A DNA stretch of 64,000 nt from Microthyrium microscopicum (taxonomy: Eukaryota): the NCBI GenBank assembly GCA_010405405.1, contig MU004238.1, positions 321,530 through 385,529 of the forward strand, written 5' to 3'. Below are positions 1-64,000 of the stretch, in pieces (the stretch's first letter is position 1; the number at the start of each line of letters is the position of its first letter). The translations under genes were made by a program, and so were the position numbers. The notes beneath the pieces were generated by a model. That model was not told the origin of the DNA. It made no database searches and saw nothing but the letters and a program-made list of their open reading frames with translations.

Positions 1-840
1 GCGCCTACACCCAAAACTGGTGGTGGTCCTCCTCCACCACCTCCACCGCCGCCGCCAAGCGCACTCATGCCGAATGCACCTGGACCTGCGAAAGCTGGAG
101 ATGCGTCCATGGGAGCTGTTTTCCAGCAATTGAACCAGGGCGAAACCATCACGAGCGGCCTTAAGAAAGTTGACCCGTCGCAACAAACCCACAAGAACCC
201 CAATCTCCGCGCTGCCGCACCCGTCCCCGCTCGAAGCAACAGTAACGGCTCATCTAAGAGTATTCCGCCGCATACCAAGCCAAAGCCCCAGAGCATGCGG
301 ACTAAGAAACCGCCGCGCAAGGAACTGGATGGCAATAAATGGATCGTGGTAAGTCCCTTCTTCCCTACAAAGCACGCGGTATCTAATTGCGCATTGTAGG
401 AAAACTTCGACAACGCCAGCACACCCGTCGAAATCGCAGCAGAAATGAACCACTCAATCCTAATTTCAGGTTGCAAGTCAACAACAATCCGCATCACCGG
501 CAAAGGCAACGCCATCACCATTGACAACTCCTCCAAAACGTCACTGATCATCGATTCGCTTGTTTCGTCCGTCGATGTGATTAAGTGTCCCAGCTTCGCC
601 CTCCAGGTCATAGACACACTCCCTACCATCTTGCTTGACCAGGTCGATGGTGCCACAATCTACCTTAGCAAGAACAGTCTTGCGACTGAAGTCTTTACCA
701 GTAAATGCTCTAACATCAACGTGTATCTACCGCCTGTCAAGGAGGAGGATGACTTTGCGGAGTGTAATGTGCCTGAGCAGTTCAGGAGCTTTGTCAAGGA
801 TGGGAAGTTGGTCACTGAGATTGTTGAGCACAAAGGCTAG
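1..840 (+). CDS. SRV2: Adenylyl cyclase-associated protein (CAP/Srv2), 3' part; exons <1-348 and 400-840
   Basis: Poly-Pro stretch, WH2-like 'VFQQLNQGETITSGLKKVDPSQQTHKNP', and a CARP beta-helix domain ending 'LVTEIVEHKG'. Intron 349-399 (GTAAGT..CTAAT..TAG) joins KWIV|ENFD in frame. Confidence 0.95.
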
Positions 841-3740
841 AAAAGGGCGAATATGTGGGGGTTGTTCTGTTTACTAGCGCGGTGACTGGAGGATTTGGCG
901 CGTGTGTAAAGCTAGGCGAGTTTGTTTTTCATCTGTTGTATTCTACCATATCAGTTTGTTGATTGTATTGTGCGCTGGCCAAAAGGTGTTTAGAACATCG
1001 TATGGTGTAGTCGGTATGAAAATGGTGTTCAGCTGAATATGCCATGTTCATTTTGCTCAATTCCTTACTATATCTCTTCGTGTATTCTGACATGATATTC
1101 GCATCAGGTGGGTTGACTTGGCTGACCAGCTACCAAAGTATAATGCCCACCGTATAATCGCCATGGAGAGCTTCGAGCGGCTGGAGACGCCGAATCGAAC
1201 TCGCCCGATACTTGAAAGTTATTATCACCCATGATAATGTCATCGAACGTCTCGTGTACTACGACAGCTTCCAAGTGGTAAGATGGGAATCCGAGGTTAG
1301 GTTGCAGTCAACCAGCCAAATCTGCTAGTTTAAACTCCATTCGATATCTTCAAGTTCCCCTCTCGTGAGCTTGTGATAGGGCGGGTACGGTACGCAATTG
1401 TGCACTACCAAATTTCCCGTATATAAGCATCCAGTGGCTAACTAGCTTAGCTTGGTGTGCCATATGATATGTCCTGGAGCTGTATGTACTGATCTCATTA
1501 GGCTGAGTTTTGAATTAGAGCGACCAATTACATGAACCAATGGTGTTGGCGGATAGGCGACTCAGATAATAGCTTCTGCTCTCATTTTGGCAGGAATCTG
1601 AGTGATGTCTACTGCTTGATTGTGAGATGAAAGTAAATTTTCCATACCGAACTGTATGACTATGTCTTCTTCTTCCAGGTGTGAGTGCATAACCCCCGGT
1701 TTTTGGTAACAGCCAAGTTCAGCTCATATCCATATTTAAGACCAGGTTCCCGTAAGTCTTACTATGTCTCTTTGTTTTCCCTGGTTGTTGAAGAGTCGAT
1801 GCGAGATGGATGTCCATGAGAGGATGGGCACGGGGAACAATACCATGCAAACATACTTAAAGTAATGTTGTCAATGAATTACAGCAAATCTTGTCTTGCC
1901 CTCTGCAGAGTCGCTACATTTGCTACAGTTCAGATGAGGACCACTATGAGCAAGATTATCGGCTATCGTGAACTGATAGCGATAAGGCTGAGCGAGCAGT
2001 GAGTCCCGACGCATGCTCGAAAGCGAATTGCCAGTTCAGTGTACATATGTATCACACAGCTTTAAGATCAACGGCCAATGACCTCAAGTGTACCAGGTGG
2101 TTAATGTCAATATTGGGAAGCAATAGCGACAAAGAAGACAAAGGGTTCTAGAAGGACAGCCTGGACGTCCCACGTAGTCCTACCTGTTAGAAAAGGAAGT
2201 AATTACCACGCGTGGTAGGCATTGTACCTTATAGCATGGGTTTAGACATATGATGGATTGAGACATGCGACACCATTGTTGCAGTGCGGTTGCACGCCAG
2301 CGAATATATATGCAAGGCTGAGGGTCCAAGAACAGGCATATACATGCGTAATGTCGCCATCAGCAACATCATATAAAAGGCGAAAACTTTGCCTCTGGGA
2401 GCTTGAGCAGTGATGCATAGGAGTACGTTGTTAGTTGAGCCTTGCGGTTGTAAAGTCAAGGAAGAAAACAAGGGTTCCACGCTAAGTGTAACCGGAGATT
2501 GTTCCTAGCTTTGCGATAGTCGGAGGAGGCCGCCAGAAATGCTCGCAAGCGGAGTTGTTCCAAACTGAGCATTCGACTTTCATCCCCTCCTTCAAGAAAG
2601 TCTCGACGAAGGTGAAGGGAGTGGTCGGAGATGGTTCCGACTCCATTATACAACATCGAAATGATGACTTCCCCATAGTATAAAGCTGGGGATCGAGATC
2701 TAGAGTGGATTTCCAAGTCTGTTATCCAGATGCCTGTCGAGAATGATATCAGGCTCGAGGAGTTTTGGAGGGTTGTACGCGGTACTATCATCAGAATGAT
2801 GCAAGAGCATGCATAAGTAATGCTTTGACCATTGCTAGGTGCATTTGAGAAGCAGAACTGGGTAGAGATCATCCATAGTCCCCGAAGGAGATCGAACCAT
2901 GAAGGTCTTGTTTATCTTTCTGAGATTGTTTCCAACTTCTGCGGTCTCTACAAAAGCTAAATGCCAAAGGGAGTATGGTGGATATGTCGTCCATAGCTCA
3001 CGCGATAAGCTTGGCACTGGCCATAAGCTATCTGGGCCGGTTTGAATTGACAATTGAATTGGCAATTGAAATCTGTCACAAACAGTGGAACTTGGGCCTA
3101 CTCCAGCCGATCTATCATCTCATAGCCTCATGGACGTAATCACGCCTTGACTTTAATGCAACGACAAACGTTCGACAAGTAGTTTAAAGTCCAGAATATG
3201 CAAAAAGGATTTACTTTGTAGATAAATGCCTGCGGCACTTGTGTCCGGCTGCGGTTAGTTCCTTGGATCTGTTCTAGTTTGGTGATGAAAATGATCACGA
3301 TACATAATGTATGGGCCATGGAATACTGGGGGAGAAAATGACTTGCGCCTTCAGCATGGAAGAGCTTGAATGGGAATAGTGTCCATGTAAGCCGAATTAA
3401 ATCCCCACGCGATTTAGCAATGGTTACACAACGCTGGTGGAAGGACGGAGCCGCTCGAGGTTGCCAGGTTGGGGCGAGACCCTTGCCTTGGCCCCCGAGC
3501 GTTGACGACCAACGACTGGTTGAAAGTTGACAAGTAAATCCACGGGAGCTTTTTGGGAATTGGGAAATGCAAGCCCGTGAGAGCCGTTGCCGACGCCGGC
3601 CGACTGGAAGTGCTTGCGGAACATTGAAGGTCTGGCTCTTTCAAACAAGAGAGGTGGTTGATGGTGGCGGCCAAGCAGAACCCGGCAGCGCCCGATGAGG
3701 AAAGGTTCCGGGTGTACCATTGACACGGATCCATGCCTTA

Positions 3741-4047
3741 CCGAAAACTTCTGTTGAAACGCAACATGCTAGCGTGCCTATTTGGGTCGCGGTCCCACTA
3801 AATTTAGCGGGCGTCGCCCCTGCTGGTCGCTGCAGCTTACCCCTGTAGAGGCTTATTTTAGGGCCCTTTAGTAGTCTTTTACAAGGTATTTTGAAGTAGT
3901 AAAGACGGTAAGTAATCCACATTTAAAAGAAAACTATCCCTATTAAAACCTTTCATGACCCCTTTTGCCCCTTCTAGCGCAAGCCAAAAAGCCTCATCTG
4001 ATCCAAATAGGCACGCTAGCATGTTGCGTTTCAACAGAAGTTTTCGG
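3741..4047. mobile_element. MITE 1 (Tc1/mariner-type, non-autonomous, 307 bp)
   Basis: Perfect 45-bp terminal inverted repeats (3741-3785 and 4003-4047, CCGAAAACTTCTGTTG...) with TA on both flanks (3739-40, 4048-49). Confidence 0.9.
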
Positions 4048-4428
4048 TAGAGTTGGGGTGGACCAGCCTTGTCAAGTTCCGAGCGGCGAAATAAGCTTGG
4101 CATTTAGCTAGCAGTTCATGAATGATGGACCGCAGCTGGTGAATGTGCAGTTTAGAGTTTGAGTGAAACTGAGAAATAACAAAGCTACTGAGCTAGCTAC
4201 CTCCAAGGTCAAGTATCAGGAGTTATGAGATGGATAAGGGTTGGATTAAAGTTGGAACAGAAAAGAATCGGTGAGAGTCAGGATCGACAAGAATGTTGAT
4301 GGTTGAATTAAGCTTGGGAAGCAAGACCAGCGATTGGCTATAATTGCAAGTTGACATGGGCCGTGCGTCTTTCACGAGGTGGTGCGGCCGTGCTTGTGGA
4401 CCCTGGAAATTAGGCGGCATCTGGCATA

Positions 4429-4782
4429 CCGTAGAAATCCAACAACATGTCCGCAAGCTCTTGGGCGTTCAAAGTGGCTTTTAGAGTATTTATGTGGCGT
4501 TTTTATATTCTTTATAACTTCCCCCATTTACTTTGTTATTACTTTAAAAGAATGCTTCAAATTCACAGTATATAATAATGATACTTAGCTCATAAACCTT
4601 GACTTCTTACTAAACTAAAGTATCTTAAGATTATATAGTTCTGATATTTCAAAAGTTGAGCTTATAGAATTGCTCTACTTAATAGCTTCTTAACCCTGTA
4701 ATTTTGACGCCAAATACGCCAAATAGGCTGTTTTGGCTGAATCGATTGGCTACCTTGCGGACATGTTGTTGGATTTGTACGG
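4429..4782. mobile_element. MITE 2 (Tc1/mariner-type, non-autonomous, 354 bp)
   Basis: 29-bp TIRs with 1 mismatch (4429-4457 and 4754-4782, CCGTA(G/C)AAATCCAACAACATGTCCGCAAG), TA on both flanks, and an AT/TpA-rich interior. Confidence 0.88.
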
Positions 4783-6006
4783 TATGATGAGTCGAAAGGG
4801 AATCCCTTCAACAAGTGGTAGCTGGGACCACCAAGTATAGATGAATGGATGTAACAGCGCGGCAAATTGAATAATGAGAGAAAGAAAAGATGAAGTCGAG
4901 GAAGACTGGAGATATAAAATACTGTGATGCTAAGAAGGAAGGAGCGACCATCGTTAAGGTGACAAGATGGAAGGCGCGGGCCGATGAACATCGAACATGA
5001 TTCAAGGCTGGGAAGGAGCGAACGACCTTTGGAAAGAATAATGAAGGAACGAAGGAACGAAGGGAGGACGTTGCGGTCTAAGGAAGGCGTCGGCAACAGA
5101 CCCGCAGCCAATCAACAGCTAGCAATGCATTTAGATTATGTGGACAAAGTAATTCGCCAATTGCTCTTTCCCTGGCAGCTTGACAGCCTGAAAGGTGAGA
5201 GTCGTGGTTGCTAAAGTCAGCCTGATTTATTGTATCGAGCAACATGCGCCTGCCATTATTATTCTATGTTTATTATGTTCAAAAACGTAGAGCGCGTTAC
5301 CCGATATACCGTGTATTTATCCTAATATACACTGTAACATCAGATGTAAATCTCACTCAAGGAAGTCAATTTGATATTGATACCTCGAGTCTCTACTCCC
5401 AGTAATTCAGAAGACGTACAATTATTCAAAGTCGATGGAGATCATCTGTTGTACCAGCCCTTCAGATTCATGCACCTCTACACACCTCATCATCCAGACT
5501 AAATACTAATCCAAACTCTGCTCACAACTTTCTACACTTCGCTATAAACGTCTTGCCGACAATATTTGCCACAAGTACAGTCGCATAGGCCATCTACGGT
5601 ACACGCGATCCAACTTATTGCCTGACAGCTGCTTCCTTTTACCAAACATCCATCACCGCTACTCTGTCCGCCTCCGTTCTCTCGCAGCCTTGCCCGTCTT
5701 GCAACACGGAAATACCTCGCCTCTTACTTTCTTACACTCTTCCCATCTCTTTCATACATTTCTTTACCAACAAAACAATACCATCATATACAAGGATTAT
5801 TATAGACAACTGTAATCCCAAACACCCCCAACCCATCTCACCCTTTCCACCATTGCGGACCCACGCCACCAAAACAGCCACATCATTACTGCAACCAGTC
5901 CCTCTCCAGCAGCTCCTTTAACCTTTCGTCGATTAATACAGACGCTCGGGTCTGGAAGAGCTCGTGCTGGTTGATCTGTTCTTTACGTCACGACCTTAAC
6001 AAGTCC

Positions 6007-6084
6007 ATGCTCTCGAGTATTATTATTATTACTCCTGCAACACCTAACCATCTCTCCTTTCAACCAAGCATTCGCGTTCAATAA
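6007..6084 (+). promoter_or_regulatory. Candidate uORF (25 aa, MLSSIIIITPATPNHLSFQPSIRVQ) in the SFP1 leader
   Basis: The only plus-strand ATG between about 5473 and 6839. Whether it lies in the transcript is unknown. Confidence 0.4.
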
Positions 6085-6839
6085 TCACCATCTTCCGCTC
6101 CACCAAGGCTACCATCCACTCTACGCGCCATACCCATTAATTCACAATTCACGGGCAACTTGACGGTTCGCCCTTATTCAGCTCACGGTAACTCTATTGC
6201 TTGCTACAGCCTATACTGTAGTTAGCGGCGAATCGCGGAGTACCTACCATCCAAGTTCGCGCAGGTCGCTAAATAATCCTCAGCCTTGAGCGTCGTCGTC
6301 GCTGCAACTACTCAATCGACTCGACAGCACACACCCTACCTCGGGACTATTGTGACTGGCTACAATAATAAACCCAGCACAGAACTCTTGCATCACCTCC
6401 ACTCACCTGCACTGGTTCCACGCACCCAGTGCTTCCTGCACCTTGTCAACCTTCTTCCCTAATTATTTCCCCAAAAACCGTGAAACTGGAGTCCTCACAG
6501 ACACCTCCTCCTCTTTCCTACTCTCCTTCCATCAGCGACAAGGGCCGAGCAGGCACTTCCGATAGTACTCCGATAACAACTCCAAAGACCACCCACGCTA
6601 CTTGGCTTGCTTCAGGGCCCTCCAAGAAGCCCTTTGATCTTCTTGGGTGGCGACGTGAGCCAGGCGGCGGCAGCGCATACAACAGTGCTCATCCCAGCCC
6701 TTCTTTCGAGGACGACGACGACGACCTTTTCAACACTGATTGGCAAGCCAACGATTTCGAGGAGCCTTTTAGTGATATTGATCCGGGCTCTAATCGCGAC
6801 GATAAAGACTTTACGCTCTTTCCTGACGACGACACGGCC

Positions 6840-8918
6840 ATGAATTCCCACGCTACTGCCTCACCTATCGACATAACCACCACTCCGCGCCTATCCAACT
6901 CCAACTCGCCCCGCGCCACTACCTCAAACCTTACTTCAGCTCTACAAGAGGCCGGCGCTATCGGAGCCAACAACGTACCACTATTTCATGCCGAACCACA
7001 AAATGGCTTCGGAGCTTTACAACCCAATGATATGGGACGGAATGGCATGTCAGTTGGACGCAACGAATCGATGGGAAATATTTTTGGCTCATCATTCTAT
7101 GGCGCAAATAATACTCGACCCATCTCAATGCGAGACCGACCGCGACGTGAGTCCAATACTGGCAGCTTTCTGGGAGGTATGAGCTGGGGAGCCTCTTCCA
7201 TTAACGGAGGGGACTGGGTCAGAGACGAGTAAGTCCTTCCTTGATTTTCTTGTCACATAATTGTCGTCATTACTTGCATTGGCTGCATCTTGCGACCCAT
7301 ATCTCTTATCTTTCCTCGCTTTTTTTACAATCCCATCGCTATCACGTACTCGGAGCGATATTGGTATACAGTGCTGGCTGTGATTCACACACTGGTGACC
7401 AAGCTCTCTAAACACTGCAATCATTGTCTATCTACAATGGCTGGTTGTTTAGACTTGGACTTCTATGGCTTCTATCAGCCGGACAATCCTCCCGTGTCGA
7501 GGTATATGATTTTACAAATTTGCGATGCAACAGGAATACGCACACTACAGCAGCATGTGGCTAACTACGAGTTTACAGTGTCATGATGACCGGAACATCA
7601 CCTTCGACATTTCATCAACCATCATCCTTCCAATCCTCGTCTTACCTTCCCAAAATGGAAGCCAACTACTTCCGGGACTATTTTTGTTGTGGAAAGGTTC
7701 ATTCCAATATGCATGTCCTCATGCAACATCGAGAAGAGGCACACGGTGAAAGGCTGGAGGATATGCTTAACGAGCAGCAATTTTACGGAGGCCTGAGCTT
7801 TCCCCGTCAACAATCTATACCTCACGCAAGCCGTTCGAATCCACAAGCAGGTCCCTCATCTAGTGGTCAAGTAACCCACGGCTTTCAAGCAACAAGTAAT
7901 GCACCGCAATCAGGTCTTGCAACCATACAGGATGATCCAGTGGATAGCATGGACTTTGACGAGAATACCCTCCTTCCTCAACTACCAGCCTCTACGATGG
8001 CCTCCCAAAACTTTGGTCAGCAACAGCCGCTGCCAACTGCACCCACACCACATGCCTTCTCCCTTATGAGCAACAATCCCACCGTTTCATCCGTAAACAC
8101 GCCAACTCTCAGCACCCACCCTTCGACTCTACAGAATGCAGATTCATCTATACCAACGACACCCCTTGCTGATAACATGAACATAGGCTTCCAGCCGAAC
8201 TTGGATATGTTTGGCATGATGGATCCGAATGGCCTAGCTCCAGGCATGGGCCCGTTGATGCCAGATAACAACTTTGATTTTGGCATGCAAATGGGACTAC
8301 AGAACGACATTTCTGGATTGACTATTCACGATCCGGCCAAGCAGTTACAGACCAAGAATGGTACACTCGATGCTACTCAATTGCAATACGCAGCCCTAAC
8401 CAATGGTCAATTCATGATATCGGATGATGTCGTACGAGCTATACAACTAGCCCAGCCAGGAATTGCTCTGCCTGGAGCGATCTTTACAATGCCTGGTCCA
8501 GACCCGAAGAAATATGCATGTCCAGTCGTTGGTTGCGAGAAGGCTTACAAGAACCAAAATGGATTGAAGTACCATAAGACGGTAAGCTAAAATAAGTCTC
8601 CGGTGAACTAACGAATTCAGCTAATGAGCCTCCTAGCACGGACACCAGAACCAAAAGCTGTCGGACAACGGGGACGGAAGCTTTTCCATCGTGGACCCGC
8701 TTACTTCGGCACCGTATCCTGGAACTCTGGGCATGGAAAAGGAGAAGCCATATCGCTGCGAAACTTGTGGAAAGCGGTACAAAAATCTCAACGGTCTCAA
8801 GTATCACCGTCAGCACTCTCCGGGCTGTAATCCAGACTTGCCCGCTCCCCTTCCAGGTGGACTGATTACATTGCAACAGTTGCAAAACCTTCCAAAAGCC
8901 GGAGTCCCTCTGAGTTAG
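6840..8918 (+). CDS. SFP1: Split zinc-finger transcription factor Sfp1; exons 6840-7228, 7579-8581, 8637-8918 (N- and C-terminal extensions likely, see findings)
   Basis: Splicing restores 'GMSWG...[13 protein letters not shown]...[17 protein letters not shown]...H..H' and the split fingers '[24 protein letters not shown]' and '[21 protein letters not shown]'. Introns are canonical. Confidence 0.93.
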
Positions 8919-9218
8919 AAACAATTCAAAACAGCAGGCGGGACATATCGATGCATCAAATGCCACAAGGAATACTCCAATTCCACTGGTCTTAAAGCAC
9001 ATTTTCAATCTTATTCGCCCAGTTGCATGCCTTGTGGTGGATTGGCCAAACAGCATGATGTGTTAGATCTAAATGCGCCCTGGACTTACACAGGATTTCG
9101 ATGTCGACAAAGCGGAAGATTTCGATGCCCCAAATGCGGACTGGACTACGCGCATCGCGAAGGTCTTTATCGTCATTTCAAACTAACTTCACCAGCTTGC
9201 TGGCCTCTAGCGGCTTGA
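8919..9218 (+). CDS. In-frame 99-aa post-stop extension of SFP1 encoding two additional zinc fingers
   Basis: Directly after TAG 8916-8918 the same frame reads KQFKTAGGTYRCIKCHKEYSNSTGLKAHFQSYSPSC...FRCPKCGLDYAHREGLYRHFKLTSPACWPLAA-TGA. Confidence 0.75.
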   Translation, partial: KQFKTAGGTYRCIKCHKEYSNSTGLKAHFQSYSPSCMPCGGLAKQHDVLDLNAPWTYTGFRCRQSGRFRCPKCGLDYAHREGLYRHFKLTSPACWPLAA

Positions 9219-10618
9219 TCATCGTACTGCTGTAAAAAAAAATCCAACAGCGATATGCCTCTAGGCTTATGATTTTTCATTCAAGCTATACCATATCATC
9301 AACTTGCAAGCTCAACGAGTTATGTATCTCGCTGCTCGCCAAACTTTCTCGGTACTCAAAAGTTCAGTCCGCCCCTTTTACCTTACGACGCATGCAATCA
9401 TGTGGTATCAATACCGCGACACCCCAAATAATTCCCTATTACTACTCAACTCAACTCGGTATATTGTTTTCTTGTTTTTATTGCTCTTGCTCTGTTTATC
9501 GTGGATACCAAAAAGTTATTTATTCATTCAACCAAGATGGACATCGTCAGAATTAGACTGGGAACGGCGTTGTAGGAACTGGTCTCATTCAATAGGTGAA
9601 AATACCTATCACGACATGCATTACAAGGTCACGGCGTCTTCCCTTCCTGTCCTCTACTATGCCGGGCATGCAGAGAGGAGTTTATTCGCCATAACGAACT
9701 GGCACTGTTACCTGGGAAAGGAGTCTTGGTTTTGCTTTACTTTTGGAATTACTTCGCGTGTGGAATTTCGGTTTGGCTGTCTCTTTTTGGATAAGTGAGG
9801 AAACCAGATGGGGTTCTGAGTACTTGCTTCATGATTTTGAGACGGCTTTTTTCGCTCAAGTTCATTAATGGAGGTGTGATTTGCTTGTACTTTGATTAGT
9901 ACTCAGAATGATGCGGTATTCTTGTTCATAGAGGTTGGTTTATGGCAGCGGGAGTTTTGCAGCTGATAGACGACAGGCACTTGTTGCTGGTGTAATACGC
10001 TCCAGCTAACAAGGCTGAAATGCATATGATTCGTTTAATTGCTAGCACTTATCTGTGGTTTGAGAGTACATACATTGCTTCATTCTTGTGATATCACCAC
10101 TTGAGGACCGGAGATAAGGAGGAGCGGCTCAAGCCGCGAATAACCACCAAAACTGCTCCTTTGACCTGCCCCTTAACTCTGCTCTTTGATATTTTCCGCA
10201 CTTGAACACCAAGACCTTTTCAATTCATCGTGTTTCCAGTACATCATGATATTATTTGAATGTCTTAAAATCCAACAAAAGGTTACATGATTACAAAAAA
10301 TGGCCAGATGATTATGACATGCTCCAACACGAACACATGCACGCCGCCGTCAGATTGAGCCGACTGTAGCCGCCCAGCCTTATGCCTCAGTCGCCTATCA
10401 CAGCCCAGCTGGCTGGTTTACTACCAATATTTGTCCCGAAAGTATCGATGATAATGCAGTAAGCTTTACCGATCTGGTCGATCAGTAATGAAAACAATGG
10501 TTGGACGCGCTTGTTCTTTGTTCTCTTTAAATGCGGTCATATCCGCCCACCGTACCACCATCTACAAGCTGCATCTCTTTGACACGATAACCTTCACCTT
10601 GTATTCTTCAAACTGATC

Positions 10619-12331
10619 ATGACGGTGCTACTTGAGTTATTGGGAGAGGTCTTGAGCTCTCCACTGTTGATACTTGAGTGTTTGCTTGGAGCTGCGGTTG
10701 TCTACTTGGCGGTTGGTGTGGCTTGGAGGTTGACGTTTCATCCTTTGGCTGGATATCCGGGTCCGCTGCTTGCGAAGGTTACGGATTTGTATCTGGCTTA
10801 TCATGCTTGGAAGGGAGATCGGCATTTGGAGTTTTATCGCTGTCATCAGAAATATGGTAAGTACCTAGTCTCGTCGAAACTCTTCCTTCAAACGATCACT
10901 AATATTAATATTCCTACAGGCCCAGTAGTCCGACTAGGCCCAAACCTCCTTTCTTTCAACACCAGTACCGCCCTCAAATCAATCTACGGCTTCAAATCCA
11001 ACGTTCGGAAGTCCGACTTCTACACTGCCTTCCCAGCCAATAAGCAGACCACCAATGTCCACAGCACTATCGACAAGAGCCTCCATGCTCGCAAGCGTCG
11101 AGTCATATCGCATGCTTTTGCCGACAGCGCTATCAAAAGCATGGAGAAGTATGTTCTCGGCAACATCGATACCGCTTGCAACATCATATCCGATGACGTG
11201 TCCACGAAACGGAAGGCGATGGCTACAAACTACTACGCCGAAAAAACAGACTCGTGGAGCACACCACGCAACATGGCTCGCTGGGCCGACTGGCTAACGT
11301 TCGACATCATGGGTGATCTTGTCTTTGGAAAAGCATTCGGCATGCTTGAAAGTCCGCAAAATCGGTTCGCTATTGATCTCGTTAGCAGTGCTGCGAAACG
11401 GCATCTTATTGTACGTCGGTTCCCCGATCTATGAAACCACATACTAACTTCGATACAGTGCGGCACCCATCTTCCAATCCACAATTACCATCTTGATAAA
11501 CTTCTTTTCCCTGCCATCGCAGCCAAACGTACCGCTTACATGTCCTACTCTCGCGCCCAATCCTCCGCCCGCACGCAACTCGGCACAGACTCCTGTGACC
11601 GCAAAGACTTCTTCTTCCACTTACTCAACGCACATGACCCCGAGACCGGCAAAGGATTCAGTCCTGCGGAATTATGGGGCGAAAGTAACCTCTTCATCAT
11701 CGCCGGCTCGGATACTACCAGCACCGCCCTAGCCGCCACACTATTCTACCTCGTCCATGATACATCAGCGCTGAAGTCGGCGACGGCAGAAGTAAGGGCG
11801 GCGTTTGCGAACGTGAACGAGGTAGTAGCCGGTGCCACACTAAACGAGTGTGAATTCCTAAGAGCTTGTATCGACGAAGCCATGCGTCTCTCCCCTCCAG
11901 TCCCAGGTGCGTTACCGCGGAAAGTGCTGGAGGGCGGATTACTTGTGGACAACGTACATGTTCCAGCGGGCGTGGATGTTTGCGTTGCGCACTATGCGAT
12001 CCATCACAATGAGGCGTACTATCCTCGACCATTCTCCTATGAACCTAGTCGATGGATGGGCGATAGCGAGGCAGCACATGCAGCGTTTTGCGCATTCAGT
12101 GTTGGGCCAAGAGGGTGTATTGGCAAAGGACTGGCGTATGTGGAGTTGATGTTGAGTATGGCGCGGGTGCTGGTGCAATTTGATATGAGATTAGCGCCAG
12201 GAACGAGTGTGGGTGAAGGGAGGGAGGATTTGGAGGAGGGTAGGAAGAGGGGGACGGAGTATCAGCTTAAGGATACGTTTACGAGTATTAAGGATGGGCC
12301 GATGGTGCAGTTTAAGGGGAGAGAGATTTAG
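10619..12331 (+). CDS. Cytochrome P450 monooxygenase; exons 10619-10856, 10920-11410, 11459-12331
   Basis: N-terminal membrane anchor and HPLAGYPGP, I-helix AGSDTT, ExxR (EAMR), PERW-like PSRW, heme motif FSVGPRGCIG. Confidence 0.95.
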
Positions 12332-12627
12332 GTTTGGGTTACCGGGCTCCATGTACGATGCTACGATTCATGAAATGGAGATATCTTAATAGTTGTTGGG
12401 GAAGCATTCATTATGATTGAATTCATGATCAAGTCAATGGCCGTCGGCCTTATGCAGATAATTAGAAAGCAAATAAAGCAACTCCTTGTGGCACCAATTA
12501 TCTCCCTTCTCCCGAACTCAGTCAAGAAGTTGTAAACATGCAAAAGTGAACAGAAGCAAACCCAGGCGGTAGCACATCTACCTCGCCCTCGTCACCGGCA
12601 TCTGCTCCGCTGGGCTGTCAACAGTGT

Positions 12628-14151
12628 TCATGCCTCAGCTTGATGTCGCATGTGTCGCAGAAGTACACGCTCTGGTGCCGTGTTAGCTATTGTGACAATC
12701 GAAAGGGCCAGGATGTTCAAGAGTAGAGTCGAACGGCTTGGAAACCAATGTACTTACTTGAGGTCGCACCTGAAGTTGAGGGTGCCTTCTGTTGCGTTGC
12801 CAGTGTCAACCACTGTTGCAGCCATTCTGATCAAGTGTTAGATACTGCAACAAGCGAAGAAATCAAAGTCCTAGATAAGGTTAGGTACTTACCACGGTTC
12901 GAAGTCAGCGTCTGTCGCTTTGCCACTTCCTTCGAGGGTGTCTTCTGTTGCGACGCCAGTGTCAACCACTGCTGCAACCATTCTGATCTAGTGTTAGATA
13001 CTGTAACAGACGAAGAATCCGAAGTTTTAGATAACAATGGGCACCTACCACGGTTCATATTCGGATTCGACGATAGCATTTCTCGCTTCCCCACTTCCTT
13101 CGAGGGTGTTTTCTGTTGCGATGCCAGTGTCAACCACTGTTGCAACCATTCTGCTCAAGTGTTAGTTGCTGTCACGACGGCTAATGGCTTAGATAATGAT
13201 GGGTCTTTACCACGGTGCATATTGGGGTTGGAAGTGAGCGTCTGGCGCTTAGCAACTTCCTTCGAGGGTGTCTTCTGTTGCGATGCCAGTGTCAACCACT
13301 GCTGCAACCACTCTGGACGAGTGTTAGTTGCTGTAACAGAGACCAAGGCTGACATAACGATGGGCACTTACCACGGTTCATATTGGGCTCAGAAGTTGGC
13401 GGCTGTCGCTTTGCCATTTCCTTCGAAGGAGTCTTCTGTTGTGATGCCAGTGTCAACCACTGCTGTAGCCATTCTGGTTAAGTGTTAGCTGCTAATTCGT
13501 TGTGACAGACGCGAATTCCAATAGCTTATACAACGAGCTCAAACTCCCACAAGGCTAAATTACTTACCGCGGTTCGCAACTGGTGTCGCAGCCGGCATCT
13601 GTCGCTTCACCACTTCCTTCCAAAAAGGTCCCCATTCTGGTCCAGTGTTAGTGACCAATTTGCTGTGACAAACGGAAGACCAGAAATTGAGACAAGGAAA
13701 CCGAACACCCTCAAAGCCATGTTACTTACGGCGGGTCACACTCGGAGTCGCAGCTGGCGTCGCCTGCATGACATGAGCATCCGCCGTAGCCGTGGTAGTG
13801 AGGCCATCTATACGCTCGTCAGTGATTTTCATGCCATCTGTCTCAGTTGAACTCACCGGGTCCCAGTGTCCAGTCGATCTTTGGTGGGAACCAGCCAGTG
13901 CAGAGAGCTCCATTCGGGCAGCAGGCAGCACCAAGAGTGCCGACGGACCATGCTTTGGCGGTGGTTGAGCAGCAGCCGGCGCCGTTATTGGCCAGAGTGT
14001 AGGTAGTGCCGGAGGCTGTTGGGCAGATGCCAGTTGGATGAGGCTTGAGAGCTGGCTGGTAGGCGCGAGTTATGGTGGGTGCCGCGTCTAATGGGCTAGA
14101 GTCCGCAAGGACAGAGACGATGAACGCTAGGAGAAGAATGAAAATCTTCAT
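12628..14151 (-). CDS. Secreted Kex2-processed repeat-peptide precursor (~316 aa); exons 14151-13857, 13807-13730, 13636-13568, 13473-13372, 13312-13211, 13150-13049, 12982-12893, 12826-12758, 12671-12628
   Basis: Signal peptide MKIFILLLAFIVSVLA, a 6-Cys domain, then five EWLQQWLTLA(S/T)QQK units separated by KR. All eight introns are GT-AG and phase 1, mostly with a CTAACAC branch site. Confidence 0.85.
12758..13473 (-). repeat. Tandem exon-plus-intron repeat, five copies of about 160 bp
   Basis: Recurrent plus-strand motif TTCTGTTG(C/T)G..GCCAGTGTCAACCACTG..GCAACCATTCTG...GTGTTAG. Confidence 0.9.
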
Positions 14152-15322
14152 GATGATGATTGGTTGTGAGAGTTTGCTTTGATTGTGGATTGGATGAGAC
14201 TTGTAGAACTATTTGGGGTTTGTATGGTTTGAAGAGAAGATGATGTTGTAGAAAGGTTGGAGGATGTAGACCAGAGACAAAAAGCTTTAAATAGTCCAAT
14301 GTTCAGCTACGGGGTGCGGTAGAACGTTCAGTAGTATGACTGCTGAGATTTCGAAGTAGAAGGCGGGTTGAAAGTGTGGTGTTGTTCTCTCAAATTTGGC
14401 TCGAGCCTCCCTCTAAAGTCCTGCGATTTGTCGATTGGGCAAGTCCGCCGTGTGTTACGACCTTCTCAGGAAGTAGCTGCTGCTTTTGTTCCAATTTACT
14501 GCGTGAGGTACTCGTGTGGAAGTCGCAGCTCGCGACGATGGAATCAAGTGCTAAAGAAGGCTGCGATAAGGCTGAAGCCTCATGGTGGTTTCTACTTTCT
14601 AGCTATTTCGGTCGACAAGGCAGTTCTCGAAAAATGACTAAAGCGAACAAGGAAGGGTTCTTTGATCTTTTGAGTAGGAACTCTCCTGATCTATATATCT
14701 TGCTTGTATATCCAGATGCAATGCAGCACTGTTAGAGCCTCAGAAATGAATTGCCTGGTTGTGCAGGGATGAAACATCAACCACAAACCATTCGCGGGGA
14801 CCCGTTTGCGGCTGTTTGAAATAACCATGATTATCTGCAGTGGTCAATTGACGTGCGCCCTGATTCTCGTACTTCTAAAATTATCAACTTTTGCAATTTC
14901 AAGTCCGTAGGTCAGGCTGGCCTTCACAGACATTTCATACTCTGCTCACAGGTATTGGTATAGTCACTGCTATATTTACAACGATTTCATGATACCAAGT
15001 GCCCCCTTTGTGTTCTAATACATTCCTCATTACAAGAAACTCAAGAGTCGGCTGGCTTCTACAAGTTGTTCTGGCTTGAGCTGGTCTTAAGATGAATTTT
15101 GTAGATGATGTATAATGAGCCAATGTCTCTCTTTTTCCTGGGGTCTACTACCTGTGTAGTTCTGCAATGTATCGAGCATCTACATTGATAAAATCCGTAC
15201 CCGCTTTGATCGAGGTAGACATAAAAAATATATATACAATGAAATTTCCAAGACCGAGCCGCATCTACATATCCCCACTGTCGCGGATCCAGCGCCACGG
15301 GTTCATCTACCTCTCTCTAACT

Positions 15323-15662
15323 TCATCCCGTCGCACACTTGGCACAAACGCCCTCCGGATCTGACGCCCTATTTTGATCATTAGTGCAATGTTCGTCATT
15401 TGCATTGTAAACCTTACCCAGGCCCACAGCAAACTGCTGACGAAGTCGTGTTATAGCACGCATTGCGCGGCCCACAGGACCGGATCATCGTACACTTGTC
15501 GCCAAAGCACTGATTGATGTTTCCAGGCGGACATGCTCCGCCGCCGTCGTTTATTGTTGGGATGATACCATTAATACACCGCAGCTTGGGTGCTCCAGGG
15601 CCCTGTGCGGCGGCCATTGAGCCGAGCAGCAGCGCAACGCCGGCGAACAACGATAGCTGCAT
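15323..15662 (-). CDS. Small secreted cysteine-rich protein (96 aa, 10 Cys); exons 15662-15418 and 15368-15323
   Basis: Signal peptide MQLSLFAGVALLLGSMAAA. Intron GTAAGG..CTAAT..TAG (15417-15369) extends the ORF-track protein with GASDPEGVCAKCATG. Confidence 0.82.
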
Positions 15663-16337
15663 GCTTTTGCTTTTATAGGAAGATTTTGTGAGTTGAAACG
15701 AGAGACTGGAGTGAGGAAAACAAATACTTGGGAGAAGATCGTGCGAGCGTGGATATTATGTTCTATTTGAATCTTTTGATCCAGGGGTGGTTGCCAGATT
15801 GGGCTGGGTGATTGACTTTGGCCGGTTGGTCATTTGCACTATATTGCAGTTATTTTTGAGTGAATCTGGCATAGAAAATGTAAAGTGCCCAGGGCCCAGA
15901 TGGGTGGTATCCTGGTGCATTCATCTCTAATCGACGTATAAAGAATTGCTTAATCTTATAGTTATTGGAACATTATGAAAGGCTGAGAGCTCCCCATTGG
16001 TGAAGAAAACACTCCTCATTTGATAGAAAGTTTCTTCTTTCTTGTTTACACAGCTCATCATCGGTCATCAACACCTAGCTGATCGTGACACATGCCTTGT
16101 CAGATTGATCGGACAGACACTATTTCATTGTAAACTTTTGGTACTCACTGCTTGCAGGCTCCAGTCATGTGCGAAAGTCAACTTCTTGTTTCGTTGACAT
16201 GTTGTAGCAGTCAATGGTGTTATTCATGGTGAAAATTCGAGCTATTTTACTCCTCAGTACCATTATTACGGCGTATATTTTGATCTCCATCGTCACTATA
16301 CTCTCCAGCATTAGTGAAGCTTATTCATCAGGTTGGC

Positions 16338-16345
16338 TATATAAA
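16338..16345 (+). promoter_or_regulatory. TATA box upstream of the small secreted protein at 16561
   Basis: TATATAAA about 220 nt upstream of the ATG, followed by a CA-rich leader and a 5'UTR intron at 16507-16555. Confidence 0.5.
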
Positions 16346-16560
16346 GGCTCGAACCCAAGCGCTACCATTAAGCGCATTGCAAGAAACTAGAAGACAAACC
16401 AAAAGAACTGGCTAAAGCCTAAGGACTCTAAACTCAACCAATATCAATCAACACCCAAAGTTATATCTACCTGCCTTACTTTTCTAACATCAAATCAACG
16501 TGACCAGTAAGCATAATCGCTGATTAGACAAAACAAGTAATTGACGCTTTACTAGCCACA

Positions 16561-16827
16561 ATGAAACTCTACCTCGTCTTAACACTTATGAGTGTTTTTC
16601 GTTTCCTTACACCGGTCGCTGCCGACTGTCACAATACCTGGCTCGGTGATTTCCACGATGGGGACCACATTTGCGGCGGAGATAGTGCGAATGGAGCACC
16701 GAATGTGAAAGGAATATACGTTTGCAATGGACGACAATGGCTCCTTGCGGCGGACTGTGGCCCTCGTTGCAATTGTGGATATGTAGGAGCTGGTGAGAAT
16801 CCTATCATTCCGTACTGTTGGTGCTAA
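16561..16827 (+). CDS. Small secreted cysteine-rich protein (88 aa, 8 Cys), paralog A
   Basis: Signal peptide ending PVAA, motif GDHICG..GIYVC.G..W.LAADC..C.CGY..PYC.C, start context CACAATG. Confidence 0.88.
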   Translation: MKLYLVLTLMSVFRFLTPVAADCHNTWLGDFHDGDHICGGDSANGAPNVKGIYVCNGRQWLLAADCGPRCNCGYVGAGENPIIPYCWC

Positions 16828-17557
16828 GCGTATGATACGGATTGAATTCAGGCAGATGAAGATCAGGGATATATTGAAGGGAATGATAACATTCCGGTTC
16901 CGGCTTCACTGTTTGTTCATCTAGGCAGATAACCTCCTACTTGTTAGGTAAATAGTGACGAAATAAAGTTGTTCGTCTTGGAATCCATACTCTTCTTCTC
17001 CACTCAACCTCTTAATATGAATTAGAGAAGTCTTTTTCGATTCAATATTTCAAGTTTCACGGGGCCTGGGCTGCTATACAGGTAGTTACGACAGTCCTGA
17101 ATGACCTTGCCTTTCTCAGGATATCTGCACAGAAACCGACTTAGAGTACCCAGCTTGCAGGCTTCACTTTTTGAAACCTCAAAATTTCACTAATTCAATG
17201 TGATGACATAACACCAGGTCACAATGGCCGTCAACACTCTGTAGTGAATCCTCAGCCGTATTGACTCCTCAATAAGGAAAGTGCCATGTGCAGTGTCAAA
17301 CTTCATCGTCACTACTTTCTCATTATTTTGGTGATTGATTTCTTCCAGCTCAACAAGTATTTAAGGCCCCAAACCACCAATTTTTATAACTGACCGACTC
17401 GCGACCAATACATCAAGCACAAACCCTTTGGAAGTCCACTTTCGACTCAAGAAACACCAACATTCGACTCTATCTCTTCTTGAGATCAATCCAACGAGAC
17501 CCGTAAGTACAATCCCAGATTCAAGCAAAGCAAATAACTAACACTTTCTAGGTCACA

Positions 17558-17815
17558 ATGAAACTCTATCTCACCTTGGCTCTTATGGGGGTTCTTCATT
17601 TCCTCACGCCAGTTGCTGCCAACTGCTACACAAAATACAACAACGAGATCTTCGGCAATGGCGATCACATCTGCGGCCCGGACATTCTTGGAGGTTCAGG
17701 TGACAACGGAATCTACGTCTGTGATGGAAAGGAATGGCACCTTGCAGCTGACTGCAACAGTTGCATTTGCGGATATGAAGGAGGTGGCCACCACAATCCA
17801 TACTGTTTCTGCTAG
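17558..17815 (+). CDS. Small secreted cysteine-rich protein (85 aa, 8 Cys), paralog B
   Basis: Clear paralog of 16561-16827 with a similar signal peptide, the same Cys pattern and a 49-nt 5'UTR intron (17503-17551). Confidence 0.88.
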   Translation: MKLYLTLALMGVLHFLTPVAANCYTKYNNEIFGNGDHICGPDILGGSGDNGIYVCDGKEWHLAADCNSCICGYEGGGHHNPYCFC

Positions 17816-18178
17816 GCTTCAGAACCGATCGAGTTCATGTGAAGGAAGATGCCATGCCAGAACAGAGTAGATTGCCATCATGACTGGGCACAGCTTTCCT
17901 GGGCTTGAAGTAACAATTACATGTTGATGTTATTGCAAACTATGTTTTTTGTCTCCGGATCACCCACCATGCTCTCATGTGAAACTGAACCAGCACAATG
18001 GATGTCAAAAGATATTTCAAAAATCACCTAGCGGATTTTATACTATGACAATTGTCACCCGATTGCGGTTCCACCTGAAGCTCAGCAATGATATATAATT
18101 CTCATGGTAGGCAGTTCCCATCAATGTCATTACAATATTGATCCCTCTATCCCTACAGCCTACCAAACTTTTCACAAA

Positions 18179-18409
18179 ATGTGCGAGCTTCACGAAGTCA
18201 CATACCGAAATTGTGGACACAAGGGCCTGCAACAAGTCCCCTGTTTCGCGATCGGGAAAACCAGGAAGATATGCGATCCTTTCGTAGCCACCTGCGAGCG
18301 AACCGAACCTTTCTGGTGTGATGAATGCTGGCAGAAGGAACAAAGGCGGAGTCTGCGTGATAAAGGACGAAAATCCCTATCCACTATCACCGAACTGCGT
18401 TTCACATGA
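18179..18409 (+). CDS. MC-family Cys/His microprotein 1 (76 aa)
   Basis: MCELHEVTYRNCGH-x7-C-x9-C-x14-CDEC; start context CAAAATG; TATA-like element at about 18092. Confidence 0.72.
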   Translation: MCELHEVTYRNCGHKGLQQVPCFAIGKTRKICDPFVATCERTEPFWCDECWQKEQRRSLRDKGRKSLSTITELRFT

Positions 18410-18832
18410 AGCCCAACTCTAACCTTCCTTTATTAATGCAATTCATGGATCTCAACTACCGGTATAAGAGGCTATTCTCGTCTTCAAAGTCATCAAACAT
18501 CTATATTGTGTCATAACTTGCCAGCTTAAACGAACTGAATATCATCAATGCGGATATATTGTTATAAAACAAGTCCCATGTCTCAAAATTGGCAAAGCAA
18601 AGAGGATATGCGGCCTTCATCTTCCTCTGAGTGAAGAGCACAGAGTTGCCTGGTGTCCTGATTGCTGGAAAAGAAGCGAGATGGACTTCTGTGAGAAAGA
18701 TTCTTTATCTATCACCTGCATTGAGTTCACCGAAAGCCAGCTCTGACATATAAAAATGCAACCAATCCCCCCTGAGCTCTTGACAACTCCATTCCCATCA
18801 AACAACAATCGTAAGACCCAACTCCTAGCAAG

Positions 18833-19054
18833 ATGTGCGATTTCATAGAGATCATCTACAGGCACTGTGGACATTTCGGCTGGCGTAATGTTCCATGTTT
18901 TATGCTTGGTACCACTGGCCAATTATGCCAACCTCCAACGAACGTATTTCAAGACCATAATGCTTTCGGCTTTTGTGAGGAATGCTGGGCCAAGCGACAG
19001 TCCAAATATTTGCCTGACGGAGTTTATGCCATGTGGGATGAGAGATTTCATTAA
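18833..19054 (+). CDS. MC-family Cys/His microprotein 2 (73 aa)
   Basis: MCDFIEIIYRHCGH-x7-C-x9-C-x15-CEEC; context CAAGATG; TATAAAA at about 18749. Confidence 0.75.
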   Translation: MCDFIEIIYRHCGHFGWRNVPCFMLGTTGQLCQPPTNVFQDHNAFGFCEECWAKRQSKYLPDGVYAMWDERFH

Positions 19055-19843
19055 AACTTCATCATAAATAAGCAAACGTTTGCTGAGACTACCTTGTGCA
19101 TTGTATCTGATCCTATCCATTTGACTCAGTGTGATAAAGTTCCATCGCATGACCTGCTCGTTTCACTATTTCAGATCTTGATGTCATTTATCGCCCTGAC
19201 ATCAATACGTCTCATATCTAGATATAACCACGGATGAGGTCACACTTGATTCAACGTATTCTAAGGAATGAAGTCCTCTAAGTGCTGGCTTATTCCCATT
19301 GCACGTGTAAGGTGACCCGATTCAGAGCCGTCTTTACTACATTGCCTTTTGATGATATGACCCGCATGCTGCAGCTCATCCAATCCCATTATTTCTACCA
19401 TCCCAAGACATCTGAAGATTTTACTAACAAAGATTAAGGCAGCTTCTTATCCGGGTGCTTACACTATGTGCGGCTGTATGCGTTGTATCTCAATATGGTC
19501 CCCTGAATTCCGCGGAAGCGTTTTCGCTGGCGGAAGAGACCATAATTATGAAGAAGACACATGGACCGCGATGTGTGATCCATGTCTGAGCCTCCCTATC
19601 ACTCGATACGCTTGAAATGGTGGTCTATGACTAGGTACATAATTTACCACACTAGTAACCCGTTCATGTCTCTCAGATTATGGTCATCAAAGCCCGAGGA
19701 TTCTGTACATGATATAAGCATTGTTCCACAGTCTTTTAAGAACCTTTCCTTCCTTCGTGCTCAAATCTTTTTATCATACCAAGGAACAATAAACAATAAT
19801 AGGCAACTTTATGCAACTCCCAGCACATTGGAACGAAGCAAAG

Positions 19844-20068
19844 ATGTGCCACAATCAAGTAACCTACTATACAGTCTGTCGCTGTACCCGTTCAATTCCC
19901 GTATGGTGCGATGAGGCTTAGGGTCGCAATATGGTATGCGCCAGTTGGAAGGAGCGTCCTCTAGACAAACCAATATGGGCTGGGAGGTGCGACCCGTGTC
20001 TAGGGATTGCTACAATAAGATCAATGGCACCTCAAAAATTCCCGCCTGGATGGCGAGATGTGCCATAA
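19844..20068 (+). CDS. MC-family microprotein 3 with an internal TAG at 19919-19921 (74 aa if read through; otherwise a pseudogene)
   Basis: MCHNQVTYYTVCRCTRSIPVWCDEA*GRNMVCASWKERPLDKPIWAGRCDPC...; the Cys spacing is intact across the stop. Absent from the ORF track. Confidence 0.65.
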
Positions 20069-20535
20069 GGCTTCAACTTTTAACAATACGATGAAATGGC
20101 GTACTCCATGTTAACAATCTGACAGAGTTAGTCAATGACTGCTATTATTTGCTCCATGTTGCGATCGTTGATGCTATGCCTCCTCAAACTTGCCACGTCT
20201 CCCATCTAACTTCCTTGACATTGGGTAAGGCATTAACGAAATACCTTTGAGACTGCGAAGTCGTTGATGAATGGTTCGCATAGGTCAAGCATCTGGTTCA
20301 CTCCATCTACCGTCCGGACTTGTGACTTGAAGGTTTTGAATGTAAAAAGCGACAACGAGTGACTTGGGATCATCTGCAATCGGTATGAATGACTGGGTCC
20401 TATTGACCTACCGTTTACCAACGATAGTATAAACCTTTTCCCCGGCTAGATGGTCCTGCTCGCCCTTAGACAATTTCCAAACCCATACTACTTGCAAAAG
20501 GATCCAACCCTACTTCATCCAACGAGACCATCACG

Positions 20536-20772
20536 ATGTGTATCCGAACAATAACCTGGCACAAAACTTGCGACCATCCTCAAGATGATCTCGAATGGTG
20601 TAAGGAAGCCATGGATAGAAATCATCCCTGTCAAAGTCCAGAAAAGAACCCATTCCTTGGTGTGAACCTACTTCATCCATGCCAGCAATGCGTTGAAAAC
20701 AGCCTTGGAAATATAAGTCAGGTATCTGAAGGCGATGACAAACAGAAGACGATGACAAACAACGAATTGTGA
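20536..20772 (+). CDS. MC-family Cys/His microprotein 4 (78 aa)
   Basis: MCIRTITWHKTCDH-x7-C-x9-C-x16-CQQC; TATAAA at about 20428. Confidence 0.75.
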   Translation: MCIRTITWHKTCDHPQDDLEWCKEAMDRNHPCQSPEKNPFLGVNLLHPCQQCVENSLGNISQVSEGDDKQKTMTNNEL

Positions 20773-21313
20773 GTCAAAAGGGTCCAATCTTATCTCAGAC
20801 AATATTCTAATATTTCCAGCCACGAGCAGCATGACTGACAAGCAGTGTCGTCCGGCAGCGTTTGTGGCTACTATTAACTCCGTCAAACACTGGATAGCAT
20901 CGCGACTGGATATAGATGAACCCCAAAACGAAATCGAGTGACGAGTTCTCCACACGTTTCTTGGTTAGTCAGGATTCTAGAGGACCTGCTGTCTTAGCGA
21001 GGTGTAGGAGTCTGGTGGCTAGTGCGTCTGACTTCACATGTATGACTTATACCGGATTATTAGTTGCTTCACCGTGTGACAGACATCGAAATAGTTGACT
21101 GCGCTGTCACTCGAGCATAAAATGTGAATGAAGTTTTGCCATCACCGATATCTAATCAAGACTTTCCATCCAGATTGGATGGGAAGCAATCAATCAGTGA
21201 CTGTCGGCCTCCAAGGTATAAGTAGCAGCCGTTTCTTTGTTTCAATCCCTGGTAGGAAAGTCCTTTTCTACCTGATAAACAACACAAATATTTTCCAAGA
21301 TATATTCTGCAAG

Positions 21314-21487
21314 ATGTGCTGGCTTATCGAAACCTATCATAAGCTTTGTGGCCATACTACCTCAGATGTGGGGAGATGCTTTCTAGGAAATCAAAGAGGG
21401 AAGGATTGTATTCCAACGGAATGGACGTCTGACCAATTTGTGATCAAGGAAAACTTTTGTTCTGGTTGCCCTAGGAGTAAATTGTAA
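21314..21487 (+). CDS. MC-family Cys/His microprotein 5 (57 aa)
   Basis: MCWLIETYHKLCGH-x7-C-x9-C-x16-CSGC; context CAAGATG; TATAAG at about 21217. Confidence 0.72.
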   Translation: MCWLIETYHKLCGHTTSDVGRCFLGNQRGKDCIPTEWTSDQFVIKENFCSGCPRSKL

Positions 21488-22778
21488 ATGTTTTGCTTTT
21501 GATTAAAGCATACACCTCTTGGACGGTCTCCTCATCTCCTAAGACATGCTGATGTTCACTTACTATTGTATGCGAACAAGGGAGCTCTGTAATTCGTACC
21601 CAGCCAGTCTAGAAACTATTTCAATCTACGGTAATATTGGAAAATTAAATAGACCAATGGTTGAATTACGACCAAACATCTGGCCCATTGGCCAGTAGCT
21701 GACCAATCAGCTACCAGATAATTCAGCCTTATCATCAATCACCCCTATTGATGTTCATCATGCTTCTACTACTCCGCTGGCAGCTAAGTACTTCGGTCTG
21801 GTCTCGAAAATCTTCTTTGCCACATGGTGTGCGGGGAAACAAGCTTCTTCATCCTTACAACATACCATGGCCGATCGGCAAGTAGCCATAAAAGCTGTCC
21901 AGTTATTTCACGATTCTTGACCCTGCAAGCAACGCCCGTCAGCAATACAACCCGGCGACACAACCACAGGTCATGCCCCTTTTTTCCTGATGATCTCATT
22001 GAATATTAGATCATCCTTCAGACTGTCTTTTCATCTGAACTTTTTCATCTGAAAAGTCTCCGCGGCGTGAGTTTTATTCACATTCTTGTTTTGTCCACTT
22101 GGAGGGAAAATTGCTTTGAAAGGCGAGCTATTGGCCTTCAAAGAACTTTACTTCCACGAACCGAATCAGTTTTCGGCTAGAACAGATACTTAGCATGAAA
22201 AAACTCCTGAAATGTATTTTATTGACCTCCATACATCAACGTCACTTGGGTGGCTAGTATTTAGTGGCCGCAGCCTGTGCCGGACATCAGGAAGACGGCC
22301 TTTAGCATGTTAGATAAACCTTGTAAGTTACGAGCGTGTGATCTGAAGAATCGACTTGCCATAAAATATGACCTAATCAATATCCAAGCAATCTAAACAT
22401 TATACAGCTTTGTAGAAAACTTTATGCGTATTCAGGGATCCTTTCACGGTAGGTTCATCTTTCGAGCTCTTGAAGATCACGAAACCTCAACCATGGTAGT
22501 CATGGTGAACTCTAACCACAGTTGACGCTTTCGCCCAGCAGCAATGAATCACCTATCTCTTTCTTCATAAATATCTGCTCTTCCTTCCCGTGAAACATTT
22601 TTCTCACATCTCAGATTTCCATTACCAAATCTCACTGTTTGCATTCCCTGCAGACTCAGCATTCCAAACTCAAAATTTGGTGTAACAGCTCCTATCGAGG
22701 AATATACACGCTCTCAGACATTATAAATCTCAACATTTGAGATTCCCTAGCACGACAACCTCTTAACAACCCGCAAAG

Positions 22779-24168
22779 ATGAAGTTTGCCGCTGGCCTTT
22801 TGGCGCTTGGTTTCACACAATTTGTGCTGAGCTCTCCCATAGCACCTCCCAAGCGTCAAACCTATAGTCAGCCTGCTACAACTCCATTCTCATGGGGCGA
22901 CTCGAAACTACGCGCAGTCAATATTGGAGGATGGCTAGTTCTCGAACCGTAAGAAAGGATTCATTCCATCACTGTCTTATTATTAACTTCTTGTTAGGTG
23001 GATTACTCCTTCAATCTTCGAATCTGTGGACCAATCACTTGGTATCGTGGACGAATACACACTAACCCAAAAGCTGGGCAGTTCAGGCTGCGATATTCTC
23101 AAAAAGCATTGGGATAACTGGGTCTCTCAAAATGACTTCCAAAAGATTGCATCTGCTGGTATCAACGTCGTCCGCATTCCAATCGGCTACTGGGCTTACG
23201 ATAACAGTGGCTCACCCTATTGTAAAGGCGCTGCTTCTTACATCGACTCTGCCATTAAGTGGGCGCGCAATGTGAATCCACCTCTCAAGGTCATCATCGA
23301 TCTCCATGGTGCACCAGGCAGTCAAAATGGCTTTGACAACTCCGGCCAGCGGATGGATCCCACGAAGATCACTTTCCTCCAGGGTGGAATGAGAGGCTAC
23401 ACAGCTCAAAAGACTATCAAAGTCATTCAAATGCTAGCAGTCAAGTACGCCGCACCAGCCTACAAGGATGTGGTCGAAGGCATTGAATTACTCAACGAGC
23501 CCATCGGCTGGCAATTGAATAACAATGACCTTCGAGCGTTCTTCCGCGAAGGATTCAATCGAGTTCGTAAGACTGGCAATACCACTGTAGTTATCCAGGA
23601 TTCGTTCCTTGCGCCATCGAGCTTCAACGGCTTCCTTACGCCCACTGACCACGATGCCCAGAATGTTGCCATGGACCATCACTACTACCAAGTCTTTGAC
23701 AACGGACAGATTGCCATGAACCATGACCAGCATGTCACACAAGTTTGCAATTCGATTGGTTCATACACAGGGGCTGACAAGTGGACATTTGTTGGTGAAT
23801 GGACTGGAGCTATGACGGACTGTACACAATACTTGAATGGTAAGACTCTCCACGTATACAATGAGAACCACAATCTAACCTTTTTAGGCTACGGGACAGG
23901 ATCTAGATACGATGGAACCTTTCCAGGCAGTCCCAGAGTGGGCAGCTGCGACGGTATCAATGATTTGTCCAAATGGAACCAAGAATTGAAAGATGCCACC
24001 ACTAAATACCTGGAAGCCCAGATGGATGCGTTTGAAAAGAACAGTCAGGGTTGGGCGTTCTGGAATTTCAAAACTGAGCGATCTCCGGAATGGGACTTTT
24101 TCCAGCTCCTTGATGGCGGAATCTTCCCAAATCCTGTCAACTCGAGACGGTTCGGACCAACATGCTGA
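22779..24168 (+). CDS. Secreted GH5 glucan 1,3-beta-glucosidase (Exg1-like); exons 22779-22948, 22998-23839, 23888-24168
   Basis: Signal peptide and KR propeptide site, VNIGGWLVLEP|WITPS, VRIPIGYW, DLHGAPGSQNGFDNSG, catalytic NEP and VGEW. Confidence 0.95.
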
Positions 24169-24869
24169 GTCGAGAGACCTCCATGAACATCGGGCGCTTT
24201 TGGCAGAAGATTTTCAAGTGGTAGTTTGTTTGATATACCCTGTGCCTGTTTGAAGTAGTGTTCTTGTTACACTATCTAGGCCCTATATTTTCATGATCGA
24301 CTTATGTAGATCGCGAGGAATTATTTAAATGACAGCCGATAATGACAAAATAGCCAAAAGAGACCATTACCATACCACGTGCCGTTTGATGTTTTAGCGG
24401 GAGTAGTCCATATAAAAGTGAGAGTGATAGTGTCGTTGTATGACGAACTCCAATGAATCGATAGCATGGAAGGCGCAATCTCATCAGCCTCGAATGTTCC
24501 CAGACACTATGCTAAATTATCGAGTGTTTTATCAACCATAAAGGGCGTTCAGACTTAAACCACTCACCAAGCACGATGGAAATTACAGTATCTTTTGTTC
24601 AAAAGCGTCGATAGCAGTCATCAGGACTAATGGGAGTATTCCATTGAATTTGCCATACCTTTGATAGTCTTAGTTTGATGCCTTGCCAACCAAACAAGGA
24701 CACCGCTCTGAATCCAGCCAGCCAGCTATCTTGTACCTCGGCACACCTTGGTACGATTCTACGCCGGGATGGAAAGACAATCTCTGCACTGAATACTACC
24801 AAGAAGACAAACATATATACCATAAAGAGCGTACTATGTGGACCCAGCACCACATTGATATCCCGCAAA

Positions 24870-25514
24870 ATGAATCATCAAAAACTTCTGATTGCCGAAT
24901 ACGATCCAGAATGGCCAACCTACTTCAACACAATCAAATCTCAACTCCTCACTGCTTTAGCTAACAACAGAAACGATTTCATATCAATCGAACACGTCGG
25001 CAGCACAGCTGTACCAGGCCTATGTGCAAAGCCTACCATCGACATCGACATAGTCGCCTGCTCGAAGCAACAAATCATGCCTATCGTCAACGCCATCACC
25101 ACTTCACTCCCATACGTGTACTTGGGCGAGTTTGGCATCACTGACAGACACGCGCTGAAGTTCACGCCTACCACACGAGAATCTGGTAGTATCGATGCAG
25201 TAGACCGACATCTGTACATATGCGCAGAGGGTTCAGTGCCGCTGCGCAATCACCTAGGACTTCGACAGGTCTTGCGCGAGAACGAGGAAATTAGACTTGA
25301 ATATGCATGCGTGAAGAGGGAGTTGGCAGAGACGTGTGAGGACACGATGATATACTCTGCGCGGAAGACGGGAATCATTCAGAAGATTTTGACCCTGGCG
25401 GGGACGTTGACGGATGAGGAGAGGAAGCAGATTGAGCTGGATAACAAGGTGATGGAGGAGAAGGTGCGGGAGGCTTGGAAAGTGCGAGATGTTGAGATTT
25501 CAGGATCCTCTTGA
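24870..25514 (+). CDS. GrpB/UPF0157-family protein (nucleotidyltransferase fold), 214 aa
   Basis: YDPEWP..F, IEHVGSTAVPGLCAKPTIDIDI, RHLY, 'YACVKRELA...YSARK'. Start taken at CAAAATG 24870. Confidence 0.85.
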   Translation: MNHQKLLIAEYDPEWPTYFNTIKSQLLTALANNRNDFISIEHVGSTAVPGLCAKPTIDIDIVACSKQQIMPIVNAITTSLPYVYLGEFGITDRHALKFTPTTRESGSIDAVDRHLYICAEGSVPLRNHLGLRQVLRENEEIRLEYACVKRELAETCEDTMIYSARKTGIIQKILTLAGTLTDEERKQIELDNKVMEEKVREAWKVRDVEISGSS

Positions 25515-25845
25515 GAAGTGGTGGTGGCAGTTCGAATTGATTGGCTTGATGTTAGAATCCGTGGAGTCTGTTGACAATATACAGGGTTCAAGACACTTCT
25601 GGTCGTGTAGGTAGGGTATTTGCTTTCTTCAGCAGATTAGCACACTGAAAGCGATGAGTATCAAGAAGTGGTCGAATTGAGAATATTTTGGAGGTATCAA
25701 CATAAAACGCAGCACGGTCTAGGAGATCAGATCCGCAACCCATAAGAGTAATCCACAACAAAACAAAAAGCGCATGGAAATCCCTCCGATCAGATCTCCA
25801 GCCCAGAACAAACCAGAACGCCTCCTTCAAGATCGTTCTGTCAAT

Positions 25846-26588
25846 TTACTGAGTAGCGTGGTACATTGCCTGTGGTTGCTGAGGATGTTGCTGGAATTGC
25901 TGTTGTTGACCATAAACCATGCCGCCATCCATCTTCAGAGGCTGAACATTGATAGCTTGAGCACCATTACCCATCAGCCGTTGTTTTTCTTGGTGTTCCG
26001 CTTCCTTGTCTTGCTGAGCAAGATCGCAAGGTGTGCAACAGCACGCGCAAAGACAATCAGTGCAACCTATATAACACAATTAGCCTCTATTACATGAGAT
26101 CGTGTAGTTTGTCATACCGTCTCCCTTGAGATTGTACTTGCGGCGAATTTCACCACGGGACATCATTTGAAGGATCCATTGACAACCAAAATGAGCAAGG
26201 CAGGCCCAAGCACAGCACTATGGAGTAGAACTGTTAGCATCGAAATCTGTTATAGTGGTGATGTTAAACTTACGTTCATGTTACAGCTGCTGTATCCATT
26301 GAGCATTCCATCCTTGTTGACACGATGTTGCTATCATAAAGTTCAGCCTGATGAATGTTACACGATTAGAAAAGGGAACATACGACGCGACCATGGACAA
26401 AGCATGGGCAGCCTATGAATTGCTATTAGATATTTCAACGCGTCAAAGTCAATCATTTATGCGTACACCAAGCCAGAGCGCCTAGATATATGGTTAATTA
26501 CAATGAGCCTAACAGTTTCAAGATAGATCTTACATGTTGAAAATGGCGAACAGCAGTCCGATCCCGAATTATGCCACTCGTTGGACAT
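25846..26588 (-). CDS. PLAC8-family cysteine-rich protein (several short exons, boundaries approximate)
   Basis: Begins MSNEWHNSGSDCCSPFST. Later exons give 'RGEIRRKYNLKGDG' and 'CTDCLCACCCTPCDLAQQDKE' with a Q-rich tail. Confidence 0.85.
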
Positions 26589-27970
26589 TTTGAATCACGG
26601 ATTGATATAAGAGACAGGTGATGAAATAAAACTTTTTCAAAGAGTGTCTTGAAGTCCACGAATACAGAAGAAATGAAGCAAAACCCAACAACAGATCAAC
26701 GCGGGGAATACACTGACCAAATAGCAAAACGCCCAGTCAACAAAAAATCTGGGGGCCAAGCATGAGGCTCAATTATTGGACCTGCAACGCCTGGCCAGAA
26801 GCAGCTGAATGTGCATCAGAAAAGGAGTTGAAAAAGCTCCGCCTTGCATGGCTGTTGTAAGCCGGGAGGAACAGCCTTGTGGCTGCATAATGACCACCTG
26901 TTGTATGGGGCCGGCGCTACTAGTGTTCTGCCTCTAACTTTTAGTAGTAAGTGTAATTTTAGGATTGGTTGTTCAAGGAAAGTGCCGTTTTTTCAGCTTT
27001 CGCCTATAATTGAATATTGAAGACGGGTAACACCTCATTGCCGTTGCTTATAATCTGATAGTCTGACAATTGTAACCGCGTACCTTGTGGCGATATGACT
27101 TCAAGTTGTCATAATAGATACTAGTACCTAAGTAGTTGAGAGTTTGTACTCTCACTAAAGGTTTTGCGCTTACTACTACCGTGTCGTATTCGGCAGAAAG
27201 ATACTGGATATGACCGGTACTCTTAAAATCAAATAAAGTTTAGCCATGGTACGGTATGATGCACTTTAGATAGCGCGCTAGTAAACGTTATTGAAGATGA
27301 TCGTTGATCTTCATGCATAACATTGCACATCTTCATATCACAAAAGTCTATCATAAGGACCTGTAGATATTTACGATCAAGAAGCAAGGGAAATTCCCAC
27401 GCTCTTGTGTCGCAAAGTGCGTAAGATAACGTATCATACACCGAGTCACCGGTGCGACATACTGTATTATGAGCAATCACAATCAGCACAGTCGCATGCT
27501 TATCGAAATCAAATCAAGCCTTCAAGAATAGGCGATTTATTTGGTATACAGTTCTAAATTTAGAAATTTCAAAGTTTCAGCCCCAGTCCATCACAAACTC
27601 GGCTGAGCATGGACGCCACAGAATTCAGACCATGACATTTGCATCATTTCAGCTGTCTGCTCGGCGAATTTTGAAGATAGACTCCCTGAAACCCAAAGGT
27701 AAAGGGTCATGTTGTGCGACTACTTGAATGTAATCAAGTTCAAGAATCTTGAATACCATTGGAGTTGAAATAGTTCGTGCATGTTGTGTCCGGGACTCTT
27801 GGACTGCATTTTGAATTTTGAGTGTTACTTAGCATATGATGTGCTTTCTACAAGATTGAATATACATGAAAACTTGTACTGGAGAAATTTTGTGTCATCT
27901 TCGACTTTCCTCTCATTACGGGTGGATGGAGATGAAGGAGCTGCACCCATCATATCAACAACTTAGATAT

Positions 27971-28784
27971 TTAGGATGCCAGCTTCTTTCGTTCTTCGTG
28001 AGACTCCTCCAGCTTTCGTTTACCAGAATTGGTGTCGTCTTCCGTGCTTGTCCACTCCATTACCTCCCACTCAACAGACTCTGATCCATCCGCGGACGCG
28101 TAGCCTCCCTTTTGTCTCTTGATGCGTCCTAGCTTGGTATCTTCAACCGCTTCTTCGAACCAGGGTGCGCCGCGATGGGCAGAGAGCTGTGGCGAGTCAA
28201 AGACGCTGTTTTTGCGAGCTGATGTGTCTTCCTCCTTAGCTTCCTCCTCCTCGGAATTATCTAGGTCTAGGATGCCTAGCGCCTCGAGTTGGTCCAGGTC
28301 ATCATCGAGGAGGGAGCCGAGTGTGAGCCAGACAAAGTCATTGGCTTCTGGGGAGCTATCATCCCATTGACTAAGTTGTGTTCCACAGTAGCCGCAGAAT
28401 TGGTTGCTGAGATTCTCTCGACTTGGTGTTGAGAATGTTCGGCGGATGGTTTGATGTGTTTCGTCAGGGTAGAATGCGACGGTGGTGCTTTCGAACCACG
28501 TAAGGGGAATTTTGAGGAAGGCAGTGAGGGGCGATGCCTGTAAGCGACCTATCGGATATGAAGTCAGCAAACATCTCTGCATGCGACATACGAGTACCGC
28601 CGAGACGAAGAAGTGAGAGGCAAATGGTACCGTATGCGCCTTTCGATGTTCAGGTGTGAGGAGCCTTACGAGCATGACTTGAGTTGTCAAAGACTACTTG
28701 TGCCAGTTGCGTGGATTGCTCAGGAACTGTGATGATGTATTGATTTCGGCCGCAGGCGCATTGCCCGTGTAGAGGAGTAGCCAT
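27971..28784 (-). CDS. Mss4-like/GFA-type zinc-binding protein; exons 28784-28670 and 28548-27971
   Basis: LHGQCACGRNQY at the N-terminus, FCGYCGTQL, and an acidic C-terminal half. The intron joins HA|RRLQASPL in frame. Confidence 0.75.
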
Positions 28785-29455
28785 TTTGTGGTTGTGTCGT
28801 ATCCGATGCTTCCAGTTGACGTCTTCGCGACTGTTCGTGGGGTTGAGAGATTAGATTGCCACAAATGGGCCAGAAATGGGCTTATAAGTAAGCAAGGCGA
28901 ACTTGACAGAGACTCGAGAGGTAGGATAAAGTGATTTTGAAGTGACGATGTTATGAGTGAATTTTGGAGGGGGGATCTGGCGGATGAGAACACTTTGGCA
29001 TGACAGGCATCTTGTAGGCATCGTATCGTCAATGTTCGGCAAGTTCCGCCCACCCCTTTGGGCCCCCTTCCTAATTTGGATACCTAGGTAGTCTATCCAC
29101 CTCTATCAAACTTCCCTACCTCACTCTATCTTACTACTTTCCGTCTTCATCACAGTATTTTCTGCCGCTACAATGAAATACAGTCTAACAATATGCCATG
29201 TTGAACTCTTTTTGCATGAACGGCATCTACATTGCACAACTGAGTAGAAAGTATTCTGACGCCTTAAACGAATCTAGCTCGTATGTTTACAACAACTTTT
29301 TACATCATCATTCTTATGTCTGTATCATCGTTCAACGCATCGATTAAACCTTCATAAAACCAAAGTAGTGCGGATCCAAGATCAGTAAAATTTGCCATCT
29401 ACACATTAGGTATCACAAATCATATCATACATGTCTCATTACCCTGCCCTGCCGC

Positions 29456-32224
29456 CTATTCAACATTGCGTATCACAATCCACAACATATCTTCTCCACG
29501 CAACGTGTGGTCATCGTGCATTTCACCCATTGAGTTGCTTCTCACATGGCCTTGCTCTTGCTCATAATCATGCTCTGGCCCATGATATCCAGCCATGTTG
29601 GGCGCTAAAGGCATGCCTCCAGGACCTCCAGGACCATATGATCCAGGCCACCGGCCTCTACCTGATCCAAAGTGCGGTCCGCTGCCCCTATGCCATGCTC
29701 CTCGTCCTGGACCATGACCACCTCTCCAGCCATGACGGCCTAGAAGAGGTCCACCAGTGAACATAGTGCTAGTTGGCCAAGAAGGTCCTGCGGCCAAGCC
29801 AGGTGGGCCCCTAGCATGACCCAAGGGACTTGTAGGATCCGTGATAGGAGGCCCGCGAGTCTCTGTGCCCATATTCGCATCGCCATTCTCTGCCTCAAAG
29901 CTATCTTCCCGACCTCCTCGCCGACGTCCACGTCCACGTCCGCGGCCCCTACCCCTTACACGTCCTCCGTCACCATCTCGTCTTCCCAACCCAAAGCGCT
30001 GCCTTCTCCTCTCCCTCTTCCTCTCCTACTTCAATATCCTCCGCTCTCTTCTCCGTTCCAACCACTCCCCTCTTCTGGAATAATCTAAGCCCTGTATTTC
30101 CCTCCTCTTCTCCTCCCATTGAGCTTTATACGCATGGAACTCCTTCATCCGTTTGTTCGTAATCTTCTGCACATCCGCATGACTCTTCCGTTCCTTCTTC
30201 GCAGCTTTGAGGTCTTTATACCACGCCTTCTTCCACGCATGCAATTGGCGCTTGAATGCACGTGAATGTCGACGTACTTCGATAGATTTCATCTTTTTCT
30301 CAAAGCGCTCCTCACGTTTACGCCGCTCATTGGTAGCTTTGGCCAGACCTTGGGCGTAGTCGCGCTCGATGTGGGCTGGTTTCTTTTTGCCGTGGAGTTG
30401 CGCTTGGGAGCGCGCGGATTCTAGTTCGGCGATGCGGAGATTGTATGATTGTTGGGGGTCATCGGCCCAGCTTGAGTCGGACGAAGAGGTGCTTGATGAA
30501 GAAACGGAAATGTCGCTGGCGGCGTCGTCTATGTCGTCGAGATTGGCGTCGAGGTCGGGGAAGTCGGGATCATGCTCGGGTTCAGCAAGAGTGGAAGAGG
30601 AGCGCATGCCGCTGATGGGACATGATGATGTGTTTTTGGGTGTGCAAAACGACGACGAGTTGACGGGCTTGCGTTTGATTGCTTTACTGCTGTCGCTGGC
30701 GCTGGCATGGCTATTCATACTGACGAAGGATTCCCTGGAAGCGCCGCCATCGTTGTGTTGCCCACGAATATTGTTGACACTGGTGGAAGATCTGCCAGCA
30801 AATTTTGTGTTGATGTCGTTACCCCATTCTTGCCATGCTTGCCCATACTCTTGACCCCATTGGTTCCAGCGTTTACCATATTCTTCCCCCCATTTCTGCA
30901 TGCGGACGCCAAAATCTTCACCCCAGGTTTGCACTGACTGAGATCTATCCAGTGGATGAGGCCGGTCACTGGGTGGGATTCGTGGAGGTATGATTGGACC
31001 TAGGGATAGTGGTCCAAGACCGAGTGGATTCCAGAACTTGTTGAGTGCACCTCCCGTGGTACTCGTCGATGGGTCTGATGTTGCACGCTCAAGTTCAAAT
31101 GGAACTGCCTGAGCATTAAAGTCTGACTGTGTCCGTATCGGATTTGAGGGAACAGCTGTGCTGGCTGAAGACTGTCCGCCTTTCCTATCACTCTCGGCGA
31201 TGTCAAAGTTTGCAAGACCATTGGCAATATGATCCATCATTTCACTATCGCGGTGCATTGCAGGTATCATTTTGGTTAATGGTTCAATATAGGGATCGAG
31301 ACTTTGGGCCGCATCTCGAGCGACTTCTAGAGACTCATCACCAGCAGTTCCTTGGCCAGCTGATGCAGCATCAAGAACGGCTCGACACATGCTATCCCGA
31401 AAAGAATGGCGATCAGGTATCTTGGCGAGCTCTGCGAGTTCCGGGAGGTTGGTAATCTGCACACGTAGTCCACGTGGTCCGAAGAAGTCTGCATTGCTAA
31501 GTTGTATGAAAGCCCGAACCCATTCCTCCCTAGGAACATCTGCATTTGGTGCCGAAGCATTGAATCGGAAAGGTGTTGACGCATGGAGATGTGAAGCTGT
31601 GAATGCTGATGCAGTGCAAATTGCATTGAGTCCATCGACAAAAGAAGCAAATTGGGCAGCTGTAATGGACGTAGACTGCAAAGCTCTTGCATACAATCTA
31701 GCAAACCTGACCGAGTCGGTAGATGAAAGACTAGATGTGATTGCAGGAATAGCCACCGGTCGAGTCAGATGAGAAACATAATTGTCGGTCTGTGGTGGTG
31801 CTGGTGAGCTTGTAAAAGCTAGAGCTTGGTATAGCAGAGCGGAAGCACGCGGTTGATCTCCCAGTTCAGTTTCAGTGCCATCCCGAGTAGTGAATGCATC
31901 ATTTACGCCATATCCAGCATCTTCGAGATGTTGTGGAGGTGGAAAGCCATGTTGTGGTACAGTTGTACGAAAGACTATGGTATCGTTGGTTCCGGTCCGA
32001 GGTAGAGGGGAGGGGTCCAAATATGCAGCCTGGCTCTCATCGTAAGACGGAGGAGGCAAGTCGCTTGAGCCACTGGAATGTTGAATGGGAGATTGACCTC
32101 TTGGAGTTGTAACACTGCTCAAGGTATCGTCGTAGTCGTTGATAGAGGTGGTGGTAGTCATTGAAATGATAGAATCAGGCCGCTCAATGGAACGACCAGC
32201 AGCTTCCAATGCTTTCGGATCCAT
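29456..32224 (-). CDS. Hypothetical protein: 732 aa to TAG 30028-30026, 922 aa if that TAG is read through
   Basis: Intronless ORF from MDPKALEAAG with PPPSYDE, 'PVAIP..FARLYARAL..I...F..FVDGLN' and a charged coiled coil. The same frame continues through an RG-rich region to 'LWIVIRNVE'. Confidence 0.75.
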
Positions 32225-32869
32225 AGTGTCAGCGGCCGCAATGGCAGGACATAGACGCAAGATAACTAAGAATGAAAATAGAACCGAATATATTAGACGA
32301 AAGGTTACTGAGGTGGAACAGGGGAGAGAGAAGTGTCTGCCTAATGCAGCAGGGCATTGATGCAGCAATCAGCATGCAGTTGATTCGCGCTTCGTCATCT
32401 CGGCCTCCGCGATTGATATACAAGTGGAAGACTCAGCCTCAATCGCGTATTCTGATAACCAGGCTGCCGAATTCTTTCCAACCTCAGTGGTTTTTGAATT
32501 GAAATGAACAAGAAATGTTGCAGCAAAACATTCCGAAAGTATAAGGCCATAGCCCACTAGACGGGACAGTCCACAGACATGTTGATTGATCCATAACACG
32601 AACTGCCACACTTCTCAGGCAGCGATAAAATGACTTGAAGCAAACATACTAAACAGACAGTAATTAAGGTATGAACAAGGTCCTGAATGGAGATGTAGCC
32701 ATTGGTTTATGTGCGCTGCTTCAAGCAAAACATTAAAGCCTCCGACCCTGTCGCTTTCAGCTGCTTAGTCAGCACATCAACCTGCCAACTTCCTCTCTTC
32801 ATCTCTCAAACTCTTCCTCACCTCCTTGATATTCAACAGATTTCTTCTTTACTAATTCCTGCAAGTCGC

Positions 32870-33121
32870 TCATCTTCTCGCCTTCCTGGGAGCACGAGGT
32901 AGTCTGATGTGCTTCCTGTCGTCTTCACCGGTCTTATGCGCTTCATCGCACCTGGCGCATTGCTCTGTTAAATCGACTCTTGTTATTTCGGGAGCGCCAA
33001 TCAGCCATGGGTTGTCAAGGTTGTATTCACAGTTTTGGTTGTCACACCGGATGCCAGCTCGACGAATGATATGGCCTCCCAATTCTTCCTTTTTGCACCG
33101 TGTTTGTTCCCAATAGCACAT
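32870..33121 (-). CDS. Divergent MC-type Cys/His microprotein (83 aa)
   Basis: MCYWEQTRC...GH...C..C...CARC with start context CACAATG; spacing differs from the 18-21 kb copies. Confidence 0.55.
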   Translation of the reverse strand: MCYWEQTRCKKEELGGHIIRRAGIRCDNQNCEYNLDNPWLIGAPEITRVDLTEQCARCDEAHKTGEDDRKHIRLPRAPRKARR

Positions 33122-34143
33122 TGTGGGAGCTGTGCAAAGCGGTGTTTGCTTGGGTTTAGCTTCGGCTTTATTGATCGTTTTTGGGAGGCGTTGTGGTGTC
33201 GGATACTGGAATGATACCTACTAGTAGCCGTCTGGGCTCGGATCTGACAGAATATCGATTCAATGGTTTTAGTAGTAGTAAGACTTCTTGATTGTACTCT
33301 AGAAGATTTCAAGGAGAATTTTTAAGTACAAAGCCGCTGAACAATGTTTGCTGCTAGATCAAGTTTCACTTCACAAAGATACCAACAAAGAAAAGTTTGA
33401 GCAGAACAAGCTTCTTCACTGTTGTGCTCACCCAGTTTCATCGAAGCTGGCCTCGGTCTCATGACAAACAGGCTTCACTTCCCATCAAACGCGTACAATG
33501 TTTGATTTCCACATTGACTGCGCTGACCATCAAAGCACCTTGTGTTTAGCAGCATCGGTGGAAGCCACCGCGTCCGATATGAGCATGTTGTATGTCATCA
33601 TTCATTCCATTGGCAAGCCGCCACCACCAACCAAAAAGACACGATAAAACTCAACATCAAAAGCAGCAAAAAAATTGTTTCTCATCCGAACACCCTTGCC
33701 GGCCCATCCAAGGGCAATTTAGATTTCGGGAGCGGGCCGTGAATTCCACAATTTTTTATCTTCTCAGTAGATTTGAACCTGCGACCCATCAATTGCCCTC
33801 ATTGCCTCCTCTTGTAACGAAAGAGACGAATTAGGTTAGTCGAGACCACATTGAAGGCATCTTAACGACCGCAGGAACAGTTACTCTACTGACAGATATT
33901 AGAAAATTGACATGAATAAAAATATATACTGCAAACAATTCGCTCATCTCTAAAATTCCTAAACTGGTAAAACCAGAAGTATTTGCCCCTCAGTTGATTT
34001 CAAATATCGACTATCGACCTAGGTATGTAAGGACCAAAATTCTACTCGAATCTTCTCAGAAACATAAACGCGAGAACAAGAACCCAGGCCAGAAAGTTAT
34101 CCAACTAAATGCTCGCTATTTCAAAACTACTGCCGTCACTACC

Positions 34144-34644
34144 TCAAGCCTTAGTCGCAGCACCACTCCCATCACTGATATCCGCATTACACTGTACAAT
34201 AATAGACAAAGCACCACCATTAAATATCGATCCTGCTGCTCCAGGATTAAGACAACTCTGCGTAGCCCCAGCCGCGACCAACACAAATGCACTACCAGCA
34301 TTCGCCTGTTGTCTGTTTGCACAACTCTGGCTGAAAATCGTGATATCGCATTCAAACGGACTTGTGTTGGTCAACGTAAAAGAGTTCGTAGGCGCGGCAA
34401 AATCGAAGCATGATCCGTCGCCATTGAGAGGGCCGTTGTTGATGATGGTGCCGGTGGGCACGGTGGGGTTTTTGATATCGCAGAGGCCTGTGAAGCCTTG
34501 GAATTGAATGCCGGCTGCTTGGCGTGGTGCAATGGCAGCGGCGATACTAGTTGATGAGAAGGTCAGGGCGAGGATGGTGTTGAGGATGGTGTTCTGCCGT
34601 CGTTAATCATGAGTAGAGAGGTTATATTGATGGGTACTTACCAT
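34144..34644 (-). CDS. Small secreted protein (150 aa, 6 Cys); first exon is the ATG alone (34644-34642), second exon 34593-34144
   Basis: CAAAATG|GTAAGT...TTAAC..CAG|AAC gives the signal/propeptide MNTILNTILALTFSSTSIAAAIAPR followed by a 6-Cys domain. Confidence 0.8.
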
Positions 34645-35491
34645 TTTGTTTAGTTATTGGGGTTGTTAATAGGGGTTTGTTTATAATGTAGGTATGTTCC
34701 TGATGCTTATATGTTTTTAAGATGGTTGAGAACTGAGAGTGTATTGGGATGGACATTTACAATAGGAGAGCAGACGAACGATTTATATGATATCGTTTCT
34801 CATATTCTATATGCTTCTTTAAGAGGAGTAAATGAGTCCATACAAGATAGCGTATTAGCGTGAGAGAACTCAGCTCTAAGAATTGCGCTGACCCACCAGG
34901 CTGAACAATGGTTTATTCCCACGTATGAGGAAGGAGAGTAAACCAAGACATGGTAAGACCAGCAAAGCCACGGTAAGAATGCTTGGCCAAACGCTTGATT
35001 TAGACCTCTTTGCATCCTATGAACGGTCAATTCATGTTCCACGTTGCATGCGCCTTACATTGGTTGTTTTATTCCTCATTCCTTGACAGAATAATCATGA
35101 CTGAAGCATTTTGCCCTTCTCAGACTTTGAAAAGCCTCACAACTTGGTTTATTATGTTCTCATGGTACATGGAATTATTCCATATGATACTTTTGTCTTT
35201 GGGTTACATTTGATTCAAGCTTCAGACTGTATCCGAGCTATGACGGTTGCTATTTTCCATCTCCAACGAAGACGTTAAAACTCGCGCTCTTCTTCCCCCA
35301 TTGCAACTGCCTGATGTACCATGTTTCGAAATGCGCGATCGAAGATGCAAACCCGATAGGTTGGCTTCGGCGTCAAGTCACTGTCAATCCCTTAATTTTT
35401 TGCCGAAGAAATCAACTGAAGTTTTTTGAATAAGACAAATGGAGCTATTGGAATTCTTGGAATATTCTTTTTGAAGCTGTGAGCCATGCAT

Positions 35492-36036
35492 CTAGAAAAC
35501 GAAGCCCAGTACTTGAGCTGCTGCAAGTAGAAAGATAGCCGAAGTAGCGCTTTGGATCACTCCCATATTCTTCAAAGGGGCGGATGTACCAGCGGGCGTT
35601 GGATTCATAGTTGGCCCGGTGGCTGTACTCAGAATCGAAGAAGTGACTGTGCTTGTTGCGGAGCTGTTGGTTGAAGTAGAATTGAGAGCAGCACATATTT
35701 TTGCTGGTATCGTACCAAATTCTGTATCTCATCAGCAAGGTTCTCGAAAAAGATGTTCGAATGGTCTTAGTCCATACTTTGCAAATCGGCTGAAGAGCAG
35801 GTTGCATTTTTAGTCAGACACGGTGGTATCAATGTGGCCAGCTGATCGCCATGTGCACAATGGCAAGAATAATCGGTCAGTCCGCATCCGACCTGTTGTA
35901 TAGCTGAGTTGTCGCATGGGATAGCACATGATGGGATTTGAGCTGCAATTGCAGCAGCAGACGCATTCTGAGATGCCGTTTGTGCGGAACCCGTCCAGAT
36001 TAAGAGACCGATGGTAATTGTGCTTGTGAAATACAT
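35492..36036 (-). CDS. CFEM-domain, probably GPI-anchored cell-surface protein (162 aa); exons 36036-35778 and 35721-35492
   Basis: Signal peptide, IPSCAIPC..GC..TDYSCHC..C..C..C (8 Cys), S/T-rich stalk and hydrophobic C-terminus. Confidence 0.9.
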
Positions 36037-36810
36037 CGTAGTTTGAAATTTTGCAAGGGTTGAAGTTGTAAATATTGAGTATCAAGCAATGAAATTTCAG
36101 GTCATACTGGCATTTAACCGTCTGGCTGGAACATGAAATGTTCTTATATTCAATTTGGGAGCGACCGTGAGAAGTGAGATTGAGAAAAGACTGCGCGCTT
36201 CAGGCCCCATAAGGATAGGCCGGCCGGATTCAGGCCTTGCATGTTCTCCCTGTCGTTTAGCGGGTAGAGAGGACATGGGAGATCTGTCGTGTCTGACATG
36301 AGCCACGCAAGTCAGAATCCCGACATATGTCGATCTCGGCGTAGCGGTCTTTTCAATCCAAAGCTGGGAATCCGAGATTATGTGGCCAACATCCTAGGCT
36401 GATACCATGAATCTTCTCCCAAGTCAGTACTATTTCTGTCTTTGACACCAATACACATCGTTTACTTGAACACTACTAGGATGATTGTGGTTACAATCGA
36501 GCCCCTAATCGGGATCAATGGCAAACAATACACAAAAAGAGTACAGAGGGGAATTTGATTCTGATTTGTTTGTTGGTCTGAATATCGAGTAGGCAACGGC
36601 CGGTCTATACGTCGTATTTATCCACGATGGACTAATGTAACAAGAAAGTACTAGGTACGAATACCTGCACTGCTTAGAAATTGAAGTGTCCATATATTAT
36701 TTACGGGAGACCTTTTCGGGCCAGAAAATTGTGTTTCTGTGACCAGTGGATGTGCTTTTGTTCATCTAACCGTCGTATGACGGATTGTCTCGTTTTGTGT
36801 GTGGCTTTCG

Positions 36811-37248
36811 CTATTGCACTATATCGGATGACCTTGGACGATAAAGTAAGGTGACCATTGCAAGAAGTGCTATTGCAGCTCCTGGAACAGCGTGAAAGGC
36901 CCCTTTGCCAATTGAACTCATTTTGTAGAGAAAGTAGCCGTCAGTGCCTGCCACGACAAAACCGAGGATGGAAAGAAGAGTGGCCATCTCATACCATTGA
37001 CGTTGAGAGGCAAACACGAGTAGAGTGATGCCCGTTGCAAGCTGGCGTACACCCATCAGCGAGATGTATGCTGTGGTAACGGTGTTGACGGACTTGGAAT
37101 ATCTATCCTGGCTTTCAAAAGACAGTACTGGTATTCCGAACGACGCCGCGAACCCGACGGGGTCCAGCATAGCTTGGATTCCGGTAAATGTGGCAGCACA
37201 GGCGAAAATGATGCTGACGCACTGGAAAGTGGTGAGGATGATGAGCAT
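36811..37248 (-). CDS. DUF4267-like small integral membrane protein
   Basis: Four hydrophobic segments with 'P..FAASFGIP', 'MGVRQLATG', 'VAGTDG' and 'FHAVPG'. Confidence 0.75.
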   Translation of the reverse strand: MLIILTTFQCVSIIFACAATFTGIQAMLDPVGFAASFGIPVLSFESQDRYSKSVNTVTTAYISLMGVRQLATGITLLVFASQRQWYEMATLLSILGFVVAGTDGYFLYKMSSIGKGAFHAVPGAAIALLAMVTLLYRPRSSDIVQ

Positions 37249-38063
37249 AGCTTTTCTCCCTCAATACAAGAATTATGTAGTAAAAACTGGTGGAAGGTTT
37301 TGTCACGTAAAGGTTATGGAATGGACAGTGAAGGGCCGTCATAGAAGTACAAGAAGTACATGTGTTCTACCTACTACTCGTGCTCTACTCCGCCCCAGCC
37401 CCCATTACATTCTCAGCCCTGAAGTCTAGAGTAGTACCTGATGGTCTGCCCTTTCAGGAGGAATCTGCGACTTTTCAATAATCCCAGTATCTTACATACC
37501 GACTTTGTTGGTCAACTCGTTGATATGCAAAGGCATCCATAGTATCAATTTTGAAGGTAAACACTAATCACATTCGCGAGTCAAAATAGCTCCAGCGCCT
37601 CCGTCACGAACTGGACATCAAGTATAATGTACCTAGGCAATTCTGATAGGCTCATTTGATAAGGTTATTCAAAATTTGAAATGCCGGCGAACACAAGTTC
37701 ATTCGGCCTTGATACAACTTCTGAATGTATCTTGCAGATATTAGGCAATACCGGTAGCGTATACCAAAAGATATGGTTCTCCTGTATCTTTTGCTTGGAC
37801 GCAAAGAGAAAAGACAAATTGCCGGCGAAATTTATAATTTGTGTGTCCTTAATCTGCAAAGCAATATATCGTTGTGCTATAAATTTACCCGAAAGGCATT
37901 TGATATTAGCATCACTTGCAAAAAACAGAATTATGGCTTATTTCATAAATTTAGATTTTACTAAACCATGCAACCCAAGACCGAGAAAATGAATATAACC
38001 ACTTCATGCCACTAAGCTCAAACCTGATGTACTAATTACATCAATTTTGTCGTTCAGTAAGGT

Positions 38064-40018
38064 ATGTATCAAAAGGCGTTGCTTATTCTCGCAACTATTG
38101 CGCTGTGTGCTGGAGCACAAAAGGTTGCGGAATATGACTATGTGGTAGTTGGCAGCGGTCCAGGAGGTGGGCCATTGGCTTGCGATTTAGCTAGAGCAGG
38201 ATATTCAACTCTACTTCTTGAGGCCGGGGATGATCAAGGCGATAATCCAACATATGCTAATCTGGGGAACTTTGAAAAAGCTGGAAGCGACGTTCTCTCT
38301 CGATGGGACTTTTGGGTAAAACATTCTGATGACCAAGAGCGAGAACATAGATTCCACAAGACTACCTGGCAATTACCAAATGGAACCTACTATATTGGAC
38401 TTGATCCTCCTAAGGAAGCGAAACGACTTGGAAAACAATACCCAAGATCAGCTACTCTTGGTGGATGTGCAATGCATAATGCTGGCGTATGTTCTCTGCC
38501 ACAAGATGAGGATTGGAATATTATCGTGAACAAAACCGGAGATGCCAGCTGGACGGCACAGAACATGAGGAAATACCTGGCAAAGATTGAGAAAAATCTT
38601 TATGCTCCAACCGGCTCAGCGGCGCATGGCTTCGATGGTAAGTAAAACATATCGATACAGCAACACCTGCTGATCTGATTACAGGATGGCTGTCTACAAC
38701 TGATAGTGACCTTTCTTGGACCAAAAACGAAAGTCTGCCAGCAACCAAGATTATGAAAGAATTAGCCAAGCTGTTGGGGCACAAGGAGTCTGATGCAACA
38801 ACACTAGCGAAGACTGATATTCTCGGAGATTATCCTAATAGAGACCAAATATCAAGTCTGTACAGTATGGTTCAACATCAAGACAGGGCTGGAAAGCGTT
38901 CAAGTCCTAACAACTACATTAAGGCGACACTTAGCGATCCCAAAAAGTACCCTCTGACTGTTCAGCTCAACTCGTTAGTCACAAGAGTTTTGTTTGCAAA
39001 TGGTACAAAACTTCCTACCGCGATCGGTGTTGAAGTCATGACTGGTCAATCACTTTACAAAGCAGACCCTCGACATAAAGTTGGAACAAAAGGGCAGACT
39101 TCCAGGATTATGGCCAAGAGGGAGGTCATTGTATCTGGTGGTACTTTCAATACTCCACAGATTCTCAAATTGAGTGGAATTGGTCCTGCTGAGGAGTTGA
39201 AGAAATTTGGCATTGCCATTGTCAAGGAGCTTCCAGGTGTTGGTGAAAATATGGCAGACAATTATGAAGGTAGTATCATTGGTATTGGCCAAACACCAGC
39301 TGGTACTTTTACTCCTGTTGGAGCGCCTGGACTTACCACTGCCATCTTCAAAACATCATCCTCGCCCAAAAACCGTAACATTTACACATGGTGCGGTCCA
39401 TTTTCTTTCGAAGGATTTTGGCCAGGCTTCCCAGAAAACCATGGGCCCAATCAGTGAGTACCTTTTCTAATTCGCTCACACTCCCTGAGACCGATATCTA
39501 ACTGTTATATCAATAGATATGAATGTGCTATGGTTCACATAGGACCAAAATCACAGGCTGGCTATGTACATCTGACAAGTGCAGATCCACAAGATGTGCC
39601 TGATATCAACCTTAACTTTTTCAAAAACAATGGAGATCAGGACTTGCAAGAAATAGTGGAGGGAGCCAATTTACTTCGTAAATCATGGCAGGCTGCTGGC
39701 TCTACAGTATTGCCTTTCAACGAACTGCACCCTTGTCCAGGAACTGGCGCTGGAAATTGTACAGATGCTGCCCAGCGTGAGTACATTAGAGACCAAACAT
39801 ATTCTCATCACGCGACTTCAACTTGTGCTATTGGAGGTGAGAATGACAGAATGGCTGTTCTGGATAACAAGTTCCGCGTTCGTGGTGTTAGGAACCTTCG
39901 AGTGGTTGATGCTTCAGCGTTCCCGGTTGTTCCTGGAGCATTCCCTGTACTACCAACATATATGATATCAGCAAAGGCGGCGGAGGATATTTTGGCCGAA
40001 GCAAAGAATCAATCGTGA
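38064..40018 (+). CDS. Secreted GMC oxidoreductase (AA3); exons 38064-38637, 38685-39453, 39517-40018
   Basis: Signal peptide, [15 protein letters not shown] motif, [48 protein letters not shown]. Confidence 0.95.
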
Positions 40019-40528
40019 GACATAGCATCACAAGATTGGGTCCGAAAAGCCAAATTTAGACGTAAGAAACAAAATGGACACAATGAGAGCCTAAGATTTT
40101 GTGGAAAGATCATTTGCAGAATCATTTCGACTGGACTCCTTCGGGCAGTGTGTGATCGGATCCACTGTAGACTGTCCTTCAATTGAATTCTAGCCTGTAT
40201 GAGAATCTTTTAGCCCTGTATCATGGAGTTAACAAATACCTCAGTCAGCAGGTATCATAGAAACACGTACCTAGGTAGGCAGGCGTCTTTATGACATCTT
40301 GATCAGCTTAAATGAAGTTATGCACTCTTTGCAATGAGACATGGGGGAGATTACTACCGCCTCAATGCAGCAGGCCATTTTCCCAAACCTGATTACCAGA
40401 ATCACTACCGCGTTGTTGTCACAATTATGTAGAGATCGTGAGACTGTAGGTTGTTAATCGCTGGGAGAGTAGGTTATCGACGAATGCATTGTCTATTAGT
40501 TACGTATAAAGTAATTGGTATCGGAAAC

Positions 40529-41797
40529 TTATGCAGCGTGAGCAAAGCCAATGCGTGCCTTTCCAGCGAGAGGCGATTCGTGAACCACGAACAAACCCTT
40601 CATGAACACGTCACCGAAAATGCTAAATGGCATAGGCAAATCTCTTTGAATGCCACCAAAACATGTAGTACCAACGGATTGATAGTTCATGTTCTCTCCA
40701 GGCACCGTGACCTTTTTGCCACCAACAATGACAGACATGTCAGGAAGTTTAGCACCGCAAGGGAAGTTCCATTGAGAACCAGTGAATCTTGCGCCTTGTA
40801 CTTGTCCCCAGTATTCGTCAGCCATGACCTTTGGCATATACCATAGAGACGATCCAGTGTCTGATATAGCCTGGAAGCTGACTGTCCTTGCGGTACCGTT
40901 GCCAATTTGATACCCGCCAACCTGGAATCCCCAGTGTCCTCGGCTGTTCAAAGCATCGGTGTATGCAATTTCTCCCTTGTACTTGCTCTTATCAATGTAT
41001 CCAAAATCATAAGAACCAGTGGTCTTGCGTTTTAGTGACGCAGTGAAAACTGGGGCTGAGAGCTTTGGACGAATATTGTCGAACCATGTTTGTTGACGAG
41101 TTGGCTTGATGGTGTTGAGTTTGCTGAATCCCAAGCCTAACAGACCATCCATCCCTCTTTCTCGAATAAATGTTGCAGACATTGTTGTGGCAGCTTCAAC
41201 AGCCTGGTTTGGAACAGTCAAGGCTCCAATGGTTACTTTGTCGAGGTAAACTTTGCCACCTGCCGAGCTGGAATCACCATATCGGATTGTCCACGATGCT
41301 CCTTCTAGTACTTTTGCACCGGATGTAATTGGATCGTAGATTTTGTTGGCGGGATGGTTTGCCTTGAGTTGGGCGGGAAGGAGTGTGGAAATGACCCAAC
41401 TAGAAATTGTTAGTACCTTTATTTTTTCGTGTTGTTGAAGTTTGGGAACTTACAGATCCGAGGACCCCGTGTCAAGATCCAAAGATAGATTATGGTTTCC
41501 GACTTGCACATCGATCAGGTACTGAATATCACCACGAACTGATCGCGCAGCTGTGGTTGTTTCGCCAGGAGGCATCTGCATATCACGTTCTGCTGCTTCT
41601 TGAATCGCTGTTGGCGACTTGATGCCATATCTCATGGCAGTACGATGCATTGATATCGCTCCACTCCATGGTCCCGTTCGGTTGTAGGCAGTTTGTTGCA
41701 AAGTAAACTTCCCCTGCTTAGCTAAAGTATCCAGAGCGGCCCCAAAGGCAGTTGCTGTAAGAACCGAGAACGTTGCCCATGTTGATAGAGGAGACAT
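40529..41797 (-). CDS. Secreted A1 aspartic protease (aspergillopepsin/endothiapepsin-like); exons 41797-41454 and 41399-40529
   Basis: Two catalytic motifs, LDTGSSDLWV and SDTGSS, plus DGLLGLGF and IFGDVF. Confidence 0.95.
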
Positions 41798-43401
41798 GTT
41801 GACTTCCTGGAGCAATGGATTCTGCCAAAGCTCGCCAGCTTGATAAGATGATGGTACATCCGATTGCTTATATTGTCCATTGCAGCACTTCACTCGCGGC
41901 AATTACAAAGTGATCAATTTCAGTCAATATATTGGATACTGTCGGAACTAAACTAGGGTACTGAGTGACAGTAAGGTGCATAAATAAAGGTTTCGGCTTT
42001 ACCCTAGAGCATGTCTGGGTGGCGGACTGCCCTCCAGCCTAATCTGGCCTCGAATGCACTTTAGAGATCAGGAACCACGGATCAAATAGAGCGTTCCATC
42101 AGATAGCGAAAGAGTCCCTGTATAATCCGCAAAGATCGCCAAGAGAATATGAAACCCGTCAAGGAGAAGGTTGGAAGTAGTTCAAGGACGCTGAAGTGAA
42201 TTCTCCGCCAAATCTTGTCTGTGCAGTATTGAAAATAGAATCAAACTGATCTATAGGGTTCCCCCTCATTTTCATGTAGAGCATTTCCAAGATGGGAAGT
42301 TTAGCTAATTTGAACCTGGGTATCCTACCCTATATAATGTTCTTCTTGGGACCTTGAGGGACCTGGATGTAGCTTTTCGAGGATGATCTTAGCTATTACG
42401 AATCGAATAGCATCATTGATCGAGTTTTAAATCCGGATGGACCTGAGTGTTACCTGGTAGCATGTTGGAAGAGACCAAAATTTTGGTCACTTGAACAAAT
42501 GATACCAGACCCTGGCCATTGACTAAATGTGGAGTGACTTGGAGCAGAGCCGAAGTAGTGTAATTCGCCCCGATAAGCAAACCCAATATATCACTCATGC
42601 GCAAAAGTCGGCACTGGATTATAGCATGCGGCTGAAAGTACCTGGACCTTGTTGCTGATTGTTATTGATTTCTAATTGTGCTCGGAAACTACCTACAGAG
42701 AGTGATTCCTGAATATTTCCGCCGGGTTACTCCAAGGCTTCACAGGTCTCAGTGGTTATAATCATCATGGCCTTCTCTGCGCCAAAGTGTGAAAATCGCC
42801 GGTTTCCTGATATATGTGCTAGAGAGCTCGATTCTGAATCGCCTCGCCTCCTCTGGCTGAGGAAAAGAAACCCATGCTGGAAGTCGCCGTCATGGACTTC
42901 TGAAGCTTCATCAAACTCTGACTGATATGTGGAGATCGTGACCTTTCAATTCACTGCTTATTTTGCCACAACCAGACTGATCCATGTGCTGAGCTGATCC
43001 TCAAGGACATCAAGACTGATCTCAGAAGCCCGGTTGCCATGCTTTCCCAAGATTTCTGGGAGTCTTGCGCATATTCATATCGCAGCTGTCTGAACAAATT
43101 GGTCGATGAACAAGTTGGCCCACTTTGCCACATTTCTTCTTATCCGAAGTCCTGGCTGTTAGGCAAGGCATGTCCTTTAAAACCGGAATCCCTATTACGT
43201 GGCCACTTGGAATATTTCTTTGGAGCCGCATGAAAACCGAAATATTTCTGGCGAGCTCTCCTGGACAACAAATACACGCGTCCCATGTGAACACAGTTTC
43301 GATTTTCATTCGTGGTAGGTGTCCAATGCAACCTTTGGGCAAGCAATACGGTTTCTTTTGCATCAAAGTTCTTGCAGCTACTGCAATCTCCCAGCCTCAT
43401 T

Positions 43402-44390
43402 TCATGCTATAGATTTGCTGCTGAGACAATCTCGGTTTGAGTCGGGCAAGTAGTGTTCCAGCCTGTATACTCCTCTCAATTCCAATCTCAACACCAATCG
43501 AGCTGAAAGTGTGGAAAGAGCAAGTCGAGCTATAACAGACAGAGCATCTACGAAACATGGAGTAAAGAAGAGAGTAGTATAGTCGCGAACGCCGACGATG
43601 AAAGTGCCAAGAGCGATGGAAGCCAGTGTAAAGCCTGGGCGTATAAGATACAGATCGAGTTAATGCTGAGGAAGTGAGGACGACGTATGCAGCTATTGAT
43701 GGATTCTCGGCACCAGCATCCTATCAGCCAAACGGGAAGTGGGGAACCGGTCCATATAAATGGCAGATAAGTAAATCTGCAATTCCAAGTCATCATGGTG
43801 AATATGCCTAGCTGCACAGAACAGGTGAGAATATTGCCAATAGATCCAAGTAGGACCACGTATTGAAGAGCGGCTATCAGTCTGTTTCTTCTGGCACCGA
43901 TCTTAGTATTGCCTTCGTCGCCGCCGCGACTCGCTCTCCACGTGTCCAAAGTAATCTGCGGCTCGAAAATCTGATCGATATACGGTGACGGAGCGCTCAT
44001 GGCAAGAAGAAGTGAGAGCAGCGGCCGTCGCGTTGAAGTTGATGATATATCAGAAGCTCTGGGACCTATCAAAATCAATGATAGGGGTGCTAGTGCAAGG
44101 AGTAGCACCCCCATATGCTCTTGGAGACAAGAAAAACGGCTCTTGCAAAGACCCACAGCCGAGAAGTGTGCGGTATATTCATAAGAATTGGCCTGGCAGT
44201 GAGCGGTCAATTTCGATAGAGTGTTGTGATGAAGAATGTCGTAGTAAAAACGGACTAAGGCGTACAGCGTGTCTGTTGTCTTTAAGAAGAGAATATAGGG
44301 GTCCATGGTCACACTGTTTTGCTTGTTAGCTGTAAATGAAATCATCGAATCTTGGGAGAACCAAAGCATGACATATCGTGTCGTACCCAC
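43402..44390 (-). pseudogene. Multi-pass membrane protein gene with an apparent frameshift near 43555 (5' end uncertain)
   Basis: 280-codon hydrophobic ORF stops at 43550-43548. A shifted frame continues FVDALSVIARLALSTLSARLVLRLELRG to TGA 43404-43402. Confidence 0.45.
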
Positions 44391-44987
44391 CTAGACGATT
44401 GGCAAAGAATAGCTTGCGGTCTCGGGAAGTTTACAAGCCTGTGATATTGGAAGGCAGAAGTACCTCAGAGAGAGATCAGATGCGCGTGAAAATGATTTGA
44501 GTCTACCAGAATATCAAAGGCCCACTGCCGCGGAATGAGACTTCGCTATAAAGGCAAGTTATTACCCCGACTTGGTTGTCAAAGTGCATACTTGAGCAAG
44601 GGGCGCATGATGCTACAAGACACAACATACAACCAACACAGCCTGGCCCACTGGCAAACGTCCGATCGTTGACGCTTTGCATGTTTAAGCTGTGCTATGC
44701 GGCCAACACGACGGCACCAGCCACCAACTGCGATCAACAACAGTAGAAGAGAATACAGCCAGTCCAGCGGCAGAGGCAAAGAGACACAGTTTCACGGATT
44801 GTTGACAGAGTTGTGCTCGCGTTGATATCAAGATGGGATTACCTGTAGAATTTGCGGCATGAAGTTGGTGGTCGGCGTTCACGCATTCTGATTGGCCAGC
44901 CTCATTTTGTCCCAACTTCATACCAGAAAAGAATTTCTGCATTAAAACTCCAGTTTGAATTCCGCCGATCTCTAAAGATGTCTTAAC

Positions 44988-47900
44988 ATGCCGCCAAAGA
45001 CCCATCCTCTATCCACCGGCCTTCGTCTTCCACGCACAACATTTCCAGCTCGTCCGCCGCTCCCATCGCCCTACCTACGCGCCGCGACCTCCGACCTCTA
45101 CGCCTGGCAATCTAGGCAGACCGAGCGGCCCCGTTTCCTTCTACACGATGGTCCGCCCTACGCAAATGGGGATCTTCACCTTGGACATGCGGTGAACAAG
45201 TTGCTGAAAGACTTCATTCTCCGAAGTAAGATCGCGCGCGGTTATCGCGTAGAATATGTACCTGGCTGGGATTGCCATGGCCTGCCAATCGAGCTCAAAG
45301 CTGTCAAATCCGTGAAAGAAGGCGAAGCTAAGAATAGCGCTGTAAATATACGGCAAACGGCACGTCGATTTGCAGCGAAAACTGTTGAGAGACAAAAACA
45401 GTCGTTTCAAGAATGGGCAGTGCTGGGAGATTGGGAGAAATCATATCGAACCCTGGACTCGGCATACATACTTAGGCAGCTTGAAGTATGGAAAAGGCTG
45501 GTAGATCGAGGTCTAATATATCGAGCTAGGAAACCAGTCTATTGGAGCGCTGCTAGTGGGACGGCATTGGCTGAAGCTGAGCTTGAATATGATGAACATC
45601 ATGTTTCCACTTGGGCGTTTATAAGATATCCTTTGGCTGATGTGTCTGGAAGCTTGAAAAGTCTGGAGAATGTGGACTGGAGCAATGTTGGTGCTGTGAT
45701 ATGGACCACTACTCCCTGGACGCTGCCCGCGAACCGCGCGATTGCCATAAATGAAGCAATGGATTATTGCGTCGTGACACTGGGAAAAGACAAGCTACAG
45801 TGCCTTGTTGCAACTGAAAGATTGGAATACTTCGAGCAAAACGTTCATCAAGATATTGAAGTTGTTGCTTCAGGAATACCAGGAAGCCAATTATTGGATG
45901 CACGGTATCAGAACCCCTTTCAACAATCGAGGATTCAGCCCTTTCTTCACGGCGACTTTGTGACGTCTGCTATGGGCTCTGGCCTGGTTCATATGGCTCC
46001 TGGCCATGGCCATGATGACTATCAGGCGGCCAAAAAACATGGGCTTGAGACTTCATTCGCACCTGTCAATGGCCAAGGACGGTACACGGATGAAGCGTTT
46101 CCCGAAAATCCCGACTATTTGACTGGAAAAGCCGTTCATGGCGAGGGATCTGAGGCTGTCATATCCTATCTCACCACAAGAACACCGCCGGCTCTTCTAG
46201 CCAAGGGACAGTTCACCCACAAATATCCAATCGATTGGCGAACAAAGACTCCAGTGATTATACGAGCGACGGAACAATGGTTCGCAGACGTTGGTTCTAT
46301 CAAATCTGCAGCGATAGAATCACTCTCGTCTGTCAACTTTGTGCCCAAGAGTGGAAGATCGAGACTAGAAGCATTCATCAACAGTCGATCAGAATGGTGC
46401 GTCTCGCGCCAGAGAGCCTGGGGCGTTCCGATTCCAGCCTTGTACCGGACGGATACCCCTGACAGCGAGGCTGTCATGACTGTAGAAACCATTGAGCACA
46501 TCATGCAAGTAATTAAAGAACGTGGAGTGGATGCATGGTGGAAGGATGCTCCCGATGATAGAGCCTGGATCCCACCAAAACTGGAAGGCTCTTATATTCG
46601 CGGCACCGATACTATGGATGTCTGGTTCGATAGTGGAACAAGCTGGATGGCGCTACAAGAACAGGGCAAAATGCCTGCCGATGTCTATCTTGAGGGCTCG
46701 GACCAACATCGTGGATGGTTCCAATCGTCACTTCTCACACATATTGCATATCGGACTGGAAAGCCACACGCGCCTTTCAAGACTCTAATAACACATGGAT
46801 TTACGCTGGATGAAAAGGGACAAAAGATGAGCAAATCCATTGGGAATGTCATTCCACCTGATGATATCATCAATGGCAAACTCGTCGGGAAGATAGCTGG
46901 CAAGAAAGGAAAGGGGGGCAAGGTCGACGCTCTAGGACCCGACGTCCTTCGATACTGGATTGCGTCTATGGACTTTACGAAGGATATGACCATTGGAAAG
47001 GAGGTCTTGGCAAATGTTCAGAACTCCTTGGTCAAAGTTCGAATAACGCTGAAATGGCTCCTTGGAGTACTCGATTCTTACGAGCCCTCCAAGATTCCAT
47101 CCCCAGAGCTCGTTGATTTATTCAAACTCGATCACAATGACTTCCCAAGCTTTTGGACCATGGAACAAGCGCGGGAGAAAATCAAAGAACCGTTTGCAAT
47201 AATAGACAACATCGCAGCCTGGTCTCTCTCCCAAACTACTCATCGAGTCCACACCGCATACGAGACCCATGACTTCGCACAAGGTATCGCTGCCATAAAC
47301 GCCTACATCAATCAAGATCTATCTTCATTCTACTTCGAGTCACTCAAAGACCGTCTATACGCCGGCACCTCAACTACCCGCTGCTTCGCCCTTTTCCAGG
47401 CCAAGCAGATATTCGATGGACTTCTCTCCATGCTTGCTCCAATCGCCCCTCTACTTGTAGAAGAAGCATGGTCTCATTTACCTGAACATCTCAAAGCACT
47501 CTACCCACCGGACTATCACCCATGCCGCGTCCAGATCACCATCACCGAGCCAACTGAGGCTGACGGGTTAACGAAGACGAGGAAAGACATCCTCATCCAA
47601 ACAAAGTCCGTCATCAGTGAAATGCAAGAACAGCTCCGCAACGACAAGCTTATCACCAGTGGTCTCCAGACTAACGCCTGGATCAGCGGCAACACTGCCA
47701 CAGCCCACCCTGTTATCCGTGGCTTACTTCTCGATCCTGCGCAGACAGAGATGCTGGCTGCTGTCACAGGTGTCAGCCAAGTTTTCCACGTGCCAGAAGA
47801 GGACCACATGGAGGCTTATATTGCCGAGAAGCCAGGCAAGGAACATAAATTCGAGATCGACGGCCAGTCTACGCATATCAAGATCTGGCTCGAAGAGTTT

Positions 47901-48131
47901 GATGACACCCATCAGTCATATTCTAAATGTGTTAGATGTTGGCGTTGGATGGAGCTGACGAAGGAAAGTAAAAAGGCGTTGTGTCAGCGTTGTGAGACGG
48001 TGGTTAAGGAGGAGTTCCCGGACAAATGGAACCAGGCTTATGACATGAAGATGGTAGAGAGCACGGTCACTGCGGGAACGGTCGCTGATGCTATGACTTT
48101 GCCATTGCTTGATGAGATTGATATACTCTGA
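44988..48131 (+). CDS. ISM1: Isoleucyl-tRNA synthetase, mitochondrial/bacterial type
   Basis: HDGPPYANGDLHLGH (HIGH), PGWDCHGLPIE, WTTTPWT, EGSDQHRGWFQS, KMSKS and a C-terminal CxRC..CxRC zinc finger. Confidence 0.95.
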   Translation: MPPKTHPLSTGLRLPRTTFPARPPLPSPYLRAATSDLYAWQSRQTERPRFLLHDGPPYANGDLHLGHAVNKLLKDFILRSKIARGYRVEYVPGWDCHGLPIELKAVKSVKEGEAKNSAVNIRQTARRFAAKTVERQKQSFQEWAVLGDWEKSYRTLDSAYILRQLEVWKRLVDRGLIYRARKPVYWSAASGTALAEAELEYDEHHVSTWAFIRYPLADVSGSLKSLENVDWSNVGAVIWTTTPWTLPANRAIAINEAMDYCVVTLGKDKLQCLVATERLEYFEQNVHQDIEVVASGIPGSQLLDARYQNPFQQSRIQPFLHGDFVTSAMGSGLVHMAPGHGHDDYQAAKKHGLETSFAPVNGQGRYTDEAFPENPDYLTGKAVHGEGSEAVISYLTTRTPPALLAKGQFTHKYPIDWRTKTPVIIRATEQWFADVGSIKSAAIESLSSVNFVPKSGRSRLEAFINSRSEWCVSRQRAWGVPIPALYRTDTPDSEAVMTVETIEHIMQVIKERGVDAWWKDAPDDRAWIPPKLEGSYIRGTDTMDVWFDSGTSWMALQEQGKMPADVYLEGSDQHRGWFQSSLLTHIAYRTGKPHAPFKTLITHGFTLDEKGQKMSKSIGNVIPPDDIINGKLVGKIAGKKGKGGKVDALGPDVLRYWIASMDFTKDMTIGKEVLANVQNSLVKVRITLKWLLGVLDSYEPSKIPSPELVDLFKLDHNDFPSFWTMEQAREKIKEPFAIIDNIAAWSLSQTTHRVHTAYETHDFAQGIAAINAYINQDLSSFYFESLKDRLYAGTSTTRCFALFQAKQIFDGLLSMLAPIAPLLVEEAWSHLPEHLKALYPPDYHPCRVQITITEPTEADGLTKTRKDILIQTKSVISEMQEQLRNDKLITSGLQTNAWISGNTATAHPVIRGLLLDPAQTEMLAAVTGVSQVFHVPEEDHMEAYIAEKPGKEHKFEIDGQSTHIKIWLEEFDDTHQSYSKCVRCWRWMELTKESKKALCQRCETVVKEEFPDKWNQAYDMKMVESTVTAGTVADAMTLPLLDEIDIL

Positions 48132-49080
48132 GCATCGGGTTCATTATATGAGTACGTGAGAGGCATTGTGTTGGTAGCATTGTATTAGTACTCTAGTGGC
48201 GGGCTGAAATTTACTCTACATACTCAGGCAGGACAATGCGAATACAGCGCCGTTGAAACGAGCCGAAAAAGCAGACAACAAGCTTAACATTCCGACAATC
48301 AAGATACAATACATCCTTCTATTCGTGTCATGTGGACCATGCCATCCTAGCTTGCCTATAACAGGTTAGTATAAGACTTAGAGGATGAAGTCAAACCGTA
48401 ATGAATTGATAAATTTTTGGCTTCATCACAGAATCCCATAAAACTGTATGGAAGCCATCGAATGTGTTGAGAGCCATCGAGTGTGTGGGAGCTATCGAAT
48501 GCTCTGGTAGTATCTCAATATCGTTGAATTCTCACCTTCAAGCTTGCATATGAGCACGGCGTGGGTCCACAGGACGTTCGGAAGATGTCGCTAACGCCTG
48601 ACAAGCTGTCAGTACTCGATCAATTATCAAAGGAAGCAAAACTTACATGCGTCGGGAGAGGAGTGCAATCAGAAACTGGCGAGGGGATCGGTGATTCTTC
48701 AGCAATTGCATTGCGATTTAAGGAGTCGGTGTACATTTCCTTCCAAAGTTTGACTTCTTTCTGCTTCAAACGCCAGTTTTTCTTTGTATTTTCGAACTTG
48801 TCTGCTAAAGACTCCAGGGTTGGGGCATGTTTTAGTCCCTTGTGATACATTTTGACCTTCATTTCTAGTTCGAATACCTCTTCTTCCTGTGATTCGTCAG
48901 CACAAGTAGAATTGCTCAGAAGTTCCATCGCTTCTTATGGCTATCATCGCATTCGATGGCTCCCATATAATGTGTTACACTGGATAGTTGCTCTCGTCCT
49001 TGGTGGAAATTATAGAGTTTTGCCAATAATACAATATGTGGAAGCCCTTGAAGGCGATAGCAACCATAAAGAGTAACAAG

Positions 49081-49965
49081 TTATATGGCAGCCATCGAAT
49101 CGGATAAGAAATCCGGGTTGTATAGGAAATCCCTTACGGCTTTCTCAAGCTGCTCTTTGAGTCGCTGCGATTCCACTTCCGCAGTAGCACTGGCAGAAGC
49201 TGCTTCATTGGTTGCTAGGGTGGTTGACGATGACATCTCGACAGCCACCGGTGAGTCTTTAACAACCAGAGCAGTGGACATCAGCACCGTTGGAGTCTTG
49301 GCCTCTGGCAAGAGCGCGGACGGAGGACTCTTCGGTGTTGCATGCTGCGGCGTCGGGTTTGAGCTGAAGCCAGACAAAGCCTTATTTGCTGCGATAAGGA
49401 TATGAGTGTTATTAAAGGCTAGTCTAGGCTTTTTGCTTGGTGTTGATGCTGGGTATGCAGCTCCTGGTGATGTCGTAGTTGATGCATGAGGTGGATTTAG
49501 CTCGAAGCGTACCGGTACATGCTGCGATTGTTCAAGCGATAGTCTGCCATGCGATTGCGAATCGCCCAGTTCACCCTAAACAAGTTAACCGGGTGATTCG
49601 AAGAGTTATGTATCTATCGCACTTACAAATCCTCGCTTCTTCGGACGGTCTGGATCAACAATGCCGACCGTTATTCTGGTGCCGAATAACTTGAGTCGAT
49701 CCATGTTGACCATGGCATCGGATGCTTTCTGTGCTGAAGGAAGAGCCACATGGCAAGACGTGTCCCGCTGATCTGGGTGCCAGTAAAAGACAAGCTGTTG
49801 CAATCCCCGTTTGTGGAATGCATCTTCTAGCACCTCTTTTACTCCATTGACATGACCTGGAATGTGTGAGACAAATATCAATCGGTGAGACAGTTTTGCT
49901 TCGAGGTATTTGCCATGATCGGGATGATCTTGGCTTAGTGGCATTATCTTGTGCGGATCCGCCAT
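49081..49965 (-). CDS. Hypothetical protein with an N-terminal RRM-like domain; exons 49965-49627 and about 49575-49081 (3' end may splice to ORF 48620-48928)
   Basis: 'RLIFVSHIP...CHVALPSAQKASDAMVNMDRLKLFGTRITV' has RNP2/RNP1-like spacing. Intron GTAAGT..TTAAC..TAG joins in frame to the 49081-49377 ORF. Confidence 0.6.
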
Positions 49966-50255
49966 TGTGAAAGTGCGCACGATCCCAAGAAGTAATTGGT
50001 GAAAAACTGAGGACTTTGGAGAATGAGAGTCAGAGTAAAAAAGTTGTGGCAGCGAAAGTGGTGGTGCCAAGTTACCCAGGTGATATGGAAGGAAGGTGCG
50101 GTGGGTGGGTATCAGGCTGTCAGCCTTATTGTACGCATATACTAGCCATATTAGGCTAGATCTTGAAAGGCGCGTGGCTCCAGAACTGGGTCCCCCTGTC
50201 TTGCCCATCATCCGTAGCGATGCTCCACTAGTCTGCGTAACTTGCCTCCATCGTA

Positions 50256-53200
50256 TCTCTGCTGCGCGTTCTGAGGTTGAAAGGGCAAAATGTGGCCTAT
50301 TGATTTAGCTGCAGATCTAGGAATCTAATTAGGGGAGACCCTAGACTAGAGGAGTATACTATAGTGTAAATTTGTATAGTAGCGTGCTTAGTAGTCCTAT
50401 ATAATACTAGGGATAATATATCTTAATATTTAACTTTATATATTCTTAGTATTATTTAAATCCTTAGATCTTACTTGTTTTAACTAATCTCGTTATAGCG
50501 TCTCTTCCTATAATAAATATAGGTAAGCACCTTAATAGATTTAAACGCTATTAGGTATAAGATATAATTCTTTAAGAATACTTAGCCTATAAGATTATAG
50601 GCACTCTTAACTATTCCTTATAGATTATTACTTACTAGTAGAAGAAGCTTAAAATAACTGCTTTATTTAATACTATTAGAGTTATTTAATAGTAGCCCTT
50701 AATTAATTCTTTAAAAACTATTATATTAGTAGAATATCTAATATTAAAACCTAATTCTACTTAATTCGAAATAGTAGATTACCTAATAGATGTCTTTAAT
50801 ATTAAAGTAAGCTATAATATAGTATACTAAGCGCTAAAGCGTATAAAATAGACTAAAAAGAGAGTAAGTAATTATTACTGTTACTATAACTTTATTTAAT
50901 TAATTCTTATCGTATTTATACTAAAATAGTGCTATAATATAGTTGTTTAATAGTCCTTATACCTCTAATAAGAATTTTGTAATAAAATAAATAATTATTA
51001 TCTAGATTAGATTATTTATATAGATAAATATAGCATAGGAACTAGCTATTTAGCTCATAGGATAAAATAAAGCCTAAAGGGTATAGAATGCGCTATATTC
51101 TTACTACTTTAGAGCTCTAAGAAGTAGAATATATTGCTAGTATATACTATATAAGGAATTTTAGTAGTAAATCTATATTAATATAATACTAATAGTAAGG
51201 GATTTACCTATTAGTATAAATATAACCTAATTCTAGAGTATTCTTCCTTCCCTATACCTAGGAATTTAGTTATTATAATAGATAATGCGCGCTTTTACTA
51301 AGCTAAAGATTTAAGAGCTCTTTTTAATTGTTTTAGTATTTAACTAGTATTCTTACCTTTCTATAGCCCTAATTTTAATTCTATTAAGTAATTATTTAGT
51401 GATTTAAAGAAGTAGCTTTAATTAAATAATAGACTTTATTAAGAAGGAAGATAGAAAGGTTAGCCCTTTAAAGAATATTTCGAGTTAGGATTAAAGGAAT
51501 AAGTTAATACTAGCTAGTAAGTAATAAAGTACTTTAGATATAGTAAATTTAATATCTAGCGATAGCTTATAACTATCTTATTCTATCTAACTCTCTTCTA
51601 TAAGTCGTTTAGCTTCCTTTTAAGCCTAATTATGCTATTCCTTAACCTAAATAATAAAATAGCTTATAGCATTCTTCTTAATATTAAGGTTAATAGTAGT
51701 AAAGACCTTAATATCTTCTTTTATTACTACTTAACTAATTCTTATATACTTACTTTAATAAATACCTAGAATTAATTTTACTCATTTAAACTAAGACGTC
51801 TTAATACTTATATAATAAGATAACTACTTCTTAAATATCTTTAACTCTTTATTAGGATTAAAAATAATTAGATTTAATAGCGCACGTAGTAGTAAACTAT
51901 TAGTATATAGAATATTAATATTTAGAATCATAGTGTTAACTACTAGCTTTTCTACGCTTATAGCTACTATAGCCTAAATATCTACTAGCATAAAGCTAAA
52001 ATATAGGTTATTATTATTAAAGTGTCCTAAATTATTCTTATCTTTACTACTACGCTTATCTTTAGAATAGGAATTCTTATTAAACTATTTACTAGTACTA
52101 AGGATAAAGATCTTTATTAAAATCTTATCTAGAGAGCATTTATTAAAGCTCTCTTAAGGCTTCATAAGACTAATAATATTAGCCTAATAGCAAAGAGTTC
52201 TTAAATTAATAATAAGGTACTAGTTAGTATTTCTAATAACGTAATAATATCTCTTAAGCTTTACTATAGAGTAAAGTAATTTATAGTAATTATAAGTATT
52301 AAATAATATAGCATAGGTATTAATATTATTATAGAGTTAATTCTTAATAATAATAGCATTAATTTTAGCATTATTAGTATCTTTTTAAGAGTTATTTTAG
52401 GCCTCTAGTTCTTTTAATATTATAGACTCTTTAAGGGTATTATTAGCTTTATTTACTATCTACATTATCTCTTATTTAGGTATAACTAGTTTAGGTAGTA
52501 TAGTACCTATTTTAGAATAGTTAAAGAAGTATTTCTTAACTTTTACTAGTTTTTATTTAATATCTAGTTTATCCTTCTTAAAAGTAAATAGTATAAATAG
52601 ATTCTTACCTAATTCTTTAATAAAAAGTTAAAAATATGTCTATATAGACGTTATTAAGCTTAGAAGATAATATTATTCTTTAGTACGCTAATTCTTCTAC
52701 TTTAAAGCTTCTTTCTAACTATTAGAAAATATTATAAATACTTTTATAGTTATCTTATTTAGTTAAGGCTTATTTCCTCTCTTTTTAATATTATATTTAC
52801 TAATCTTAGTAGAAATAATTAGTATTAGCTTACTATTAATTTAAATTAGCATAATTAAACTACCTCCTAGTTATAATAGTAGCTTTAGAATTTAAGATAT
52901 AGTTAACTTATTAAATCTAGGCTATTAAGATCTCTAGCTAGCGTTTATCCTATTATTTATCTCTTCTATATAGCTAATTAAAGAGCTAAGAATTACTATT
53001 AAAGAGCTTTAATTTTAGCTTTATATTAGACTTTTAGTAAGTATCTAGAAGGTATAAATATCTTAAGATACTATAAGAGCTATTCCTAGAACTAGAGTAT
53101 TATTTTGGCCTATTTTACTTATAATCTAAGTAAGTATATCTACTAGCGTCTTAGGTATTAATTTATTAGTCTTCTTTCTATAAGTAGGGCGTTAAGTAGT

Positions 53201-53578
53201 AGTAAGATCTAAATTTACTAATATAGGGCGTTTACTTAATATAATTACTAGGAATAATAATAATAAGGCTATTTACTAATAATTTAATAAGAATCTAGCT
53301 CTTTTAGGCTTTTAAATAGTATAAAGATTAATTAATTATAATATATCCTTAATAAGGAATTCCTACTCTAAAATCTATATATTTTAGTCTATCTTTAGAT
53401 TACTAGGGAGCACTATAAAACTAGCATTGCTTTACGGCTACTAATAGTTTAATTATATATAAATCTGCATACTAACACACTCCTCGATCCCGTCGTGCGA
53501 TCCAATCAGATTCCTAGATCTGCAGCTAAATCAACAGGCCACATTTTGCCCTTTCAACCTCAGAACGCGCAGCAGAGA
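50256..53578 (+). mobile_element. RIP-inactivated Tc1/mariner (IS630/DDE_3-type) DNA transposon, 3.3 kb
   Basis: ~77-bp TIRs (50256-50332 and 53502-53578) with TA flanks. Relic transposase motifs DNARF (51281) and FLPFYSPNFNSIK, matching LPPYSPDFNPIE (~51350). The interior is extremely TpA-rich. Confidence 0.9.
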
Positions 53579-53764
53579 TATTTCGTATCCTCCGTTCCCT
53601 AATCCATATATCTAGTCTTCTGCACTCCTCTCCTAATTCCCAGCACACACGTCGTGAACTTCACATACCGGGCTCACTTCTCTCCAATCCAGTGGCCAAT
53701 TCTCCGTCAAATTCGTGCAAACTGTGCCATCATACACCCGACACTCCCGCCCTTCCAGCTTAAA

Positions 53765-56144
53765 ATGCCAAAGCTCCATATATCAAAAGGCAAATTCTAT
53801 GATGAACACGGCCGTGAAGTTTACCTACGCGGTATAAACGTCGATGGCAGCGCAAAGCTCCCAGCCAAGCCGGATCTCCCTTCCCACGAACCTACGAACT
53901 TCTTCAAGGGTGATGACGTCTCCTTCGTCAATAGGCCCTTTCCTCTCGACGAAGCCCCCTCACATTTTGCGCGCCTGAGGAACTGGGGATATACTACGAT
54001 ACGATGGATATTCACATGGGAGGCACTAGAACATGCTGGCCCTGGCAAATATGATACGGAGTTTGTAGACTACACTGTCAAATGTCTACGGATAGCGAAA
54101 GAGTTTGGATTTATGGTCATCATGGACCCACATCAGGACGTATGGTCGCGGTTCACAGGAGGATCAGGGGCACCACTTTGGACTCTGTATGCATGTGGAT
54201 TGGATCCAGAGAGGTTTGCTGTCACGGAAGCCGCCCTGGTACAGAATACATGGCCGGATCCGACTACATTCCCGAAGATGATTTGGGCTACCAACTACTA
54301 TCGATTAGCTTCTCAAGTTATGTTCACAGTGTTTTGGGCTGGCAAAGAGTTTGCGCCGAAAGCAATCATTGATGGGAAGAATATCTCGGACTATCTGCAA
54401 GACCACTTCATAAATGCATGCCGCTTCCTGCTCAAGGGCATATCAGATGCTGGCGGACTCATGGATGAAGTGGTGGTTGGATGGGAGACCATTAATGAGC
54501 CTAATTTTGGTCTCATTGGCAATCAAGACTTGACAAAAGTCCCATCAGAACAAAAGCTACAAAAAGGAACATCTCCAAATGCATGGCAGGCCACGCTTCT
54601 GGGTTCAGGCATCGCTTGTGAGGTCGAAGTATGGGATGTCGGTGGAATGGGACCACATAAAACTGGTACAACTCTTGTCGATCCACAAGGAGAGAAGGCC
54701 TGGCTCTCAAAAGACTATGATGATACGAAGTATGGCTGGAAAAGAGATCCTGATTGGAAATTGGGAGAATGTCTATGGGCCCAATGTGGAATATGGGATC
54801 CAGAAACTGGTGAAATTATAAAAAAGGATTATTTCGCCAAGGACCCTCGAGATGGCTCTAAGATCGACTATCTATACTTTACAAACCACTGGTTCGTGGA
54901 CCACTTTCGAAAGTACCGCGATATGGTTCGATCATTCAACAAAGATACCATAATATTCTGCCAACCACCAACGAACGAACTCCCTCCTGAGCTTAAAGGC
55001 ACAATAGACGAAGACGAAAACATCGTCTACTGTCCGCATTGGTATGACGGCTTAACACTGATGACCAAGAAATGGTACACATTCTCATCCTCCCCTTACT
55101 ATTCCCCCTTCATGATTACTAACAATATTTAGGAACTCATGGTGGAACGTCGACGTAATTGGAGTCCTCCGCGGCCGCTACTCCTCCCCCGTCTTTGCCA
55201 TCAAACTCGGCGAAACAGCAATTCGCGCCTGCTTCCGCGACCAACTAGCCTCAATGCGGCAAGAAGGACTCGACAACATCGGCACCACGCCCTGCATCTT
55301 CACGGAAACAGGCATCCCCTTCGATTTGGATGACAAGAAAGCCTATGATAATGGCGACTATAGCAGCCAGACGTCTGCACTCGACGCTGTGCAGTTCGCT
55401 CTGGAAGGTAGTGGGATACAGGGATATACACTATGGAACTATACCTCCATCGTAAGCTATCTCCCCAGCTTTGATGCCGATATTATACTGACTCAAAACC
55501 AGAACACAAATAACTGGGGCGACGCCTGGAACGGCGAAGATCTCAGCATCTACTCCCGTTCCCTACCACCCACACCAAGCACCGAATCCACGCGCGTCGA
55601 AACTCCCTCATCAATAAAAGCCACCCTCTCTCCACCACCAAGCATGTCCGCATCCTCAACAACCTCCCTCCCCCACCAAGGACCTCTCACCACATCAAGC
55701 ACAAACTACCGCGCCGCAGCAGCCCACATCCGTCCCTGGCCGCGCGCGATCCACGGCACCCTCGGGCCCTTTGGCTTCGATTTAAAGCACAGCACATTCA
55801 CCCTATCCCTCACAGCCACCAGCGCCACACCAAACGAGTATCCAACCGAAATCCACCTTCCGCGTCTGCATTTCCCCGTCGGCCAAACGCAAGTCACAGT
55901 AAGTGGTGGACGCTGGGCCGTTGTAGCGGAGACGCTCGTCGGCGGAACGCAAGGAGAGGAGGAGGGAGGGGATAGTAGTGGGGAGGTTCTGCAGGTGTTG
56001 AGGTGGTGGCATGCGGAAGGAGAGCAAAAGCTAGAAGTTAAAGGAGTAGTGATAGCGACCAAAGACATGGAAGGCAGCGGGGAGGAAGAGATGGGGTATT
56101 TGGCGCAGTATCGGCAGCAATTGAGGAATTGTAGTGTTATGTAA
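53765..56144 (+). CDS. GH5 endoglycoceramidase-related / steryl-beta-glucosidase-like protein (Egh1/EGCrP type); exons 53765-55074, 55133-55451, 55503-56144
   Basis: GREVYLRGIN, TWEALEHAGPG, DPHQDVWSRFTGGSGAP, NEP, PHWYDG, WNVDVIGVLRGRY, ETGIP, GDAWNGEDLSI; ends in CSVM. Confidence 0.9.
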
Positions 56145-56788
56145 AAATTAGCCGAACGGAGTGAGTTGATAAGGAGCGAGTTGTTAATGGGACCAGTTGG
56201 TATACGATGAATAATTCACGACTATGACAGACGTTTGACCCACGAAACACGCAAGATATAATGAGAGAATCTTGATGAATTAATGTTCATGCCATATCAG
56301 CGTCTTCTTGACACTAATCTATGCAACTATCTCCAAAACGTGGTATAAATAATCGTACATTCAACAATCCATTCACATGATCCTCTCGTCAGCACAGGTT
56401 CCCAGAAAATCCTGTCTGGCCCACCAGTAGGGTATAAATAGGTAGAATGATGTGAAGAAGGCTCATAAACAATGGCGTGGTCTCTTTGACCGCACGCGAG
56501 AATTCAAAAAGCAAAGAATGCCCGCTCGCCAAATCATCCTTGCAAAACATGGTATGATAGATATGCTGTAAAGCGCCAGTTGCGCCGCCCAAATGCTGGT
56601 TGTGATGTTTTGACATATGAAAATTAGGTGGTGGGTAGGCGTTGGATGATCTTGAGATGATGTTCATAATGCGTAAGGGGTTCGTGTGGAGGCCGCATAT
56701 GGTATCGTTGCCATCTCGTTTGCCATTCGATTTGATTGGACTTGTGGGTGGGTGGGTGCGTTATATGAAGAACTATTGGGAGGTCTCT

Positions 56789-58161
56789 TCATCTTTGGTC
56801 CTCTGGTCGATGATGGGGATTTGGACGACTTGTGGCACCATTAGGCCCTCTGACGCGAGTTGGATCGTTTTGAGCTATTGAGGGATTAGCGGATTGCTCG
56901 CTAGATATGAGAGGTGGCTATCATTACCTGCTTGTCCAGCTTCTTCGGCCTTTGACCGAGTTTCTGGCACAAGTACCGCACCGGGAAGACTTTGGCAAAG
57001 CTCTAGAGCCAGATCAATGGCAATGTTCTGAGCCAACTCCTTGTCTTCTTTCATGTCCTCGCCCTTGAGACGAAATTTTTCTGGCTTTGCCAGGTCCCTC
57101 CGTCTCAAGTTTCGGATTTCTTCTATAACGTAGAGCAGTGTAGGTTCAGTACATCTTATACGATCACCACCATGCTTTTTGAAGTTGCGAACATATCGTC
57201 TTGTGACATCAGTAGCGCCATCCCGAGAAAACGCAATGCAGTAGCTAAGTTTGCGGCCCCATCCTTGTGTATAAAGTCTTGGCTGATCAAAGCGGCCCTC
57301 ACATGGATCGACGTGTACCCATCGTTTTTGGTGTGTAGAAAATATTTCAACCCAGACGTGATCTTCAGAGTTCCAGATCCAGCGGACACGAAGCCCCATT
57401 GCGCGACATAGCATGCCGAAGCAGTTGGTCCATTCACCAACACGGCCTCGGCGGGTGGTCATGAGCACAAAAGCGTCGTTATATCTTGGGAAGCGTTCGA
57501 AATGTCCACATTGAGCTAGTGAGCACTTGTATATCTCGACAGAGTTTGCGCCGTGTGCTTTCTCTTCATCTGAAGGGGCACCCATTCCAACGCCCTGGGT
57601 TGGGGATCCACAAGTTGCACAGTATGGATTGTTGACCCAGGAGAAAAAGCTGCCTCGGAACCATTTCATAAGAGCCTTGATAAGGCAATCTTGATATCCT
57701 AGTTTAGGCTCTTGGTGACCCAAGGATGCTGCTTCGGCTTGGTTGATTTGTGACTCTTCATCGGCCTCTGCATATATCCGTTCCAATGGTACAGATCGGA
57801 GGGCTTCGTCGAGTAGACCGGGATTTTCCCAATTCATTGGCATGTTTGCAAGAGTATGTAGCATGCTTCGGAATCTAATAGCTCTGGCGTCTGTTGGGGC
57901 GGTAGGTACGAGGGGTATATTACGGATGGAGTTGTATGAGGGTGGCGGAGGGATGGGTTCGTGGTAATCATGGAAATCCGAGTAGGGTGCCGGTGAGCTT
58001 GATCTGGATAGATCATTCATGCGTTTTGTGCTGAGAACTCGTCGAAATCTTTTGGTCATTCTGCATACTTCATCTTGTGGTTGTTCAGGCGCTATCGATG
58101 GAGCAGCACTGGGTGGTGGTGGGGCCATTCTGGCTGGTGGTGGAGGTGGCCTGCCAGCCAT
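56789..58161 (-). CDS. PNG1: Peptide:N-glycanase homolog (transglutaminase fold); exons 58161-56928 and 56874-56789
   Basis: LMKWF..FFSWVNNPYCATC, E.YKC...C..ERFPRYN, TRRGRVGEW, DHVWVE, WVHVDPCE, GWGRKLSYCIAF, DVTRRY. Confidence 0.92.
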
Positions 58162-60299
58162 GGCGATTGTATAATAGTTGTTAATAATACTACTCCAGTA
58201 TAGATGGCGATGGTGTTAGGAGTTGTCGTGAGACTCGGCGGTGGGTAATCGCGGCGGGTATGCGATATGGGGGATAGACTCGAAGTGGTGGGCGGGTAGC
58301 GTCGTCTTCCGTCTGTTTGTCGAGATTACTCCAGGTGTAGCGACCAAAGTGGAGAGAGGAGAAGGAGGAGGAGGAGGAATAGTTCAGGCCAGCGAGGCAG
58401 AGTTGGTGTATGTATTTGGATTGGGGAGTGGTGGTGGAGGAAATAGGGTAGAGTAGTGAGTGAGAAAGGAAGGAGCGATTGCGACGACTTCAGACGAATG
58501 GAGGCAACGACGATGGGTGAGCCAAGGCAGGTGCAGGGAACAAATGGGAAAGAACACACGCGGGCCACAGGTGTCAGGCAAGAGCGAACTACAAGTGTAC
58601 AAGTCTAGTAGGTACGAAGGAGCCAGAGCCAGGCAGGGAAAGAGCAAGTAGTCAGAACACAAGTTGCTCTTGCGTGTTCTCAGTCAAGGCGCACATCTTA
58701 CAATCTCTATCATCGAGATGGTTCACACGTTCTTCCCAAAGAGCTGCGCAAGCACTGCGAATCCAGCACACACAGCACTGCAGACCAACAGGCCGCGTGT
58801 ACTGTCAGGCTGTGCTTGCGTGTTCACTGGCCCGTGCCAGCAATGCCAAGAGGCTGTGGTCTTGGCACCGGGCACTGCACAACTTCATCCTCACCAATTA
58901 CTCTCCAAGCCTTTCAAATCCCTAAATACTGCCCTTGTTTACGAAATATATCAGACCGTGGATATCTTCTTCTGAATCTCTGGGCATCATAGAGGCCTTC
59001 AATCAGTACGACTGCTTCGTGGACATTTGATATAAATTTCGACATGCCCATCACGAACCCCCAAAAAAGACCAGGGGCCAGACTCGTTGTTCGCACGTTG
59101 GGGAGCCAGCTTGCGTATACCTATCCTGCATTTGCTGTTTCTCCCTCTTCTCACTTGACCAATTACATTTCTCAGAGCCATCAAGACCCTGATCAAATCC
59201 AGGCCTCATCTCTAAACCTTAGCCCTCAAGCATTTCCCTACTCCAAGCTACGCTTGACTTTGGTAGCTTAAGGGGTAAATAGAAAGCTTGTTTCTCCAAG
59301 AAGTACACTAGATCATCCATTGAACCTTTTGGCATTATTTCCTTCAAAGATCGCATTTATGATAAACATGCCATTCTTGCAAACAACCACAACAACGGCC
59401 AGAATCAACCAACCTCGGAAGTTTTGGCTGACACTGATGACGAGTCTTTTCTTTGCCAAGCCCTACATTTCGGTCTAGAACATCCCTGCAACAGATCTTG
59501 CCTATTCTGACCACATGAGAAGCCCCACTGAATAATCACCACCTTCTCTGCCAAAGGAGCATCAACAACTACACATCGTGCATCGTCTACCAACGTATTT
59601 CATTATTAACTGAATATGCAAGGTATGACCTTCCATCATCATTCCCATGCCGCCTGCAGACTCCCACATCCTCCACACACTGGAAAACAGAGCCGCAAAT
59701 CCTTTTGCAAATCCCAAACCATTGGATTCGTGCTCAGCCACAGGGTATCCAATTCAGATAAATTAAACATCCATCGCTCTGTTCACCCGGGACTAGTATT
59801 TACCGTGCCGTAGCACTCTTTATCTTGATTGCATCTTCCAACTAATATATATCACCCACGATTCCACCCGCTACTACTACTAAATCGTATGCCTCGGCCA
59901 AAGACCTTTAATCAACGTACACATCACCATTTGCGCTGAGAACGCGTACGCCCTATTTTTGGCCCCAGACCTTCGATGCTTCGTGGACGCGAACGCACCG
60001 AATTATAGATACCCCATGGAGAAGATCTTTGGAATGGGTCTAGATGCTTCTTCTGTACCTGAACTTATCTGCTAGATTGTAATTCGTGGAGTTGAGTTTG
60101 CGCCACGATATGCCTTTCCCTCTTATGAAGTTCTGAACTTGCTATGTTGACATCCGCTATATACATCCCCATGGCTATAGTGCGAGAGTGCGCTAGTAGT
60201 GTGGTGGCGCATTACGTTTCAACTTACCTACCGTACTTTATCCATTGCGCAATCAGCCACATTCTTAATCAATCATTATCTCAGTTTCTTAGACGTAGC

Positions 60300-63200
60300 A
60301 AGCTACTTTAAAAACAGGTCGCCTTTGGCTCCCTACTTAGTTAGAGAGCCTTTAGCTCTTACTAACTAAGTATTCCTAGCTATCCTATATAAAACCTAGC
60401 TTACCCTTAGCTAATTAGATATTTTAAGATATATATAATTTTAAAGTAGCTTACTACGTCTAAGTAACTCTTATTCTATTTTAATATATGCCTACTTAAT
60501 ATTTATTAATAGAAATAATTATTTTTAAACTATATTATTTTTATAACTATCTATATTATTATATTAATTTTTATATTAGTTTAATTACCTTATTCTCTTC
60601 TTTAATTTAAATTTACTATAATAATATAAAAGCGTTATACTAAGTCTAGATATTTAGCCTAGAATAACTTAATTAGTAGGAGTTTAATTATAACCTTAAT
60701 ATAATAATAAAGATAGCCTACTCTACTAAAATAATAATTTTAATTAGAAAGATAGTTTTCTTACCTTTTTAGGCCTATATTATCTCTTACTTTACTACTA
60801 AATTCTTTAATATTCTAATTTTCTAGTTTATTATCTATTCGTACTTCTTCTCCTATATAGTTAAAAAGTTAATATAATAGTAATATAAAAGAGGATAAAG
60901 AGGAAGAAAATATAGATAAGAAAAAATATAAAAAAGATAAAAAATAAGAAGAGTATAAAAAAGAGAATAAGTATAACGAAGAGGATAAATATAAAGAACT
61001 ATATAATATTATTAGTACTTACTTTTCTTTAGTACTCTTTATTCCTTCTTCTATTACTATATATAGTAATAAGATAATAAATAATAAGAAGCTAAATTTA
61101 GTACTTATATATCTTAACTCTATTAATTAGTTATTTACTAAGTTTCTTAATATATAGATTAGAGTAAAAGAATATAATTAAAAGCTTACTATATAATATT
61201 AATTATATTAATTAGTAGAATAACGTTAACTTGTCTTAAACTCTCTACTTAGGTTTTACTATTTAATAAATCTTATTAAGAGTAAAGAGTATCTATAAAG
61301 CTTTATTAATAAATTACGAAATCTCTTAAATATACCCTAGTTTAGTTAGTTTAATTTTAAAGTAGCTCTAAGTTCTATTAACTTTACTATAAATATTAAG
61401 TAGTTATAGTTAGTAGCTTCTTAATAAGTAGCTTTCTATTATAATATAATATAGTATAATTAGAGTAAGCGTAGTTTATATAAAGCTAAATCTTTAAATA
61501 TAGATAATTTATATATCTTTCTTATTACTACTATAATATATAGCTATTAAAATTATTAGAAGTCTAATCTTCTATATTTATATTTAGGTATATATCTTTA
61601 TTATACTAATATTAAAAGAAGAGTTATATAAACGTTAGGTACGTTTAGTATTTACTATAAGTATTACTATATTATATAGATTATAAATTAGATTACTAGC
61701 TATTTAAGAGTAAGATTGCCCTTTTTAGTAGTATTTTATTCCTTATTCTTACTTATTATTTATTATATATCGTTATAATAACCTTCTAGTGTCCTTCTTA
61801 TAGTAGGATATAGATATTAGAATGCTTATATAAGTATCCCTATATATTCTATATTTATCCTTACTACCTCTTACTAGTTCTTATTTATTATAAGGCCTTT
61901 TATTATCTATATTCTATAGACTATAAATATTAGAAGGCTTACATAAGTATTCCTATATCTTTTATAATTATTCTTACTAGCTTTAGGTATTCTAAAGTTA
62001 GTTTATAACCTTACGCTAATATATTTATAGCAAAAGCTTACTATATTTGTCTTTAATTCTTATATAGGCCTTATTTATAATAACTTTAACTATAAGAATT
62101 AAATTTAGAATAAGAGGGTTAGCTATAGTTATATTATAAGAAATCTAACTATAGTTACTATAGTTAAATATTCTTATTATTCACTTAGTAAATTAACTTA
62201 AGATATATATAATCTAATATATAAATTATCTCTATGCTTAATTATAAATTCTCCTCTTTATAAAGAATACCTAATTAATAAACCTATAGCTAATACTATT
62301 AAGAAAGTCTTAATATATATAAGTCTTAAAGAAACCTTTAAGACTAAACTTAAGAGTAGATTTATTAATAATAAAGATAAGAAGAAAGAACTAGTATAGC
62401 TATAGCTTAATTAACTTTCTTTAATTAAAACTAAATATTAATAATTTGCTAGTATATTTAAAAATAAAGGTACTATAGATAGTATATATAATATATATTA
62501 TAAGATTTTTATAGACGTACTTAAATTTTTAAAATATAGCTTAAATAAAGTAAATATATTAAGTATAAACTTCTACTAATATTTATAGCTAACTAACTTA
62601 TTAATAGGTAAACTTTATATCTTTACTTATTAATTATTTTTTATATATAAGAATTAACTTAATATAAAGAATAATTATACTATAAAATTTAAGTAATCTT
62701 ATTTATCTTAGGCCTTTAATTAAAAGAAGTAGCTTTATTTAATTATTAGGTAGTTTTATACTTAAAAGTATTTTAGAGAGAGTATTATTAAGAACTATTA
62801 AGGACTTATTAATTATTATAAGCGTACTTTATATTCTATTAAGTATAATATTACTACTTAAGGTCGCCTAAAGAATAAAATACGCTAGTCTATTTAGTTA
62901 TATAAGCTAAAACCTATTCTATAATAAGTATTTAATACTTAAAACTTAGCCTTATTTAAGCTTACTTTACGTCGTTATAAATACTACCCTTTAAATATAA
63001 CTTTTAATATACTAGTAGATAATACGATTATAAGAGATATTATTAAGATATTAATAGTAAATTAGGTAGTTAAAATTATTTAAGATATTTAAACTCTTAT
63101 ATATTAAGTAGAAAGTTAAATTAGTTTATATAAGAATAAAGAAGGTAGTATAATAGTACTAGAGGACGTTAATATTTAGTTCTAAACGTTATATTAATAT

Positions 63201-64000
63201 ATATAAGAGATCTACCTATTATTAATATTAAAATACGCTATTAAATATATAGATATTAGTTTACTTTGCTAGCTAATTAATCTTATAATATATTAGTTCT
63301 ATAAGTCTAGTTCTAATAATTATAGTAATAAGATAATATAGCTTAAGTAAAATATACTAAATACTATTAATAAACTAGAGTTATAACGCGCTATACTAGC
63401 TTTTAGCTTAGTTAACTAGCTTAGTAAACTATATACTTATAAGGCTATAGATTTAGGCTTAGAATATATAAATAGTAGTATAAAACTAGATATAAAAGCC
63501 TAGAAGAATTTAACTTATAATATTTATACTACTTTTAATTATATATACCTTATAAATAGTTTTAGTAAAGAGTTAAAAGCTACGCTAGAGAATTTATTTA
63601 GTAAATATATATCTAGTATAAGGAGTATTACTATTATAAAGTATAACGTTAATATAATATATAATACTTTAATTTAAGGTAATTTTATAGAGCATTAGTT
63701 TCTAGAGGCTATTTAGATTAGAAAGAATAATTACAACTCTTAAGATATATAAATATTTAGAGCCTTAATACTTATTATTAGATAAAGGCGTTTAATAAAA
63801 AGTATATAATAATTTTAAATTAAGCGCGTATAATACTTAAGAGTAGTAGAGACGTTAAGCTAAAGTTTAATACTAGTATAGTAGTAAATTATACCTAAGC
63901 TTAAGATGCTAAAGAAGAAGATAAATTTAGTAACTTTAAAGATATTAATAGATTTTAACCTAAGTTTTTAAGTTAGTTTAATTATATATATTATAATAAA
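60300..64000. mobile_element. Heavily RIP-mutated AT-rich repeat block, probably an LTR retrotransposon (tentatively Ty1/copia-like); runs off the window
   Basis: Abrupt switch to very AT-rich DNA with CpA/TpG almost absent and no ORFs. A faint plus-strand relic 'FKTKLKSRFINNKDKK' (~62335) resembles copia KARLV.RG..Q. The class assignment is weak. Confidence 0.75.

Follow-up and report, generated by a model that had tools for sequence, protein, structure and literature searches.

The window analysed here, a stretch of 64,000 nucleotides from the Dothideomycete Microthyrium microscopicum, carries on its forward strand a gene for a homologue of Sfp1, a master regulator of ribosome biogenesis and growth. 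The Sfp1 family consists of conserved two-finger, split C2H2 zinc-finger regulators, including Sfp1 of S. cerevisiae and FgSfp1 of Fusarium graminearum. The Microthyrium protein has 994 homologues at E ≤ 1e-5, and a profile built from the DNA-binding regions of 114 homologues scored the gene up to its annotated stop at 202.7 bits over profile positions 4–114, identifying it as a clear orthologue. It shares with the family two C2H2-type fingers, the conserved linker of approximately 40 residues and a C-terminal tail of ordinary length. Finger 1 (8513–8645, C-x4-C-x12-H-x4-H), located with the homologue profile, is split by an intron. Finger 2 with its S-P-x-C-x-P tail (8748–8834; Pfam zf-C2H2 on residues 39–59 of the translation P0001) is followed by the C-terminal tail of the annotated protein (8835–8915), whose length, measured from the histidine of finger 2 up to the stop, is 36 residues, against 32–54 (median 45) in the 119 of 120 homologues measured. 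The stop is an in-frame TAG at 8916–8918, which ends the 426-aa model P0003. The public gene model of Microthyrium Sfp1 appears to be missing the conserved N-terminal part.

The Sfp1 frame does not close behind this TAG. As the earlier note on this DNA had described, it stays open for 99 codons (8919–9215, P0002), and a TGA (9216–9218) closes it three codons past the tail of the second of two additional finger units. We designate these units E1 (8943–9032) and E2 (9117–9206), and finger 2, E1 and E2 as repeat units A, B and C. Both extra units have the ligand spacing C-x2-C-x12-H-x7-C, as that note had read it, and both end in S-P-x-C-x-P. The first in-frame ATG of the extension, at 9027, comes after E1, so that a separate AUG-started gene cannot contain this finger.

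A single spliced transcript contig from run X1 covers 5500–10247 on the forward strand and extends a further 27 nt or so 5′ of 5500. Its 4371 nt align in three pieces without a differing letter or a gap, with exons to 7228, 7579–8581 and 8637–10247. The run is marked 'RNA?', and we took it as RNA only because the contig skips two GT..AG introns. Intron 1 (7229–7578, 350 nt) is removed by the joint 7228 to 7579, which carries the reading frame of exon 1, open from 6372, on into exon 2, and intron 2 (8582–8636, 55 nt) lies within finger 1, its ends reading GT..AG once the cut is shifted by one place to the right. Two objections raised in advance, an mRNA ending before 9218 and an assembly error at the TAG, are answered by this contig: it runs on across the extension to 10247, which is the contig end rather than a mapped 3′ end, and the TAG is not a simple assembly error because the RNA-derived contig reads it too, unchanged from the assembly. 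The evidence for the TAG comes from the assembly and this one contig, from a sample of unspecified stage; rare edited or spliced variants drop out of contigs. The transcribed 3′ remainder (9219–10247, GC 0.43) has no long conserved ORF. Rfam gave no match between 5400 and 10400, and the window holds no tRNA genes.

Origin and distribution of the extra fingers

The extension was recognized by Pfam zf-C2H2 in two stretches (26.2 bits, cut-off 25.2, E 9.8e-6) and stayed below the cut-off of 27 for the C2CH model PF22995 (25.6) and PF13894 (24.7). An exhaustive HMMER search with the extension in 1.84 billion representatives gave 70 matches at E ≤ 1e-3 (best 1e-12), all of them multi-finger proteins, and a protein atlas query returned only generic C2H2 clusters, with recognition below a useful level. 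In BLASTP against the annotated protein, E1 is identical to finger 2 in 16 of 29 residues (E 4e-6), and on the homologue profile E1 was placed at positions 67–96 (19.7 bits) and E2 at positions 66–95 (8.7 bits), both aligning to finger 2 including the tail past the histidine. The profile score alone does not part the extension from generic fingers, its best stretch of 19.7 bits comparing with up to 21.1 bits in the controls, but the S-P-x-C-x-P tail does. S-P-x-C following C-x2-C-x12-H is found in both extension units and in none of the 630 fingers of the 70 best non-Sfp1 matches, and the tail in the form [SA]-P-x-C-x-P occurs in 118 of 119 Sfp1 homologues. Judged from these sequence comparisons, which also include the codon comparisons given below, E1 and E2 are diverged copies of Sfp1 finger 2; the likeness to the last Sfp1 finger pointed out in the earlier note thus reflects genuine finger-type coding sequence derived from finger 2. 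Single-sequence AlphaFold2 predicted strand-strand-helix for both units at low confidence, with pLDDT of approximately 66–72 for E1 and 58–63 for E2 and an overall mean of 53.

The three units start at 8748, 8943 and 9117, a spacing of 195 and 174 nt. At the DNA level the three tails show no significant resemblance when set against shuffles (p 0.20, 0.33 and 0.55), and we infer from the spacing only that the repeat unit takes in the tail; a common descent of the tails, in which the TAG would align to a TAC codon of the next unit, is therefore a suggestion only. Duplication of the whole finger 1-linker-finger 2 module was considered on account of a second BLASTP alignment (27 of 91 identities, E 1e-4), and was rejected as the profile puts both units on finger 2 and both carry the finger-2 tail. 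RIP was also considered as a source of the divergence and of the TAG. The divergence between E1 and E2 is not RIP-like because it comprises 9 transitions against 27 transversions; from finger 2 to E1, G/C-to-A/T transitions outnumber the reverse by 15 to 3 (8 to 9 from finger 2 to E2), a bias that leaves room for RIP. In poly-zinc-finger proteins, C2H2 units are amplified in tandem within a gene, framework residues being kept while other positions diverge fast. E1 and E2 resemble such arrays in lying head to tail and in sharing 13 of 30 residues with 10 of 30 codons unchanged. The difference is that the Microthyrium gene, a single-copy regulator, otherwise keeps strictly to two fingers, and that the copies now follow its stop.

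Among Sfp1 genes, two copies of finger 2 in frame behind the stop were found in Microthyrium only. Behind finger 2, a further finger is lacking in all 59 other fungal Sfp1 loci whose sequence continues for 300 nt or more, and it is lacking in the 120 listed homologue proteins as well, so that none of approximately 180 other Sfp1 versions examined has extra fingers. The extension is absent from every sampled relative, the nearest loci compared being 32–60% identical in exon 2, and it is, on this sampling, apparently lineage-specific. A word-index search for proteins resembling the extension gave no candidate of 54–174 residues and 59 longer candidates, none at E ≤ 0.01, and none of the 597 pattern matches of a metagenome scan was confirmed by tblastn. 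Three metagenome loci (L037, L040 and L047) have a weak tblastn match to the second half of E1 approximately 640 nt behind Sfp1 (13 of 21, E 0.004). We judged it to be chance, given the stops in all frames around it, the lack of paired cysteines and the loss of the final cysteine in the sister locus L041.

Coding history of the copies

Between finger 2 and E1, synonymous sites are saturated (pS 0.93, pN 0.34), and yet the 16 shared residues and all zinc ligands have been retained. When the 40 differences were placed at random 200,000 times, an identity of 16 of 29 was never reached, and only 0.15% of the trials spared the four ligands. E1 and E2, which are 0.60 identical in nucleotides, have pN 0.41 and pS 0.36, a dN/dS of approximately 1. 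In the corresponding trials for this pair, the four ligands were kept with P 0.005, the frame was free of stops with P 0.29 and at least 13 identities arose with P 0.047, giving a joint probability of 4e-4. E1 is the better conserved copy. Because residues and ligands were kept in spite of the saturation at synonymous sites, the copies were probably translated for most of their history.

The codon usage of the extension is intermediate. Its frame-0 codon score of 0.036 is higher than that of every 3′UTR window (maximum 0.0) and than the off-frame 95th percentile (−0.019), in keeping with past coding, and lower than the 5th percentile of coding windows (0.056); GC3 is 0.36 in the extension versus 0.55 in exon 3. 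The low codon score and GC3 fit relaxed constraint and thus a present cut-off of the copies.

The TAG and the present state of the copies

The reading that we consider best, at a probability of roughly 40%, is that a finger was amplified in tandem and that a nonsense TAG has since, in recent times, severed the copies from the gene. The finger-2 module of Sfp1 would have been amplified locally in the Microthyrium lineage to give three units, the two distal copies would once have lain within the reading frame of a four-finger Sfp1, and selection would have held them as zinc fingers for a long time. The TAG, a genuine one, would now part the copies from the gene within the tail of the first unit, at the place where other Sfp1 proteins also end. 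With the copies separated in this way, the main product today would be the ordinary two-finger Sfp1, and the copies would take up 300 nt at the head of a long 3′ region that is transcribed. The TAG would be evolutionarily recent or specific to the sequenced strain, so that the severed copies would have had too little time to decay. A cut-off of this kind is favored by the TAG in the spliced contig, the normal tail length, the lack of a leaky-stop signal and a taxon outside the documented range of editing. The part of this reading held with least certainty is that the copies are untranslated now. Against a recent nonsense mutation, the state would be short-lived, and catching it needs luck; on a rough estimate, neutral divergence of a few per cent would suffice to break the ORF. 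The ligands have been kept since the split of E1 and E2, which at pS 0.36 is not recent, and this fits an old, regularly bypassed stop equally well. Moreover, had codon score and GC3 dropped only after silencing, many substitutions would have been required, yet the 99 codons have taken up neither a stop nor a frameshift. With the TAG as a fresh nonsense mutation, the locus would show a protein that gained domains through tandem amplification of a finger and then lost them again.

It is possible, though on balance we doubt it, that Sfp1 here keeps a second DNA-binding module in reserve, joined to the protein only through bypass of the TAG, as a conditional four-finger isoform. Such a module agrees with finger residues having been kept behind the stop over a long time and with a transcript on which all 99 codons are still open. 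Ribosomes might read through the stop in a regulated manner, an infrequent splice might remove it, or mRNA editing, not known from this fungal class, might change it. Were the extra fingers even now produced in certain circumstances, the stop codon would act as a gate to an entire DNA-binding module, something seldom seen, and the cell would switch between a two-finger and a four-finger Sfp1 with other targets or another stability.

Translational readthrough, in which a fraction of ribosomes, possibly under regulation, would decode the UAG and so make a four-finger Sfp1 with changed DNA binding or stability, is an unlikely form of this bypass, albeit the least unlikely one. Programmed readthrough can add a functional C-terminal module to a protein, such as the peroxisomal targeting signals of fungi, and the Microthyrium extension likewise presents a functional-looking module directly behind the stop, in frame and on the transcript contig. 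The signs of long purifying selection on the finger residues and the low-confidence finger fold predicted for both units also speak for it, and an intact ORF behind an old stop is what a bypassed stop would lead one to expect. The surroundings of the stop are unsupportive, and the module is of a DNA-binding type rather than a short signal. The TAG is followed by AAA CAA, unlike the strong leaky contexts UGA-CUA in fungi and UAG-CAR-YYA, and the fold of the 120 nt beginning at the stop is equalled by 121 of 200 shuffles (z +0.28), so that neither a leaky context nor a stimulatory structure downstream was found. The codon score below that of nearly all coding windows also speaks against this route. 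A genome-wide peculiarity of TAG was considered and rejected, as the 11 ORF pairs in the window that are bridged by a single stop (4 TAG, 6 TGA, 1 TAA), probably in-frame introns for the most part, show no excess of TAG.

Rather improbable is the view that the copies were never translated, in which a duplicated piece of the 3′ end would have been placed behind the stop with its frame open by chance. Open frames of this length are not exceptional in the window, where approximately 5.8% of codon positions have at least 99 open codons ahead, and 8 of 57 other Sfp1 loci have at least 76 open codons behind the stop, all without a finger; the dN/dS between E1 and E2 points the same way. On the other side, only 0.53% of 20,000 shuffles of these 297 nt stayed open, and the survival of every ligand, together with over half of the finger-2 residues in E1, is hard to obtain from random differences, as the trials described above indicate.

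A-to-I editing in the sexual stage, the mechanism put forward in the earlier note, would convert the UAG to UIG, read as Trp, and provide the four-finger form in fruiting bodies only. It did not hold up well, and we regard it as very unlikely. The stop context U-U-A-G-A-A (8915–8920) is as that note gave it. With U at −1 and a UAG triplet, it conforms to what the fungal editing enzyme is stated to prefer (PMC11156358 and PMC13123824). The proposed hairpin fared less well: its arms (8911–8916 and 8923–8928) can pair, with one G-U, but they do not form the minimum-energy fold, in which A8917 is a one-base bulge between two short stems rather than a loop base, and with z −1.74 the stability of the local fold is not significant, 12 of 200 shuffles doing equally well. 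The contig shows A at 8917, a weak point given the dropping out of rare variants. The host also speaks against editing. In the sections at hand of PMC11087585, sexual-stage A-to-I mRNA editing is described as a common trait of Sordariomycetes that evolved separately in Pyronema and was 'not found in Leotiomycetes yet'; the interaction of Ame1 with Tad3 that makes it possible is said to have originated within the Sordariomycetes. Microthyrium, a Dothideomycete, lies outside these lineages, and we found no literature report of such editing in its class, which the retrieved sections name only in orthologue comparisons. Were editing the cause, fungal mRNA editing would extend to a new class.

The resemblance to known editing targets is partial. 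The retrieved text of PMC13123824 lists stop-loss edits by the hundred for Fusarium and Neurospora, and cases such as DBF2 of F. graminearum have in common with the Microthyrium gene the UAG, the U at −1 and an open in-frame extension of the mRNA. In contrast to these, the Microthyrium gene belongs to a class without documented editing, its contig has no edited base and its stop no significant hairpin; the known stop-loss tails are, according to the same text, mostly disordered and destabilising, whereas the Microthyrium extension is a pair of folded-type domains. The restorative editing of premature-stop pseudogenes in F. graminearum, as presented in the available part of PMC10776026, likewise involves an in-frame stop with a coding-looking part downstream, in a different class of fungi. 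There the analogy ends, since the short product of the Microthyrium gene is the canonical Sfp1 and there is therefore nothing to restore for basic function.

A rare alternative intron that excises the stop in frame and joins the tail to the extra fingers has a still smaller chance. The earlier note saw no intron that skips the stop, which stands as far as splicing in the contig is concerned: it has no joint between 8636 and 10247, with the limit that contigs drop rare forms. The statement was too strong in that several GT..AG pairs with a length divisible by three do span the stop and leave an open frame, e.g., 8857–8934 (78 nt) and 8857–8937 (81 nt). The donors of such introns are weak: both confirmed introns have G at position 5 and T at position 6, and GTGGAC has neither. 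Its bases are Gly-Gly-Leu codons that are repeated in the next unit, and no match to the fungal branch-site consensus was seen by eye near the acceptor.

Least probable of all is a separate small protein started inside the extension, from ATG 9027, which is in frame and would give 63 residues with E2 only, or from a non-AUG codon: it would leave E1 untranslated though this is the better conserved copy, no in-frame AUG or near-cognate codon was read between the TAG and E1, and no similar protein of that size is on record.

On the reading of a fresh nonsense TAG, the copies also bear on finger 2 itself. E1 and E2 have both lost the second histidine of finger 2 and have both kept the cysteine of S-P-x-C, which suggests a functional constraint on this cysteine in finger 2 of Sfp1 from filamentous fungi, where it may be the fourth zinc ligand.

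The extension behind the Sfp1 stop and its transcript

The gene at about 6400-8918 on the plus strand is, judged by its sequence, an orthologue of Sfp1. P0003, a public 426-aa model catalogued as a hypothetical protein from Microthyrium microscopicum (Dothideomycetes, Microthyriales), matches the last exon of this gene at 100% identity, and 994 further homologous proteins, whose source names are often Sfp1, were found at E ≤ 1e-5. The annotated stop is the TAG at 8916-8918 (+), from which the Sfp1 frame stays open for 99 codons up to the TGA at 9216-9218 (+). Two units of the form C-x2-C-x12-H-x7-C lie in this extension, E1 at 8943-9032 (+) and E2 at 9117-9206 (+), and the first in-frame ATG, at 9027, is downstream of E1; every coordinate that the earlier note had given is correct. 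The 99 residues score 26.2 bits against Pfam zf-C2H2 (curated cut-off 25.2), and a search of 1.84 billion representatives returned 70 multi-finger proteins at E ≤ 1e-3, the best at 1e-12. The extension exceeds chance, with 0.53% of 20,000 shuffles staying open. A single-sequence AlphaFold2 model predicted, with modest confidence, a strand-strand-helix element in each unit, with pLDDT values of about 66-72 (E1) and 58-63 (E2), compared with about 80 for finger 2 of Sfp1 (its last annotated finger, 8748-8834) and an overall mean of 53.

One public sequencing run, X1, labelled 'RNA?', covers the stretch (share 0.95). Its single contig of 4371 nt lacks two GT..AG introns, 7229-7578 and 8582-8636, and X1 was therefore taken as spliced RNA, possibly from the same strain as the assembly. 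Contigs of this kind drop rare variants and may merge overlapping transcripts, and their ends are not mapped. Over 8636-10247 there is no differing letter, gap or joint. The earlier note had allowed for an assembly error at the TAG and for an mRNA ending before 9218; the TAG is present in the RNA-derived contig as in the assembly, and the contig carries the extension, runs about 1.3 kb beyond the TAG and reaches 10247. The 3' region from 8919 to this position, which is a contig end and not a mapped 3' end, is unusually long and contains no long ORF on either strand. The next gene's open frame begins at 10583, about 330 nt past the contig end.

Descent and distribution of the finger copies

There is good support for the anatomy of the extension and for its origin, a tandem amplification, specific to this lineage, of the finger-2 module of Sfp1. 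E1 aligned with finger 2 in BLASTP at 16/29 identities (E 4e-6), and a profile built from 114 of the 119 Sfp1 homologues, over their DNA-binding regions, placed both units on finger 2 (positions 67-96 and 66-95), post-histidine stretch included. Both extension units carry S-P-x-C after C-x2-C-x12-H, a combination found in 0/630 fingers of the 70 best non-Sfp1 matches, and [SA]-P-x-C-x-P is present in 118/119 Sfp1 homologues; at the sequence level, this stretch is diagnostic of finger-2 descent. BLASTP, profile and S-P-x-C tail thus agree with the likeness to Sfp1's own last finger that had been noted by eye. The starts of finger 2, E1 and E2 are separated by 195 and 174 nt. Given their 60% DNA identity and common codon states that differ from finger 2, we take E1 and E2 to be sister copies derived from a first duplicate of finger 2. 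Homology of the inter-finger tails was not demonstrated (shuffle p 0.20, 0.33 and 0.55); the spacing by itself suggests that the tail is part of the repeat unit and that the TAG would align with a TAC codon in the following unit. Finger 2 has a second histidine three residues past the first; both extra copies lack it and retain the S-P-x-C cysteine. In filamentous fungi this cysteine appears to be a functionally constrained residue of Sfp1 finger 2, possibly the fourth zinc ligand (C2HC).

The divergence of the copies points to past translation. Synonymous sites have reached saturation between finger 2 and E1 (pS 0.93), with a nonsynonymous divergence of 0.34 and every ligand retained; when the 40 differences were placed at random 200,000 times, 16 identities were never reached. 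For so many identities to persist despite saturation, protein-level constraint must have acted on both copies during most of this period. E1 and E2 differ with pN 0.41 and pS 0.36, an overall ratio of about 1, and the differences spare the framework (10/30 codons unchanged): all four ligands are retained (P 0.005), no stop has arisen (P 0.29), and, with 13 or more identities also required, the joint probability is 4e-4. Although post hoc and based on a crude mutation model, the tests are consistent in direction throughout.

In all 120 homologue proteins listed, the finger-2 histidine is followed by 32-54 residues and no further finger (119 measured, one, missed by the pattern, read by eye); the tail of Sfp1 in the window has 36 residues. 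Because gene models would not show a hidden extension, we inspected the DNA of 80 fungal Sfp1 loci fetched from metagenomes, 32-60% identical in exon 2 and none a close relative. Finger 2 was found in 63, followed by at least 300 nt in 59 and at least 900 nt in 46. No finger motif occurs up to 1200 nt downstream in any of the forward frames at these 59 loci of distant fungi. Retention of the extension in relatives, which the earlier note had proposed as a test, was thus seen neither there nor in the 120 proteins, and on these comparisons the extension appears lineage-specific, not a general Sfp1 feature. The seven pattern matches downstream at these loci were rejected, as they contain stops or are not finger-like. 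A 21-residue likeness to the second half of E1 at 5169-5231 of L037, a metagenomic locus, also seen in L040 and L047 (13/21 identities, E 0.004), is probably due to chance; it lies about 640 nt past the Sfp1 stop of an unrelated fungus, surrounded by stops, and its final cysteine is not retained in the sister locus L041.

A young or a bypassed stop

The two distal copies are transcribed behind a genuine in-frame TAG, and their intact frame and retained ligands allow two readings: the stop is young, or it is regularly bypassed. We favor a young stop (probability roughly 0.4), by which the extension would have been freshly cut off from the Sfp1 frame, because no sign of bypass was found, the short product is an ordinary Sfp1 and the codon usage looks relaxed. 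The frame-0 codon score of the extension, 0.036 bits per codon, is intermediate, above all windows of the downstream 3' region (maximum 0.0) and the off-frame 95th percentile (-0.019) and below the 5th percentile of true coding windows (0.056); GC3 is 0.36 versus 0.55 in exon 3.

Regular bypass, all mechanisms together, is a tentative second possibility. Readthrough of the TAG is unlikely, as the bases after the stop do not match known leaky contexts and, over the 120 nt from the stop onward, the predicted fold is no more stable than in shuffles (z +0.28). Within the window we found no excess of TAG-bridged frames and no tRNA genes, and over 5400-10400 no known RNA elements. A relic that was never translated fits the substitution pattern poorly and is quite improbable.

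A-to-I editing of the TAG, which the earlier note had put forward, has a very small chance of being correct. The triplet and the U at -1 match the enzyme preference described in PMC11156358, but the Dothideomycetes are outside the documented range: according to PMC11087585, fungal mRNA editing is common among the Sordariomycetes, has not yet been found in Leotiomycetes and had an independent origin in Pyronema, and it needs the Ame1-Tad3 interaction, which arose in Sordariomycetes. The papers found to name both A-to-I mRNA editing and Dothideomycetes bring in the class only to compare orthologues. The proposed hairpin exists but is neither the predicted fold nor significant, and the X1 contig, in which rare variants would be dropped, has no A>G at 8917. 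Paired fingers in M. microscopicum Sfp1 would also be unlike known stop-loss tails, which are mostly disordered and destabilising according to PMC13123824.

Splicing across the TAG is slightly less probable still. The main transcript form has no intron across the stop, as the earlier note had held, yet in-frame GT..AG candidates that it had not seen are present (e.g. 8857-8934); they have weak donors, and these bases simply encode Gly-Gly-Leu, a codon run seen again in the next unit. A separate small ORF, also a poor fit to the substitution pattern, is the least probable of all.

Sfp1 N-terminus and neighboring genes

In P0003 the start codon is ATG 7583, within exon 2. The exon-1 frame (6372-7228) continues in frame into exon 2 across the confirmed intron, and its translation matches the N-terminus of a long homologue from homologue residue 23 on (107/263 identities, E 5e-34). 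This conserved part, which has the gene's highest codon score (0.294), starts about 360 nt 5' of ATG 6840, the first in frame, and contains no in-frame ATG after the stop at 6369-6371. GTG 6480 lies in an A-rich context (aaaaccGTGa, A at -3), and the methionine of ATG 6840 is conserved in many homologues; a long isoform may start at GTG 6480, a non-AUG codon, and a short one at ATG 6840. The transcript leader is strongly ATG-depleted, with one ATG (6007, a 25-codon uORF) in 1367 nt (5473-6839); 2000 shuffles had 13.7 on average and never fewer than 4.

Downstream, a cytochrome-P450-like gene with a visible haem-binding cysteine motif occupies 10583-12331 (+), its two long open frames joined over a single TGA at 11432 that probably lies in a short in-frame intron. 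At 12727-13488 (+), a 253-codon open frame encodes about four tandem cysteine-rich units; each is about 55-60 residues long and carries paired Cys-Cys motifs.
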